Positions 1 to 64,000 of a stretch of 64,000 nucleotides of DNA are shown here, piece after piece. The notes under the pieces are model-generated. The model searched no databases and was not told the origin of the DNA. It saw only the letters and a program-made list of their open reading frames with translations. Source of the DNA: Elsinoe ampelina (taxonomy: Eukaryota). Position 1 is the first letter of the stretch, and the number at the start of each line of letters is the position of its first letter. Where the stretch lies: the NCBI GenBank assembly GCA_010093995.1, contig ML992504.1:1268885-1332884 (forward strand), in the 5' to 3' direction. Made by a program: the position numbers and the translations under genes.

Positions 1-1950
1 AGTAAGGTATTCTACTTAGTAAAGTAGAAGGACTAGCCTATTAAGTTTAATAGCTAGGAACCTAAAGAGAATTACGTAAATATAGGAGAGCTAATTACTA
101 TATATAAGTTATAGCTAAGAGTAGCTAAGAAAGGTTACTAAAGGCGCGGATTATAGAGCATATAAGTAGATAGATTATATAAGTATATAAATAGGGTAAA
201 GAGTAGACTCCTTATCTAGGGAAATGTATTTTAATAAAGCGCTACGCTTATACTACTATTACGGGTATTAACCTAAACTCTATACTCTATTATACTCTAT
301 ATAAGGCCTTATTATAGGTATAGCGCTAGGGACGCGCACCTAGCTCGTATATACCTACTTATTCTTATTACTATCCTTATCTACCTCTATACTAAGATTC
401 TTCTCTATAGGTACTATAGGGGCTATAAGCTACTTACTAGCTATAATATAGTCGATTTTAGTAGTAGAACTACTAGAGTTATATACTATCTAAACCTATT
501 AGCTGTGTTTATAACGTATAAGGAGTATAGTCTAACTTACCTCCTTACCGACAGTAATTAAGCTATAAAGGCTACGCCTAATCTTCTATAGCTTCTTAAC
601 CTTCTTATACTTAAGTATAATACTACTAAGCGAGCTATCTATAGGCTCTATATAAGGAGTTAAGACCTCGCTAACAACCTTATTCTTATTAGTGTAGTAT
701 ACCTTAAGTATAGTCTTAAACTTCTTAACCTTAGAAACGTTCTTATAGGCTATAGCGTATATATACTTCTTAGCTACGGTAATACTAGCCTAGTTAGGGG
801 CCTTAAGCTTAGTAACTATATTAAAGGTATTAATATATATATTATATAGGATAGATAGAAGCAACTCGTATATATACTTACTATAGGCATAGTGTTTATA
901 CTTATAATAGAAAAAGACACTAAAGTTACCTCTAGTATAGATATAACCTACTACGAATTAGTTATATCCCTTATAAGAGCTCTATTAGCTTACCCTTAGT
1001 AACGCTATTAGTATACCTAGTATAGGTATTAGCCTCCTCTTTAGGAAGTAAGAGGGTCGTAGGGTTAGTACTAGTAGTAATAGCTCTCTAGGCACTAGTA
1101 GACCTTACGCTATAAGTGTTAGCTATAGGGAGGCTAAAGTTAAATAATATAATAGTTATAGGTAGTATACTTATATAGTAAAAGATTAACAAAATATAGA
1201 TATATTTTAGGTAGAAAAGAAGAACGTAAGGAGAAACAATAAGATTATATAGACTAATCTCTAGTATACTATATCTTTGTTATAGCTACTAGTATAAGGT
1301 ATATATCTCCTATAATACTACTAGAAATTCTAAGAAAAGTAATATTATTACTACCGATTAGCTTTAGCGCTATAGTAACTAGACAAACGCCCCCTTAGGA
1401 ACTAGATTCCTAGGACTACTACTACTAGACATTATATAAGATATATATAAGGCCTTTATAAAAATGCCTTAACTACCTTATACCTATATTACCTCTAAAT
1501 AATACTATATATTACACACTTCTAGTCGAGAGCTAAGGATAGCTCTCCTAGAGGAGAAGGCAATTATAAGGGCTTAGTATTAGAGTAGCACTTAGTAGTA
1601 GCTAGTTCTACTTATGTAATATACTTAAATATTCTATATAGTACTTACGCCTAGGGCTTAATAGCAATTAGTTCTACTACTAACGGACTGTTCGGTTAGA
1701 TAGGCGTTCTCTATATTACGATATACGTAGCTTTAATATAAGGCTTTAATAATTATCTATAGCTAGCTATACACTATATAAGGCGCTTCTACCGAGCTAA
1801 AGAGATAGAGATTTACTCTATACCGCTAAATAGAGCGCTTAGAGATATTATAAGCCCTCTCGATTTAAGCATTTATAAAGAGGTTAGTAAGGATAAGCTT
1901 AACTATATAGCGCCTCTAATCTAGAGTAGTATAATAAGCTATAATTACTA
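1..1950. mobile_element. AT-rich RIP-degenerated repeat/transposon relic (family not identifiable)
   Basis: Very AT-rich, saturated with TpA, visibly depleted of CpA/TpG, with no ORF in the ORF track. Changes to normal GC content near 1950-2100. This is the classic signature of repeat-induced point mutation. Confidence 0.85.
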
Positions 1951-4753
1951 CAACTGTTAGAATTGCTATTACACCTTCTCTGGAGCGCTATTTACGAATT
2001 ACACCAAGTTTTACAGCTTCAATCGCGGTGGTGGTGGAGAAATTGGATAAGTCTTTATTTTGGTGGTGGTAGCTAACAAATTTGGACAGCCGGAGGGGTG
2101 ACGCTGAATCTGAAAACCTCGGTACCCTCCATTGAGCTTCCACCAGGGCTAACTTACTCAACGTGTCTCAATCACAATCTCTTGCCACAAGACATACAAT
2201 TTAAGACCTACCATAGTTCTAAAATGGACTAACCTTCTCCACGAGCAGCATTTCTCTTTCTCCTTCCCCGCTTCTCCTGCGGGCAGCTCTAGCTCAGGCT
2301 TCAGCTGAGATCCTTGCACGGCGAGCTTATGCAAGGCACATTTCTTCTTTCCGCTGTAGGACGAAGCCCTTGCGCTCCCACGATTTGCGCCTGTTGACCG
2401 GTTCGTGGGATCACACAATCTTATTCTCGGCCCGTCGCGTCGGTCAGAAAACGGCCTATCGTAGTCATTCTCAACGGCCAGCACTTGCCATGGCGGTGAC
2501 TTTATACTCGCTTAGGTGAAGATTCCTGCAAGATCCCGCTGACTCTGACTGCTGAGTTCATGGATTTCGGTCTCGCCAGGGCACAACCCTGTCAACAAAT
2601 AGGTAAGCACCTTTCATGCATATCACATGATTCATCCCTCGCGTTGATCCCGACATACACCACCGTCATTCGTGCCGGCTACCAAACATGGACGGCGAAG
2701 AAAAGTCCAGCTCGCCTACCCCTGATACCGTTGCGACTCCTGAATCATGCCAAAAAGCCATCACTACGCACGACGGTTGTGACAACGAAGACCTTCTGCA
2801 CAACCGCCACAACCGGCAGCATCGCAGCGTCTCAGATCTCAATAACGGCTGGTCAGATCATAACAACGCCGCCGGGATATCGATGTCTTGATGTGCCGGT
2901 GCATGCAGCGCCGTCACTGTCCTCCTCCACGCCAGATATCGGTATACCTCACAAGGCACTACAGTGAACACACTTTCACCACTTTGATCTTGCCGTGCTC
3001 TCACGCCCTCCCTCAGCCCCAGACGCATCTCGCCCGTGCCGACCAACGACAACATCCCAATTTCCGCTCATCACCCACCCGTTGAGGCCTATGCAGAACG
3101 CCCTCTCCTCATCCGGACTCTGTAGCATGACCTCCATACGAACGGGCTCAACAGCCACAATGAGCCAGAACGGCAACGGCGCCGGTAAGCGGTAGGGCAA
3201 CGTTCGGTAGGAGATGTCTCGCTTTCGCCACGCATTGCAGCCGCACCGGTTCGTCAAAGCCACACGTAAGTCACCAGTGCAGGCATCTACACGTCTCCTG
3301 TCGTTCTTACACACGCCATCGACGGAGTACATGCATCTGGACTACTAGTGGACTACTAACATTGAGTGATACTTCACAGTTAGAGGGTGAGGCTCGAAGA
3401 CAAGATGCTCCATAGTCCTTGGACGTGACAGGAACTACGCTCGTGTCGCTCAGCGACTGGACAAGGGCGCTACAATCCCTTCAGCAGCAAGACGCGGTAG
3501 GTGCTGCATGTACATCAGCCCCTCCACCATGAGTCACGAAGCTTGTTACTCGGTACCAGTGATGCGTCAACGAGCTTGGTCTTCTGTATCGGTAAGCATT
3601 TCTCCCTGGCGTAAGAGTACACATGATTACATGACCCATTTCGGATACAAGATCGGCACAGTGGGCTCTGTTTCCAGAAGGTACACCCTGAACCCGACAA
3701 CATGGGAGTACGCATCAGAGAGGCGGACCTGGTCGCCGCTTCTGTCAGGGTACCGCTCCACTTGAGGCTGGCCGGAAGCTCGGGCGATTCTGGAGGTATG
3801 GACCATCAAGGGGATGAGGAAGATCCAAGAGAAAGAGGGTATACATAAGCTGAAGTATCACTTACATCAAACATCTAGAGCTGTCCTCTGCCTTGCTTCT
3901 ACCCCTACCCACATCCATCGACCGCTGCGCTCTTGCTCGCTTTCTGTTAGACCAGACTTGGTAGCGTTGTCTGCATCCGCATCCTGCTGGTCGGAGTCGA
4001 TACTTGTCCGTTGTGGTGAACAGTCTCCAATGCGAGGCGTTTTTGTCATTGATAATTGTCGCTGCCAATTCCCCGTCTTCTTTGCTGCCAATTCTGGGGG
4101 CTCTCGTGATGTCTGGCTGCTGGCGTCTTCGACTTGAATGGCTCGGATACGCTGCCTGTGTATCTCTAGGTGACAGTCTGGACATGGCTATGACTTGCTA
4201 AATGTCAAGGGCTTCGTGCCATGGGCCTTTGATGTCTAATTGCGTGCTAGGAAAGAGGTTGACCCTACAGGCAAGGGAACATTCTTACTGTAGCTACCTC
4301 TTAAAGCAGAGAGCCCGAACGCAGTACTCTCCAAGCTGCCGTCTCGGTCCTTGAGATTGAGAAGCTGTATGACACCCGGGCAAGTTGTGATTAGTAGCAC
4401 CGGTAGCAGCGGCAACACCAGTGGTAGCAGCATTGCTTTCGTGCCCGCGGTCAGCCCCTGTTGTCGTCGTTTGACTCGTTGTCTTGAACTAAGACTCAGT
4501 CAACCTCCAACCACATTCATCACATGCAAGGTAGCAAAAATATGATTGACAGCAACATCATGATCGTAATCACAAACCCACATCACCATCGACCCCTCTC
4601 ATCATCGCCTCCCGCCTCTCCCATCTCCAGTCGTCCCCCGCCGCCAAAATCCCGTCAAACCCTCCCCCCTCCCCTTCCGACCCAAAAATTCGCCCCAGCA
4701 TCATTTCCAAGCCTCCGGCGACGACGATATGCTCATTATGAGCGCAAAAGAAC

Positions 4754-4898
4754 TGCTTTGGCCGTGAATCGAACACGGGGCCCATCGACGCTGATCTGGA
4801 AGGACCAGAGCATGGCAACGATGGATTTTACCACTAAACCTGGGAGATGTTAGGGACTGACGCAATGATGGAAAGGTTGGAAGACGAACCACCAAAGC
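4754..4898 (-). tRNA. tRNA-Gly(GCC) with two intervening sequences: 50-nt GT-AG insert (4889-4840) between positions 9/10 and 24-nt canonical intron (4812-4789) at 37/38
   Basis: Reconstructed mature sequence: GCTTTGG TG GTTT AGTGGTA AAAT C CATCG TTGCCAT CGATG GGCC CCGTG TTCGATT CACGG CCAAAGC A. It has a 7/7 acceptor stem, 5/5 anticodon stem, 5/5 T-stem, B box GTTCGATTC, discriminator A, and downstream TTCTTTT. It closely resembles yeast tRNA-Gly(GCC) as recalled. Confidence 0.9.
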
Positions 4899-4945
4899 GG
4901 GTAACCAGGAGCTGGTTTGATGAAGGGTTGGGCGCAAGAAAACAA

Positions 4946-4951
4946 TATATA
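4946..4951 (-). promoter_or_regulatory. TATA element about 50 nt upstream of the tRNA-Gly mature 5' end
   Basis: TATATA at 4946-4951, in a position compatible with TFIIIB/TBP placement for a start about 20 nt upstream of G1. Confidence 0.4.
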
Positions 4952-5911
4952 CCTATTACGTATTGAGGGAGACCTTGCGTGGGCCAGAGGCTGACCGGGG
5001 TCCTTGTAGCGATCGAGGCGGCAGGCGGCGGCGAGATCGAGCGATTCGAGTGGTGGGGCTTGCAGCGAAGCTTCTCAGCTCCAAAATGGCGCCACTGTGG
5101 CTTCGGGGAAAGCATTGTGCGCGTTGTGGTGGGCCTGGAGCGGTGCGGAGCTTGCTCGATGTGCGGAGGTGTTCCGCGTTTTGTGTCGACCATCGAAGTT
5201 GGAAGGTAAGAGGAATTGATATGACATACATGAATGGCATGGAGAGAAAGAAAGAGATGCTAAGAGAGTGGATGTACTGCCCTTGTGTTTGATCGGGGTG
5301 AGGACCTTTCTGGTGTGGTATGCGTGAGACGGTGGCTTTGTATGTGAGGTCCCTTCTCCTGCTGTAAAGTTCGCATCCATGTCTGCTCTGGTAGAGAGAG
5401 CCCGCCAGGTTATGTATGCGCTGCGTGAGCATCTTCTTTTTTGTTGCGAGGGTTCATGTCGGACAGACTAGAAGCGAAAGGGAGTGCTCAAGCATCTGGG
5501 TGCATGATGCGGAGTTGGTGCTCACTGTCGAGAATAGCTCGGAGATTGTACAGCAATTGGCATTAGCCCACTTTGTAAACAAGAAGAGGTTTGATCATGT
5601 AGTCAGAGTATGTGTAAATCTTCGAGGTGTGAGGCAGGAGATGTCGTGGGCCATCCCGTGGCGAGAATTGCCCAAAAGGGAAGCGGACCAGCCCACTCGA
5701 GACGACGACAGCACATGCCATGGAAAATTTCCCAATACCCAATCATGGACAGGGATATCCTCTGTATTTGGTCTACTACACATCCATTCCTCAAAATCAG
5801 CATCGTCCAGACATCAACGCCGCCTGCTCCTTGCTCTTCAACAACGCTCAACAACAGCAACCACACCCTCTCCACCAACGCCTCGCTAACAACACTCCCT
5901 TCACCTGTCGT

Positions 5912-7307
5912 CTAAGCCCCAATCTTCTGCTTCTTCTCCTGCGCCTCCTTGGTCAAAGGCCCACTCTTGACCATCAACGTCATAACCTCATACAAAGTAT
6001 CCGCCGCCGCCATGGTCGTCAACTCAGCGTTGGTATCATAGGCAGGCGCCACCTCGACGATATCAGCAGCGACAAGCTTAATACCCTCCAAACCCCTGAT
6101 GATGGTCCTCAACTCCCTCGTGCTCCACCCACCAGTCTCCGGGGTGCCCGTAGCAGGGGCGAACGCCGGATCGAGGGTATCGATATCGATGGAGAGGTAG
6201 ACTGGGTTCTCATGCCCGACGCGCTCGTGGATGCGCTTGATGATGCCCTCGGTGCCGATGGTGTCGATCTCGCGCGCCTCGACAATGTGGAAGCCGCAGT
6301 AGCCGTCGTTGTCGTAGTCGGAGGGGCCGGAGAGGGTCGTGCGGATACCGGCGTGGATGTTGGTGTCGTTGCGGAGGAGGCCTTCGTGGGAGGCGTGGAA
6401 GAAGTAGGTGCCGTGGTTGATGGAGGCTTGCTTGCTGGGGGAGCCGCCGAAGACCTTTGGCTTCCAGGTGTCGAGATGGGAGTCGAAGTGGATGACGGTG
6501 ATGGGGCCGTAGGCGCGGTTCATGCTGCGGAGGAGCGGGAGGGTGATGGTGTGGTCACCGCCGAGGGTGATGACGCGGGGGAGCGTCTTTCCAGTCTTGG
6601 AGATGCCGACTTCGCCAGCGGAGGTGGCGGGGGCGCGGGAAAGGATGCTGTTGTGGCCTTCTTCGATCTGCTTGAGGGCCCAGGCGTTGTCGTAGCTGGG
6701 AAAGTAAGTCTCAAGCTAGCTCGTGGGAATGGTCTCCTTACGAAGTTACTGGAATGTCACCACAGTCAACGACCTTGGCCCAGGAGTTGAACGGGTTTGC
6801 GTCGAGTGGGACATTGTATCCGCCGCTGAATCGGACCTTTCGTGAGCCTTTGTTCATGTCAAGCATCAGCTTGTTTCTTGTACGTACTATAGATTGAGAC
6901 GGCGAGAACCTTGTCTGATTCCACTTGGTCCGAAACGAGCACCAGGACGGTATGACGTGCCGGTATCGAATGGAGCACCTGTCTAGTCAGCTTCTGTACC
7001 TCGCTGGCAATCAATTCAAGCTCACCGATGAAGGCAATGTCGTACTTGACATGGTCGTTCTTCAAGCAAGGGTGGTAGTTGATCCTGCCAAATGTCGAGA
7101 TACCAGAGAAGACAGAATCGGCCTATCCAGAAATCAGCTTCACCGGCACCAATCGACCTTGCTCAAGCCTACCTGAGTACCACCATCACCTGGCAGAGTA
7201 TTGTACCACAAATCCTCATGAGGACCATTCAACGGCTCCTGAGTATGATCTCCATGAGCAGAGACCGTCGCAGCAAGAGCTGCAACAGCAGCGACGACCT
7301 TGTACAT
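5912..7307 (-). CDS. Agmatinase/ureohydrolase (arginase family) with N-terminal signal peptide; 5 exons
   Basis: Motifs [52 protein letters not shown] and DIVEVAP. Hydrophobic N-terminus [17 protein letters not shown]. Four canonical GT-AG introns join the exons in frame. Confidence 0.93.
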
Positions 7308-8034
7308 GACTGAAATACCACGTGAAGAGGTCACAAACAGTTCAAGAGGAAACGAAAGGTGATCAAGAACGTAAAGACCAAAAAAGTGCCTCCTCACAAG
7401 AGCTCTAGCTCCAAACTTTTTCCAATCCGAGACAGCTATTTACCTAACACCGGCACGTCATGACCCAATCTGGCCGAGCAACGAGGGGCAGATCTCGTAA
7501 CCGACTTGTCATCGACCCCCCCGAGATCAGACACATGGGCTTGTCGCGGGCGGCGGTGGGAGTGAGGGACGAAGCTCTCCTGAGTGGTGAGATAGGCGGC
7601 GAAACGTAAGAGGCGGGACGCACGTGTGGGGAAAAAAATGCACGGAGCTTTGGGACGGGTCGCGAGGGGTGGTGAGCTCCAGATCGGTTCCTGGATCATG
7701 GTCTAGCGCGGCGATAGATAGGAGGCTCGCGGTGCTGGTGGCTTGTTTTGCTTCGTGCAGGACCGGTTTTCTCGTCGTGCTTGGTTGCGTGGTTCTTAGT
7801 CAAGGTTGTCGGCTATTACTTGAGACCGTGTCAGGCGAGTTATTCACCATCCTTGATCATTCAGGGAGCGGTGTCGTCACTGATAAGGTCAAGCATCAGA
7901 CGGCGGTTCCTGGGGGGCTTGTCTTGGTTGAGATGTGGAGCTATTACCGACGGAGGCACGCCGCAGAGCCGCGATTGCGTGAGCTAGGGAGTCATGGTGC
8001 TTTTCATACAGTCGTCATTTTCTATCTAAACAGT

Positions 8035-9588
8035 CTATTCATGGTCGTGGTCGATGCCGTCCTCGTAGCCGGCTTCCTGTCTATCGCCCGAGTCCAATCT
8101 TGCGAGAGCTTGTTGGGCCTGGTATTCCCAATTGCTGAAAGCGACGATTGCCCACTCTGCGAACCCAACGAGATACAGAGCAATGCACTGTCCAACCCAG
8201 AGACCCGCCAATCCCCAGCCATTGAATGCGAGCCAGATCCCCAAGGGAAGGGCGCCGAAGTAGTAGCTCACAATGTTGACAATGGCGCCAATGTGCTGTC
8301 TACCCGCTCCTCTCAGGGAACCTCCACAAGAGCCATTGAGACCGTCTGCGATCTGGAAGAGTGCCACATATGGCATGACATCTGCCGTGAGCTTGACTAC
8401 GTCCGGGTCGTCGTTGAAGATTTTTGCGTAAAAGTCCTTGACGCCCATCAGGATAGCCAGGACAATAGTTCCAAGCAGCATAGCGAGAAAAGCAGACACA
8501 TTAGCCGCTCTCGATGCACCCTTCGCGTTCTGTGCACCTAGCAAGTTGCCAACTCGAGCAGATGTCGCCACACCGACACCAAACGGGATTGTGTTCATGA
8601 TCTGGTCAGTAGTCATGATAACACTCTGAGCCGCGAGTGGAATCGTGCCGAGTCTTCCAGCTGCGAGAGCGACAATTTCGAATGCCCACCATTCTGTGCC
8701 TACGTGAACGAAGCCGAGGAAAGCGAGTTTACTGAATGTTCCGAGGTTTTGCATACATTTTTTGGACCAGCCGCCCCAGCATTGCGACCCGTTCACGAAT
8801 TTGGCGTATGCTACCAGGAGAAAGAACGATAGCCAATATGAAATGCCAGTCGCGATCGGTGCACCCAGAAGACCGATCTTGAATGTGTATACGAACAGAT
8901 AGTTCAACCCAGCATTGAGTGGAGAAGTGATGAGCAAAACATAGGTTCCCGGACGCATGATCTCCTGAGCCTGGAGGTATTTTTTCATGCACTCAAAATA
9001 GATGTAGCCCAGTCCACCAGGGATCAAAGTCCAGAGGAAACGCGCAGAGTCGCGAGCGATGTACTCTTCCTGCCCAAGAGCTCGGAAAAGCGGTGCTGCT
9101 GCGAGCCAGACTATTACGATAGGGATGTAGAATAAAGTCATGACCAGAAATCCTCGCTGAAGGATAATGCCGAGATCGTGCTTGTCTTTGCTGCCCGTGA
9201 AACTGGCACTGGCGATCGTGTCAATGGCAGTGGTTCCTCCCAAAGCAATCAGCCATGCTGTAGCCATGGCAAACATGTAGGAGAATGCTGCCGTGGCTAA
9301 TGCTTCTGGTGAGAGGCGCCCGACGACCAGAATTGAGACTGTCTGCAGGGACATCTGCAGCGAATATGCTAGTACGACTGGAATTGAGCCCTTGAATAGG
9401 ATCCAGAACTCGGACAAGATGAGTTGCGTCTTCGACTTGTCCTCGTCGTCGAGCGCATCCTGGCTAACCAAAGATCGAGTCTCATCGTCCGGTTTGGGTA
9501 GCAGTCTCGTCCTCTCATTCGGCGGTGTGGCCGACTGACTTCGCTCGTGAGAGCTCGTCGGGCTGATAGTCGTCTGTTCGACCGCCAT
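8035..9588 (-). CDS. MATE-family efflux transporter (ERC1-like), intronless
   Basis: 517-aa ORF with many TM segments and MATE signatures (EWWAFEI, RVGNLLGA, QIADGLNG...LRGAGRQ). N-terminal ERTRLL dileucine motif. Confidence 0.95.
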   Translation of the reverse strand: MAVEQTTISPTSSHERSQSATPPNERTRLLPKPDDETRSLVSQDALDDEDKSKTQLILSEFWILFKGSIPVVLAYSLQMSLQTVSILVVGRLSPEALATAAFSYMFAMATAWLIALGGTTAIDTIASASFTGSKDKHDLGIILQRGFLVMTLFYIPIVIVWLAAAPLFRALGQEEYIARDSARFLWTLIPGGLGYIYFECMKKYLQAQEIMRPGTYVLLITSPLNAGLNYLFVYTFKIGLLGAPIATGISYWLSFFLLVAYAKFVNGSQCWGGWSKKCMQNLGTFSKLAFLGFVHVGTEWWAFEIVALAAGRLGTIPLAAQSVIMTTDQIMNTIPFGVGVATSARVGNLLGAQNAKGASRAANVSAFLAMLLGTIVLAILMGVKDFYAKIFNDDPDVVKLTADVMPYVALFQIADGLNGSCGGSLRGAGRQHIGAIVNIVSYYFGALPLGIWLAFNGWGLAGLWVGQCIALYLVGFAEWAIVAFSNWEYQAQQALARLDSGDRQEAGYEDGIDHDHE

Positions 9589-11017
9589 GTTGGAATTGAA
9601 CGATTATTCGCCTTCTGTGATCCTCAGTGGTAAGCTGACTATAGTGACACAGCCATTCTCTCGAGCCACGTGAGCTCGGCAGGCACCCAGAGTCAATCCA
9701 GACTATTTGAACAAACACAAGATAGCAGAAAAGTGCTGAGATGACGGTGAGTGACCCATAGATAGCAACTGCAGGACCTACATCACCAAGACAAGCAGCA
9801 CCTTTTTTCCAGCCCAGATCTCAATCACGTAACAAGGACATTCCGCCGATCCGCCATAACGTAAACCGCCAGCGGGTTGCATCTTTGGTCAGAACCCTGT
9901 CGGTCCAGGAACCAGTACCACGCACATGGCAGCAGATGGGCATCGGCCGGCGAGACATGTCGTGGAAGAAACCGTGCCAGAACCAAGTGCCGAGCAAGGT
10001 GGCTTATCGAGGAGCACCAGGCGAGGTAGAAACCGGTGCGTGACTAAACAACGCGACAAATATCTACGATGTGCCGTCGAACTCTATTCCGGGCGCCCTC
10101 GTCAGCGCCGGAAATTTGTGTCTCATGGCCTTTTTTACTCAATAACAAAGAGTAATTGACAGGACCTTTCCGCCGGCCAAAAGACGTGTTGGTTTCAAGG
10201 TCGAGTCTGTGTCATCCAAACGGCAGAGATGAACTTGCGTTCCCACAACTGTTTGGTAGGTGATCCGACCACCTCTGAACCCTGCAGGGAAGAAAAAGCG
10301 TTCTGCCCTATACTCGTACTTGCATGGTGAGATGCCCAGCGATAGCCCACGATAGCACCCGCCCTGATCCGAAGGGACCCCGTGCGATTCATGGAACGAG
10401 CAAACGTGCAGGAAAACCTGCATGCACAAGCTCGGTATAGTTTGGACCACCATTTCGCTTGGAAGCCCTACCACGCCGCAATATTGAAGAGGTGCACCAC
10501 GTTTCCGGTATGGTATGGTAGCCCGGTGGACCCCAAGGCTTGCGTCCAGACTCCAGAGTGCTCTCCGTCGAATCTCATCTCAGAAAAAAGCCACCGCGAA
10601 CGTGCTAGTGTGTCTGACCTAGATAAGCAAACGTCCGCGTATCAGCCAGAGAAGCGAGCGAGGCCGTGGCTATCTACTTCCGCCTATCAATCGGTCTGGA
10701 GAAGACACAATCGAGACAGGCTTTTCGTCGAGGATGCCAGATGAGGTGCCACATGTGGTACCTGCTGAGGGTCCGATGGGTTCCTCTTCTTCATTGGAAA
10801 ATCTAGAAAGACCAAGCTTTTGCCAGGAACGCATTGAGGATTCTTGCACGAGCACTTGCCCTTTCCCGACTATAGGCCTTTTGCTGTGTACCTTTTTCGC
10901 AAAGGACAATTTCCTTGTGGTAGCTTTCTCTTGAGCAGGGGGTTTCTCGCTCCAAGCATCTTGTCGCTCCTTTTGTTTCTTCTGTCGTCGCGGCTCTTAT
11001 CAGTACACTTATCAGCC

Positions 11018-12746
11018 ATGTCTGCATCTTCTTATGAGGAAAAGGCCGAACGCGGCGGTACCCCAGACGACAAGACCTACGACAACTCTCGGCAGAGTAT
11101 TTCTGTGGTGACAAGAGAGGGGCAGATCGTCAATGCATCTGGGCACAAGGATCAGCTGAAGAGACAGTATGGTCTGCTCAGTGTTTGCGGTCTTGCCCTG
11201 ACGATTGATAATGCTTGGGTTGCCTTGGGAGGATCTCTCACCGTGTCTATTCGTAAGGGCTTAGTACAACACGGCAGACAGGGCTGGATTGGCTGACCTG
11301 TGTAACAGTCAATGGTGGACCACCAGGTATCCTCTACGAGTTCTTGACGGCATGCTTCTACTACTGCTTCATCGCGGCGTCGGTTGCTGAGCTTGCCTCT
11401 TCCATTCCTTCTTCAGGAGGTGTCTACCACTGGGCTTCGATCACACCAGGCAGGAAATGGGGTAGGACCATTGGGTACTTTGCTGGGTGGCTCAACTTCT
11501 TTGGCTGGATCTTTGACCTTGCCTCGATTGTCAGTATTCCGGCAAACGTACTGGTCGAGTTCTATCGCATCTACCACCCGGAGCTGGAAGTTCAGGCCTG
11601 GCACACATATGTTGCATTCCTTGGTGTGACATGGTTCGGCTGCGCTATCTGCATCTTCGCCAACAGGATCATTCCATTCATTGAGAAGTTTGGCCTTTTC
11701 CTCATCGTAAGTCGGACAGTACTGGAGAAAAAAACGTGGAAGCTAACCTCGCTAGATTGGTGGTGGTATCGCTACTATTGCTGTAGTTGCTGCAGTGCCA
11801 GACACACATGCGTCCAGCTCGTTCGTCTGGAAAGACTTTGTCAACCAGACTGGATGGCCGAACGGAGTCGCCTTCCTGACGGGTGTCTTGAACGGTGCCT
11901 TCGCCATTGGTACAGTCGACAGCGTCACCCATCTGGCTGAGGAGCTGCCCAACCCACGTGTCGACTTGCCCAAGGCCATTGGCGCTCAGATGATCCTGGG
12001 TACCTTTACTGGTTTCGTGTACGCGATCGCCATTCTCTACGCCATTACTGATTTGGACGCTGTCATCGGCTCTCCTGGCGCTTTCCCCTTATCCGAGGTC
12101 TATGCTCAGGCCACTGGATCAACTGGCGGCACCTTTGGTCTTCTCCTCATTGTTTTCCTCTCAATCATGATCTGTGTCATTGGCACCTTCTTGACCTGCG
12201 GCCGCATGTGGTGGTCTCTCGCCCGCGACAACGCGACTCCCCTTCCTCGTCTGTTCTCGAGTGTCAACGAGGGCCTTTCTTGCCCTATCCCGGCGACCGT
12301 TTTCTGTGCTCTGCTGGTTTCTGGATTCGGCGCCATTGCTCTTGGCTCCAAGGTCGCCTTTGCTGATTTGGTCGGATCTTTCATCATCCTCACCTCGATC
12401 AGTTTCCTGTTTGCCATTATTCCCAACATGGTCACTGGACGCAAGAATGTGCCCAAGGGTTGGTTCTGGATGGGCCGCTGGGGTATGCTCGTCAATGGTC
12501 TGGCTGTCGTGTTTACTATCTTCTTCAACATCATGTACTGCTTCCGTAAGTCTTGTCCAGTCTGCTTGGTATATCGAGTTCTAATAACAAACAGCTTACG
12601 CCATGCCGGTGACGCCCGACCTGATGAACTACAACAGCGTCATTCTGGTCGGCTGCTTTGCACTGTCTTTGATCTGGTGGGTTGTGCATGCCCGGAAGAA
12701 TTATCCTGGGCCTCTTATTGGCAGCATGGATATCAAGGGCCAATAG
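11018..12746 (+). CDS. APC-superfamily amino acid/choline/GABA/polyamine permease; 4 exons
   Basis: NASGHKDQLKRQYGLLS, AELASSIPSSGGVYHWAS, HLAEELPNPRVDLPKA, RMWWSLARDNATP. Three canonical introns. Confidence 0.92.
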
Positions 12747-13503
12747 AGGGATGGCTAGGGCAGCACAGTTTCAGCTGTCATTGCTTGACTGTCCAAATGT
12801 ACATAGATCAAGCCAATTGGCCATAAATTACATGTCATTCTTTCCTTGCGCATCTTATCGTCTTGTCCCGGAGTTGGCTATCTGTTGCATTGAAGTTGGC
12901 TGGAGATGTGCCGTGTGCCATCACGCCGTTTTGTGGCTGCCTCAGGCGACAGAATTCTGGAGATGAAACATGCGGAGTTCGATGCACGACATGAGCCAAA
13001 TTATGTCCTGCCGCAATTAATTGATCAGCTTACATTTTTTTTGCCAGCGAGTTTCAGGCCAAATCCCTTGTGATCACCTTCCAACGTCATGTTACTTTTT
13101 CCTTGCTTATCTCCAATCACTGTGCTGGGAAAACACAACATGTCCTGTCGAGTTGCTTTCCGAACTCCGTGCCCCAGGATCAGGGCAGGGCAGGGTTGAT
13201 CTCTGTTCGCTGTAGCCGTACAGTTTGTCGCATCCTCGTCTGATTGCAACATCACAAACGACATCTGTGCTTTATGCTGGTGCCTTGCCGCATTTGCTTT
13301 TCCCACTACCAACCACTCCTCCTTAATTCTGCAGCCTGCATCATTTCAAACTCAATTCCGATGTTTCTGTTTCTTATATGTGTCCTCCTTTTGGCAATGT
13401 AATAGCATGTTTTGGCCTCAGGACTACAGTACAGCTTGATTCTCTTGTTTAGCGATTCCAGTTTATGATACCCATACGGCGATACTCGTCCTCATCCTCG
13501 ACA

Positions 13504-15238
13504 ATGGCAGTCGAGCAAGACTCTTACCCTGGCTATCTGGCTCGCGGTCGGTCACAATCAATAGATTCAATCACATCGCAACAATCCATACCGAAGAAAC
13601 ACAATGAGCGGACACCCCTGCTGTCCAAACGACCATCACATGATGTCGGCGAGGTCACAGAGATCCGGCGATCCACATCGTCGACACTCAGTCCACGATC
13701 TATCATCACTCTCATCATGGTTGTGGTGATGATATTCTCGCTGGGAGACCAGATCTCGGACACGCCCATGAAGCGAATTTTCGAAAGCATCTACTGCTAC
13801 GAGTACTGGGAGGAGCATGACCCCAGCAAGCTTCTGATCGGCAGAGATCTCATCGGTCCAGGAGCAGTTGGTGGAGTCGACGAGAAGTGGTGCAAGGTGG
13901 CGGCTGTGCAGTCTCAAGTTGCAACCTTGAGAGGCTGGCAAATCTTCTTTGATGGCATACCAGCTCTACTCGTCGCCATTCCCTTTGGCATCCTGGCAGA
14001 TCGCATTGGTCGCAAGCCGATTGTGTGGCTCGGCATCTTCTCGTTCCTGCTCCGTATCAGCTGGCAGCAGTTTATCTGTAAGTCTCACCTACCCTTGCGT
14101 CGTATATATGGCTGATCTCTCCACAGGCTGGTTCTGGCAATCACTCAATCTCCGCCTAATCTGGCTCTCCTCCTTCCACGGCATGATATCCGGCTCCTCC
14201 CCCGTCGTCTCCGCCATCGCCATCACCATCGTCTCAGACGTGACCGACGATTCCACCCGCTCCATCTGCTTCCTCTGCGTCTCCGCCTCCAACATGGTCA
14301 TGTCCTTCATCGGCCCGCCCCTCGGCGCCTGGCTCATGACCTACAATCCCTGGATCCCCTTCTTCCTCACCTCCATCATCTACATCCTCACCCTCATCCT
14401 CTTCTCCTTCTGCCCGGAAACCCTCAACTACTCCCACCCCACCCTCCGCACGTCCGCCCGCGACCTCGCCACCCTCGACACCCTCGCCGCCCCATCCACC
14501 ATCCCCGAACCCCACCCCGCAAGTATCACCACCTCCTTCCCCTCCCGCCTCGCCACCCTGACCCGCTCCTTCCTCTCCTCCACCACCTTCCTCCGCACCG
14601 ACCCCCGCATCGCCCTCTGCCTCCTCCCCTTCGTCGCCATCATGATCAGCCAAGGCACATGCGAACTCCTCCTCCAATACGCCAGCACCCGCTTCGACAT
14701 CTCCTACGCCGTCGCAACCTTCTACATCTCCATCACCGCAGGCGTCAAAGTCGTCGTCCTCCTCGCCATCTACCCCGCGTTGGGCGCATGGATGACGACC
14801 CGTCTCTCCTTCTCAGGACTACGCAAGGACCTCCTCCTCGCGCGTTGGGCCATGCTGCTGGCTTGTCTAGGGTGGACCCTCACCGGCTTCTCCACCAGCA
14901 TCGCGACGTTCATCGCGGCCGAACTCCTCGTCACGCTCAGCTACGGCGGCACGAGTCTCGCCCGCAGCTTCGTCACGGGGATCGTCAAGAGGGACGACGT
15001 CGCGAAACTGTACACTTGTATTTCGGTGGTGGATACCGTGGCGTTGATGGGTGGTGCGCCGGCTATGGCCGGGTTGTGGGAGTGGGGTGTGGACGCGGGA
15101 GGCGAGGTGTGGATGGGGTTGCCGTTTTGGGTGCAGGGTGGGGTTTATGCGTTGGTTGCGGGGGGGATGTGGGGGGTTGGGGTGAGGAAGGGGGAGGAGG
15201 GGGTGGAGGAGGAGGAGGAGGGGGAGGGGAGGTGTTAG
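13504..15238 (+). CDS. MFS transporter (SLC46-like, probably vacuolar); 2 exons
   Basis: MFS motif A GILADRIGRK, about 12 hydrophobic segments, N-terminal ERTPLL, and an intron at ~14078-14127 (GTAAGT...GCTGAT...ACAG). Confidence 0.88.
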
Positions 15239-15656
15239 AGGTGGAAGGGGGAAACGTTCGGTAGGGATGGGAAGAAGGAGGGGTGTATTACAGTTGACGA
15301 ATTTTGTTGGTCTGGCAACATGGAGGCAGCATAGCGTGGTGAAACGCTGCGGATGAGATGACAGTAGAACTCGCCTGTCAGAAACTTCCCGTCATTTTTG
15401 CTGTCACGATTAGAGTCGATCTACCAATACCCAGCTCTGGCAAAAGTGCATCACGTACGGTGACAGATACTCGCGCTGTGTCCTGTGAGGAAACACAGGC
15501 ATCCCCGTGCACCTCGAGTATATCTTTCGACTACGCTTCACAGCTGGCAACAATACCTGGTAATGGTAGTAATAGTATTACATTCAGTCAAAGCGTACTA
15601 CTCCAACGCTCCCCTCATTATCCAACCCCCCACTCCAACCCTCATCCATCACCCCC

Positions 15657-17563
15657 TCAACCCGTCACACTCCTCCCCCTGCTCCCAGACCTACTCCCCT
15701 CCCTCCTCAAAACCTCAATAACCCCTTTCCCCCTCCCCTTCCTCTCCTTCATCTCCTCCTTGGTATCAATAAACCGATGCACCTCCCTGTGATCCAACAC
15801 CCTCTCCTCGGAATCATTCCTCCCCTCCTTGTCCGTCTTCGGCCATGCATACCCATAAAGCTTACTATGCCTCTCGCACCGCGGACAGTTTGCGCGCGTC
15901 AGGTACGCGTCGTCTTGCACAAAGACGTCGTCGCAGTTGCGGCAGGAGATCCAGCGGGAGTAGATGGTCGGGAGTAGGATGGGGGTGAGAGTGTAGTCGC
16001 CGGGGCGGCGGCGGAGGGGTTTGTCGGTGTCCGAGGAGGGGGAGGAGGAGTCCGAGTCGGACGAGTCGGACGGGGAGAGGTCGGTGGTGGCGAAGGATTC
16101 GATGCTGGGGAGGGCGGGGAAGGAGGATTTGTTGCGGAGGGATTGCCGGGTGGGGGCGAGGCCGCGGCGACGTTTGCGGATGATGCGCTGGTTGGTGTCG
16201 TCGAATTCGCAGTTGGAGGAGAGGCTGGTGAGAGTTGATTCTGCGTCTGAGGTGGTCTCGACTTTGATGTTATCGGCTAGGTCTGAGATTGATGTGGCAT
16301 CGGTGCTGTTTGAGGGTGCTTGAGAGTTTGATAATAATGAAGCGGCAGGCGAGAGTGACCTGGCTTCTGTGGATGAGGTTGAAAGCAGGTCTCGATTGCG
16401 ATGAAGCTTGGAATAAGTGCGTGGTGGTTTCTTCGCTTTCGGGGAAGACCAGAGTGGATGCATCTCGCCCGAGGCTGCAGAAGGTGCCGTGTTTGCGCTT
16501 TTCCGTGCTGAAGACGCAGGACTCTTTGGTGTGATCTTAGCATCTTGAGAGAGTCGCTTGCGCTTGTGAGGTGCCGGCGATGATGATGCCGAGGAAGTCG
16601 GGATAGGCGAATGCGTCTCCATGTCAAACATAAACTTCCGCTTCCTGCGAAGCGAGTACGAGTCCGGCGTGCCTGCTCCCTCGGAAGGTGTTGAGTCCGA
16701 GGCTGGCTCCTCTGCTTCTTCTTGATTTCGCTTGCGCTTGCGACTCCAACCATTACGGCGAAGACTCTCACAGGTGGCGCAAAGGCACTCGCAATTGTCC
16801 TCGCCAAAGTAGTCGTCTCCGTACGTGACAGTGATCTCCTCCCCGACCTCAATCGTGCGAACACTAACAATCTGCATACCATGCGGTCCGATAGTGGACA
16901 GACGCGCGTTCGCATTACAGTCGTGGTTGGCGAACCGAGCAGGTCCTAAAAATAGTGATGGCGTCTTCTTCCTGCTCGACATAACAATGCTAAAATCCTG
17001 GTTCCGCAAGTCCAGATCTTGTTCTTCCTTTTTAGTCATGGCAACTTGAATGCCATTGAGATATTTGATGACTTCGCCCTTTTTGATTTCCTTCCTGGCG
17101 ATTGCAGATGCTTCATGTGTAGTAATAGTGTATCTGTTGGTGGTACAGACCTCGAACGGGCAGTCCGGCATGTAGATGCGGGTGTATTTGCTCAGGTGTC
17201 GTTGAAAATGCTCCTTCTCGTCCTTTGTCTTGAGTGATTGCGAGTACTTTTTGAGTGCGGGTAGTTCCAGTAATTTTTGCACTGCGGTGACGGGATCCTT
17301 CTCCAAAACAACGTGATCCTGAAGAATGCGACAAACGTCCTCTTCCCTCACTCCGCGGGCTGGATGGTAGGATGGTCGGAGTTTGCGGATGGTGGTCCAG
17401 AAGTATACCTGGCATGGTCAGCAGGAATGGGGTGTGGTTCGAGGACTTCACATACTCTGTCCACCAGTGCATCAGTCAATCGATCATCGTAGTCGACCAG
17501 CTGAGACAGCGTCAAGCCCCCCTTTTTGGCCAGCGCATCCTCCAAAGCGACCGCCTTGGGCAT
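15657..17563 (-). CDS. SET9: Histone H4K20 methyltransferase Set9; 2 exons
   Basis: DDRLTDALVDR|VYFWTTIRK, SET motifs LFLGPARFANHDC and GEEITVTYG, post-SET CECLCATC, C-terminal CRNC...CPRCERHSKLYG. Confidence 0.95.
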
Positions 17564-18078
17564 TGATGTTGTTGAACGCTCGAGAATTATGCAGAAGAGA
17601 CAGGCGACCTTGTCAAAGCATGCAAGTGAAATTGTAATCCAGATATGTGAGGCCGGGATTGGGAAACAGATCGTGTGAGGATTACGCGAGATGTGAAGTC
17701 CAGATGCGACGCGGTCAAGGAGGACCAATGTAGGAAGGAAGGACTTTATGAGAAGATAATGCAAACGCTGGAAACACCACAAATGTCGCGACTTATTGGT
17801 AGGCTTTTATTGTCCATGTCGAAAGCAAGAGGAAGGAGCCCAAGGGGCGGGCAAGAGGAATGATGTATGCGCGGTGCAGGCTTGCGGGCATTGTCTAGCG
17901 CGTGCTTTTCGGGTCTGGTTCGTTTGGCCTGCAGGACACGATCGGCGGATCGGAGCCGCCGCGCCGGGATCTGCTCTGCCAATTGTCGGTCTTTTTGGAG
18001 GACTTCACGTGGTTGATTGTACGACGATAATACTTCTCAGGCAATTATAATCCAGTATTGCGGACAGGAGGCGGCATT

Positions 18079-18684
18079 ATGATTCAGCTCAAGGTACGAC
18101 CAGCATGTACACACGTTCTGGACTGGCTGTGTGCGACGCTACGGCGCATACAACCTTGCAGCAGAGCGTCCCGCATGACCATGGCTAACACAACGATAGA
18201 GCTTGCTGAATGTCATTGACAACTCTGGAGCAGCGATAGCAGAATGTACGAACACATCAACAAGCTTCAGAGGTCGAGTCTGACAACCTACAGGCATCCA
18301 AGTCCTCAAAATGAAGCGGGCAGCCAAGATTGGTGACAGGATTATTGTGGTCGTCAAGAAGCAACGAAATTTCGGATCAGAGTCGGGACAAAGTGTGTCA
18401 GTCAGTGCAGCGAACAAGGTCAAGAGAGGAGATGTCAGACACGCGGTTGTGGTACGGACAGCGAAAAAGTACCAGCGCAAGGATGGAAGTGTGGTCAAGT
18501 TCGACGACAACGCCTGCGTCTTGATCAACAAGGGAGGGGAACCGATTGGGTCAAGAATGAATGGTGAGGGTGACGCCACTCGATTTAGTGATATAGCAGA
18601 CTGACACGGACAGGTATCGTTGGAAGGGAGTTGCAGGACAAGAAGTGGTCAAAGATTCTGTCTCTGGCACCAATGCACATTTGA
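18079..18684 (+). CDS. MRPL38: Mitochondrial ribosomal protein uL14m; 4 exons
   Basis: [16 protein letters not shown]...[11 protein letters not shown]...[10 protein letters not shown]...[10 protein letters not shown]. Canonical introns. Confidence 0.93.
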
Positions 18685-19005
18685 TACCCATGGCACCCAG
18701 TCGCACAACTGTTTCTTGCATAGCACTGGCGTTTGGGTTCAAAATAGCAGAAAGTGTGCATAGCACCTTGTCACGATAGATGTACAACAAAGATAGCAGA
18801 AGACCGCCTAGAAGGGCTCAGCAGATCTCACGGATCGAAGCTGTTCAGCATAGCAATAAAGACATTGGCCATCATCGTATATTTCTTGTTGGTATCTGTC
18901 ATAGAGCGCCACTCCCCACTAGCCCACCATGCCATGACTCCGCGCTGTGTCGAAAACAGACTTTTCCCAAATCCCGAAATGCAAACAACAGGAAGGGTAT
19001 CGTAA

Positions 19006-19799
19006 TCATCGTTCCTTGATTGGCGACCAGACGTGGCCACATTCGCAGCAGACATAGAAGAGTCGCTGTGAACCGCGTCAGAACGAGCCGTATGGTCCGC
19101 AAGTATTCAACTCACCATTCCAGTCTCGGCAGTACGTTGCTGACTCTGAAAGAAGACGGCATCGCGAGCTCCGCACCGTTGGTTTGGGCATTCTCGATCG
19201 ACATGAGGCAGCTGCAAACAACCGCGTCAGCACATGTTCAAGCCATGCACCAACCACTCAAAAGCCAAAACAGATATTTCCCAAAACTCAAGCGGGCATG
19301 TCATCCTCATCATCCTCATCCATGATCTCTTGGTCCGCCTCCTGCTCGTACCTACCGTCGACGACCTCGTCCTCAATAACCTCGAGGTACTGGCCGCCGT
19401 CGGTAGGGTCGCCGCAGGTGGGACACAAGATCTCTTGACCACAGAAGGTGCAGAAGCCGGGGATGATGGGATCAGGATCGGAAGTGTCACCCACCGTTGG
19501 ATCCGAAGCTACGTCCTGTGTGACGCCAGATGTTTCGCCGACGGTGTTGGAGAGCTCGTTGCGGTAGATGCACACGGGGCCTACTTCTTCCGAGAACTGG
19601 CAGTTGCGGCACTGGAATGTGAGTGTACCAAGGGTCTTGTCTTCGCGAGGGTATAGCATGTTCGCGCTGTGATCAACTCAGCGTGTGTCCTGCTCTTTGT
19701 GTGGACGAATGCCTACCATTCTTTGCAGAAGCGGAACTCGATCTTCTTCTGTTTCTGGTCGTCCGCCACGTCGTCTTTTGGTGAGTCGTAAGCAGACAT
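19006..19799 (-). CDS. RPB9: RNA polymerase II subunit Rpb9; 4 exons (intron 2 = 19494-19212)
   Basis: FRFCKEC-ANMLYPRED...CRNC (N-ribbon), QDVASDPT|LPHVDRECPNQRC...AVFFQSQQRTAETGM|RLFYVCCECGH (C-ribbon). Confidence 0.95.
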
Positions 19800-20070
19800 G
19801 ATGGGATTGTCGGTTTGATATCTAGATTGGTGGCGTATGCGTTTGCGCGAAGAGGCGTGAGATTTTGTGAATGCGCGGAATGAAGTCGACATATCGCAGA
19901 GCCGGAAGAGCGGGCCGAAGTCTGCAGTCGCCGTGGTTGCTCGGTGAGAAAAGGCCAAGGCTCAAGTTTTAGCAGGTCATGCGCGAGATCCGGCCTCGTT
20001 CTTTCCTCTTTCCAGCTGCCTTCACGTGCTTCAACATTCACCACATAATTTCTGCATCACTATTACAAAA

Positions 20071-20931
20071 ATGGTGAGTGTGTTCCGTGTATTTGAATTG
20101 AGGATATCAAGCATAGAGTCGACAGTGGCGGCGCATGTGGAGAGGCCCTCCAGCTCTTTGCATTTCTCCCCGCACTCGTCCAGGATCCAAAATCCGGGGC
20201 ATCCATCTTCATCGACCTCATCTCTCTCCTCAGACTATTCATTAGCAATGACGTCGACAATGGTAGCGTCGCTGACACGTGGCAGGCGACAGGTCTACCT
20301 TCAGGATGGGAAGTCCGTCACTCCAACTCCAAAAATCTCCCGTACTACTTCAACGCCAACACCAAGGAGAGCAGGTGGGAGCCTCCTTCCGGAACCGACA
20401 GCGAAGCCTTGAAAATGTACATGGGCACATATCACAGCTCAGCGAATATTCGTTCCGACGGGGCGGGCGCTCATGAGGGAAAGATCAGGGCTTCACATTT
20501 GCTAGTCAAGCATCGCGACTCGAGGAGGCCTTCGAGCTGGCGCGAGGCCAAAATCACTCGCTCAAAGGATGAGGCAATGAGCATCATTCTCGGTCATGAG
20601 ACACGCATCAGGAGTGGGACAACAAGTTTGGGCGATCTTGCTACCACCGAGTCCGATTGCAGCTCATCTAGGAAGAGAGGTGATTTGTAAGTTTGCCGAC
20701 TTCGGACCCACTATTCATGCTCGGTGCTAATATATCGTCTGCAGGGGGTTCTTCGGCAAGGGAGACATGCAGAAGGAGTTTGAGGAGGCTGCTTTTGCTC
20801 TGAAGCCGGGTGAGGTCAGCCACGTCGTCGAGACAGCCTCTGGTCTGCATCTCATTGAACGGTAAATTCCTCCATCTAATTTGCTTATCTTAGACGCATG
20901 TGCTGATACCCCGATGAATAGACTCGAGTAA
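20071..20931 (+). CDS. ESS1: Parvulin peptidyl-prolyl isomerase Ess1/Pin1; 4 exons, first coding exon is ATG only
   Basis: WW domain [22 protein letters not shown]. PPIase motifs [55 protein letters not shown]. Confidence 0.95.
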
Positions 20932-21611
20932 GATGGAAACAAAGGAACGATCATGAGCTTCGCGATCAAAGCACAAAGACCGACTCTTCAGAGCGTTTCC
21001 TTTGTCTCTCATTATACCATACCTCGAACCTTTCAACGAGTGGGATACCCGGGACATACATCGAGTTCAAGGATGGGCCTTGTCGAAGTTGTATTGCATG
21101 GCTCAGAAAAAGTCCAGAAAAGGCCGATTTGAATAATGCTATGCAGTAAACGACTACTTTCCTTCTTGCCATTCTTCTTATCTCCTAGTCAAGCCGCTGA
21201 TTCGTCTGGACAAGCAAACGTTGATCTTAGGTTGGTGTGTTAAGACCACAAGATCCTCATCGCCAGACTACGTGAAAGACTCTGGAAGCCCCCATTACCA
21301 CTATCACATGTCAGCGTACACGATGCTGGACAAATTACAAACAACGTCGACGTGCTTCTAATCACTTCCAGCGCGGTGAAGACGAGTCATGGCCACGTCG
21401 CTGCCAGCGCACTTTTCAGCCTCATATCCGCGCGTTCCTTGGCGTACCCACGACTTGGAACACCATCCCATCCACTCCTTCCTCCAAATTCACCTTCATT
21501 CTCACATGACTTCCTGATCAATACTACCTGCATCCACCGCTTCCTACGTCCGCGGATAGCCCCCTCAGACTACACGCCAATCTACAGATCATTCATCACC
21601 ACGCCCCAGAC

Positions 21612-22766
21612 ATGTCGACCGCCAATTTCTGTCAGAGCCCCAAAGCTCCACCAGCTCATCGCAGGCCTTCTGGTATCAGCTCTCCAGAGCAATTCAAAGC
21701 GGCCCTACTCGCTCCTAAGCCCGCTCACGAGCACAAACCAGCTCAGCTCTCTCATGCAAGAGACACCGATCCGGCGTACATCGACGAAAAGTACCTGACC
21801 AAGTATACGACTCTGCCACCAAACGCCCGCATTTATCTCATCAAGTATCTCTGTGATGCTGCGCAAAAGTTCGGAAAAACTGTAGCTATTGCCCAGACAG
21901 GACTCGACTATTTGATTGAACTGGAGAAAATCAGCATCGACATCGGTTGGCCAAGCGATCCCAATGAGCACGAACATGAGCTCGTTTCACCTGCCAACAA
22001 GAATGACGAAAGTACAATCGCACTGACTTCTCCAAGTCTTCCAGCTGCATTGGCCTCAGCCTACGACCCTGTGTCTTCAGCCGAACTCGACCGCGCAGTG
22101 GGAAAGCTCAAACTCAGCACTTCGGTCACTTCCTCGATGACCACCATTGGAGCATCCGACTCGTCTCCATACTCCCCAGAAAGCTCTATATCAAGTCCAC
22201 AACTCTCCACAGCGGCGACCAGTTTCGAGGGAGGTGCCACACCTATCGAAGACTGCCGCGACATTTATGCTGACGCTCATGATGGAGCGAACAAGGGGAA
22301 AGAGGTCTGCGTCGATGGCGTCCCATCCAGCCACACAGAAGAAGACAGCCGCAGCAGCAACATCTCTGGCGAACCTCACAACGCCAAACTCTGTGTTTCA
22401 CCTTGTTGCAACACCGGCGATACTCCTCTGAAGGACTCCAAGAATGACATTCCGCACGGAGTCAAATTCGACCAACTCGCTTGGGACCACTACGTCGCCA
22501 AGTACAAGGAGGAACTAAAAGCGTTCAAGAGGTTCGACTTTGTCCACATGGTGCACGCACACAGGTATTACTTCGTTGCCTTGAAGGAGTGGCAAATGGA
22601 CGGATACAGGCTTCCAGTCAACGTCCCCTTCTCGGAGAATTGGCCTCGTTACATGAACTCTCTGTTCAACAAGTATGACGAGATCGAGGACAAGATTCGC
22701 GAGATGAAGGTGCCTGATCTGGAGTCTACCATCGCATTGCGCAAAATTCTTGGCCTCCCAGTCTGA
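21612..22766 (+). CDS. Hypothetical protein (384 aa, Ser/Thr-rich centre)
   Basis: Long uninterrupted ORF with coding-like codon usage. No family recognised. Confidence 0.7.
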   Translation: MSTANFCQSPKAPPAHRRPSGISSPEQFKAALLAPKPAHEHKPAQLSHARDTDPAYIDEKYLTKYTTLPPNARIYLIKYLCDAAQKFGKTVAIAQTGLDYLIELEKISIDIGWPSDPNEHEHELVSPANKNDESTIALTSPSLPAALASAYDPVSSAELDRAVGKLKLSTSVTSSMTTIGASDSSPYSPESSISSPQLSTAATSFEGGATPIEDCRDIYADAHDGANKGKEVCVDGVPSSHTEEDSRSSNISGEPHNAKLCVSPCCNTGDTPLKDSKNDIPHGVKFDQLAWDHYVAKYKEELKAFKRFDFVHMVHAHRYYFVALKEWQMDGYRLPVNVPFSENWPRYMNSLFNKYDEIEDKIREMKVPDLESTIALRKILGLPV

Positions 22767-24043
22767 TATCATACCCAGCAGGTTTTTCACGCCCCGATTG
22801 ACATCCTCCTCGCCATAAACCTTCACTAATCTATAGCAGTCCTACAAGTGGCTATCTCGGACCTCCACTGTCAAATAGATCACATGGCAAGAAGGAAAGA
22901 TTGGTATGACTTCAAGGTACGCTTCTCCTGGACTGAGCTGCTTCCAACAGCGAATTTTTTGCCCTGCGTTGCTTTCTTGCTTTTTCGTGCCTTGCCGTGC
23001 CGTCGCCTGCTGCCGAATCGACACATACGCTTCTCGGATGAGGACTTTTCCCTGGAGCACAGGCGACCTACACCCTTTCCATTCGGTCTCATTTCTCGGG
23101 AGACTCTGTACAATAGGCTCCAAGGACGCTCTCGGCACTTACTGGGGATCATGCTGGATTCGGCAAACCTGGCGCTGGACTCAACGTCACCTTGGCTTCT
23201 CCACGGAGAAGCAGCCTGAGCTCAATTTCTCTCAACCCCTATGCTGCTTCTTTCTCTGGGGCATTTTTCCGAACACCTCGATCTCCAGGGGCTACACCAC
23301 AGCTCTTCGACCCAATCAAGCACTTCAACAGTGCCACAACAAAACGAAACAAAACCTCACCATTCAACATCGACACGGTGGACCCAAAAACAGAAAGGTG
23401 TACGATATATCAAAAATTCCTCGCATGGGAGCAGGTTGGGCGGGAATAAACGACGGCTCACGGCGGTCGTCCTGCTTCGTCTGCGGAACATGCGAGAGGC
23501 GAGAGACGCTTTTCCTCCAACAGACAATTTCGAGGTCTACAGTGTAGAATACCCCATACCCCGTCGCGACGCCAGCGAGTTTTTCGTAGTCTGTATAGGG
23601 GTTCTCTCGAGTCGAATGAAATCATAAAGTCCATGAATGTGCCTTTGAATACCGCACGTGATGCTTACGAGCAGTGCCTTGCCATGTCCACTACAGGTAC
23701 AGTCATGAGCGGCGTGCAAGTGAGACGTGGGACCAGGGTGATGGTGAAAGTGTAATTATATCCATACACCGAATATACACACAACCGACAGGCCGAAAGA
23801 GCGTCCTCATCTCCCCCCCCTCAAGTTCTCTCAATCTCTCCTCCTCTGTCTCCTCGCTCGATTTCGTTCTGGTCAGAAAGTAGACGAAAAAGAAAAGTAG
23901 TGCCCATGATCATTATCCATGCCCCGTGCCCCAAACGTAAGAAACCCCCTCCTCATCCCACCCCGTCCCTATCCCCTTGCTCCGTCACCTCATCCCTCCC
24001 GCCTTCCTTTCCTCATCCACCTCGTCACCCCCGACCCTCCCAA

Positions 24044-27000
24044 CTAGAGAATCATACTCTTCACCTCCCCCCTCCTCCTCCCCTCCTTCCTCGGACTCAT
24101 GGGCGGCGTCCCCGCCCTCTTTCCCCCGAACCAACTCCCCTCGTCCTTGGGCGGCACCTCGGGCCCGTCCACCACCGCCACGGCCCTCTCCCTCGGCACC
24201 TCCTTGCGAACCACCGAGTCGCGCTTCACCGGGCTCGTGGGGGCGGATTTCGTGTACCCGTGCGCCGCCGCCGCCGCCCCGGTCGATGGAGTCAGACTCG
24301 AGCGCGAGCTCGTGGGTGGGCAGACGGTGATGTCGGGCTGCTTGTTGTTCTTGGAGCTCGAGCTGGACGAGGCGGGGGGGGCGGGCTTCTTCTTCGCTTC
24401 TTGCGCGAGGACGAGGTCGGTCCATTTCGCGACTTTGCCTTTGCCGCCTTCGCGTCCGAGGGCTTGGGAGAGAGCGACCATCCATTCGTCTTTTTGAGCG
24501 GTCGAGTCGGCGTAGAAATCAATGGTTTCGCCATTGGAGAAGCGTAGGCGGAAGCCTTCTTCGACGAATTGGTAGCCATCGTCTTCTTCGGCGAAAGCGG
24601 ACTTGCGGCGCTTTTTGGACGAGGTGTGTGCTGCGTTGGGGTCGGCGACGAGGGAGGTCTTGTCGTCGATGAGTCTGCTGGCTTTGGCGAGGTTGATGGT
24701 GGCTCGCGGTTGCATGGTGTGTTCGTGGTATGCCGTGAGACGAGTCGAGGAGAGACGGAAGAAGCGGCGACGCCAGTACTATGATTGTTAATGAGGAATG
24801 TGAAGGTTGAAGTCGGGTTTGCTTACAGGGCAGTCACCACCTTGTTGACTGAGATAGCCTTCGTGCTTGACGCTCTTGACCTTCTCTGCTTCCTTCATCT
24901 CACGAACGGCGGCGGACATGCTCTTGGGCATATCTTCTTCCTCGACACCCTTGCCCTTGGGCACGAAGAGGAGTTGCACCTCCAAGTTGCCGATTTGGTA
25001 GGGAGGACGTCGAACAACACCGTCACGCATGCCCATGCCAAAGCCGTTGCTACGCTTGCTTCGAACCGAGGAGACGACGTTGAAGTCCTTCTCCATCGCC
25101 CACTCGTTGTACAGTGGGACATCGACCTGCATCGTCCGACCGTAGCAGCCCTCTTCATGTCCCTTGAGACCAACATAGGCTCTGGCGAAGCTGCCGGTTT
25201 GTGCATCAACGAGATCTCGGAGCTTGTCCCATACTGTCGGTCTGTCCTGGACTCTTCGCCTCTCTGCTTCTTCGACTCGTCTTCGCTCTTCAGCCTCGGC
25301 CTCGGCTTGTGCTTTACGCTCCGCCTCGGCTCGCTTCTTTGGACTGCTCAAGAGTCGGCTGAACATACTCTTGGTCGGGCTCTTCCTGCCGCTAGCAGAT
25401 GAAGTGCCGCTCAGACCAGAGTTGGTCGCCACAACCTTTGGCTTCGGGGGGAGTACGGTTGTGAGTGTGAGCTGGAATTCCAAGTCCTGTTGTACGACAA
25501 GCTCGAATTCTTGACCAATGGGTGCGTTGCGGCCCAGATCGAGGTTGGCAGTAGTCACACAGTGTAGACCGTTGTCCAGTGTGAGCTGGAAAAAGAGTCG
25601 GTCGTTGCGTGGAAGGGCCAAGTCAAGGTCCTTGACACCAACAACCTTGACAAACAAACGACCGCGCTCGACATCAGGATCAATATCGGACAGTATACTG
25701 TGCTCTTCTAGTGTACCAAGAGCAGATTCGTGACCAGGGCCAGGCGGTGCGACACCGATATTGCTCCGGCGGCCAGATGACACCCGACCAGACTTGCGAC
25801 GAACCTTGCCGTTCCATGGCTCTGTCTGAATGAACTTCTCCGAGACCTTGCGCTCAGTCTGCATGGTTGATACAGATGGAACCGAAGAGTCGGAGTTGTT
25901 GGAGACAGTCGTACCGTTACTGAAGTTGCGGTGCGAGGCATGCACAACCTTTGTGTTCTGTCGCATGAGATATCCCTTCTTCTGAGCATCCATGAGGCGG
26001 TCCATCTCTGCGGACAAGGAAAAAGATGTGCCCAGCTCGGCTTCAGAGGGGGAGATGGGGATGTCGAGCTTCAACTCTTGAGCGGAGCCGACGGCACTAT
26101 CATTCTTGCTGCTTGTGCCGCTGATGACTGACGCTTGGTCCGAGGCGTTACTGGAAGGGCGATATTGTGATGGCATGTCCGGCATGTCTTCAGCTTCCAT
26201 TGCTTCTCGTTGAGCTTGAATCACTGCTTGTAGGTCTGCAGTAGTGCCGGAAGCGCGAGTCTTCAGCTTACCACCAGTCTTGATGGTGGCCTTGCGTTCT
26301 GGAATGACTGGTGCTTCCTGCATGATAGGCTGATCGTAGACCGAAGCGGTATCGACACTATCGTCACGCTGAGTGCTCTCGTCGTCACCTTCTGTGCTAA
26401 GGCTGGTGCGTAGACCTGCAGCGATTGGGCCGACGGCAGGTACAGTAGTCTCGTTCTTCTCCGTAGTAGTCGAGAGTGACATGTAGTCCTTGAGGCCGAA
26501 ATCATAATCGTTCTTACCCAAGAAATTAGCCAGGAATGGAAGACTTGTTTCTTTGCCGAGCTCTGCTTTGGTTGGTTCCTCAGCGGGAGTGCTGAATTTC
26601 TCGTTGTCTGAGATACCAAGGCCTGCCCCTTGCATCGTGTCAGTCATGAAACCAGGAATGTTGCTCGAACCGTTCGTACCATTGTCTTCACTTTCAGCCT
26701 CCGCTGAGCTGTGGTGAACCACTGATGATTGGCGCTGACCACCCAAGTAAGGCGATTCAAATTCTCCAAGGGCAGCTGGATCATAGGAAAGCACTGGAAT
26801 GTGATCTAGATCTAACACTGACTCTTCCGGCTCCTCTTTGATCGGGACATCCAGGTTGTTGAAGGTGGTAGACGTCTCTCTGGATGGGATGGCAGTGTCT
26901 GGGTCAAGTCTTGCAAGATCACTGTAGTCAATGCCCTGCTCAGAGTACAATGACTCTTGCTCGACAGCTTCGTCATCGACATAGTCCTGGTTGAGGTCGG

Positions 27001-28535
27001 CTTTGACCTTCTTGAGAATCGACTCACGAGAGATCTGTGGAGCATAGTCAAACTCGGGCAAATCACCGACCTCATCTTTCTCGTCCTGAACAGCCTCTTG
27101 CAATTTGTTCGAAGCTGATGTGATGGTGGATGTGCGCCTTCCGTCCTCGGCAAGGGACTCTTGAAGAGCAAGGAGACTCATTCGATCCTCTCTGGACATA
27201 CCAGCCTCGCGCATGCGCAAGATTTCATCTTTGCTGATCGAAGCTGGACGTGGTGGGGTTGGCAAGATCCGCTGCGCACTGCTAGCACGTTCTGCGGCGG
27301 CACTTAAGCTGGCTGACGATCGCCGACCCCGTTCAGGAGAGTTGAAACCTGGAAGAGGTGGAAGCGGGCGGACTGAGCCCTCCGAGGTAATTGACTCTGA
27401 CCTGGTGCTCTGCTGAGATGGAGCCAGTCTGCCTGGAGTGGCGGTCGGTGGTGGGCTTCCCTCGGCAAAGACGTCGTCGTCATCATCGATGAGATCAGTG
27501 CGAGCAGTGCTTGGACTGGCGTGTCTCCAATCACCTGGAAGAACGACGGGAGTTTTGTCGGTATCTTCAAGAGAAGCGTCGAAGCTGTCTTCTTGGTCCT
27601 CCGACGCGCGATCAAAGCTGTTATCCTCATAGTCATCCGACTCGTAGCTACCTTCCCGGGATCCAGATGCGACTGAGGATGGTTCGGGAGTTTGCTGTTC
27701 GTATTCGTTGATCTCGGGCGGAGCGGTCTCGAACGTGACGCTCTTAGCCGGGCGAAGGCTCTGGCGGGGAGTAGGAGCACGGCTGTCCTCTTCGAGAGAT
27801 CCATCAATGTCCAGTCCAAGCGAGTTGCCATACCGGCTGTTGGCAGTAAGGGACGACTTTTGTGGAGAGCCGAAAGGCGAAGTCGGCTGGAAGGAGTCTA
27901 TTATGTCCGTCCTGCTCTCCGTCCTTCTGTGTGTTGGTCTTTCTGGGCTACGGAAAGGATTGTTCTCTTTCCGAACACTGTCATATCTGCTGAAAGGATT
28001 TTGTTGAATGCGATCGCTGAGGGGTCTGTCTGTCAGAGGACGCTCGACGATAGGTGAGCTGGAAGGATCGTACTTGTCCCGAGACTCTCTCGCAAACATT
28101 GGGCTGTTAGCAACCCTTGAGGCCTTTTTCAGATTCTCAATCGAAGAGCGCTTGGACGGGACGATGTTCTCGCGTTCTGGGCTATTCTCTTGACCGAACC
28201 GACCTGGAGACATGCCTTCCCTGGTCCAGATGGACTTTGGCGACCGGAAGGGAGAAGTCTCTTTTGGCGAGGACTCGGTGACGATCATTTTCTATACGCG
28301 TTAGTGCACACTCCCTTCTATTTGTTGAATTGTCTGACCTTTGTCGCTTGGTTATAAGATGGCGAGTTGCGCCTGCGCTCTGTTGTGCCAATCTCGGCGA
28401 GAGGGCGGGGCAGCTTTGTCGGCGATGAGGTCGGTGTTGTCATTTTGTTGATCCTGAGCGGCTGGACCTGAGGGATATGTCAGTGAACCTATCTTATAAT
28501 CCGTCTGAGACAATCCCTACCGCATCTCCAGCCAT
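24044..28535 (-). CDS. BUD4: Bud4/Int1 anillin-like septin-associated protein; 4 exons
   Basis: MAGDA|VQPLRINK...RPLAEIG...RRRNSPS N-terminus, KSVTFETAPPEINEYE, anillin-homology region GRLFVKVVGVKDLDL...FQLTLDNGLHCV, PH domain EGYLSQQGGDCP|YWRRRFFRL. Confidence 0.93.
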
Positions 28536-28937
28536 TGTAAAACCCAATCGCGGTCGGGTGGCAGACGTATGCAGGTGCTGTAATCGAGGCGGCTGGAGTG
28601 ACGCAGACTCTGCAGCAAGTGATGAGAGAAGGATTGCGCTTCTGAATATGCGAGAAAAACGAAAGTGTACTGTGCGCGCAACGACGACGGGCGAACGACG
28701 ATGCAATGCAGAGCACTGGCGTGATAAGCGGTTTGTGAATTATAGATAGAGGGTGTTGAAGAGCGGTTTGCACGCAGTTGACCTCGTTCCAGCTGAGCTC
28801 GGAGTGCGGAGATCATCACCCACAGAAAACATGCGTCGTCCATGGCAACCCCGGGCACTAGTCCGCTTTCATCCTGGCCTGGCATCAAATTCAAGCTCCG
28901 TTCGGGGCAAAATCAAGACTTCCAAAAGTAATCCCAG

Positions 28938-30776
28938 ATGATACACGAGGCCCGATCGCTGGTCTGCTTGACATGTCGTGTCAGCCGGACATGGGTTCCC
29001 GTGCGACCGTCATGGCGACCCTTCAGGACCATGGCTACAGCTCAGAAGCGACAGCCGTCACGTATGGTCTTGTCTCCCAGGGTGGCTGAATCATCACCAG
29101 CTTCTCGGAAAGGTGGCAAGACTCCGAATAAGCCCACGGCAGGTCCTTTTGGTGGCATGAACAAGACAGACGTCGACCTCAGCAAATTACGGAAAGCACC
29201 GGCGAAGAGGGACTTCAAAGGCAACAAAGTCACGGCTGCAAAGGCGAAGACACGATCTAATGCCCAACCATTCAAAGCTCTGAAGATGCAACGTGCTCTA
29301 AGTCCGGTCTCCTACGACAAGCGATCACAAGTAAAGGAGAGCCTGGCTGATAAGGACTCTTTCAACGACTTTCGCCTTCTGCCTGTGGTTCGAGACTCGA
29401 TTGCTGCTCAAGCGCTCCGTGGAAGGACCGATGTGATGCCCAGTCCGATTCAACGTCTTGCTATACCGGCACTGTTAGGCACGTCCAAAGAGTACAAAAA
29501 GCCGAGTGGTGAGAACGCCAAACAGCAGTTCTTGCTGGCCGCCGAGACCGGTTCTGGAAAGACGTTGGCCTACTTGCTCCCGGTCATTGATGCTTTGAAA
29601 CGAAGCGAGGCAAAGGAGAAGGAAGCTGCTATGCAAGCTCCGAAATACGAGCAAGCGAAACCAGAGATTGATGCTCTATTCGCGCTGGACTCACCTGAGC
29701 AAAATCAGCCGAACCCAGATACCGGGAGGCCACGCGCCATCATCCTTGTTCCTACCGCCGAGCTTGTGGATCAAGTAGGGTCCGTTCTCAAATCAATGTC
29801 TCATACCGTCAAGTATCGAGCCGCTCTGCTTTCCGCAAATTACACTGGGCAAGTCATTCGAAGCCGCTTGTTTTCACCACGCGGAGTGGACATTGTCGTT
29901 TCCACGCCACATCTTCTGTCTAGCATCGTTGAATCGGATCCGAACGTGGTAGCCAGAGTCACCCACATGGTGATTGACGAGGCTGATTCTTTGCTGGATC
30001 GATCCTTTGCACCAACCACGAGAGCAATTCTGGATCGTGCTACACCATCGATGAAGCAACTCATTTTATGCTCGGCCACTATCCCTCGGAACATGGATGG
30101 CTTTCTCCGCAAGCACTACCCAGACATCAACAGACTGACAACGCCAAATTTGCATGCTATCCCGCGAAGGGTGCAGCTCCAAGTCGTCGACATTGAAGGA
30201 GAACCGTACAAGGGCAACCGTAACATTGCCTGTGCAGACACTATCTGGAACATGAGCAAGGAGACGAATGACCCAGCCGAAGCCTCGTCGGACAAGATTT
30301 TGAGATTGATTGTGTTTGTGAACGAGCGAGAGACGACCGAGGAGGTCGCTGGCTTTCTGCAAAGTAAGGGCATCGACGCATCAGCACTGAATCGAGACGC
30401 CACAGATCGCCTCACCTCGGACGTACTGGCGGACTTCACGGGTAGGCCGGTGCCAGTCAGACACAAGGATGAGTCGAGCAAAATGAAGACGAATGCACCA
30501 GCCCGCAAGCAACGTGGTATGCCAGATCGCCAGCTAAATGGTGTCAAGGTTCTGGTCATGACAGATATTGGCTCGCGTGGCATCGACACCCTGGAGGTCC
30601 GTAACGTCATCCTCTACGATGTGCCGCATACTTCCATCGATTTCATACATCGACTAGGAAGAGTTGGACGAATGAATAGGAGAGGGAGGGGATACGTACT
30701 GGTAGGAAAAGGAGATCGAAAGGACATTGTCAAAGAGATCAGAACAGGCATGTTTATGGGAAAGGCTCTCATATGA
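28938..30776 (+). CDS. MRH4: Mitochondrial DEAD-box RNA helicase Mrh4
   Basis: AAETGSGKT, PTAEL, DEAD, SAT and HRLGRVGR motifs. Basic presequence-like N-terminus. Confidence 0.88.
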   Translation: MIHEARSLVCLTCRVSRTWVPVRPSWRPFRTMATAQKRQPSRMVLSPRVAESSPASRKGGKTPNKPTAGPFGGMNKTDVDLSKLRKAPAKRDFKGNKVTAAKAKTRSNAQPFKALKMQRALSPVSYDKRSQVKESLADKDSFNDFRLLPVVRDSIAAQALRGRTDVMPSPIQRLAIPALLGTSKEYKKPSGENAKQQFLLAAETGSGKTLAYLLPVIDALKRSEAKEKEAAMQAPKYEQAKPEIDALFALDSPEQNQPNPDTGRPRAIILVPTAELVDQVGSVLKSMSHTVKYRAALLSANYTGQVIRSRLFSPRGVDIVVSTPHLLSSIVESDPNVVARVTHMVIDEADSLLDRSFAPTTRAILDRATPSMKQLILCSATIPRNMDGFLRKHYPDINRLTTPNLHAIPRRVQLQVVDIEGEPYKGNRNIACADTIWNMSKETNDPAEASSDKILRLIVFVNERETTEEVAGFLQSKGIDASALNRDATDRLTSDVLADFTGRPVPVRHKDESSKMKTNAPARKQRGMPDRQLNGVKVLVMTDIGSRGIDTLEVRNVILYDVPHTSIDFIHRLGRVGRMNRRGRGYVLVGKGDRKDIVKEIRTGMFMGKALI

Positions 30777-31107
30777 GCTCTGTACATTATCAGAAGAAGA
30801 GATACCCTGTACCAATAGTAGTCTGTCTTCACTCCAATTTGCCATACTATCAAGCTCCAGCCACAGAAGTCCCGGTCCCAAGGGTCGGCCTTGGTCCTCT
30901 TTCGGGGGCTGATCGCAACGGCACACGGGAGCAGCCGAAAGGCAATCCGGATGTCGCGTGGGTCCAACTGTGGCACTTCCAGACCAGATCCAACCTTCCA
31001 CGCAATCGAGCAATCGTTCCGAGACGCTGGGGCCTACTCGCCAATTGGCTCATCAATAGTCGCGGACTCTCTAGCTGACTCCACAACACTGATACGGAGC
31101 TTCAACC

Positions 31108-33300
31108 ATGTCGGGGCGGTTCGTACGGGCCTCCAAATACAGTGAGCCGCAGCTTGGGAGCTCCCTTCGAGGTGGACACTAATTGCTCGCAGGGCATGTG
31201 TTTGGTCGCAACACCAAGAAGGTATACCACACGCTACCAGAGAGTACGAGCGACCTCTGACGAGTGGACAGGAGCAATGTTACGATAATCTGCGAATCAC
31301 AAAGAATGCTTGGGATACCAACTTGATCAAGGTCAGACCGCTTCTCCGACATCTACAATCGCATCTCACCATCCGGACAGGTCAATCCGAAATACATCGC
31401 CGTTAACTGGGAAGCCAGTGGAGGAGGCGCCTTCGCTGTTGTGCCGGTCAACGAGCGCGGCAAGCTGCCAGAGCACATTCCGCTGTTTAGAGGACACACG
31501 GCTGCAGTGCTGGACACGGACTGGTATGAGGAGGCAGATACCGAGGTATTAGAGCTCTGCTGAGGGTCGTTTCAGGAACCCCTTCGATGACCAGGTCATT
31601 GTATCCGGGTCCGACGATGCAAAGGTATTCGCTTAGGAGCATTAGGCTGAAAGAGTGAGCTGATAATGGCTTCAGATTGGCATCTACCGCGTCCCCGATA
31701 ACTTTACGCTATACACCGACTCCGATGAGCCACAAGATATTAAGCCGATCGAACGCCTGTCCGGTCACACAAGGTGGGACTCAGCATGATGAGAGGAGAA
31801 GGATGCAGACTAATGAATGGCAGAAAGGTCGGCCACGTCCTCTTCAACCCGGCAGCCGGCAACGTGCTTGCCAGTTCATCTGGCGACTACACCATCAAGG
31901 TCTGGGACATCAACACCAAGTCTAATCCAATCACGCTGAAGCACAACGACATTGTGCAATCACTTTCCTGGTCAGGCGATGGCTCCATGCTGGTGACCAC
32001 TTGCAGAGACAAGAAGATCCGATTCTGGGATGTCCGTCAACAGAAGCCGGCTCATGAGGTTCCCGGCCATGCAGGAGCCAAGAATAGTAGAGCAGTATGG
32101 ATGGGCGAGCATGACCGTGTAGCCACGACGGGTTTCTCGCGGATGAGCGATCGTCAATTAGGTCTTTGGGACACTAGAAACCCGAAAGAGCCAATCGGAG
32201 GCTTCACAGTGCTTGACTCGATAAGCGGTGTCTGTATGCCCTTCTGGGATGATGGATCGCAAATGCTGTATCTTGCTGGCAAGGGGTAAGAGGCCATGAC
32301 GTACCGTTTCTTAGCGCAAAGACTAACAGTATACAGTGATGGCAATATCCGCTACTTCGAGTACGAGAACGACAAATTCGAGTTCCTGTCCGAATACAAG
32401 TCCGTGGACCCGCAACGAGGCATCGCATTCCTACCAAAGCGTGGCGTGGATCTTCACGACAATGAGGTCATGCGCGCTTACAAGACTGTCAACGACGCCT
32501 ACATCGAGCCAATCTCCTTCATCGTTCCTCGAAGAGCAGAAGTGTTCCAAAGCGACATCTACCCGCCGGCGACAGGCTCCAAGCCCGCTCTCAGCAGCGA
32601 TGATTTCTTCGCCGGCAAGCCCACCGACTTCCCTCCAAAGATCTCACTCGAATCGTTGTACGAAGGACAACCTGCCCAAGAAGTCGCCTCAGAACCTCGT
32701 GCCAAGTCAGCAGCGCCAGCGACCGCCGTCTCACCGACCAAGACCACCTCCGCACCCGCCCCCTCACCATCCAAGCAGGAGCCTACACCCGCACCCGCTT
32801 TCCGCGAGCCACCACGATCAAGCCTCAACGAAAACAAAGCCTCCATGTCCGCCATGGCCTCCAAGTTCGCCGACAAAGACGAACCAGAAACAACCTCCTC
32901 GACCTCCTCCTTCGAAGAGATTCCCAAACCCATCGAGCGTCCCTCGGCCACCTCTCGGCAAGCAGAAGACCGCAGCGTCCCTCGCACCCCCAGCCCGACC
33001 AAGACCTCCTCCGCCCCTGCCCCTGCCCCTGCCCCTGCCCCGACAGCAGAATCCCGGAACTTTTCCGGCGAGAGTTTGGGGAACGGTCCCAGCGCGACCA
33101 GTGTCCCCGCGAAAGACCTCAAGGAAGAAACGACGGCGAGCCCGAGCGGGCCAAAGGCGGCTGCGGAAGGGATCAGAGGTGTGTTGCAGGATATCAAGGG
33201 CATGTTGGCGGCGCAGGGGAGGCAGGTGCAGGAGCAAGGGGAGAAGATTGAGACCTTGGCGAGGGAGGTGGCGGCGCTGAAGGGGCAGTTGGGGAGGTAG
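31108..33300 (+). CDS. CRN1: Coronin; 8 exons
   Basis: MSGRFVRASKYRHVFG, WD40 repeats, KGDGNIRYFE, PISFIVPRRAEVFQSDIYPP, C-terminal coiled coil. Seven canonical introns. Confidence 0.96.
33013..33042 (+). repeat. (GCCCCT)n hexamer repeat encoding PAPAPA in the coronin linker
   Basis: Direct reading: gcccctgcccctgcccctgcccctgcccc. Confidence 0.8.
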
Positions 33301-33782
33301 GTGTGGGTGGGGTGGATGTGGGGGATAGAAGGGGGGATGGGATAGAGGGTAGGAACATGGGGGGGAAGAGAAAAGTGTTTGGTTAGCCTTAGAGGAGAAT
33401 TGATTTGATCAGCTATTTTCTGGTCGGACTGCTATCATGTGCTGTAATCCTGCGCTGCTCTCCTGCGACGACTTCGGTCATGTATACTGTTCATTACACG
33501 TTGCTTGCTGACCTCATTGCGGCTTCCTCTCCCCTGCGGTAGCATATCTCGCCTGTCTGTCAGAAGAGCTGTGGCTACCTCATGGGAGGCGGTCGCGATC
33601 TGACTCTCCTGTATCTGTCGTGGTGCAGCTATCTTCGCCATATCGCGTCGTGGTCATCTCCCGAGAAGATGACCGTGCCGTGCCACGATGGGTTGTGCCG
33701 TGCTGATAATCGTCTCTGCGTCGATGGTCGGTTCCTTTGCCGATGAGCTCGTGGTGCTGCTGCTGATCTCCTGTGCTGATCC

Positions 33783-34694
33783 TCACACCTCCATGACCAG
33801 CGAACGGTGCTGCTTATGACACACCTCGCAGAACTTGCCTTCGTCGGCGTGTGGGCGGTTGTATATAGCAAAACAACCCGGCACAAAGAAGCGATCCATT
33901 TCGATCCCGTCAACCGCCTCGCTATGGTCGCGCCAACCTCGTTGCGGTGTCTCCAATATGGCGGTGCATATATCTCCCCAGGTGATACCCTTGCTGGTAT
34001 CCAGAGTCTGAATGCGGCGAGAATAAGGCACCGCCGTGCTTCCATTCCTGGTTGTCGTCCAGTGAACATGTATGTCATGGATGGGAGGCTGTGCTACGAG
34101 CATCCTTGTCCAGGAGGGTCTGTCCGAGAATGCCAACATCAAATGCTTGAACGACCTGCTGCCTCCTTGCGTTTCGAAACCAGCTGTGGGTTCAAGTTGC
34201 CATGATGTTTTTTGCGTTGAAGCTGGTTCAGTCTTGTCTCGTGGTTGTTTGACGAGCAGTGGGTGTGTGACATAACCTTGCCTCGCGTTGTCACGGCCCT
34301 CCTCCAGAGTCTCAGGTGGGCACATGGCCCTTACACCGCAAGAACAAGAGCCAAACCAATACGAATTTGAGGGTACCACCACAATGCTGGTCTCAATCGG
34401 CCGAAAGAACAGTGTCTGCTGAAGCTTGATAGATCCATCGATGTACTTCTTCCACTCGGTCGCGACGCGCATACAACGGAGAAGGTCTTGCATGCGCAGC
34501 TTGCTGAAGATGTATTCGAAGAGGTAAGGGTTGCCCAGGACTGCTGCGCACGCTGCGCTCATCTCGGGCAGTATGTCGGGAGGCTCTGATGCTGAAGGGG
34601 TTGTTTCTTCGCTATGTGAATTCGCAGTGGAAAGAGTGTCGTTGACTTCTGGCTCAATCTGTGTCGTCTTTCCTCCACTCATGGTGTCGGCCAT
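33783..34694 (-). CDS. F-box protein (local family copy A); start may be at 34757
   Basis: F-box-like VLGNPYLFEYIFSKLRMQDLLRCMRVATEWKKYIDGSIKLQQTLFF. Shares downstream motifs with copies at 35510 and 59313. Confidence 0.85.
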   Translation of the reverse strand: MADTMSGGKTTQIEPEVNDTLSTANSHSEETTPSASEPPDILPEMSAACAAVLGNPYLFEYIFSKLRMQDLLRCMRVATEWKKYIDGSIKLQQTLFFRPIETSIVVVPSNSYWFGSCSCGVRAMCPPETLEEGRDNARQGYVTHPLLVKQPRDKTEPASTQKTSWQLEPTAGFETQGGSRSFKHLMLAFSDRPSWTRMLVAQPPIHDIHVHWTTTRNGSTAVPYSRRIQTLDTSKGITWGDICTAILETPQRGWRDHSEAVDGIEMDRFFVPGCFAIYNRPHADEGKFCEVCHKQHRSLVMEV

Positions 34695-35102
34695 GTTTGG
34701 GGATGGTGTCGCTGTAGTCCCTCGCAGGATGTCTGGCTGTCGCTCTGGCTGCTGCATGATGAAAGCGACGACGGATTTTCCGTCGATAAGATGAAAGCGA
34801 GTGAAGTGGAAAGAAGACTCACGCAAGATTCACTGATGTTTATAGCACACTGGATCCACATTTCACGTGACGTCTTCTGTGTCACATGTGACACAACGAA
34901 TTGAATTTGACGAAGGGAAAGGGCGACACCAGAAAGGAGATTGACTGTGCTCTTGTGGCTGCTGAGCGATGACATGATTGAAATGCTACTTCCCGCGAGA
35001 CGACCACTTTCCTACACACCATACTCATCACCTCCACCACCAGCAAGCTCCTCTTTCGGACCATCGACCATATGTTGGACTTGCAGCCGGATTTCAGCTC
35101 CT

Positions 35103-35325
35103 TCAGATTTCCTCCGCCTTTAGTGTGATAATCTGCTCCAGCAAATATGGGTTGTCGAGAGCTGCACTTGATAGTAAGGTGCTGAATACAGAGCCTTCTT
35201 CCGCCATGTTGGGTGACTGTCGATGAAGTCAGCGAGACCCACGAAAGGGCCACGATATCACTCACGGCGCTATACGCTTCGTTGTTGTTGTGACTGTTCT
35301 GGTCAACGTGTTCGTCTTCGGCCAT
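35103..35325 (-). pseudogene. Truncated F-box paralog fragment
   Basis: After a GTGAGT...GCTGAC...ACAG intron it reads SPNMAEEGSVFSTLLSSAALDNPYLLEQIITLKAEEI-stop. SPNMA and NPYL match copy A, then the similarity breaks. Confidence 0.55.
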
Positions 35326-35509
35326 TGTAGTCCGGAGAGATGAGATTCGGATTGCGAAGCTTGGAGAAGCAATGAAGTCCATATAAAGGTGAGCGTTCAA
35401 GATGTGAAGTTCAGTGAGATATAGTATCCGCCAGTGAGATCCAGAAGGACCAGTGTGATTTCACATCAGCTGAACCCACCGGCATACTGTATGTCTCCCC
35501 TCCCTTCCA

Positions 35510-36355
35510 TCAGACCACATTCGCATAGATCGAACTAATCCGCCTCTCACATTTCCCACACGTCTCCCCCTCACCAGGATGCCCCCGATCATAAAGAAAG
35601 AAAATATCCTTATCCTGCGGAATCAACGTAAACTCACACCACATCCTCACCCCCTCATCATCAAAGTCCTCCTCCCTCTCCTCCGCCTTGAACAAGTCCG
35701 TCATCCCAGACGGAGCCCTCATCATATTGTTAGTCCACTTGGCGATATGCCCCCACGTCAGCGGCCCCTCGTAGTTGACCAGCACGACTTCCTTGTTGGC
35801 AAAGCGGCGTTCCCGATTCGCTCTCACGAAGAGGAACTTGATCAGATTCGTCGGTGGTTGAGTGATGTACATCTTCGTCCAGGAAGGTTGGGATGGTGCC
35901 TCGCGGAGCATAGCGAGGAAGCGCTCATCGCCGCCTGTGAGGGTGAGTTCCCGGAAGGTTTTGGGCTTGTCGTGCTTGACGCGGAGGCGCGGGCAGGTGG
36001 TGTAGTCTTGGTCGATGAGGAGTGGGTTGGTCAGGTAGCCGAATTTGGGTTTGGTGTCGTCCAGGGTTTCGGGTGGGTGGACTGGTGAGGCGTAACATGC
36101 AGAGGTGTACTGCTCGGAGATGTCTTCATTTTCTGTATCGTGTACGAAGAGTGGTATGGGAGGTAGTGCACTTGGACGCATGAATAGATTTCTCTGTAAC
36201 CTGGCTGAGGAGTCGATGAGGCGCTTCCAATCGGATGAGACTCGCATGCATCGGAGGAGGTCCTGCATGGGTAAGAGGTAGAGCACATTTTCGATCAGAT
36301 ATGGGTTAGCGAAGAATGTCGCTGCGACAGCACTGGTCATTAAGTCTGCCATCAT
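35510..36355 (-). CDS. F-box protein (local family copy B)
   Basis: FFANPYLIENVLYLLPMQDLLRCMRVSSDWKRLIDSSARLQRNLF. Confidence 0.88.
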   Translation of the reverse strand: MMADLMTSAVAATFFANPYLIENVLYLLPMQDLLRCMRVSSDWKRLIDSSARLQRNLFMRPSALPPIPLFVHDTENEDISEQYTSACYASPVHPPETLDDTKPKFGYLTNPLLIDQDYTTCPRLRVKHDKPKTFRELTLTGGDERFLAMLREAPSQPSWTKMYITQPPTNLIKFLFVRANRERRFANKEVVLVNYEGPLTWGHIAKWTNNMMRAPSGMTDLFKAEEREEDFDDEGVRMWCEFTLIPQDKDIFFLYDRGHPGEGETCGKCERRISSIYANVV

Positions 36356-36615
36356 TCTTCAGTGTTCCAGTGAAATGGGAAGAAAGAAACAGAGTCAGAG
36401 TTAGAGGAGAAGAGGGATCCATGTTGCGTGTTCTTTCAGGTTTGTCGTCAGGCATCCGGCTTCCTGCAGCTGCTGAGGATTTGCTGCGCCACATCATCGG
36501 CATCACAAGTGGCTGTGTAAAGAGGTGTCACGAACAAGCAGTGTACCGCTCTTCACATGCCAATTAGCAATCGTCACTAAAGACGAACAATTCATACATG
36601 TGACAGTCATGGGTA

Positions 36616-39513
36616 TCATGTCCTCCATCCCTGCACCAGCCCATGCAAGCGATCAATAACCACCGGTCCCCACGCCTCCAAACTCCTGCTAATCAGATTA
36701 TCAAAGAATGCTATTGCCTCATCCTCACTGACACCAAGACAGAATCTTTCCTCTACCTTCTTCACAGCCTGATCACCCCAAAATCTGATGTCCGGGATAT
36801 TCGCATCCTGCATCAATGCAAACAAGTTCAGAATCAAGTTACTCGACCTCCTCAAGGTCGTGAATGCTGTGAAACAGTATTGCTTGAAGCTCAAGAACTG
36901 ACTCTCCGGGTTCTTGTCGAGTGACATGCCGCCCATACCGTCAATCATTTCGTGCGAGAGCTTCATGCTGGGCGCAAGAGGTTTCGGGTCGCGACCAAGA
37001 ATGTAGCCAAAGTCGGCGTGGAAGAAGTGACCATCTGGAGCCAGGAGAAGATTGTCCATGTGCCGATCGCCCACGCCGAGAAGGTAGGTGATGACGCAGT
37101 AGCCGGCACAGGACTTTACGTACGTCTCCATGGCTTCGCGGCGGACTCCCAAGATCGATGGGGAGTTGGCGCCTGCAGGTGTGGCCGGGGAAATGGAGGG
37201 CGCGGGGTTGTTCTTGCGAAGGTATTCGAGGATGGACGCCTTGTATTTGCTGCTGCTCAGGATGGAAGAGAGAGGGGCGGAAGGGACGAATTGAACTGCA
37301 CCGGCAACGGCTCCAGTCGCAAGGATGCGATACGGGGAGAGTTGAAGATTGAGATTCTCTTTCAGGAGAAGCTTGTCCATCAGAGAGATGATCTGGATGA
37401 CAAGCTGATCTTGTCGTAAGTTGTCGCCAGATTTGAAGATCAGTGGGTATTTCTCTCCACTTGCTGTTTTGTAGTTGACCATGAGCGGCGATAGAGATGA
37501 CTTGAAAACGCTACTGTCCTCAGGGAAGCACCCACTGATTTGAATGCTGGGGTCGAGCGGTAGTGGCAATGGTGGCTCAATCTTGACCATATCATTCTTC
37601 GGATCCCCAAGAGCCTTCTTGAGCTTTTCAATCTTGCGCTGCCGATCTTCTCGGGACGAGCGAGCATCTTCCGACAGCTTTGCAAGTACTGTGATGAATT
37701 CACCTTGCCGCAAAAGTAGCTTGCGTCGAGCCTGTCCTTCCGGAGTCTTCTCCAGTTCCTGCATAAAGTCGTAAGATACTCTTGCGTACAGCTTGCGGTA
37801 TCGCTTGGCTTGTGGATCCTGATCGGTCTTGTCATCCAGCTCGACCATGAGATACCAGTGAAGGTAGTTCCCAAGGTTGAAGTTCTGTGCTGATCTGGCG
37901 ACCAGGAAGCCAGCCAGTGATGAGTCGGCATGTGTTGCCGTTTCGTCCGCTTTTGCATCTGGCTCGAATTTCAGAGCCTGCACCAGCTGCAGCAGATAGA
38001 GAAGAAGCTCCTCATCGTCCGCCTTACGAAGTCGGTCGACAGCGTACGTCCGCACGTCTCTATTGTCAAATTGCGGCCCAAGGAGTTCTAGAGCATCGTC
38101 GATATCGATCTCCTCCCACTTTGGTAGCAGTTGAGAGACTTGTCGGACTTCATTTGCGTCGTTCCACGCAACTGACTTTACCAGCTTGGTAAGTGCTCTC
38201 TTGTCTCTTGTCAAATGATGGCGGAACTTCCAGACCAGATCACGTTCTTCGCCACTGAGCTCCTTGGTCGGTCCATAGGACAGGATGACATTCAGTCGAT
38301 CTCGAACGCGTGGGTTTGGCTTGAGATGTTTGTCAAGCATACCAGTCCTCTGACCACGTACCAGCGCTCTGTGCTTGACTTCAGCAGGATTGTCATTGAA
38401 GCCAACCTCTGGGTCATATATTCGTATCAGAGTTCCACTCTCCGCATCGCCATATGCCGGATTCTTGGTATCAACGCCGGGACCTGGCTGCACTTCTGGA
38501 GGTGGTCTGAGTCGAACCTCACCTGCTTGGCTCGTCCTTTGTCTAGCGCTTGAGATGGGAGGTGGTGGATATTCGTGGTCCGTGAAAACAACGGGATGAT
38601 CGAAGCGTGGGAATTCGACGTGAAGGTAAAACAGACCCTGTCGATCATCATCCTCATCATCGGAGTGTCCGTTGGTCTCGCTGCCGTTCGTGTCGTTTCG
38701 CAGTTTTGGTGCTTGAAGCTTTGTACTGTCCCTCAGATTCGCTCGCTCCATCTTCTCGATCTGCCTGAATACCATCTGATCTAGCCATTTGTTCTCCTGT
38801 ATTTCACCCATCTCATGCTTCTTCAGCAGGCCCTGCAATCTCTCAAGTTCGGCTTCTCTCCGCGAGTGCTTGTCGTCCAGATACACCTTTGGTTCTTCCT
38901 GGCCGCGTCGTAACTTTGGTGTCTCCCAAGGGGTGGTCGTACTGCTATATCCATCCGCCATCTTGTGCCTCCAGACCTTGCATTTTTGCCTACCTTTGCG
39001 CAAAGCTCCTTCTTCATCGAACAGAGGTATCGTTGTGCCACCAAATGGTATATGATGTCCACGCGCGCCGTCCGGTCCGACGGGTGACAAGTCCCATACT
39101 GTGATAGCAAGCTGTGCGTTGGATGGTAGAAGCGCATAGTCCATGGGCATTTGCAGCCATTCGTTCCATGCTCGGGTAGATTTGAAGTGTTTGTATGGTG
39201 TTTGGGAGTGGACTGTCAGAGGCTTGCTATCTGCGAACAGCTGCGCAGTCACATAGAGCTCGAATGTGGGACTGAGACCATTCAGAAAGTGCTGGAAGAG
39301 AGTATCGCTCCGCCTTACCTCAAGTTCGACCCGCGATGGCGCAGATCTGATCGGCGCAGGAGTTTCGAGTACGGCAGCGGTCTCTCATACCCTTCCAGCC
39401 GTCCGCTACAAGAATCTTAGCAAGATCTAGCGGCCAGATTGTGGCAGTACTCACATCTTAACACTCACAGGCAGCTTCAGCTCCGAAGAGCTCGCAAAGG
39501 TGAAGGTATCCAT
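36616..39513 (-). CDS. VPS34: Phosphatidylinositol 3-kinase Vps34; 3 exons
   Basis: MDTFTFASS start, C2 domain, helical domain LLYLLQLVQAL, kinase motifs IFKSGDNLRQD, GDRHMDN and HADFG, terminal QGWRT. Confidence 0.97.
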
Positions 39514-39987
39514 GGAGGAACCTCACAATTGCATACTATCGTTTATCGAGCATTTCCGTTGTTATAGAGAAGTATTAGTATTCACAATTCGAGCATGTGA
39601 TATGTAGTCCTGCCGTCGTTCATGTGAGATCCCGGCGGGGTGGTTCTCAAAGATCTGCTTAGTCAGCCACATCCTCTCTCGAGGTCGCGTTGTGACGCGA
39701 TTGGACCCGCGTTATCAAAAGTTCCTGCCTACATCTGCACGGCTATTGCGACCATTGCAAGCATTGTTTGGACTCATCGGACCGGCGTCCTAACTCCAAA
39801 ATCATACCGTCGCGTCAATCGCGGTCTCATTCGACAATCACGTGTCATCTGCGCCTCAGAGTATTCGCGCCTGTATCGATTGGTTCCGCTTCGTCCACCA
39901 ACGCCGCATTACATTACACTGGAGCTGCAGACTATGTCTCAGGATCTCAGGTGAAAGACAGGCAAACAATCTGAGAATCCGCGCGAT

Positions 39988-41576
39988 ATGGCACGACTGA
40001 ATGCTAGACAATCCTCAGCACGACCTGATCGACCGGCACTATCATCCATAAATAATCGCGCAAACACTCCCGCAGGTAGGACCTCCAGAGCTTTCACACC
40101 AGGGTCCGGGTCAGAGAAAGAAAACCCATACCCACGCGTCAACAAGGGCAAGCAACCAATGCCGAACTCGCGCCTTCCGACTCCAAATAGCGCCGAGAAT
40201 GATGCGACGTCGCGAGCAGCAAAGAGGCGGAGAATCAGCAATAATGCGGAGACTCCCACGAGGGGCAGCGATGATGAAGATCTCGAGTCAGTAGAGGAGG
40301 ACTCGCCAACTCCTTCGACTGGGGAGGATCAGGTGGAAGATGTTACGGATTCACTGCAGACCGGCAACACGAGTATTGATGAGGTGGTAGACGACGACGT
40401 AGATGCATCACAGCCAGGACCGAGGTCTGGAAAGTCCGCACGCTTCTACGACCCGAAGCAGGATCCAGCCGAGAGACAATGGGTCAAAGCCGAGCAAAGA
40501 ACGAACGAAAGAGAGTTCATGGGTGCGTACAGCTTTGCGGTGGCCATGGTCTATGCTGATTGAAGACAGAAAACCGCGATCAACACCTGCGCGGAGACAA
40601 CGATGGAATCTGTAAAACCCTCGAAAAGCAGAACAACCTCTTCATCCATGTCAAGCAAACTGCAGACGCAACGACAGATTCTCGACTTTTAGTCAATGTC
40701 TCCGATGTCGCGCATCGCAAATCAGCTCAGTTGGCAATGAGCGATGGCGCAACAGGCATCGACGTGGACGAATTTGTCTCCAAATTCATTTCATATGGGC
40801 AGCGTGGGGCTCGAGAATCTAATAGCATCACTATCTCACAACGGCGACGTATGAACGACGATGGGGAAGAAGATGAAAACATCATCGACTGGGCATATCT
40901 CGGTGCGCGGGCATGTTTCCCATACAATTCTCGCCCACCTGTGCCCGGCTTCCTCCTCGGACCTCTCTCTGTCCAGAAACGCGTTCGCGCACCCACTCAA
41001 CGCCGTGCTCGCCAGCAAGACGACGGTCGAGCAGAAACGCGGCCCGAAGCCTTCGACCGCGACCAGCTGCCCAGCACTGACACTACCACGGTCAGGCACT
41101 TCTGTAGCCAAATCAAAAATAGGCTCATACGCCACTCCGACCGCGCCATTGCTCTCGCGAAGGAGGAAGCGGACGACGCAAGTGTCGGCGAAGAAGAATT
41201 CCCGCGCATCCTTCGAAAACACCGCATCACAGCGGAAGGCGGGCCTTCCCTGTTCGACTTTGCCATAAACCCGCACAGCTTCGGGCAGACGGTGGAGAAT
41301 CTCTTCTACATCTCGTTTTTGATCAAGGAAGGAGAGGTCGAGATCGTGATAGATGACCCTGAAGGTGACGCCCAGCCGGTGCTGCTTAACCGACATCAAG
41401 CGGCGGAGGAGGAGAGCGCGAGAGGCTCGGACCGCACGAAGCATCAGGCGGTTTTCGGCATTGATTATAAGACGTGGCAGGACTTGATCGAGGCGTATAA
41501 TATCAAAGAGAGTCTGATACCGCACCGAGAAGAGGGAGGGCAGACGCAATTGGGAAGGGGAGGGTGGTATACCTGA
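39988..41576 (+). CDS. NSE4: Smc5/6 kleisin Nse4; 2 exons
   Basis: FYDPKQDP, VKQTADATTDSRLLV, FLLGPLS, FAINPHSFGQTVENLFYISFLIKEG, LIPHR...GGWY. Confidence 0.93.
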
Positions 41577-41880
41577 GCTGTTTTTATAGCAGTCTGAGCG
41601 GATTTAGAAGCAAGGCGCAGGCTTGGAGGAGGCTTCATTTCTCGTAGATATGTCATATACCCATCTCCGTGGACAAGAGGGTCGAATGGAACGTTCCAAT
41701 GGCTTGTATGAATAGGTTCACTGCATAGGTCTCGCAGGGATGATGAGATGTACATGTCCCCTATAACCCTGTCCTTCTCTTGTGTATCCCAAACCTCACC
41801 CGAACCCCGAACCACTAACTCCTCGCTTTAACCCAATCCGATCCAAATGCAACCCCCATGCCACCTCCTTCTTCTTTGAT

Positions 41881-43587
41881 CTAATCATACCTCCCACAAG
41901 CCACACTAACCAACTCCCTCCTCCCCCTCGCATCAAGCGTCATCCCCACCAATCTCCCCCCCCTCACACACCCCCCATCCAACCCCACGCTCCACCTCTC
42001 CACCCTCACCCCATCCTTGGAATTATGCCCATACACGACCGTACTCGGCTTCTCCTCCCTCCTCACCTCGTCGAATTCCCGCTCAACCTGCACCCTCTCC
42101 TCATCCGAGAACCCAGCCCCTACCACCCGGCCTTTACCCCCGCGAGACAGCAAAGGGGAAGCATCAGCGGAGGGCTGGTCGATACCGAACCACCCCTCCA
42201 CCCTCCTCCCCCAGCCCGCCAGCCCCACGGCGTTGAGCACCTCCACCACCCCCCGCGCGTCGATGGTGAATTTCCACTCCGGCCCAGCGGGGAGGAGGCG
42301 ATAGACTTCGTGCCCCGTCTGCTCCCTCCTGTGCCCCTTGCCCCCGTCTCCGTCGGCCAAATCAGCCACCCTCGGCTTCCGCACCCCCTTCGCGAGCCGG
42401 CGTTGGTACCAGTTCCACGCGCGCGTCCAGCGGACGACTTTCTCCCTCGCCGCGCCGGGGTGGTGGGGCTTGGGTCGGCGGGGGAATGGCACGTGGGTCG
42501 AGGGGGAGAGGAAGCGCATTGTTGTTAGGGCGAGGGGGTCTTGGCGGGAGAGGGGCAGGGCGGGGATGAGGCCCGCGTGAACGACGTGGAGGCCGCCTGG
42601 GGAGCGCAGGTGGGGGAGGCGGATGCGGTGGGAGGTTGTGGTTAGGTTTGAGAAGAGGGGGGAGGGGGGAAGGGACGGGGAGAAGAGGGTGGAAGGGGAG
42701 GAGAGAGGGGGGAGGGTGAGGATTAGTGGGAGGGAGGAGAGGTAGCGGATGTGGTGCGGTTTGAGGTGGAGTTGGTGCTGGAGGGAGGTGGGGGCGATGT
42801 CGCGGCGTGCGTGGGAGTGGGGGACTTGGGAGGGGGAGATGCCGTTGGGGGCGATGACGGTGTGGAGGGTTGGGTCGTACTTTGGCTTGTTGATGGTGCG
42901 GAGGTCGGAGGAGGAAATGCTGGCGCGGGTCGAGGTGAGAAGGCGATCTTCCCAGTTGCCACGCACACCGGATGCGTTGAGAGAGATGAGTTTGTCAATT
43001 ACACCAGCCGAGTGTGGGCCTTTGGCGATGACATCGCCTGTGTGGATGATGTGGTCTCGCGAGGGATGGAAGTGTAGTGCATCAAGCAGCTTGTTGAATT
43101 CCTTCAGACAGCCATGGATGTCGCCAATGAAGATGAGGCGTTTGTCACGCTTGGTATCTGCGGGTCCTCCTGGTAGTACGTCTGGATTGATGTGGCCGAC
43201 CTGCGTAACTCCTTTCAGGTAAGTGGGCGCCTGATTGCCATAGCCGGCATATGCTTTGTCCAGACCTGGACGAAAGAGTCGATCTTCTTCTATCCAAGGA
43301 AGGACGGAGCTGTGATAGACATGTCGTACAAGAAAGTACAGAAGTACAAGGACGAAAAGAATTCTCCTCAGCCACTTTGTCCTACTCCATATGCGTCGGA
43401 ATGTCCGGCGAGGTGAGATGGTCTCGAGGTTACACACAGTCGGGTACTGTGCGTCTTCGTCATCTGAGGCGTATGGGGATTTCTCGTCTTCCCATGCATT
43501 AGTGACTCTGCTAATCAGCGGCTCCGATGCTTCCGGCTCGTGGCGGGCGTCTGATTCGCTATGGATCCTGTGACGGTGGTACCTCAT
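41881..43587 (-). CDS. Membrane-anchored calcineurin-like metallophosphoesterase (ApaH/PPN2-like)
   Basis: N-terminal TM helix. Motifs IGDIHGC, GDVIAKGP, RGNWE, VHAG, YGHN and LDGGC. Confidence 0.85.
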   Translation of the reverse strand: MRYHRHRIHSESDARHEPEASEPLISRVTNAWEDEKSPYASDDEDAQYPTVCNLETISPRRTFRRIWSRTKWLRRILFVLVLLYFLVRHVYHSSVLPWIEEDRLFRPGLDKAYAGYGNQAPTYLKGVTQVGHINPDVLPGGPADTKRDKRLIFIGDIHGCLKEFNKLLDALHFHPSRDHIIHTGDVIAKGPHSAGVIDKLISLNASGVRGNWEDRLLTSTRASISSSDLRTINKPKYDPTLHTVIAPNGISPSQVPHSHARRDIAPTSLQHQLHLKPHHIRYLSSLPLILTLPPLSSPSTLFSPSLPPSPLFSNLTTTSHRIRLPHLRSPGGLHVVHAGLIPALPLSRQDPLALTTMRFLSPSTHVPFPRRPKPHHPGAAREKVVRWTRAWNWYQRRLAKGVRKPRVADLADGDGGKGHRREQTGHEVYRLLPAGPEWKFTIDARGVVEVLNAVGLAGWGRRVEGWFGIDQPSADASPLLSRGGKGRVVGAGFSDEERVQVEREFDEVRREEKPSTVVYGHNSKDGVRVERWSVGLDGGCVRGGRLVGMTLDARGRRELVSVACGRYD

Positions 43588-44198
43588 GTTATCGAGAATG
43601 GCCGAGAAGGATCCAACACTTCTCGCGTAAATCGATATCCCAGCTGTGGGTCAGAATAGCGAATGCTCAGGAAGACATGATCAGGACAAGCGAATGTGCA
43701 TGGCAAGGGAACGTGTTTGTTGATGAGTCGTCCGCCTTGCCCGTGGTGAACCCCGGTTGTGACTTGCCGGAGCCGCGTGTCGTTGTTTCAAGGCGTTAGG
43801 TTTTGTCGGTCGATTTGACCAAGGCTTCTCTGACGTGGACAAATACCGTTGGAAACTATCTTTGCTAGTCGATGAGCAAGGGACGGACGACTTGTTGGAA
43901 ATGGTAACTAATAATGATTTGCGAGTGGGGACATGGAAAGCAAAGCACCGGCAGGACAACCAGCTCAGGGCTGTGGAGCACGTCAAAGATCCACTTCTTT
44001 TCATCAATATTTGCAGCAATGCAATGCACGAATACGAGTCTCGACATGACGTGGATGTCGTTCGCTTGACGGCTTCTCACGGCTCAGCATAACCGAGAAA
44101 CGTGCTATGATATTATCATACGTCTTGATTGGACTTTATTCTATCTGACCCCAAACTCCACGCTAAGTAACCGACAATCACGCCCTGCCTTTCCTTCA

Positions 44199-45680
44199 TC
44201 AAGTCTGCAATTCGGAGAAGATGTAAGGAAAGATGACCACACATGCCTTCCAAAAAATGCCGAGACTACCGAAAAGCTTGAACGGTACAAGGAAGACGGG
44301 TGAGGACGATATATAAATCCATATCGAGTAGAGCGCAACGGCGAAGAAGTGGTAGAACAGCACAAATGGCTGCCGAATGATACCTGCCAGTAAACCGACA
44401 GGGCCGTCGATGCATTGTCCACCCATCTGAAAGTACCTGAAGCAGCCCATTTGAAGTGCCTTCAGCTGTGCATCATCGGCTGCAAAGAGCGAGTACAATG
44501 CTTGCGCTAGAATGTTGATGACGCTGGTGAGATCTTTGCGCTGCCAGTGGAATCGCTTCATCTGCTTGAGCACCAAGTCTGTGTCCTCCAATCTTGGGAC
44601 TTGTGTTGGGTGGAGCAACTCGGACAGCAGTACCGCGTCGTTCAAGGCGACGGTCATGCCTCCTCCAGTCAGAGGATGCCGCATGTTCATGGCGTCTCCG
44701 AGAATGACCATACCTGGTGTGCGGTTCACCGAAGGGGGTAGCCAAGAATTTGGCATTGACCTGAGCCTGTCCTTGTCCAGTGCAGCCTCAAAGGATGGTC
44801 TGACCCTCTTTGGCAAGCTTGGTAGCACAACATTCCGAAGGTGACCTTTCACGCCTCCGTTCTTCACCGATGCTGTTGGCAAACCTTCTGGAATATCGAC
44901 CAGTGCTCGTGTCTCGTGTGTGCCAATCTGGTAGAGAAGGACGGGCGTGCCTTCGCCAAGGATGACATGTCCATGGTTTGGCATAGGTAGGTCGGCGTCG
45001 ATGAGCTCCAGTCCCCAGAACTTTGACTTGACGACGGGCGTCTTATCAATGAATTCTTTCCTGAACTTGCTGGCGTACCCATCGGCAACGACTGTGAGGT
45101 GGCCGAAAAAGTAGTCCTTCTCGCCCTTTGTAGTCGCCTCGACTCCGAGAATTTGTCCGTTGTGTTGACTTCTGACGACGTCGGTCGCCGTAGTCTCGAA
45201 AATGGTAATGTTTGGTGTGGTCATAGCCTTTTGACGAAGCCTTGATATAAATCTGCCATGGTGGAATGAGCGGCCCTCGGGTCTCTTGCGCTTCAGACTC
45301 TTCTCTGATCTGAGATCACTTGCTGTCTCGAGGTTTTCTGGGTACTGGATCTGAACCTCCTCTCCGTAGTAGATGACGTCGTACCCTTCAACAGGGATGG
45401 CATCGATTCCGTCAAGACACTCTCGCATGCCTAGCTTCTCGAGGGCTGCGCATCCCCCTGGTTGTAACAATTCTCCAACTATCCGATCCGGCTCTTTCAG
45501 TGATTTCTCTAGTAGTATTACGCTGCGTCCTTGATCTGCGAGCGCGACGGCAACGGCGCAGCCAAAGACTCCAGCTCCAACCACCACAACATCACCTTCG
45601 TGATGTATGCGTCGACGCTCTTCCTGTTCGTCCCTTTCCTGCGCCGGAGAGGCTGGTGGAGAATCTAATATCATGGGCAT
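44199..45680 (-). CDS. ERG1: Squalene epoxidase, intronless
   Basis: GAGVFG, PDRIVGELLQPGG, FHHGRF, GDAMNMRHPLTGGGMTV, INILAQALYSLF. Confidence 0.97.
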   Translation of the reverse strand: MPMILDSPPASPAQERDEQEERRRIHHEGDVVVVGAGVFGCAVAVALADQGRSVILLEKSLKEPDRIVGELLQPGGCAALEKLGMRECLDGIDAIPVEGYDVIYYGEEVQIQYPENLETASDLRSEKSLKRKRPEGRSFHHGRFISRLRQKAMTTPNITIFETTATDVVRSQHNGQILGVEATTKGEKDYFFGHLTVVADGYASKFRKEFIDKTPVVKSKFWGLELIDADLPMPNHGHVILGEGTPVLLYQIGTHETRALVDIPEGLPTASVKNGGVKGHLRNVVLPSLPKRVRPSFEAALDKDRLRSMPNSWLPPSVNRTPGMVILGDAMNMRHPLTGGGMTVALNDAVLLSELLHPTQVPRLEDTDLVLKQMKRFHWQRKDLTSVINILAQALYSLFAADDAQLKALQMGCFRYFQMGGQCIDGPVGLLAGIIRQPFVLFYHFFAVALYSIWIYISSSPVFLVPFKLFGSLGIFWKACVVIFPYIFSELQT

Positions 45681-46024
45681 GTTGTACTGTCGTAATTATG
45701 GTTGTGCTTAGTGTATCGTGAGTGAAGTAGACACAACTCAAATCGTCATTGTTTCTTTGGCGGCCAGACGAAAATGTCCGAACGATGAGGTGGTACGACA
45801 TTGGTCGATCGAGCAGATTAGTTTCAGGGTCCACTAAAGTCGGCCCAGATCGAAGTGTGGCGTATCTCAAGCCACAAACGCCACGATTTTGGCACATGTC
45901 ACGATGTCAAAGCCATGATGTTCATTTTTCCGTTGCTATCTACCAACACTCTTGTTCGATTAGCATTGGCATCATCCCACTCATTCGGAACACCTCTCAT
46001 CCGATCTTGGTGCGTCATGTGCAG

Positions 46025-46930
46025 ATGAGGGGTCCGCTTGGAGGCGCTGGCCAGACCACACGTCTAGCTCACATATCGAGACAGATTCTAGCCCCTAGGC
46101 ACTTCAGCATGGCGGCATCATTATCGAATGCAAAGGTCCTCAAGCAGGAGCCACTGGTAGGTACACTGGAGTTATCTCCCCTCTGTGGCGTACACGACGA
46201 TCTGATTCGAGACCACTACAGAAGGACGACGAAGCGAAATGGGTCAGGCTGGTCAAGTGGGTGCCCGCTTTCTCGACGCCACCATCGTCCGCTAATGCAA
46301 GCCGACAGGACTACATACAATTCGGCCGATAATAAGACGAGAGATTGGGAGTCAGCGGAGCGGAGGACACGTCCGGAGGGAAGTCTAATCGACGGTGTCG
46401 GAATCGTGGCAATCCTTGAAAAGGCCAACGGACCAGAGATCCTGCTGCAGAAGCAATACCGTCCGCCCATCGACAAAGTTGTGATCGAAGTCCCAGCAGG
46501 TCTGGTTGACGCGGGCGAGACGGCAGAGACATGCGCAGTGAGGGAGTTGCTGGAGGAGACGGGGTACCATGGCAAGCCGATGGAAGGCGGGCTCAGCAAA
46601 ACCCCAATCATGTTTAACGGTGAGTTCATTAAGCGCATCGTGACTTGCATTAGCTGCGTGATGAATGCAGGCTTACCTCCATGGGCAGATCCGGGCTTCT
46701 GCAATACCAACCTGAACATGGTACATGTCACTGTCGACATGAGCGATCCTCGCAACCAGAACCCGCAGCCACAGACGGAGGAGAATGAATTCATCGAGTG
46801 CTTTACGATTCCGCTAGCACGACTCTATGAAGAGTGCGGCAAGTTGGAGAGCCAGGGGTACGCGATTGATGCACGCGTCGGTACACTTGCAGAGGGGATC
46901 GAGGTTGCGAAGAAGTGGAAGATCCAGTAG
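46025..46930 (+). CDS. YSA1: Nudix ADP-ribose pyrophosphatase (Ysa1/NUDT5-like); 4 exons; second in-frame ATG at 46109
   Basis: EAKWVRLVK|TTY, QYRPP, Nudix box AGLVDAGETAETCAVRELLEETG, DPGFCN, IDARV. Confidence 0.88.
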   Translation: MRGPLGGAGQTTRLAHISRQILAPRHFSMAASLSNAKVLKQEPLVGTLELSPLCGVHDDLIRDHYRRTTKRNGSGWSSGCPLSRRHHRPLMQADRTTYNSADNKTRDWESAERRTRPEGSLIDGVGIVAILEKANGPEILLQKQYRPPIDKVVIEVPAGLVDAGETAETCAVRELLEETGYHGKPMEGGLSKTPIMFNGEFIKRIVTCISCVMNAGLPPWADPGFCNTNLNMVHVTVDMSDPRNQNPQPQTEENEFIECFTIPLARLYEECGKLESQGYAIDARVGTLAEGIEVAKKWKIQ

Positions 46931-49900
46931 TGACGGTAGTAGTGACGAATGTTCACACGAAAGCCCGTTCTGGTTGTTCAGTGTGTGATGGCGACAAGGG
47001 TGACAGCATATACGGTTCTGCTAGTAGAAGTATCATGCAGGATCAATGACTTGCTTTTGCGGGCTCGACCGTGGGGCTGCAGGTGAAGAATCATCCATCG
47101 GTCCAGCTGGAGCCTTTTCGCCATGCACAGCAGTTGAGCAGGGCAGACATGCGGAGGCGGCGACTTGCATACTGTGTACTTGGGGGAAAACATCAAAAGG
47201 ATCATCGACCTGTCAGGGACCGTGAGTCGATGGCGCCGCGGAACAAGTTTGACAGGTCGGTAGGACAAGGACGTGGTCTCGTTGCGGTCTACTTGTCGTC
47301 TCCTTCGGGCAGGGATTGCACCTGTCAACGTGGTCTGTGGGCGATGATCAGCAAATGTACAGCTCTAGTCGGGAGCTTAAATCCAGACACTTGTCGCACG
47401 AGCTCTCTGTCAAATCCGCCAAAAGGAAATGGTGCATTTGGTACTGTAGTGTGCTTTGTGGACTTCGCTGGTGGTCGGTTTTGTCGCTTCCGTGACCATG
47501 GCGTCTCGATTTTCGGCTACTGTGCATCAGGGCTGCGGCCAGACTGTAGCCAGACCTCTGCCACCAGTGTCGCAATACCACCGAGAAGTCCGACCGAGTC
47601 TGCGGTTGAAGATGGGGTTTGCAATGTCGCATCGGAGATTTACTTAGAATGCTGGCTGGCTAAGCTTGAAACTAGCGCAGAGGCGTGAACTGGTTGACGA
47701 CCTTGGACGCGTCTACGCTTGCCCTCTGTCGAGTGTCTTGTCATGTCCACATGTCGTGAATGACTATCGACGGATGGCACTGAATCAGGCACAATTTATC
47801 AAAACTGTCATCATGTACCTCGTATGTACAGAAAACAAACTAGGGCCGTGTCAGGTCCACGTTATTGGGATCACCCGCCCTGAACAGCCGTAGGCCATTG
47901 CGGTCATGTATCTTCTCACACACTGTCCACATCACCTCTGGGCATTCTTTCCCAATGTGCTTGCTTTTTGGCTCTTTCGGGTCACGTCGCCGCGGTCAAG
48001 ACTGCGACGCGCTTGCATGGACAGCCAAAACGGATCCAAGACAAACACAGAAGGTGCACCAAGCATCCTTTACTCACATGCATGTCCTCAGCAAATCACT
48101 GCCTTGCTTCTTCTGCTTGGGGTACGTTGGCATTCATCTGAAATTGATAGCTCCAGGATACTCGATATTGCTCCCGAATCCATTGACCCGGCTGGGACCG
48201 GGTACCGGCTCGCCACAGAGTCAGAGGCCTGCATCGTAATTCCAATTCTTGCTTCCCTGCACGTAGCGTGTCGCCTTGAGGAGGTTGGACATCAGGTTGG
48301 CGACCAGCTCCTCGACTGTCTCCCTCGTAACAATTTCCCTTTTCCGCGCCGAGACAAGTCCGCACCAATCCCTGCCGGCTCATCCTGCGGGCAGGACAGC
48401 GGAGGAGGCGCTGTGGCCAGATCCTGAATGCGCTACGCGACTCGACGTTGAGGGCCCCGGACGGTCAAGGCACAGAGTGACAGAGGGCAGGGCTCATGTC
48501 TCAATCATAGCACGGCAATAGTCAACCTCGTTCCCAGGCCATGGGGATCTGTGCCCACCATCTTCTTCGGGTTTGGGCTTGAGCTAGAGGTCGATTATTG
48601 CGCAAAGCCTTCTACTATCTGCAAACGCCCCGTCGGTAGAGGTTTCTGTATAATGAGTATTCACGCGCGAATCGAAGGATCAAGGCGGTGCTGCCTCGGC
48701 CGTCGAGTCCGCGGGTCCAACTCGATTGGCCACACCGCATTCAACCTCCCAATGGCGGTCCTTAGTCCAGAGGTCAGAATGACAGACAACCGTCCTGCAG
48801 GCCCAAAACGTCGGGTCCTGGCCTCAAGCCATCACGCGTCCTGATGGGTCATCAAGATCGCTGCCGCTGGTGCTTGTGGCTGCGCCAGGCCGGCCAGCGA
48901 GGTGCAGCAACCTGGATTACCATACAGACCCATCGCGTCCCATGACTCTCGCCGAATTTTGTTATTGGCCAATGCCATTCAGGAACGCCAGGGATTGTGC
49001 TGCCGCCCCGAGCACGCTTTTTCATCAAACGACCCAGCACGACCCAGCCAGGCGGACTCGCCCCCCCTCACAGACGACTCACACGCACCGCACACGGCCC
49101 TCTTCGCTTCATCACTCGTGTCTCGCCTCCAATGTATCGGATATTTGGCCTTGCTTTCAGAGGACCCACATCGCTAGCCGAACTGCCCAGCACACGGACA
49201 AGACCCCATAACCACGATCTGTGTCCCATCAAGCCTCAATGCATGCGGCTCTTCGGATCCAGAAAACCATCCACAAGCATGTCACAGACTGCCTCAGGTT
49301 TCCCTGCTCTTAAACGTCCTGACATACAAACCTTTTGGCTTCCAATCCGGCCCGCGGACGGCCCGCCTTACGATTGACACGCCCAAGCATCTAGGTTGGA
49401 CCCAAGGCGTCCCCAATAGACGCTCTAGCCTCTCACTCTATCCTTCTCGCGGTCTCTTCGGTCCAGCTCCCTACCAAGGCTCCGCTAGTTGCAATTCAGC
49501 CACCTCGCTTTACGTGCACTTTGGAAAGCACACCCTGGTCCACCACCGAATCAGTGTGTTTGCATCGATCCCAAAACTCGGTGCCAAACTCTCCCGACCT
49601 TGTGTCGACTCGTACTCCGGCCCGCCCTCAATCTGTGTACAGGTAAATGCCACTCTGTGCGATGCCGCTTCAAACCCTGGACTTGCCAACATCTGTTCAC
49701 GCGCTGTGGGCATCGCTGCACCTGCACACCATTTTTTAGTCTTTCTGGGCCCTTTCCCTTTCTCCCACATTAGCCTGCAAACACATCCGTCTTGCATTTG
49801 CTTCCCCTATCAGCATCTTGCCGCTCTTTGTTATACCCACTCCTGCAAGCTCGGCACTCCGACCCCAGGGCCTCCCATTTGCGCATCGTCTCTTCGAGCT

Positions 49901-50402
49901 TGACAGGCATTCGACTGCACACCACTGACTCTTGTCTCCCGTTCGTTACTGGCGTCGAAAGAAATCCAGTATTTCTGACGAATCACCTGCTGCCCTTGTG
50001 CAACATCCCTACTGGTCTCACCTCCAATTCGATACTCTTAATCACAAGGAGTCGCTGACCATTTCGCCCATCCCACTCGTGTGCTCCCTGTCGCGTACAC
50101 TATCAGATGCTATTCTCCGGTTCCATCTTACAGGATTCACTGTACCTCTAGCCGCACTCCACCTCTTGCTGCAATCCTGACCCCAAACTTTTTGCTACAA
50201 AAAGCATTCTACTGCTGCAGCAATCGGTCCACACCACACCCTCACCGCAACTCCAAAGGCACAACACAAAGAAAAATTCTGGATCATGTCAACGTCGCTT
50301 TAACATCCCGCTTACAATTTCCTCTCGGTCCTCAACGGTTGTTCATCTCTCTACCTTTCAACGTTTGTTTCAGATGCGGAGCCTCGGGAACGGCTAGAAT
50401 TC

Positions 50403-51887
50403 ATGTCAAGACGCCTACCCTACTCCCCGCCGAGGACTACTGAGGGACCACAACAGTACCGACAAAGAATGGTAGAGGTTCAACCGCCGTTGCCCCTACC
50501 AACATTTCTAGGACGACCTGAATATGGCTATTCGTCAGAACCAGACTTACCATCCTTAGCATCTTTGAACCGCAACATGCCTCCTCCCTATCAACCTCCG
50601 CATGACCCACGAGGCATGGCGCCCCCCAGAGATCCAGCCCAGGACAGACCTGTGACCACTCGGAGCACTGCGTTACCAATCGCAGCCCTCCTATCGGATC
50701 CTGCTCCAGAAAAGGAACAGCGATCGGATCGAATGGATTCCTTTGTTCCGGGTGGTCACTCGCGAGGCATGGGTTCCTACTCCAGTACAGAAAGGTATCC
50801 GCTTCCTCCGATGCCACAGTATCCTCCATACTCCGCCACACGATCCCCGACCTCTCCCTACGGTGCTGTATTCCCGCCGGGAGCATATCAAGGTCCTCCG
50901 CCAGACCACTACCAATCACAGTCGAACATAGTCAGACCTGTGTTCACATCGCCATTCGCAACATCTCACCCGACGCCAGTGTACCACTCAAGACAACCGT
51001 CGTCGATCCACAGTCCCACTTCAGGCTCGGGTGGATCACAGAGGGCATATTCTAGTGAACCTCATTCAGCCACGTCAGAAATCCCCATGGCTACGCACGC
51101 GTTCCCTGCTGTACAGCCACAGGATCCTCCTGAGCTCGAATATACGCTCATCATGCGTCAGCAGCCCAAAGCAGCCCGAGCCTGCGGGTTTGGAGAACGA
51201 GACAGGCGGGTCATAGATCCGCCTCCGATCATTGAGGTACGAGCGACTGATCCCGTCTCAAAAGAGACGCACCTTGAGGGTGACTCGTATTGCACGCTCC
51301 ACTGCGTCCTGGTCAATGCACTGACAGGACTGGACGAGTCGACGATTCCAGCGCCCAGACCAGACATGCCCACTGCTCAACGACTCATGGGCGCGGCTGT
51401 CGCGTCGCCGTGGGTGGGTAACGACGAGCATGGCGTTCGTGGCTCATTCTTCGTCTTTGCCGACCTTTCTGTCAGGAGTCCTGGAAAGTACAAGCTGCTC
51501 TTCAGACTTCTAAAGGTCAACCCTCTGGCCATGTCTAAGAAGAACCCAAACTTCATCAGGGCGACAATAGAAAGCGAACCTTTCGATGTCTTCACAGCAA
51601 AGGAATTCCCAGGCATGAGAGCAAGTAGTGCTTTGCTCAGAGCACTCAGGGCACAAGGACTTAATGTCGGTGTAAAGAAGGGGAGCGAAGCCAAAGGGAA
51701 GAACAAAGACTCCAAGGAAGATGACTCTGACGAAGAGAGTGACGAGGAGGTTCAGGACGAGGCTGAAGAGGAAGGAGAGGAGGAAGAGAGCACTCGGACT
51801 ACTGCAAAAGCCAAAGCTGACGGCGGTGAGCCTGGCTCGAGCAAGGACAAAGGTAAAGGGCGAGCAAAACGCGCCAAAAAGTCGTGA
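50403..51887 (+). CDS. velC: Velvet-domain regulator, VelC-type (C-terminal velvet domain)
   Basis: RQQPKAARACGFGERDRRVIDPPPII, FVFADLSVRSPGKYKL, FDVFTAKEFPGM...LRAQG. Pro-rich N-half, acidic then basic tail. Confidence 0.85.
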   Translation: MSRRLPYSPPRTTEGPQQYRQRMVEVQPPLPLPTFLGRPEYGYSSEPDLPSLASLNRNMPPPYQPPHDPRGMAPPRDPAQDRPVTTRSTALPIAALLSDPAPEKEQRSDRMDSFVPGGHSRGMGSYSSTERYPLPPMPQYPPYSATRSPTSPYGAVFPPGAYQGPPPDHYQSQSNIVRPVFTSPFATSHPTPVYHSRQPSSIHSPTSGSGGSQRAYSSEPHSATSEIPMATHAFPAVQPQDPPELEYTLIMRQQPKAARACGFGERDRRVIDPPPIIEVRATDPVSKETHLEGDSYCTLHCVLVNALTGLDESTIPAPRPDMPTAQRLMGAAVASPWVGNDEHGVRGSFFVFADLSVRSPGKYKLLFRLLKVNPLAMSKKNPNFIRATIESEPFDVFTAKEFPGMRASSALLRALRAQGLNVGVKKGSEAKGKNKDSKEDDSDEESDEEVQDEAEEEGEEEESTRTTAKAKADGGEPGSSKDKGKGRAKRAKKS

Positions 51888-52429
51888 TGCGCCAGCAACA
51901 AGCACGACACTACCTATAGTTCTCGATCATTCGATACTGCACTTCTAACACGACGCGACTACTAAGCTGGACTACCATTCTATACCTACGACACATTCGA
52001 TATCCACGCATCCTGGATGATGACTTTACGACCTTCTTTAAGCATAGCACTTGTTCGTCCGCTCTATTCATTACAGAAAAACGCGTCACCGCACCATGGA
52101 TCACTTCCTGATGGCAATGACACGCACGCACAACTTTGGGATGTGCTTGACCAGGAGACTAACGACTGCACGCTCCTCTCACGGCTCCACCACCATCAAG
52201 TTCGCATGTCAATACCTCTCATCAGAACCACGCGTCCACACGCATCACATACGCAGTCACACATCACCTCGGATCTATCCAACCTTTCGTCCATTCACGC
52301 ATGACATTCCATCTCGGTGTTTCATACCAGCATCACAACAAGCGAGGAGCAAGGACTCAAGTTATGGGACACAAAAGCCATGCAGGCAGGTAGGCCGACA
52401 ACGCAAGGAGGAAATCATTCTGCAGTTTC

Positions 52430-52830
52430 GGTCCGGTTTCAAAAAAATATCCCTTTCGGCATTCACTCGGCATTCCTCTCAACGACTTCTGCACCATATC
52501 ACAATGCTAGGATCCCCTCGCTCACCGCCTAGCCCCGGCTCCGCCAAGCCTAGCAGGGTTGAGACAGGTTTTCACGCCCCTTCGCGGAGGGTGAAACTAG
52601 GGACAGCGCAGAGAGGACGGACACCCTCCGGAGGGGTAAACCGCATGGTCGCAGCGAGGTACCATGCCGGCATCATCTCGGTGCAGCAGGACCCTGCTCC
52701 AATGCTTAGATCAGACGCACGCCTTTCACTCTACTCTGTCACATGTCAGCCGGCATACATCACATCTTCATCAAACATGCATTACATACCTTTTAACGAC
52801 CGTCAGGAACGATTTCTTTTTCACCCACGA
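52430..52830 (-). ncRNA. Candidate spliced structured ncRNA (snoRNA-like), boundaries approximate
   Basis: Perfect 54-nt intron (GTATGT...GCTGAC...ACAG, 52789-52736) with no convincing ORF, several hairpins, and an 11-nt antisense match to LSU rRNA. Confidence 0.4.
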
Positions 52831-53088
52831 TTTTCGAAGCGAGCCAGCGAGCGAGCAGGCGGGCATGTGAGCGGATTTATCCATGAAACAGCGTAGATAG
52901 GCTATGCAGAGGTACGGCTCGGCTGGGAAAACTACTCTACTTCACCCTTCCCTGCATCCACATCCCCAGGATCTCACGTACCGTTCATCCCCTCTCCCAG
53001 AGCATTTCCCACGCCGTACTTGCCCACAATCCAGAGCACCGCTTTCCTCTCCCCTTCCAAGTCACCACCCCTGGCAAAGACATGCCTG

Positions 53089-54146
53089 TCACACCCCCTC
53101 CAACCCCTCATACAACCCCACCCCCCAACTCTCGCTCGGGTTATTGTACCTCTTCTCCTCCCTCCCCAGTCCCGCGATGAGATCCAGATCCTCCCGCTGC
53201 AACTCACACGGCACCCCGCCGTGCCCGTAATTCTCCTCTATCCTGCTCTTGTGGCTACTCTTCGGTATCACGCTCGTGCGCCGCTGGATGCCCCACTGCA
53301 GCACCACTTGCGCGGGCGTGCAGGAGCGTTTGTCCGCGATGGCTTTGACGACGGGGTTGGAGAGGATCTGCACTGGTCCGTCTGGCTTCCCCTCACCATT
53401 GTGGTAGGTCGGGTTGGTCCCGCCCAGGGGGGAGTAGGCTGTCACGTGGATGCCGCGCATGGAGTGGTATGCGATCCAGTCGCGTTGTTGGAGGTAGGGG
53501 TGGAGTTCCATTTGGTGCACCGCGGGGGGTACCGTGGAGTGGGTGAGGAGGTGGTCGAGTTGGGCCGGGGAGAAGTTGGAGATGCCGATGTAGCGGACTT
53601 TGCGGGTGCGGAGGAGTTTTTCCATGGCGAGCCAGGTGGGGAGGTAGGAGATTGTGGTGTTGGTGGTGGAGGGCGGGGAGGAGACGGGCCAGTGCATGTG
53701 GTAGAGGTCGAGGTAGGAGAGGCCGAGGTCTTTGAGGGTTTGGTCGAGGGCGAGGGGGACGAGTTTGGGGTCGTGGCTGGGGAGATTTGTTAGTGAGGGA
53801 GAGGTTAGGGGGAGGGATGGAGGTACTGGTCGTTCCAGAGCTTGCTCGTCACCCAAATGTCTTCGCGCCAGAGGTCGGCTTTGCGGAGACCATCTTTGAT
53901 GCCTTTGCCTACGAGCTTCTCGTTACGGTATGCGGCCGCGCAGTCGATGTGTCTGTAACCAGTTTGTAAAGCGTAAGACACTGCTTCAGTGGCGTTCTCG
54001 CGGTCGAGATTCCACGTGCCGAAGCCGAGAAGAGGAGGTTGGCGCATGTAGGGATAGCTGGCGAGCGGAGCTTGATCTGTGGGAGATGACACTGCTCGCG
54101 GCACAAAGGCCAGCAGTAGCAATTGCAATTGAGTGAACGAAAGCAT
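53089..54146 (-). CDS. Aldo-keto reductase with N-terminal signal peptide; 2 exons
   Basis: LGFGTW, GYRHIDCAAAYRNE, VTSKLWND, YLDLYHMHWP, IGISNF, QMELHPY, AYSPLG, IPKS. Confidence 0.92.
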
Positions 54147-54599
54147 GATTGATCTTCTCGTGGAGAGGAGGAGAGAAGTCATAGATCAAAAGAAGAGAAA
54201 CCAAGCTTACCTATCTAGCTGGATCGATAGTGTTGGAGATCTACCGTGATGTCACATCTTTATTTCCCCGCTTCACGCAATCCTCCTGGACGGAAGGTGT
54301 TTTGCAGATATAGAGAGGAATTGAGTCGCTGGCTTATTTGGACATGAAACGGGAATGGCAGATCGATGATCGAGATGCCGCTCTCAAACATGATACAGGA
54401 TAATGCAAGATTAAGATGATGGAGCAGCCTTGTTGACGGGACTGTACCAAACTCTCAATGGCCTTGCAGCGCGTAAAGTGGCAGCTTTCGTATGGGACGC
54501 GTCCCCGCGCGAAACTTTTGCCCGCAAAAAGGTCAAAACTTTTGTTAAAGAATCCCTCCCTCGCTTGGCACACGCCAGGCAGGTCAACATAGCGACAAG

Positions 54600-56695
54600 A
54601 TGAAGTACGTTTTGGTGTCTGGAGGTATGTCAGAGAATGCAGAAAGTCAAATACATGTCCATCATACTCATTCTCTCCAGGTGTCATCAGCGGCGTTGGC
54701 AAGGGCATCATTGGTAGGACTCGAAGCTGTCTGACTCGACCGATGGAACGGTATTCTGATATGCATGCTCTACAGCCTCGTCGACGGGCCTGCTGCTCAA
54801 GTCACTCGGTCTCAAGATATGTCTGCTCATGGTAATACGATGAGCTCCTAAGCTGACATGCCTGAACGTCTCCTCGATCAAGATTGACCCCTACCTCAAT
54901 GTCGACGCTGGAACAATGAACCCGAAGGAGTAAGGAACGATACATGGAGACCCTCCACAAGATGCTGAGAACTGCTGCAGGCATGGTGAATGTTTCGTTC
55001 TGGACGACGGTGGTGAGGTCGATCTGGACCTGGGCAACTACGAGCGGTATCTGAACATCACCCTTACCCGAGACAACAATATCACGACAGGCAAAATCTA
55101 CCAACATGTCATTGAGAAGGAGAGGCGAGGCGACTATCTTGGCCACACTGTACAGGTTGTGCCTCATGTGATTGAAGCGATTGAGGAGTGGGTCGAAAGA
55201 GTCGCAAAGATTCCTGTCGACGATACAGGAGAAGAGCCGGATGTTTGCATAATCGAGCTGGGAGGTACAGTCGGCGACATTGAGAGCATGCCATTCGTCG
55301 AGGCCATGACTCAATTGCGTGTTCGGGCTGGTCGTGATAACTTCATGCAAGTCCATGTCAGCTACGTTCCCATGGTGCATGGAGAGCAAAAGACAAAGCC
55401 AACACAAATGGCTATCAAGGCTGTCAGAAGTGCGGGTCTGATCCCAGATCTGGTAAGCTCGAAGCTGGGCTAGTATCCATAGAGCGACGCTGACCAGACC
55501 GTAGATTGCCTGCAGATGCGAAAGTCCTTTGGACGCAGGAGTCATCGACAAGGTGTCACGTTTCTGTCAGGTCCCGGTCAACCAAGTGCTGGCTGTCCGT
55601 GACATGCCTTCGACGTATCAAGTGCCGATACTCCTCAACGAGCAAGGTCTCCTCAAGATCTGCACATCTATACTCCGGCTCGACGCTCTTCAGATCAATC
55701 CCGCCCTTGTCTCAAGAGGCAGGAAGATCTGGAACACATGGACTGACCTCGCCATGGGTCTTGATCGTGTCCACGAAAGCGTCAATATCGTTCTTGTTGG
55801 AAAGTATCTCGAACAGCCAGACTCCTATCTCTCGGTCATTCGTTCACTGGAGCACTCGTCGATGAAGTGTCGCCGAAAGCTCAAGCTCACAATGGTTGAC
55901 TCGGAACATCTCGAAACCAAGTACCAGAGCAAAGATCCGGCTGCCTACCACAAAGCGTGGCACAATCTTTGTACTGCTTCCGGAATTCTAGTACCTGGTG
56001 GATTCGGCACACGAGGTACAGAAGGCATGATCTCAGCAGCCAACTGGGCAAGGAAGAATGGCACACCTTACCTGGGTATCTGCTTGGGTATGCAAATCGC
56101 CGTCATCGAGTTTGCACGCAGCGTGTGCGGCATGACTTTGCCTGTTGCAACATCTGAGGAATTCGACGGGACAGACTCGGACCGTGTGATTGTCTCCATG
56201 CCAGAGCACCATCCTGGCAAACTAGGTGGTACCATGAGACTCGGTCTCAAGCCAACTATCTGGCAACCAGACACAGAATGGTCACGTCTGCGAGCTCTGT
56301 ACTCTGCTGCCCCTGCCAAATCTGCTGCTCACACAAGTCAAGGCCCAAAGCTCAGTGAGGCCCACATCTTGGAGCGTCACCGACATCGTTACGAGGTCAA
56401 CCCGCATTACATCTCAAAATTAGAGAAGGAGGGCCTGACTTTCATCGGCAAGGACGAGACTGGTGTCCGGCAAGAGATCATCGAGCTTAAAGAGCATCCT
56501 TGGTTTGTTGGCGTGCAGTTCCACCCAGAGTATTTGTCACGAGTGCTGGGACCAAGCAAGCCATACTTGGGATTCGTCGCGGCGGCAGCAGGCATGTTAG
56601 ACCAGGTCACCAACGATCTCAGAAGCGATAGCCTAAGCGAAGGCGTGGATGGTCTTGGGGTCAATGGAGTCAATGGCGAGCACGCTGCGTTTTAG
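54600..56695 (+). CDS. URA7: CTP synthase; 6 exons, intron 3 is AT-AC
   Basis: [75 protein letters not shown]. Confidence 0.97.
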
Positions 56696-57075
56696 TTCCG
56701 TTGAAGATACCTTTGGACTTCTGACTTGGAAGCCGGCGTTCTGGTAGTTACCATAGACGACAAGAATGATTGATTTTGGCCATGAACTTGGGCATGAGTG
56801 GTAAGAACGCTTGTGATGTCCACTGCCGCTGCATTGTGTGCCAGCTCCTGATCTGAGACACTTGCTCAAACGTCCGGCCGGAGACATTTCTTTGTTCGGA
56901 CGTGAGGTTGAGCCGACATCATCGTCATTCATCTTCACAGCCCGTGTTGAGCCCACGACTACATATGTCTCAGACCCCCCGGTAGGTCATGTAAACTCAT
57001 CACTCACTCTACTCTGATCTGAACGCGAAAACGACGTCTCACTATCTTCCTCACCTGATTGAAAGACTCAATACA

Positions 57076-57705
57076 ATGACAAGCAGCATACCCGTATTCA
57101 TCTGCGGCCGCATCCCACCTCACGTCGAGGGCATCACTCGTATCCTGGGAAAGCATGGCTACAAAGGTACGCTTACCCTCTCATGAGATAAATGCAAACG
57201 GAGATCGACCAGGGACTGACCAGATACAGTGACGAGATCTTTCAACGACTTTGACGTTGCTCGCTCTGCCTTTCCCGGCCTGGTCGCAGATCCAGCCACT
57301 CGACCTCGTGCTGTCGTTATCGGTCGTGGCTTCTCAGACAAGCAGCAGGATGAATTGATCAAAGCCGGTACTACGCCGACAGGAAGTAAAGGTCTGGGCA
57401 TCCACCTCGCCAGTGTTGCTCAATTGTTGCAACATCTCCAAATTGCTCCACGAACAGCGTTTCTCGGATCCGTGGAGAGTAGCAGCTGACAATCAGCAGG
57501 CCACAGGATAGCATGGCTTGTCGCTCGTCCAGAGCTGATGACTCCGGAGCTCAAGGCTAAGATCGGGTATGGTTGGGACGGCCAGGGCCCGCCGCCTGTG
57601 GAAGTGCTGGCAGGTAGAATCATGGAAAGTCTGAAGCAGAGAGCAATCGAGGAAGGTGGTAAGTATGAAGACGGGATCGATGAGGACGGTGTTTTTGGCT
57701 TCTAG
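57076..57705 (+). CDS. Small hypothetical protein; 3 exons
   Basis: MTSSIPVFICGRIPPHV...GYK|VTRSFND...PRAVVIGRGFS...|HRIAWLVARP...GPPP...DGVFGF. Introns have CTGAC branch points. The second donor position is uncertain. Confidence 0.65.
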
Positions 57706-58007
57706 GACGGTGCATGCGTAGGACGTCTGGGACATGGAAGCTGGCTTTGACGAGGGCGAGGTACCTGCGTTCGGATATTAGAAATGTCGGACGAGGAAAG
57801 GACAGTAAGATCATGACCTCGACTCGCAATCACCTCGGATCTTCTATCATCGCTCCTTCCACGGACGTCACGACCGTATTCTATCTACAACAAGTCGCAC
57901 GCCTCAATCTATCATTTACTACCAGGAGATATCCATATTACCAGGAGACATCCATAATACCAGAGTTCGAAGCATCGCAAGGCTCCGTCTATCGAATACA
58001 GCTCAGG

Positions 58008-58664
58008 ATGACTACCAGCCCAAGCATTCTCCCTGGACAAGAAGTTCCGCTTAACATATTCGATAGGGAGCACTGGACCACGAACAGCGTCAAGGTCTAC
58101 CTTCAGAACACCGCTGAACCGAGCTTGAACTTTTTCCGCACCTACTTCGGCTACACCATTCAGTCAGGCTATACGAACACACTATCCTACCATAAGAAAC
58201 AAGAAGAGAGATTCGAATTCGACCAGATCCTACAGCTCATCACAGCACTCTTGAATGCCGAGCTTGAAAAAGGTGGTCATTCCCTGAAAGAATCTCTGAC
58301 TACTAAGGCTTCTCTCAAAGCCAGAGAGGCAGTCGAGTATCGGATTCTGCATCCCACAACGCCGGACCAGGTGCAGCTTCAGCGATTGCTTTTCCAAAAA
58401 GGTTCGCACGAGCAGGTGTGGTTCAAAGATACAGCATGGTCACGACCACACGCGATTGATCTTGAATGCGGCATCCAAAAGTTCATGAGGCTAGCGAGAA
58501 GGAGGCATACGCAAACAGAGGGAAGCAAAGCCAGGGCAAGAGCCAAAGCAGCCCGAGGCTGTGACTCTACCAGAAGCAGTCCCGGAGGCGAATATACCAG
58601 AAGCAGTCCCGGAGGTGAAACTACCACCAACAACCCTGGCGGAGATGGCGAGACGGCCACATGA
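58008..58664 (+). CDS. Hypothetical protein with C-terminal tandem repeat
   Basis: ORF open from 57714; probable ATG at 58008. No family recognised. Confidence 0.5.
   Translation: MTTSPSILPGQEVPLNIFDREHWTTNSVKVYLQNTAEPSLNFFRTYFGYTIQSGYTNTLSYHKKQEERFEFDQILQLITALLNAELEKGGHSLKESLTTKASLKAREAVEYRILHPTTPDQVQLQRLLFQKGSHEQVWFKDTAWSRPHAIDLECGIQKFMRLARRRHTQTEGSKARARAKAARGCDSTRSSPGGEYTRSSPGGETTTNNPGGDGETAT
58568..58645 (+). repeat. 27-bp tandem repeat (two near-identical units plus one degenerate)
   Basis: taccagaagcagtcccggagg at 58568 and 58595, and taccaccaacaaccctggcgg at 58622. Encodes TRSSPGGE. Confidence 0.8.
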
Positions 58665-59312
58665 GGTACTGGTAGTGGTTGCAAGCAGTTGCTTCCCGCG
58701 GTAGAAGTGGTATAAGATGGACAGTGTCTTAGTTCTGCTTTGGAGTCTTTCAGATTCGAGGTATTGTGCAACAACTCTTTTCGACAATGTCACGCTGATC
58801 GATGTAGCAGTTTTCTCAGCGAGCTCCACAGCCTGGGGGAAAGTATTGAATGATCTGCGGACTGTTGCATCTCCTGATCCGACCCCATCTACCTTCGCCG
58901 GCATGATGTTCTTTCGCTAGATCAATTACACCTTTACAGGACGACAATACCGGGCGCGGTGCGAGGTGGATCAGAACAAATCCGTTCACCCACATTCATA
59001 TAACGATAGTCAATAGCATCGAATTCGACAATCACTTCCCATCGCTAGCACGGAAAAGTCGGATCCAATTCTAGCTTTACCCGCATCTACTGATCACGCT
59101 CGTACTCGACCGATGCTCCACACGAATTTCCGTGGCGAATGAAGAGAGCCCATCGTCCTGTCCTCGTCAACAATATGTCACGAAGAGAAACCACTATCCG
59201 TGAAGCAAGCCGACAGACGATGAGATGATATTGTATAGAGGTATTCAGGAGTGACGACTGATTATGACAACAGTACACCCGTTCGAATGGACCGTATGGA
59301 TGTACAATCTTT

Positions 59313-60260
59313 CTATAGCGCCGCCACGACCGTCCTCATCTGGTACTCGCAATCGATACAGACTTCTCCCTCCCATTCGCACGGCCGATCGTAAACGGGC
59401 TGCACACCGACATCGATTGCGGCGAAAATACCGTACGCAGTCGGGTCAGCAGGTCCATCCGCTGTTTCAATACCACTGTCCACCTCTGGCGGGTCCCCTA
59501 CCAGGATATCCTGTGTCTCGTAGCCACGCCAGAATGGATGCTTGAAGGGATTTCTCAAGAAGGACAAAATACTTCCCGAGGTCCGCTTCCTCGCAGCCTC
59601 CCTTTCCGTCCATCTCTTCTCATTGCTCACCGCCTTCAAATAAGCCCTTCTCTCCTGGATAGCGCACGTCCTCACGCCCTCATCCCCCTGTATCTCGCCC
59701 AAAACATCTCCCCACCTCACCCCTCCCTTCCTCTCCACCTTTACCTCGGTCAACATCTCATAATTATCCCCCAAAAGGTGATTCCCCTTCCGCTTCAGAT
59801 ACTGCACCGTCACCTTCTTCCTCGGCGGCTGTGTAAGATACATGTCCCTCACCACCTCCATCCTCTCTCCTCCCTCTCCTCTCAACAGCGTCCCAAATTT
59901 CCTCCCCTCAAAAACCATCATCCTACAATCCTCCCCCCACTCTCTACACTGCCTGATCATCATTGGATGGGGCAAGTACCCCTCTCTCCAAATCACCCCA
60001 GGCTGTCCCAAGTTCTCAGGGGGCATCAGCTGCGTACCACCACAAGCGCGGCAGAAGATGGTGAAGATCGGGACAGGAGGGAGTGGGCTGGGATGCAGGA
60101 AGAGTTTCGCCTTGAGAACGGGGGAGTGCCGGATGGTGTACGTCCAGGAGCGGCAGACGAGGGTGCATCGCAGGAGAGAGGGGAGAGGGAGGTGTGACAG
60201 GACGGAGGTGATGAGGTAGGGGTTTGAGGCGAGGAGTTGGGCTGCTGATGGCGTTGTCAT
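59313..60260 (-). CDS. F-box protein (local family copy C)
   Basis: LASNPYLITSVLSHLPLPSLLRCTLVCRSWTYTIRHSPVLKAKLF. Confidence 0.87.
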   Translation of the reverse strand: MTTPSAAQLLASNPYLITSVLSHLPLPSLLRCTLVCRSWTYTIRHSPVLKAKLFLHPSPLPPVPIFTIFCRACGGTQLMPPENLGQPGVIWREGYLPHPMMIRQCREWGEDCRMMVFEGRKFGTLLRGEGGERMEVVRDMYLTQPPRKKVTVQYLKRKGNHLLGDNYEMLTEVKVERKGGVRWGDVLGEIQGDEGVRTCAIQERRAYLKAVSNEKRWTEREAARKRTSGSILSFLRNPFKHPFWRGYETQDILVGDPPEVDSGIETADGPADPTAYGIFAAIDVGVQPVYDRPCEWEGEVCIDCEYQMRTVVAAL

Positions 60261-60908
60261 TGCGGCGGGACTGGATCAGATGAGTGAGGTCTGGTACGGG
60301 CGAAGATGTCCTTGGTGACCTGGCGAGGGCGAGGTTGGTGGTGCTGGGGCTTGGTTGATTGGAAGCGCTGGTTGGTATGCATGGTGAAGAGAAGGTGAGG
60401 GCTGAGGATGAGAGTTTGGTGAGTAGAGTGACGGATTGAGACAAAGAAATGGCTGCGCAGACAAGGATGGTATGCGTGTGGTGGCATCTTCGAGGGAGGG
60501 GGGAGGGAGGACAAAGACTGGGCAGGACAAAGACGATATACTTGAGACTGCTATCGAGGAATGAGGACTGCCTTGTAAGATCTGACGTATATTCCTGGTA
60601 GTATTCAAATCAAACTCGGTTGTAGATGGTGAATGGGGTGAAACAAGTGGCCTGTGTAGAGGACAAAGGACTGGAGTCCAATGTCGTCACGTGACCGATT
60701 CAACAGCAGTACCCGAGCGGCTCGTAACCGTAAAACAGCACACATGAGCACCACCACTGAGAAGATGAAAATACAGACGTGGTAGTATGTGCTCGTAACA
60801 CCATTGAATCGTGATCTATGGACAGAGTAGACACCCCCTCTGTTCCAACATCGTCTATCACCTCCCCTCGCCCCCAATCCCACAACCCTCCCCTCTGACC
60901 AACCCCAT

Positions 60909-63014
60909 CTAAACCTCCTCCCTCTGCCTCACGACCCCCTTCGGTCCCTCCTTCTCGTTGATATCCAAACTACTCGTCTCACTCCCCCTCCTCGTATTAT
61001 TCACCGCATCCGCCACATTCCTAAACACAAACACCGTCATCTTCTTCACATCCGCCGCCGAACCCGCACTGTACCCATCCCTCACATCCCACTCGGCCCT
61101 CTCGAACCGATGCTTGACCGCGTCCGATATCCCCGCGAAGCGCAGCTCGCATTCCGCGCCCGCGTACTTGCGTACCTCGGCCAGGACTTCTTTGAAAACA
61201 TGCATGGCCGTGGCGTCGGTGAAGGTGACCTTTGTGAAGTCGAAGACGAGGACCCGGAGGGGCGAGAGGGTGTTGACGTCGATGCCGGCGCGCTTGCGCA
61301 GTTTCTTGACGCGCTTCTCGCTGACGACGGACCACATGCGGTCTTTCTCCGAGCCGTGGGCCGACGTGTGCGCGGGCGCGTGGAAGGTCTGCACGCCGTC
61401 GACGAGGAGGTTTTTGATGCGGGTGGCGTTGGGGAAGAAGACGCTCTCCGTGAAGCGGAAGATGCGTGTGTCCGAGGGGATGGAGGTGGGCATCCCGCGC
61501 ATCGAGTCGAGGGAGCGGGCGAGTTCAGAGGTCGAGTCGGAGCCGATGATGGTGGTGTTGGCGAAGGCTTGCCGGAGGAGGAAGTATACGATGCCCCAGC
61601 CTACGCCGGCGAGGATGCCGTATTCGGTGGCGACGAAGAGGGAGATCCAGAATGCGAGCATGGCCGCGATGAAGTCGACGAGGGAGGTGCGCCAGAAGTG
61701 GTAGTAGGTGCGCCAGGAGCCGACCAGGGGCCAGATGGCGGTGATGATGATGGCGGCGAGGGTGGCTTTGGGGATCCAGTAGAGGGCGCCGGAGAGGAAG
61801 TAGAGGGAGATGAGGACGACGCCGGTGGTGACGAAGCCGGAGAGAGGGGAGCGGACGTTGCATTGCGAGTTGACGGCTGTGCGGGACATGGCGCCGCCGA
61901 CGCCCATGGCTTGGAAGAAGGAGTTGGCGATATTGGTCACGCCGAGGTAGCAGAGTTCTTGGGATGGGTCGGTGAGGTAGTTGTTGCGGGCGCCAAAGGC
62001 ACGGGCGATGGCGACGTGTTCGACTGCTGCGGCGATGAAGGCGGCGATGGCGCCGCCGACTGACTTCATGAGGAGGCCAGTGTCGGGGACGGCTGGTTGT
62101 TGGATGCCGTTGGCGTCAACTTCAGAAACGGAGAAAAGGTAGTCATCTTCGCCGCGGCCCTTGTTGACGGCGTAGCTGATACCGGTGTAGAGGACAAGGA
62201 CGGTGAATGCTCGTGTAATGCCAATCAACCAAGCGATCTTGTTTGTCTTTCCCCATCGAGTGCCAATGTGTTGAAGACCACAAAGCAGGAGGATTGCTGA
62301 TATTCCAACACCTGCGGCTCGTCCATTCGCTTCTGGTAGTTTGGCGAAGATGTCGTGGATGGTGTTGGCGATACCGTCACGAACGTCACTCTCGCCGAGG
62401 AGGTTGTCAACCTGGCCGAGACCAATAGTGATGGCTGCGGCGGAGATGAAACCTGTGAGGACTGGCTCGGAGATGAACTCGAGAAGGAAGCCAAGTTTGA
62501 GGAACCCCAGAATCATGCCGAACGCACCCATCCAGAAAGACACGGCGCCCGCAATTGCTTGTGGAGTGTACTCCCCTTGGAGCTGGTGCACCACCTTTGC
62601 AGTAAGGAGACCGATAAGTGAGGTCGGACCGGTAGACAGATCTAGTAATGGTCAGTATGGTCAACATAATTGATTCTGGCGGGATGGATTACCTTTCGAT
62701 GTGCCCATGAAGGCGTAGAGAGTTGCCGGCAACCAACTTGCCATGAGACCGTACTCAACAGGGATATCGGCAATCTGGGCATAGGCGAGGGATTGGGGAA
62801 TCAACATGATACCCAAAGTTAGGCCAGCGACAACATCGCTGATGAGCCATCGTGGGTTGTATCGCGGAAGCCAGCCGACGATAGGGACCTTGTCGATCAA
62901 GTACTCAAGCGCCCTCCGAGGGGCAGCTCGAGCTCCTCGTTGACCATAGATGCCGACTCGTTCCCAGGTGACATCGGTCTTGAAGGAATGTCTCACGTTG
63001 TCGATGAGCTTCAT
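60909..63014 (-). CDS. SulP/SLC26 sulfate permease with STAS domain; 2 exons
   Basis: WLPRY...DVVAGLTLGIMLIPQSLAYA, GTSK|DLSTGPT, GGAMSRTAVNS, STAS VFDFTKVTFTDATA. Confidence 0.95.
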
Positions 63015-64000
63015 GGTGTCTGTGGGGGCTTAAGGAAACAGAACGAGGAAAGAGAAGGACGACTCTGCCGTTGGAGAAGAGGGGATCCATCGAGCGGTAT
63101 ATTATACCGAAGGATGTCAATGGCGAGGGGTATTTGATGAGTGGCGCTAGAGCCAAGCGAGCAATTATGTGATGGTCCATAGAAAACATGCAGATCCTCT
63201 CACCTGTGACGAAGATACCCTGCAGGGTACATGATGACCTGGCACGCGGTCGATGGCGCTGAAGGAATGGCTATCTCGACCGTAGATGTCGGCACATTGA
63301 TGAAGCAGCCCTATCTGTCGCACCGAGCAGTAAACTAGAATCGGCAAGTGAAGGAGGACTGTGATCACACGCCCGACCAAACATACATCTACTACTCCTT
63401 TTGAAGTTAAAATGCCTTGCTCGGGCGATTCCCTGCCGCAGGTAAAGATGGTGTGGTAGTCTCCTGCCGATCATCAAGACTTGCCATAAGAGGTCGGGAA
63501 GGCGTCCAGGGTGCTCAACTGAGGAATGGACATTGCTGTTGACGTTGCGTGATAGAGTTGGTGGATACACTAAGCATGCAGATTGATGGATCAGCTTGGC
63601 ATGCACCAAACCATTACACCCGAGACAGACACATTCTACTATCAACGCAGTCGGCATGATATCAAAACAGACCGGAGAGTCAATTGATGGTGCTTCCCCA
63701 GATTGTGCTGCCACGAGGATACAGGATCGAGCGGCATGCCTGATGGTTCCCGTGAGACACCCCGCGCGTCGGCTAAAGCGAACGAGTGTCGAGACGTGCA
63801 AAGGTAGCATCGAAATGGAACTGAACGACGTTAGTCTAGTCGCCAAGAAGAAAGTTTGCCGGGTGTAGCGGGTGGCAGAGTCTTGTAGAGCTTGAGAAGA
63901 ACTTGGACTAGTGCCAAATCAAGGACAAGCTCGACAAGGCGATTTGCCAAATAACCCTGGGGATGCGGGGAAGAGGCGAATCAGATCATCCACACCGTGG

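Follow-up and report, generated by a model that had tools for sequence, protein, structure and literature searches.

Can a tRNA gene be interrupted by a spliceosomal-type intron as well as by an ordinary tRNA intron, and still be in use? This question is raised by a tRNA-Gly(GCC) locus on the minus strand of the stretch of DNA analysed here (64 kb in length, referred to below as the window). An initial annotation described the locus as a gene with both kinds of intron and suggested that its transcript may need both the spliceosome and the SEN tRNA splicing endonuclease to mature. Passages of a 2023 review place eukaryotic tRNA introns between N37 and N38 and contrast their removal with spliceosomal splicing (PMC10275265), and part of a 2025 paper describes the nuclear intron types as 'completely unrelated', with the spliceosomal ones in RNA polymerase II (Pol II) transcripts (PMC12530127). 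The annotation further held that U6 and rDNA are known to contain spliceosomal introns and that no example is known from tRNA genes, a statement that agrees both with section 14 of PMC5855946 and with our literature search, which found no description of spliceosomal introns in tRNA genes within its coverage (most subscription journals lie outside it).

A tRNA-Gly(GCC) gene in three exons

Direct reading of the minus strand gives exactly the two-intron anatomy that had been claimed for this tRNA-Gly(GCC) gene. Its parts are as follows.

4754..4898, minus strand: whole tRNA-Gly(GCC) gene, with three exons (9 + 27 + 35 nt = 71 nt) and two intervening sequences; read directly, called by ARAGORN after removal of 4889-4840, and the sole match of a split-tRNA scan.
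4890..4898, minus strand: exon 1, comprising the 5' acceptor strand GCTTTGG, U8 and G9; perfect partner of CCAAAGC at 4761-4755.
4840..4889, minus strand: 50-nt spliceosomal-type intron at 9/10, with GTTCGT at 4889-4884, CTAAC at 4853-4849 and CAG at 4842-4840; read directly.
4813..4839, minus strand: exon 2, from G10 to A37, with the D arm (A-box remainder GTTTAGTGG), the 5' strand of the anticodon stem and the anticodon GCC; from the ARAGORN cloverleaf.
4789..4812, minus strand: canonical 24-nt tRNA intron at 37/38 with an internal hairpin, TCTGG/CCAGA; from the ARAGORN intron call.
4754..4788, minus strand: exon 3, comprising U38, the 3' strand of the anticodon stem, the variable loop, the T arm, the 3' acceptor strand and the discriminator; read directly and from ARAGORN.
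4778-4762, minus strand: T arm (B-box core GTTCGATTC), followed by the acceptor strand CCAAAGC at 4761-4755 and the discriminator A73 at 4754.

The three elements attributed to the 50-nt insert, namely GTTCGT at its start, CTAAC 9 nt before its end and a terminal CAG, are all present on the minus strand between 4889 and 4840. The separate 24-nt insert, which had been described as a normal tRNA intron with a hairpin, is called as an intron by ARAGORN, its boundary being ambiguous by 1 nt because a T stands on both sides. Once the 50-nt insert is removed, every stem in the ARAGORN cloverleaf is paired, as the annotation had stated, and U8, G18-G19 and the T-loop motif of the spliced tRNA are intact. 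The annotation also cautioned that GGTT is repeated at both junctions and that the insert could therefore be drawn elsewhere; the repeat does allow several drawings, but only the one at 9/10 both starts with GT and ends with AG. The minimum free energy structure of the native precursor still leaves room for the acceptor stem and the T arm, as well as for an extended anticodon-intron helix.

ARAGORN finds no tRNA in the native window, with intron mode on or off, and makes no call when only the 24-nt intron is removed. When only 4889-4840 is taken out, it reports a 71-nt tRNA-Gly(gcc) with a 24-nt intron at 37/38, and when both inserts are taken out it reports the same tRNA-Gly(gcc) without intron mode. 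A comparison of scanner runs with and without 4840-4889, which the annotation had proposed as a check, thus yields a tRNA only after removal of the insert. Rfam models give no match at gathering scores and no tRNA match around the locus at E ≤ 10; across the whole window at E ≤ 1 they give one weak, irrelevant match and nothing else. The lack of a native call by either program is also what might be seen if the locus were a dead or dying copy, that is, a normal tRNA-Gly(GCC) gene hit by 50 nt of intron-like DNA at 9/10 and not yet decayed, with other intact copies serving in its place. The stems and invariant positions, all of them intact, argue against this explanation.

A scan for split tRNA genes covered both strands of the 64-kb window and looked for T arms with a 7-nt acceptor strand after them, requiring a perfect complement of that strand, plus U8, at a distance of 45-600 nt upstream. 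It gave exactly one match, the tRNA-Gly(GCC) gene, and since the window yields only this one, the arrangement of acceptor stem and T arm is not a chance pairing. At lowered thresholds, ARAGORN made three calls with introns of 567-1054 nt, all of which were dismissed as implausible. One of these, a 'tRNA-Asn' at 4754-5881 (minus strand) with a 1054-nt intron, is composed of the 3' half of the gene and distant upstream sequence, and it shows how interrupted tRNA genes can be mis-annotated.

The tRNA gene lies in an intergenic stretch about 1 kb downstream of an agmatinase gene. The open reading frame of the latter (5912-6715, minus strand) encodes an arginase-family protein that shares 98% identity with the Elsinoe batatas agmatinase and 93% with its counterpart in Myriangium duriaei, both species being Dothideomycetes (Myriangiales). 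Further along are a MatE-family transporter (8035-9603, minus strand) and a choline-transporter-like permease with 49-nt introns (11036-12776, plus strand), and the neighbouring genes look like an ordinary housekeeping context. On the minus strand, a purine- and G-rich tract within 4600-4700, in which G runs are interrupted by A, begins about 60 nt downstream of the tRNA gene and just after a T5 run.

The 50-nt insert resembles the mRNA introns of the window

The annotation classed the 50-nt insert as spliceosomal in type, and its splice-site and branch motifs, its length and its lack of an endonuclease-type motif (see below) all fit that class. Its 5' splice site has GT with G at +5, as in the fungal pattern GTNNGT, and the same GTTCGT hexamer opens other candidate introns of the window. 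Its CTAAC conforms to the branch pattern YTRAY and is followed by 9 nt that end in CAG. By a rough estimate, the chance is below 1e-4 that in random DNA the boundaries which restore the tRNA would coincide with GT and AG, a branch motif would stand at a suitable distance and the length would be that of the local introns.

The insert had also been said to match the mRNA introns of the window in length, and 50 nt does fit their length distribution. Two introns at 11707-11755 and 12546-12594, each of 49 nt and each with GTAAGT, CTAAC or CTAAT, and YAG, coincide with breaks between the tblastn segments of two homologous choline transporters. In a larger but noisy list of 51 candidate introns (from 243 regular-expression matches), kept where at least 50 open codons stood on both sides, the fullest bins are 45-49 nt, with 8 introns, and 50-54 nt, with 6.

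A search of the 64-kb window for signs that the insert is a repeated element matched only the insert itself; there is no second copy in the window, and the next-best matches are of at most 14 nt (E ≥ 0.49). Its longest T run is 3, in keeping with the earlier remark that it holds no run of four or more T.

Related tRNA-Gly(GCC) genes carry four such introns each

The annotation had suggested a search for other tRNA genes split by GT..AG inserts, and a metagenome scan with a 19-nt junction query found two. The query has AG in place of U8-G9 before exon 2 and cannot match a normal tRNA-Gly gene. It returned seven loci, two of which (L005 and L007) are tRNA-Gly(GCC) genes; the other five are chance matches without any tRNA features. 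In prokaryotic genome_contigs (four loci) and viral_contigs (one locus, on the contig of L004), none of the five loci with the junction pattern is a tRNA gene.

Exon 1 of both L005 and L007 is 9 nt long, and the GT..AG intron after it occupies precisely the 9/10 position seen in the window gene. Each of them carries four GT..AG introns of 44-49 nt, the second at 28/29 in the anticodon stem, the third at 50/51 in the T stem, and the fourth at 57/58 in L005 or 65/66 in L007; the fourth intron of L005 lies inside the T loop and splits the B-box core. ARAGORN calls neither gene in its native form. After removal of the four introns by script, L005 and L007 give the same 78-nt product, which ARAGORN calls as tRNA-Gly(gcc).

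Across the three loci, all nine inserts begin with GT and end with AG, and G is found at +5 in eight of them, the exception being intron 4 of L007 (GTAAAT). A CTAAC, CTAAT, TTAAT or TTGAC motif stands 6-13 nt before the 3' end in seven of the eight L005 and L007 introns, and intron 3 of L005 has CTAAA, in which the final Y of YTRAY is missing. The 3' end is AAG instead of YAG in two of the eight. At 37/38, the intervening sequence of both metagenome genes is only 7 nt long (L005:187-193 and the corresponding stretch of L007), far shorter than the 14-60 nt that a passage of PMC10275265 gives for budding yeast tRNA introns.

An endonuclease-type intron is marked by a 37/38 position or by a bulge-helix-bulge (BHB) motif at its junctions, and the 50-nt insert, at 9/10, has neither by our search. 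We looked for BHB motifs with a home-made script that required a 4-bp helix between two 2-4-nt bulges holding the cut sites, plus a flanking helix of at least 2 bp. By this search, which could miss a relaxed motif, none of the nine GT-AG inserts of the window gene, L005 and L007 contains a BHB-like motif, and on this ground a BHB reading of the insert was rejected. Its background is that multiple non-canonical BHB introns are known in Archaea and a few eukaryotic lineages, as described in parts of PMC4090602 and PMC3978253; the insert would then belong with the non-canonical tRNA introns of Archaea, red algae or nucleomorphs, cut by endonuclease at a BHB or removed in some other non-spliceosomal way, and its GT..AG ends would be coincidental. 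Such a coincidence would have to extend to all nine inserts, each of which also has a YTRAY-like motif (CTAAA in L005 intron 3) at 6-13 nt from its 3' end. Lengths of 44-50 nt, which fit short fungal spliceosomal introns, and the greater conservation of intron ends than of intron middles between L005 and L007 likewise speak for spliceosomal introns, and we regard an endonuclease-cut insert as very improbable.

Selection appears to act on the spliced product

The spliced products of L005 and L007 are identical at 78 of 78 nt, whereas their introns 1 to 4 are identical at 37/51, 41/50, 39/48 and 43/49 positions, with indels, and their flanks at 39/53 and 91/108. Pooled, the introns and flanks agree in 290 of 359 columns (81%), and at that rate the chance of 78 identities in 78 positions is about 6e-8. 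Because the two genes are close relatives of each other, they count as one further lineage, and the window gene is one sequence. The comparison shows purifying selection on exactly the GT-AG excision product in these two related genes. Within the introns, the ends (first 8 and last 16 columns) are identical in 84 of 96 columns and the middles in 76 of 102 (Fisher p = 0.03, for the L005/L007 pair), and better-kept ends are the pattern expected of splice signals.

The fourth intron (L005:260-305; 358-405 of the reverse complement of L007) is the same sequence in both genes, placed 8 nt apart. An 8-nt block of the T arm follows this intron in L005 and precedes it in L007, and the spliced product is unchanged. 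A shift of this kind is hard to explain unless selection sees the GT-AG excision product; between such close relatives it apparently reflects intron sliding or re-insertion.

Downstream of the genes, the flanks that are identical at 91 of 108 positions (L005:322-427 and 414-524 of the reverse complement of L007) include long, perfectly conserved blocks after the T run, and may contain another conserved element or gene.

The mature tRNA of the window gene is identical to that of L005 and L007 at 63 of 71 nt. The eight differences make up four base pairs, three in the acceptor stem and one in the anticodon stem, and all are compensatory.

These comparisons bear on the possibility, raised above by the lack of native scanner calls, that the window locus is a dead or dying copy. 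L005 and L007, with an intron at the same 9/10 position and exons under clear purifying selection, show the opposite of decay, and the wholly compensatory nature of the differences between their tRNAs and that of the window also weighs against a dead copy. So do the insert boundaries that restore the tRNA, which fall precisely on GT and AG, the suitably placed branch motif and the locally typical intron length, as well as the TATA element before exon 1 and the T run beyond the gene. What sustains this explanation is that the A box is displaced from the gene start and that the window offers one locus, for which the evidence of constraint comes from L005 and L007 and not from the copy itself. 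Taking these points together, we consider a dead or dying copy rather unlikely.

Transcription signals and the polymerase

Three candidate transcription signals flank the window gene.

4945..4951, minus strand: TATATAT, candidate TATA element starting 53 nt upstream of tRNA position 1; motif match, with a putative function.
4746..4749, minus strand: T4 run 5 nt after the discriminator, candidate terminator for RNA polymerase III (Pol III); read directly.
4684..4688, minus strand: T5 run 66 nt downstream, possible back-up terminator; from a motif scan.

A TATA-like element precedes exon 1 in all three loci, at -53 in the window, about -35 in L005 and -32 in L007; for scale, the 128 kb obtained by counting the window on both strands contains 39 matches to TATAWAW. 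The window element lies farther upstream than those of L005 and L007, which counts against the mechanism proposed below. Each gene is also followed within 5-17 nt by a run of at least four T, namely T4 at +5 in the window, T8 at +12 in L005 and T7 at +17 in L007. A T4 run is a weak terminator for fungi. None of the nine inserts contains TTTT; as shuffled versions of single inserts contain it in only 3-44% of trials, this absence is not significant, and avoidance of T runs was dropped as evidence for Pol III.

The A box and B box are assigned here by their consensus motifs. In the window gene, the insert interrupts the A box after G9 and adds about 50 nt to its normal distance from exon 1. In none of the three loci does the A box keep its usual distance from the start of the gene; the B-box core is split in L005 and intact at 4776-4764 in the window. 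If TFIIIC placed the start site, transcription would begin within the 50-nt intron. The displaced A box and the split B box of L005 therefore indicate that the usual internal promoter is not the whole story, and by analogy with U6-type Pol III genes we infer that the start site is set by an upstream element.

Contigs of runs X3, X4, X7 and X13 over 4300-6300 leave 4597-5266 uncovered and are thus uninformative on expression or splicing of the tRNA. The RNA-type contigs of the agmatinase gene end near 5750-5758. Low-depth contigs of X3 (depth 3.6-5; a run guessed to be RNA) cover 4340-4596 and 5267-5589, flanking the tRNA gene, and could be weak transcripts or DNA carry-over.

A serious alternative to Pol III is that the same structure, with the same spliceosomal removal of the insert, forms a small Pol II unit with a TATA box and a capped transcript, from which RNase P and RNase Z free the tRNA. 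Spliceosomal splicing is normally coupled to Pol II transcripts, as a passage of PMC12530127 has it, yet U6 is a precedent for the splicing of Pol III transcripts (PMC5855946, section 14). The TATA-like elements upstream of all three genes would suit a Pol II unit, as would the disruption of the internal promoter, with the A box displaced in all three and the B box split in L005, whereas the T4, T8 and T7 runs within 5-17 nt of the gene ends resemble Pol III terminators, a resemblance to which the nine inserts without TTTT add weakly. Agmatinase RNA contigs (X3 and X4) stop near 5758 and leave the tRNA gene outside, which tells against a Pol II unit only so far as contigs, which cannot show transcript ends, can do so. 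In our judgement a Pol II unit is unlikely, and the gene is probably transcribed by Pol III.

A proposed maturation pathway

We infer the pathway that follows, including transcription, the polymerase, the order of the steps and splicing itself, from the DNA sequence. Transcription would start upstream of exon 1, at a site that the TATA element, and not the displaced A box, would determine; the enzyme would most likely be Pol III, stopping at the T run just after the gene. The spliceosome would take out the 50-nt GT..CTAAC..AG intron at 9/10 and join U8-G9 to G10, so that the D arm could form and the tRNA could fold into its cloverleaf. Next, the tRNA splicing endonuclease and ligase would remove the 24-nt intron at 37/38, and last the ends would be trimmed and CCA added. 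A point against the proposal is that the exons of these genes are extreme for spliceosomal splicing: the outermost exons measure 8-9 nt, and one internal exon of L005 only 7 nt.

Of the earlier proposal that both the spliceosome and SEN act on this transcript, the anatomy and the spliceosomal type of the insert stand, and the splicing step itself is predicted. Among the explanations considered, this proposal is the best supported by the sequences, and it is strengthened by L005 and L007, with four such introns each. Taken as a whole, the claim that the window holds a working nuclear tRNA-Gly(GCC) gene of an Elsinoe-like Dothideomycete, transcribed by Pol III and processed by the spliceosome and then by SEN, seems to us evenly balanced between right and wrong. 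We think it fairly probable that true spliceosomal introns have invaded nuclear tRNA genes in two or more lineages of ascomycetes, with one intron in the gene of the Elsinoe-like fungus and four per gene in L005 and L007, and that these genes are still in use and need the spliceosome and then the tRNA endonuclease; the 8-nt shift of the fourth intron would then be a sign that introns have moved within a tRNA, for instance through reverse splicing. The 50-nt intron itself was probably gained at a proto-splice-like site of the form G/GT, for which reverse splicing, an introner-type process or some other route are candidates.

Comparison with known systems

The introns of U6 genes are reportedly the subject of Canzler et al. 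2016. Like fungal U6 genes, the genes described here are short, highly structured RNA genes of Pol III type with one to four introns and upstream TATA-type elements. The U6 RNA of S. pombe is made by Pol III and has its intron removed by the spliceosome; in some fungi the number of introns in a U6 gene reaches four (PMC5855946, section 14). Intron gain by reverse splicing in U6 is usually explained by the place of this RNA at the catalytic centre of the spliceosome, a proximity that tRNAs do not share. The window gene differs from U6 also in its second, endonuclease-type intron, which would make two splicing systems necessary, and exons here are as short as 7-9 nt.

Spliceosomal introns also occur in the U1, U2, U5 and rRNA genes of fungi (PMC5855946, section 14) and, according to part of PMC5832005, in U3 snoRNA genes. 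As in those genes, the introns here lie in non-coding RNA genes and are recognised largely from sequence signals; in contrast to the tRNA genes, whose internal promoter overlaps the interrupted sequence, those genes are mostly Pol II (or Pol I) units. No tRNA genes are among the examples given in section 14 of PMC5855946 and in the part of PMC5832005 on which we draw.

The 24-nt intron at 4812-4789 is of the canonical eukaryotic kind, situated at 37/38 and associated with SEN/TSEN. The 50-nt insert is unlike canonical tRNA introns in its 9/10 position and its GT..branch..AG signals, and in having, by our search, neither a BHB nor an anticodon-intron helix. The genes recall the tRNA genes of Archaea, Cyanidioschyzon and nucleomorphs in that they are interrupted at more than one site, the D arm and the T arm among them, and are missed by standard scanners. 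Unlike the introns of those groups, which are BHB-defined and endonuclease-cut according to parts of PMC3978253 and PMC4090602, the introns here have spliceosomal signals and no BHB by our search.

In Dothideomycetes, short introns have recently been spreading and may be moved by the spliceosome, as stated in a passage of PMC11146597 that cites van der Burgt 2012 and Collemare 2015. The insert resembles such introner-like elements in its fungal class, in what looks like recent gain, in being a short non-coding intron and perhaps in spread by the spliceosome (part of PMC11146597). It is unlike introners, which form multi-copy families, in being without a second copy in the 64-kb window.

Implications for fungal tRNA genes

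If the proposed pathway is true, the list of non-coding RNAs with spliceosomal introns would extend to the most abundant Pol III class, and exons of 7-9 nt, in a transcript able to fold into a tRNA, would still be spliced. The genes would provide a compact natural test case for intron gain and sliding, and a tRNA that needs both machines would cross intron classes that reviews treat as separate, as in the relevant parts of PMC12530127 and PMC10275265. Neither ARAGORN nor the Rfam tRNA model detects such genes at all, and tRNA genes may thus be undercounted in fungi. The supply of a tRNA would also be coupled to splicing capacity, and some fungi may need the mRNA splicing machinery to make a tRNA.

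Follow-up and report, generated by a model that had tools for sequence, protein, structure and literature searches.

Does the RPB9 gene of Elsinoe ampelina encode one protein, or two? To our knowledge Rpb9, a core Pol II subunit studied for decades, is known as a single protein only. The gene found in the window, i.e. the whole stretch of 64,000 nucleotides of contig ML992504.1 analysed here, has a second intron hosting a reading frame which continues that of exon 2. According to the original prediction, retention of this intron would yield a second isoform of the Pol II subunit, carrying a swapped zinc module. The gene model is reported in Table 1, and bears out that intron 2 is 283 nt long, has a GTGGGT donor and is located between the two zinc ribbons.

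Table 1. Features of the RPB9 gene, given as positions within the window
Feature	Position	Strand	Remarks
RPB9 exon 1, coding part	19717..19799	-	ATG at 19799-19797; first CxxC of the N-terminal zinc ribbon; contig joint 19666/19717
RPB9 intron 1, 50 nt	19667..19716	-	skipped in contigs of 3 runs (3 studies)
RPB9 exon 2	19495..19666	-	remainder of zinc ribbon 1 and linker; ends with ..GVTQDVASDPT
RPB9 intron 2, 283 nt	19212..19494	-	donor GTGGGT, acceptor TTTGCAG, phase 0; joint 19211/19495
Read-through frame, 68 codons (VGDTSDP...DDMPA)	19291..19494	-	in frame with exon 2
Conserved block PGFCTFCGQEILCPTCGDPTDGGQYLEV	19378..19461	-	alignment of 150 sequences, codon-position pattern, AlphaFold
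Cys4 core CTFCGQEILCPTC (CxxC-x5-CxxC)	19414-19452	-	within the conserved block
Acidic tail IEDEVVDGRYEQEADQEIMDEDDEDDMPA, probably disordered	19291..19377	-	low pLDDT; acidic tails follow the motif in relatives as well
TGA stop of the read-through frame	19288..19290	-	sequence
Non-coding 3' part of intron 2, 76 nt	19212..19287	-	GC 0.46; branch-site-like CTGAC at 19226-19230
RPB9 exon 3	19116..19211	-	LPHVDRECPNQRC..TGM; TFIIS-type C-terminal zinc ribbon begins here (LPHVDRECPNQRCGARDAVFFQSQQRTAETGM); contig joints
RPB9 intron 3, 50 nt	19066..19115	-	joint 19065/19116 in 3 runs
RPB9 exon 4, coding part	19006..19065	-	RLFYVCCECGHVWSPIKER; stop TGA at 19008-19006

Gene organization and canonical splicing

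The joints 19065/19116, 19211/19495 and 19666/19717 are all present in contigs of the runs X1, X2 and X10, which belong to three studies. Intron 2 is a genuine intron, and is removed in the canonical mRNA. It splits the gene 7 residues upstream of the first Cys of the TFIIS-type ribbon. The spliced product is a canonical Rpb9 of 136 aa, made of zinc ribbon 1, linker and TFIIS-type zinc ribbon 2. Splicing had been supposed to yield the canonical C-ribbon, and this holds, as contigs join 19211/19495 and exon 3 alone matches Pfam PF01096 (29 bits, cut-off 21; E 9.1e-7). In the annotated Elsinoe batatas protein P0003, exons 1 and 2 are contiguous. This protein matches PF02150, the N-terminal zinc ribbon, with 37.6 bits (cut-off 25.2); exon 2 of the window by itself reaches only 21.4 bits, because the first CxxC is found in exon 1. 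P0003 matches PF02150 only, and the read-through product is devoid of PF01096.

Within the Elsinoe family, the read-through protein is the only one reported in three independent annotations, and the segment could accordingly be taken as a constitutive coding insertion and not as an intron, a protein of 153 aa being the sole product of the gene. The contigs of the three studies, however, leave out 19212-19494, neither more nor less, and proceed to the exons of the C-ribbon. Fully spliced, cDNA-like contigs were found also for two other lineages carrying the intron 2 frame (L042 and L043, beside L041; L058 and L060), and the exon 2 protein of L058 and L060 is identical to that of the tail-bearing protein P0105. 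In the DNA survey described below, a canonical, intact exon 3 is located downstream in 28 of 30 distinct carrier loci, and the remaining two contigs end earlier. The coding insertion is already contradicted by the contig joints, and its probability is next to nil.

A part of intron 2 is represented in X10 by a 202-nt contig, spanning 19213-19414, which bridges neither splice site and has a depth of 2.5, versus 9.95 for the spliced contig. Unlike this part of intron 2, introns 1 and 3 have no covering contig in X10. As a sign of a stable retained mRNA the contig is a weak hint, and could derive from pre-mRNA; the type of runs X1, X2 and X10 (RNA or not) is not on record. X1 and X2 have no intron 2 contig, X10 has none over 19415-19494, and missing cover was not counted as evidence. 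Record 5 of X7, from a relative 93% alike, was rejected as a case of selective retention, since past 19106, a position within intron 3, it continues with a sequence differing from that of the window, and looks unspliced. Carrier loci were similarly rejected as retained-intron transcripts: all the distinct ones in which the exon 3-4 region is seen retain intron 3, and are therefore genomic DNA. Loci L007-L012 (L009 included), L033, L035 and L036 lack intron 1 and have intron 3, hence intron 1 has been lost in the genome.

The reading frame of intron 2 and its distribution

The 68-codon in-frame read-through, the CxxC-x5-CxxC motif and the acidic tail noticed originally are all present, and the peptide is exactly as quoted. 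The read-through product measures 153 aa, and the first 85 residues, comprising Zn1 and the entire linker to ..DPT, are common to both products. Codon usage had been described as coding-like, and GC3 is indeed 0.72 in the read-through frame versus 0.68 in exon 2, the GC content of the 76 nt past the stop being 0.46. The tail of the E. batatas protein P0003 is 99% identical to the frame of the window. A frame of at least 68 codons is open in 931 out of 20000 dinucleotide-preserving shuffles of the intron body, and a CxxC-x3-7-CxxC motif lies inside the frame in 2 out of 20000. The open frame is hence unremarkable by length; the cysteine motif is remarkable, as expected by those who had judged four spaced cysteines unlikely in a neutral intron, and the comparative data given below decide the matter. 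The only good inner donor within intron 2 is the GTAGGT at 19355-19350. In-frame insertion through this site was considered and discarded: it is in phase 1, incompatible with the phase-0 acceptor, and no contig has such a joint.

RPB9 loci were retrieved from metagenomes (80 fetched, 78 parsed, 56 distinct after dereplication). The motif is found in frame after ..DPT/VG in 41 of the 78 parsed loci, and in 30 of the 56 distinct ones. Parsed loci include 32 with both Cys pairs, 9 with one pair, 13 with a motif-free intron and 24 with no intron; the corresponding figures for distinct loci are 23, 7, 6 and 20. Carrier introns range from 185 to 621 nt, with a median of 271.5 for those having both Cys pairs, and motif-free introns at the same RPB9 site from 51 to 193 nt (median 55). 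The usual fungal donor pattern is GTRNGT. Donors of the 30 distinct carriers are most often GTTGGT (14), GTGGGT (8) and GTAGGT (4).

Tails of the same type are found in proteins. All 6 candidate proteins match the tail; among these are the proteins of Sphaceloma murrayae and Elsinoe australis, the tails of which are 62-68% identical. A profile of the motif region, run on 7498 candidates, identified 187 proteins with E<=10; the 120 matches listed all have E <=2.1e-6 and all feature the Cys4 core, and among these PF02150 is the only Pfam family, where one is recorded. A search for lichen-type proteins (minimum length 98 aa) added 114 sequences, with both Cys pairs in 63, the first pair only in 33, neither in 10 and a canonical form in 8. 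As protein searches return open frames only, the share of carriers is inflated among the hits of all of them. The profile is specific: among 1.84 billion representatives, 69 matches have E<=1e-3; by our reading, 63 of these are RPB9 read-through forms, whole or fragmentary, and the other 6 are repeat proteins of no relation. Named carriers belong to five Dothideomycete orders and three Lecanoromycete subclasses, and include one Coniocybomycete; the read-through proteins annotated in named genomes are products of gene prediction. Motifs at the tail end (e.g. ..RERALSGAG..) are conserved within the Cercospora/Septoria group. Orthologous introns had been indicated as the place in which the frame or the cysteines could be missing; both are kept in many, over three fungal classes.

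Conservation is not universal. Motif-free introns in 6 distinct loci, and the loss of the second Cys pair in 7 distinct loci and in 33 of the 114 lichen-type proteins, indicate that the feature is dispensable in some lineages. Since the second pair is lost in some lineages, metal binding by four cysteines cannot account for the function everywhere.

As a separate observation, the ORF-called proteins P0052, P0057, P0108 and P0117 feature contiguous exons 1 and 2 plus the tail, and might be products of intron-2-retaining transcripts.

The peptide could be made as a small protein of its own, from an internal start or a transcript lying in the intron, and not as a fusion to Rpb9. Database fragments exist in which the called start is just before the motif (e.g. 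P0030, P0081, P0241), and the tail looks like a self-contained unit in the fold prediction; yet such fragments are the usual output of ORF callers on short contigs, and the window has no ATG from the donor to the motif. Moreover, in every carrier the motif and exon 2 share one frame, not interrupted by any stop, and this frame is always kept, although the distance between donor and motif can be as short as about 4 residues or exceed 40. We deem a separate small protein very improbable.

Selection on the tail and features of the Cys4 module

Substitutions in the tail are concentrated at third codon positions. Twenty distinct DNA versions of a 17-codon core were compared. At the four Cys codons positions 1 and 2 never vary, and TGT and TGC alternate (13/7, 17/3, 11/9 and 11/9, respectively); all four codons are used for the Gly following the second Cys. 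Entropy at codon positions 1, 2 and 3 of the core is 0.82, 0.68 and 1.51 bits. Loci L017, L020 and L031 share an indel-free tail of 77 codons, in which 17, 17 and 19 differences are found, 15, 13 and 15 of them at position 3 (p 4e-6 to 3e-4), with pN 0.011-0.033 versus pS 0.22-0.30. The dN/dS ratio, whose calculation had been suggested as a check, ranges in close pairs from 0.03 to 0.27 over the tails (L022 vs L024, 0.08; L008 vs L011, 0.27; L021 vs L044, 0.25). In close relatives indels are frame-preserving inside the ORF and not beyond its stop: there, the non-coding end of the intron diverges more rapidly than the frame does, with an identity of only 77-83%, and its indels have lengths not divisible by three. 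These patterns show that purifying selection at the amino acid level preserves the frame, its four cysteines and a large portion of the tail in Dothideomycetes, Lecanoromycetes and a Coniocybomycete.

The same patterns bear on the hypothesis that the frame is fortuitous, opened by chance in a long neutral intron, its conservation being only apparent because predictors prefer long ORFs. Length alone would allow this, given the fraction of shuffles having frames of comparable size, and predictors do call the read-through form in many genomes. Nevertheless, the motif is all but missing from shuffles, it recurs in the raw, unannotated DNA of the parsed loci, and both the excess of third-position changes and the frame-keeping indels confined to the ORF speak against neutrality. 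Already contradicted by the locus survey and by the codon-position and indel patterns, a chance frame has hardly any likelihood of being the correct explanation.

A different role for intron 2 may be envisaged, that of a regulatory retained intron: a weak donor would give rise to an unproductive RPB9 transcript, setting the dose of Rpb9, and the peptide would be a functionless by-product. Carrier donors deviate from GTRNGT at +3 or +4, intron 2 is far longer than its 50-nt neighbours, and a stop codon occurs within it. Furthermore, the dosage of Rpb9 is reported to influence polymerase fidelity (PMC4868539). Dose control, however, requires a stop codon only, and no peptide. It does not account for the constancy of the four cysteines amid freely changing third positions, for the low dN/dS over entire tails, or for the conserved tail-end motifs of the Cercospora/Septoria group. 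As the whole explanation it is unlikely; a dose-control role and an isoform role could coexist.

In an alignment of 150 sequences, the rows of which were chosen for the motif, the tail residues C15, C18, C24 and C27 do not vary, and neither does the Gly that follows the second Cys. When the tail alone was modelled by AlphaFold with the 150-row alignment, pLDDT was 84-86 at residues 11-30, 69 at residues 31-40 and 51-53 at residues 41-68. The full 153-aa protein is modelled with a mean pLDDT of 65.7; the motif region is at about 61-64, and the model is poor outside ribbon 1. Searches with the tail gave nothing below E 0.15 in Pfam, no match with E<=0.001 when the predicted structure was compared to the PDB by Foldseek, and a best score of 0.89, with no family, in the ESM Atlas. 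A sequence profile run against the PDB found matches with E 0.0028-1, all to single knuckles; the best (E 0.0028) covers one knuckle, and none spans both. By Pfam, Foldseek and PDB profile, the Cys4 module corresponds to no known domain family. Each CxxCG half resembles one knuckle of rubredoxin-type proteins and zinc ribbons (Rpo12/RpoP, rubredoxin, LysW, eS27). In zinc ribbons, however, knuckles are separated by a beta-hairpin of 10 or more residues, and here by 4-5 residues only. "Swapped zinc module" is a fair description of the sequence, and the four cysteines may plausibly bind zinc.

Products of the gene and comparison with known systems

The frame and the cysteines are kept, substitutions are biased towards synonymous ones, and the spliced form is present; therefore two products are the best reading of the data. 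We consider it probable, with a good margin left for error, that RPB9 encodes both a canonical Rpb9 and a conserved isoform made of Zn1, linker, Cys4 knuckle and acidic tail. The retention isoform originally put forward is thus supported: the frame is conserved, third-position changes are in excess and the spliced form exists. The swapped module belongs to no known family.

When intron 2 is kept, either by retention or by 3' end formation upstream of exon 3, translation would continue past ..DPT for 68 codons. Ribbon 2 would be replaced by a pair of Cys4 knuckles of about 20 residues (CxxCG-x4-CxxCG), followed by a short PTDGG..LEV segment and a disordered acidic tail. The isoform would be made in meaningful amounts, and its cysteines would hold zinc. 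An mRNA retaining the intron has its stop 280 nt ahead of the normal one, and nonsense-mediated decay might degrade it. Through ribbon 1 and linker, the isoform would occupy the place of Rpb9 on Pol II. Such a polymerase would have no jaw-side ribbon 2, and would expose an acidic tail near the downstream-DNA side. Properties dependent on ribbon 2, as start-site choice, fidelity and response to TFIIS, TFIIF and TFIIE, would be altered. Yeast Rpb9 reduced to Zn1 and linker (residues 1-52) restored autophagy and ATG1 transcription, Zn2 being dispensable, as reported in PMC9638876.

A broader scheme, conceivable and in our opinion doubtful, may be drawn. Two kinds of Pol II would be present in many filamentous ascomycetes, plant pathogens and lichen fungi among them, one with canonical Rpb9, the other with the jaw-side TFIIS-like ribbon replaced by the Cys4 knuckle and the acidic tail. 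The tail could extend as far as the downstream-DNA side, and there mimic DNA or serve for docking. The splicing of an intron with a weak donor would be the choice between the two, and as Rpb9 affects polymerase speed and fidelity, a feedback loop is possible, in which the transcription and splicing state sets the make-up of the polymerase.

If the two-product reading is true, splicing would regulate the composition of Pol II across a large part of the fungal kingdom, the domain swapped being the one linked with start-site choice, fidelity and the response to TFIIS. Fungi, in which few ancient splicing events are known to diversify proteins, would gain one more. There is also a bearing on annotation. 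The "RPB9" entry deposited for many named genomes represents the read-through form, devoid of the C-terminal ribbon, and the proteomes concerned lack the canonical protein as a consequence.

No description of an RPB9 read-through isoform was found in the literature searched. Compared to canonical Rpb9/POLR2I, the two products would come from the same gene and have the first 85 residues in common. The spliced product has both Pfam domains; the alternative one would lack Zn2 (PF01096), and feature instead a 13-residue Cys4 core and an acidic tail assigned to no family. In the relatives Rpa12.2, Rpc11 and TFIIS, the N-terminal ribbon serves as the anchor, and function is determined by the C-terminal module. 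There, differing C-terminal modules are found in separate genes, whereas here one gene would give two via splicing.

Truncations of yeast Rpb9 to Zn1 and linker have the same architecture as the putative natural isoform, and part of the Rpb9 functions is reported as kept in PMC9638876. As described there, those truncations are laboratory constructs of residues 1-52; here the form would be natural, cut after the full linker, and a new conserved module is added. An ancient case of protein-diversifying alternative splicing in fungi is SKI7/HBS1, as illustrated in the accessible text of PMC3597508, in which "rpb9" has 0 occurrences. From what that text tells, SKI7/HBS1 is likewise a rare, old and conserved fungal splicing choice yielding two different proteins. 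The gene is different, and the choice at RPB9 would consist in the retention of a whole intron with a coding interior.

RPB9 intron 2 and its reading frame

All three RPB9 introns, including that at 19212-19494, are exactly skipped in Logan contigs from X1, X2 and X10, sequencing runs of three studies that match the window; none of the matching runs listed is recorded as RNA. Spliced RNA is the sole possible source of such contigs, and canonical Rpb9 of 136 amino acids is therefore made. The intron-2 joint is that of the original prediction, and the accompanying claim that splicing gives the canonical C-ribbon also holds: exon 3 alone matches PF01096 (TFIIS-type ribbon; 29 bits, cut-off 21), and 7 residues separate intron 2 from the first cysteine of this ribbon. 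The spliced contigs speak against a constitutive coding insertion, which is practically impossible. In X10 a separate 202-nt contig falls within intron 2 (19213-19414), at depth 2.5 versus 9.95 for the spliced contig; introns 1 and 3 have no contig cover in this run. This contig hints, weakly, that some RNA in run X10 keeps intron 2.

Organization of the RPB9 gene in the window
Feature	Position	Strand	Basis
Exon 1	19799-19717	minus	sequence and contig joints
Intron 1 (50 nt)	between exons 1 and 2	minus	sequence and contig joints
Exon 2 (end ..GVTQDVASDPT)	19666-19495	minus	sequence and contig joints
Intron 2 (283 nt; donor GTGGGT, acceptor TTTGCAG; phase 0)	19494-19212	minus	sequence and contig joints
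Exon 3	19211-19116	minus	sequence and contig joints
Intron 3 (50 nt)	between exons 3 and 4	minus	sequence and contig joints
Exon 4	19065-19006	minus	sequence and contig joints

Read across the donor, exon 2 stays open for 68 codons, up to a TGA at 19290-19288. The peptide contains CTFCGQEILCPTC and an acidic end, and translation reproduces exactly the one initially described. Coding-like composition and the improbability of four cysteines in neutral intron DNA, both asserted at that stage, were recovered as well: GC3 is 0.72 in the frame versus 0.68 in exon 2, with a GC content of 0.46 in the 76 nt past the stop, and the cysteine motif arose in 2 of 20,000 shuffles. Open frames of this length are not rare by chance (931 of 20,000 shuffles).

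Divergent from RPB9 is a gene (20097-20687, plus strand) for a protein with a WW domain (PF00397, E 4.9e-12). Inspected by eye, the residues past this domain resemble the first part of a parvulin-type prolyl isomerase such as Ess1/Pin1. Ess1/Pin1 acts on the Pol II CTD, and two Pol II-related genes would in this case have one promoter region in common. Convergent with the RPB9 3' end is an ORF (18311-18601, plus strand) featuring Ribosomal_L14 (PF00238, E 4.2e-25), probably a mitochondrial ribosomal protein.

Occurrence of the read-through frame in other fungi

All six candidates from a first protein search with the tail match it (Elsinoe batatas, 99%; Sphaceloma murrayae, Elsinoe australis and three others). 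The motif CTFCGQEILCP.C..PTD.G is invariant in the six, including a diverged protein with a 26-residue in-frame insertion upstream. Between genera of the Elsinoe lineage, identity is 62-68% in the tail versus 79-80% in the whole protein.

From metagenome DNA the best 80 of 178 relatives were taken, and 78 loci parsed. The motif CxxC[G/Q]-x3-7-CxxC is found in the read-through frame at 32 of the 78 (23 of 56 after dereplication), and the first Cys pair only at 9 (7 of 56). A same-site intron lacks the motif at 13 loci (6 of 56), and no intron is present at the site in 24 (20 of 56). The original prediction depended on orthologous introns keeping frame and cysteines, and both Cys pairs are in frame at those 32 loci. 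Of the 30 distinct carriers, 28 have canonical exon 3 downstream, the remaining two contigs ending too early, and the frame stops before the acceptor in 27 of these 28. Introns measure 185-621 nt (median 271.5) in carriers with both Cys pairs, 336-394 nt in those with one, and 51-193 nt (median 55) when motif-free. Fully spliced, cDNA-like contigs were found in two further carrier lineages; spliced contigs L042 and L043 stand next to carrier L041, and the protein encoded by exon 2 of spliced contigs L058 and L060 is the same as in tail-bearing protein P0105. In every carrier the motif is in the exon-2 frame despite very different spacer lengths, and in the window no ATG lies between the donor and the motif, so that a separate small protein encoded by the intron is very unlikely.

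A motif profile retrieved 187 proteins at E<=10 among 7498 candidates; for the matches listed (best 120 of 187) all values are <=2.1e-6, and the core is present in every one. Proteins with a Pfam domain on record carry the RPB9 N-ribbon alone. For the other type of locus, a profile built on exon 2 led to 114 new proteins from lichen fungi (both Cys pairs in 63, one in 33, neither in 10, canonical in 8), a set biased to long read-through frames because at least 98 amino acids were demanded. Named carriers belong to the Dothideomycetes (Myriangiales, Venturiales, Botryosphaeriales, Mycosphaerellales, Mytilinidiales) and, outside them, to three Lecanoromycetes subclasses and the Coniocybomycetes. 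Several lineages have lost the feature or keep it in reduced form.

Some loci deserve separate mention. L062-L065 have a same-site intron of 183-193 nt with donor GTTCGT, in which read-through ends after 6 codons and every frame contains stops; this is either a decayed frame or a long intron of independent origin. At L061 (344-442 and on) the read-through frame has no stop within the 211-nt intron and enters exon 3 in another frame, and the motif is unusually rich in cysteine: CILCGDCVCCEFC. The ORF-called proteins P0052, P0057, P0108 and P0117, from short contigs (743-1612 nt), have contiguous exons 1 and 2, with the tail attached; they may stem from transcripts with intron 1 spliced and intron 2 retained. 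Their close relatives P0048, P0064, P0078 and P0111 begin within intron 1. P0030, a 93-aa fungal RPB9 tail fragment, is recorded for a metagenome-assembled genome of a bacterium (Terriglobus roseus), a bin that is probably contaminated with fungal DNA.

In many deposited genomes, the protein annotated at the locus, as RPB9 or as hypothetical, corresponds to the read-through form and has PF02150 as its sole domain; among them are Elsinoe, Venturia, Cercospora, Septoria, Macrophomina, Lasiodiplodia, Lophium, Lepraria neglecta, Lobaria and Xylographa. The canonical C-ribbon protein is absent from the proteomes of genomes annotated in this way.

Selection on the encoded peptide

Codon data were drawn from the metagenome relatives, the Elsinoe lineage itself being compared as protein. 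Across the 17-codon core, compared in 20 distinct DNA versions, entropy averages 0.82 bits at codon position 1, 0.68 at position 2 and 1.51 at position 3. All four Cys codons are fixed at positions 1-2 and alternate between TGT and TGC (13/7, 17/3, 11/9, 11/9); all four codons are in use for the conserved Gly. The close triplet L017, L020 and L031 shares a 77-codon tail free of indels, in which position 3 accounts for 15/17, 13/17 and 15/19 pairwise differences (p 4e-6 to 3e-4), and pN is 0.011-0.033 versus a pS of 0.22-0.30. Past the stop, identity between their introns is only 77-83%, and indels of lengths not divisible by three occur. The dN/dS ratio of the tail, a measure proposed along with the original prediction, is 0.08 for L022 vs L024, 0.27 for L008 vs L011 and 0.25 for L021 vs L044.

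Judged from these substitutions, the read-through frame is selected as protein. Neither an RNA element nor a simple dosage switch would produce such a pattern; a pure dosage switch operating via intron 2 leaves peptide-level selection unexplained, and is improbable. A chance frame combined with predictor bias is contradicted by raw DNA and codon data, and is scarcely credible. One gene hosts a spliced intron, and within it a selected frame in phase with exon 2.

In tails of the Mycosphaerellales type another motif near the stop is conserved, ..E(R/K)RER(A/T)LSGAG.. (..RERALSGAG.. in tails of the Cercospora/Septoria type), as in P0008, P0068, P0071, P0095, P0107, P0116 and many others, which suggests that the whole frame to its stop is functional there. 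Several lichen-type lineages (L007-L014, L036; P0134, P0138, P0149, P0154, P0175) have lost the second Cys pair and kept the first (C.xCG); their tails, 100-117 residues long, have the acidic motif ..FDLSEMS.MEEED.. in common. A Cys4 site may consequently not be needed for the tail to work.

The Cys4 module and a probable second Rpb9 isoform

A search of 1.84 billion representative proteins with the motif profile gave 69 matches at E<=1e-3. Judged by reading the sequences, RPB9 read-through forms, whole or as fragments, account for 63, so the module is seemingly confined to this locus; the remaining 6 belong to unrelated proteins in which CxxCG knuckles are repeated. Pfam families gave no match to the module (best E 0.15), nor did solved folds to its predicted structure, and no Atlas cluster exceeded 0.89. 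The best hits of a PDB sequence search each cover one zinc knuckle, in Rpo12, rubredoxin or small zinc-ribbon proteins (E 0.0028 at best). AlphaFold, run on the tail alone with a 150-row alignment, assigned pLDDT 84-86 to residues 11-30 and about 51-53 to the acidic part; the full-length read-through model was uninformative beyond ribbon 1. These results fit two rubredoxin-type knuckles forming a compact pair, with a disordered acidic tail after them, and we infer that the pair probably holds one zinc.

A second Rpb9 isoform, made by non-removal of intron 2, is probably real; any particular effect on Pol II is proposed with much lower confidence than the isoform itself. Retention would yield a 153-aa protein with Zn1, the first zinc ribbon, and the complete linker. 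According to the structural literature, Rpb9 is anchored to Pol II by these two parts. In yeast, one study reports that Zn1 and linker suffice for the role of Rpb9 in ATG1 transcription, and that Zn2 is dispensable (PMC9638876). The isoform would compete with canonical Rpb9 for the Rpb9 site, giving a polymerase that lacks the jaw-side ribbon 2 and has an acidic tail close to where the downstream DNA lies. Ribbon 2 has been linked to start-site selection, fidelity and the interplay of TFIIS, TFIIF and TFIIE, and these properties would then be altered. Donors among the 30 distinct carriers are mostly GTTGGT (14), GTGGGT (8) and GTAGGT (4); these unusual sequences are forced by Val-Gly codons, and may render intron-2 splicing tunable.

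The openly accessible full-text literature searched holds no description of an alternative Rpb9 isoform of this type, and nothing was found in it on rpb9 intron retention in fungi or on conserved intron retention in Pezizomycotina. New would be an alternative isoform of a well-known subunit, bearing a module without relatives. The closest precedent in kind is SKI7/HBS1, reported as an old splicing choice in fungi (PMC3597508).
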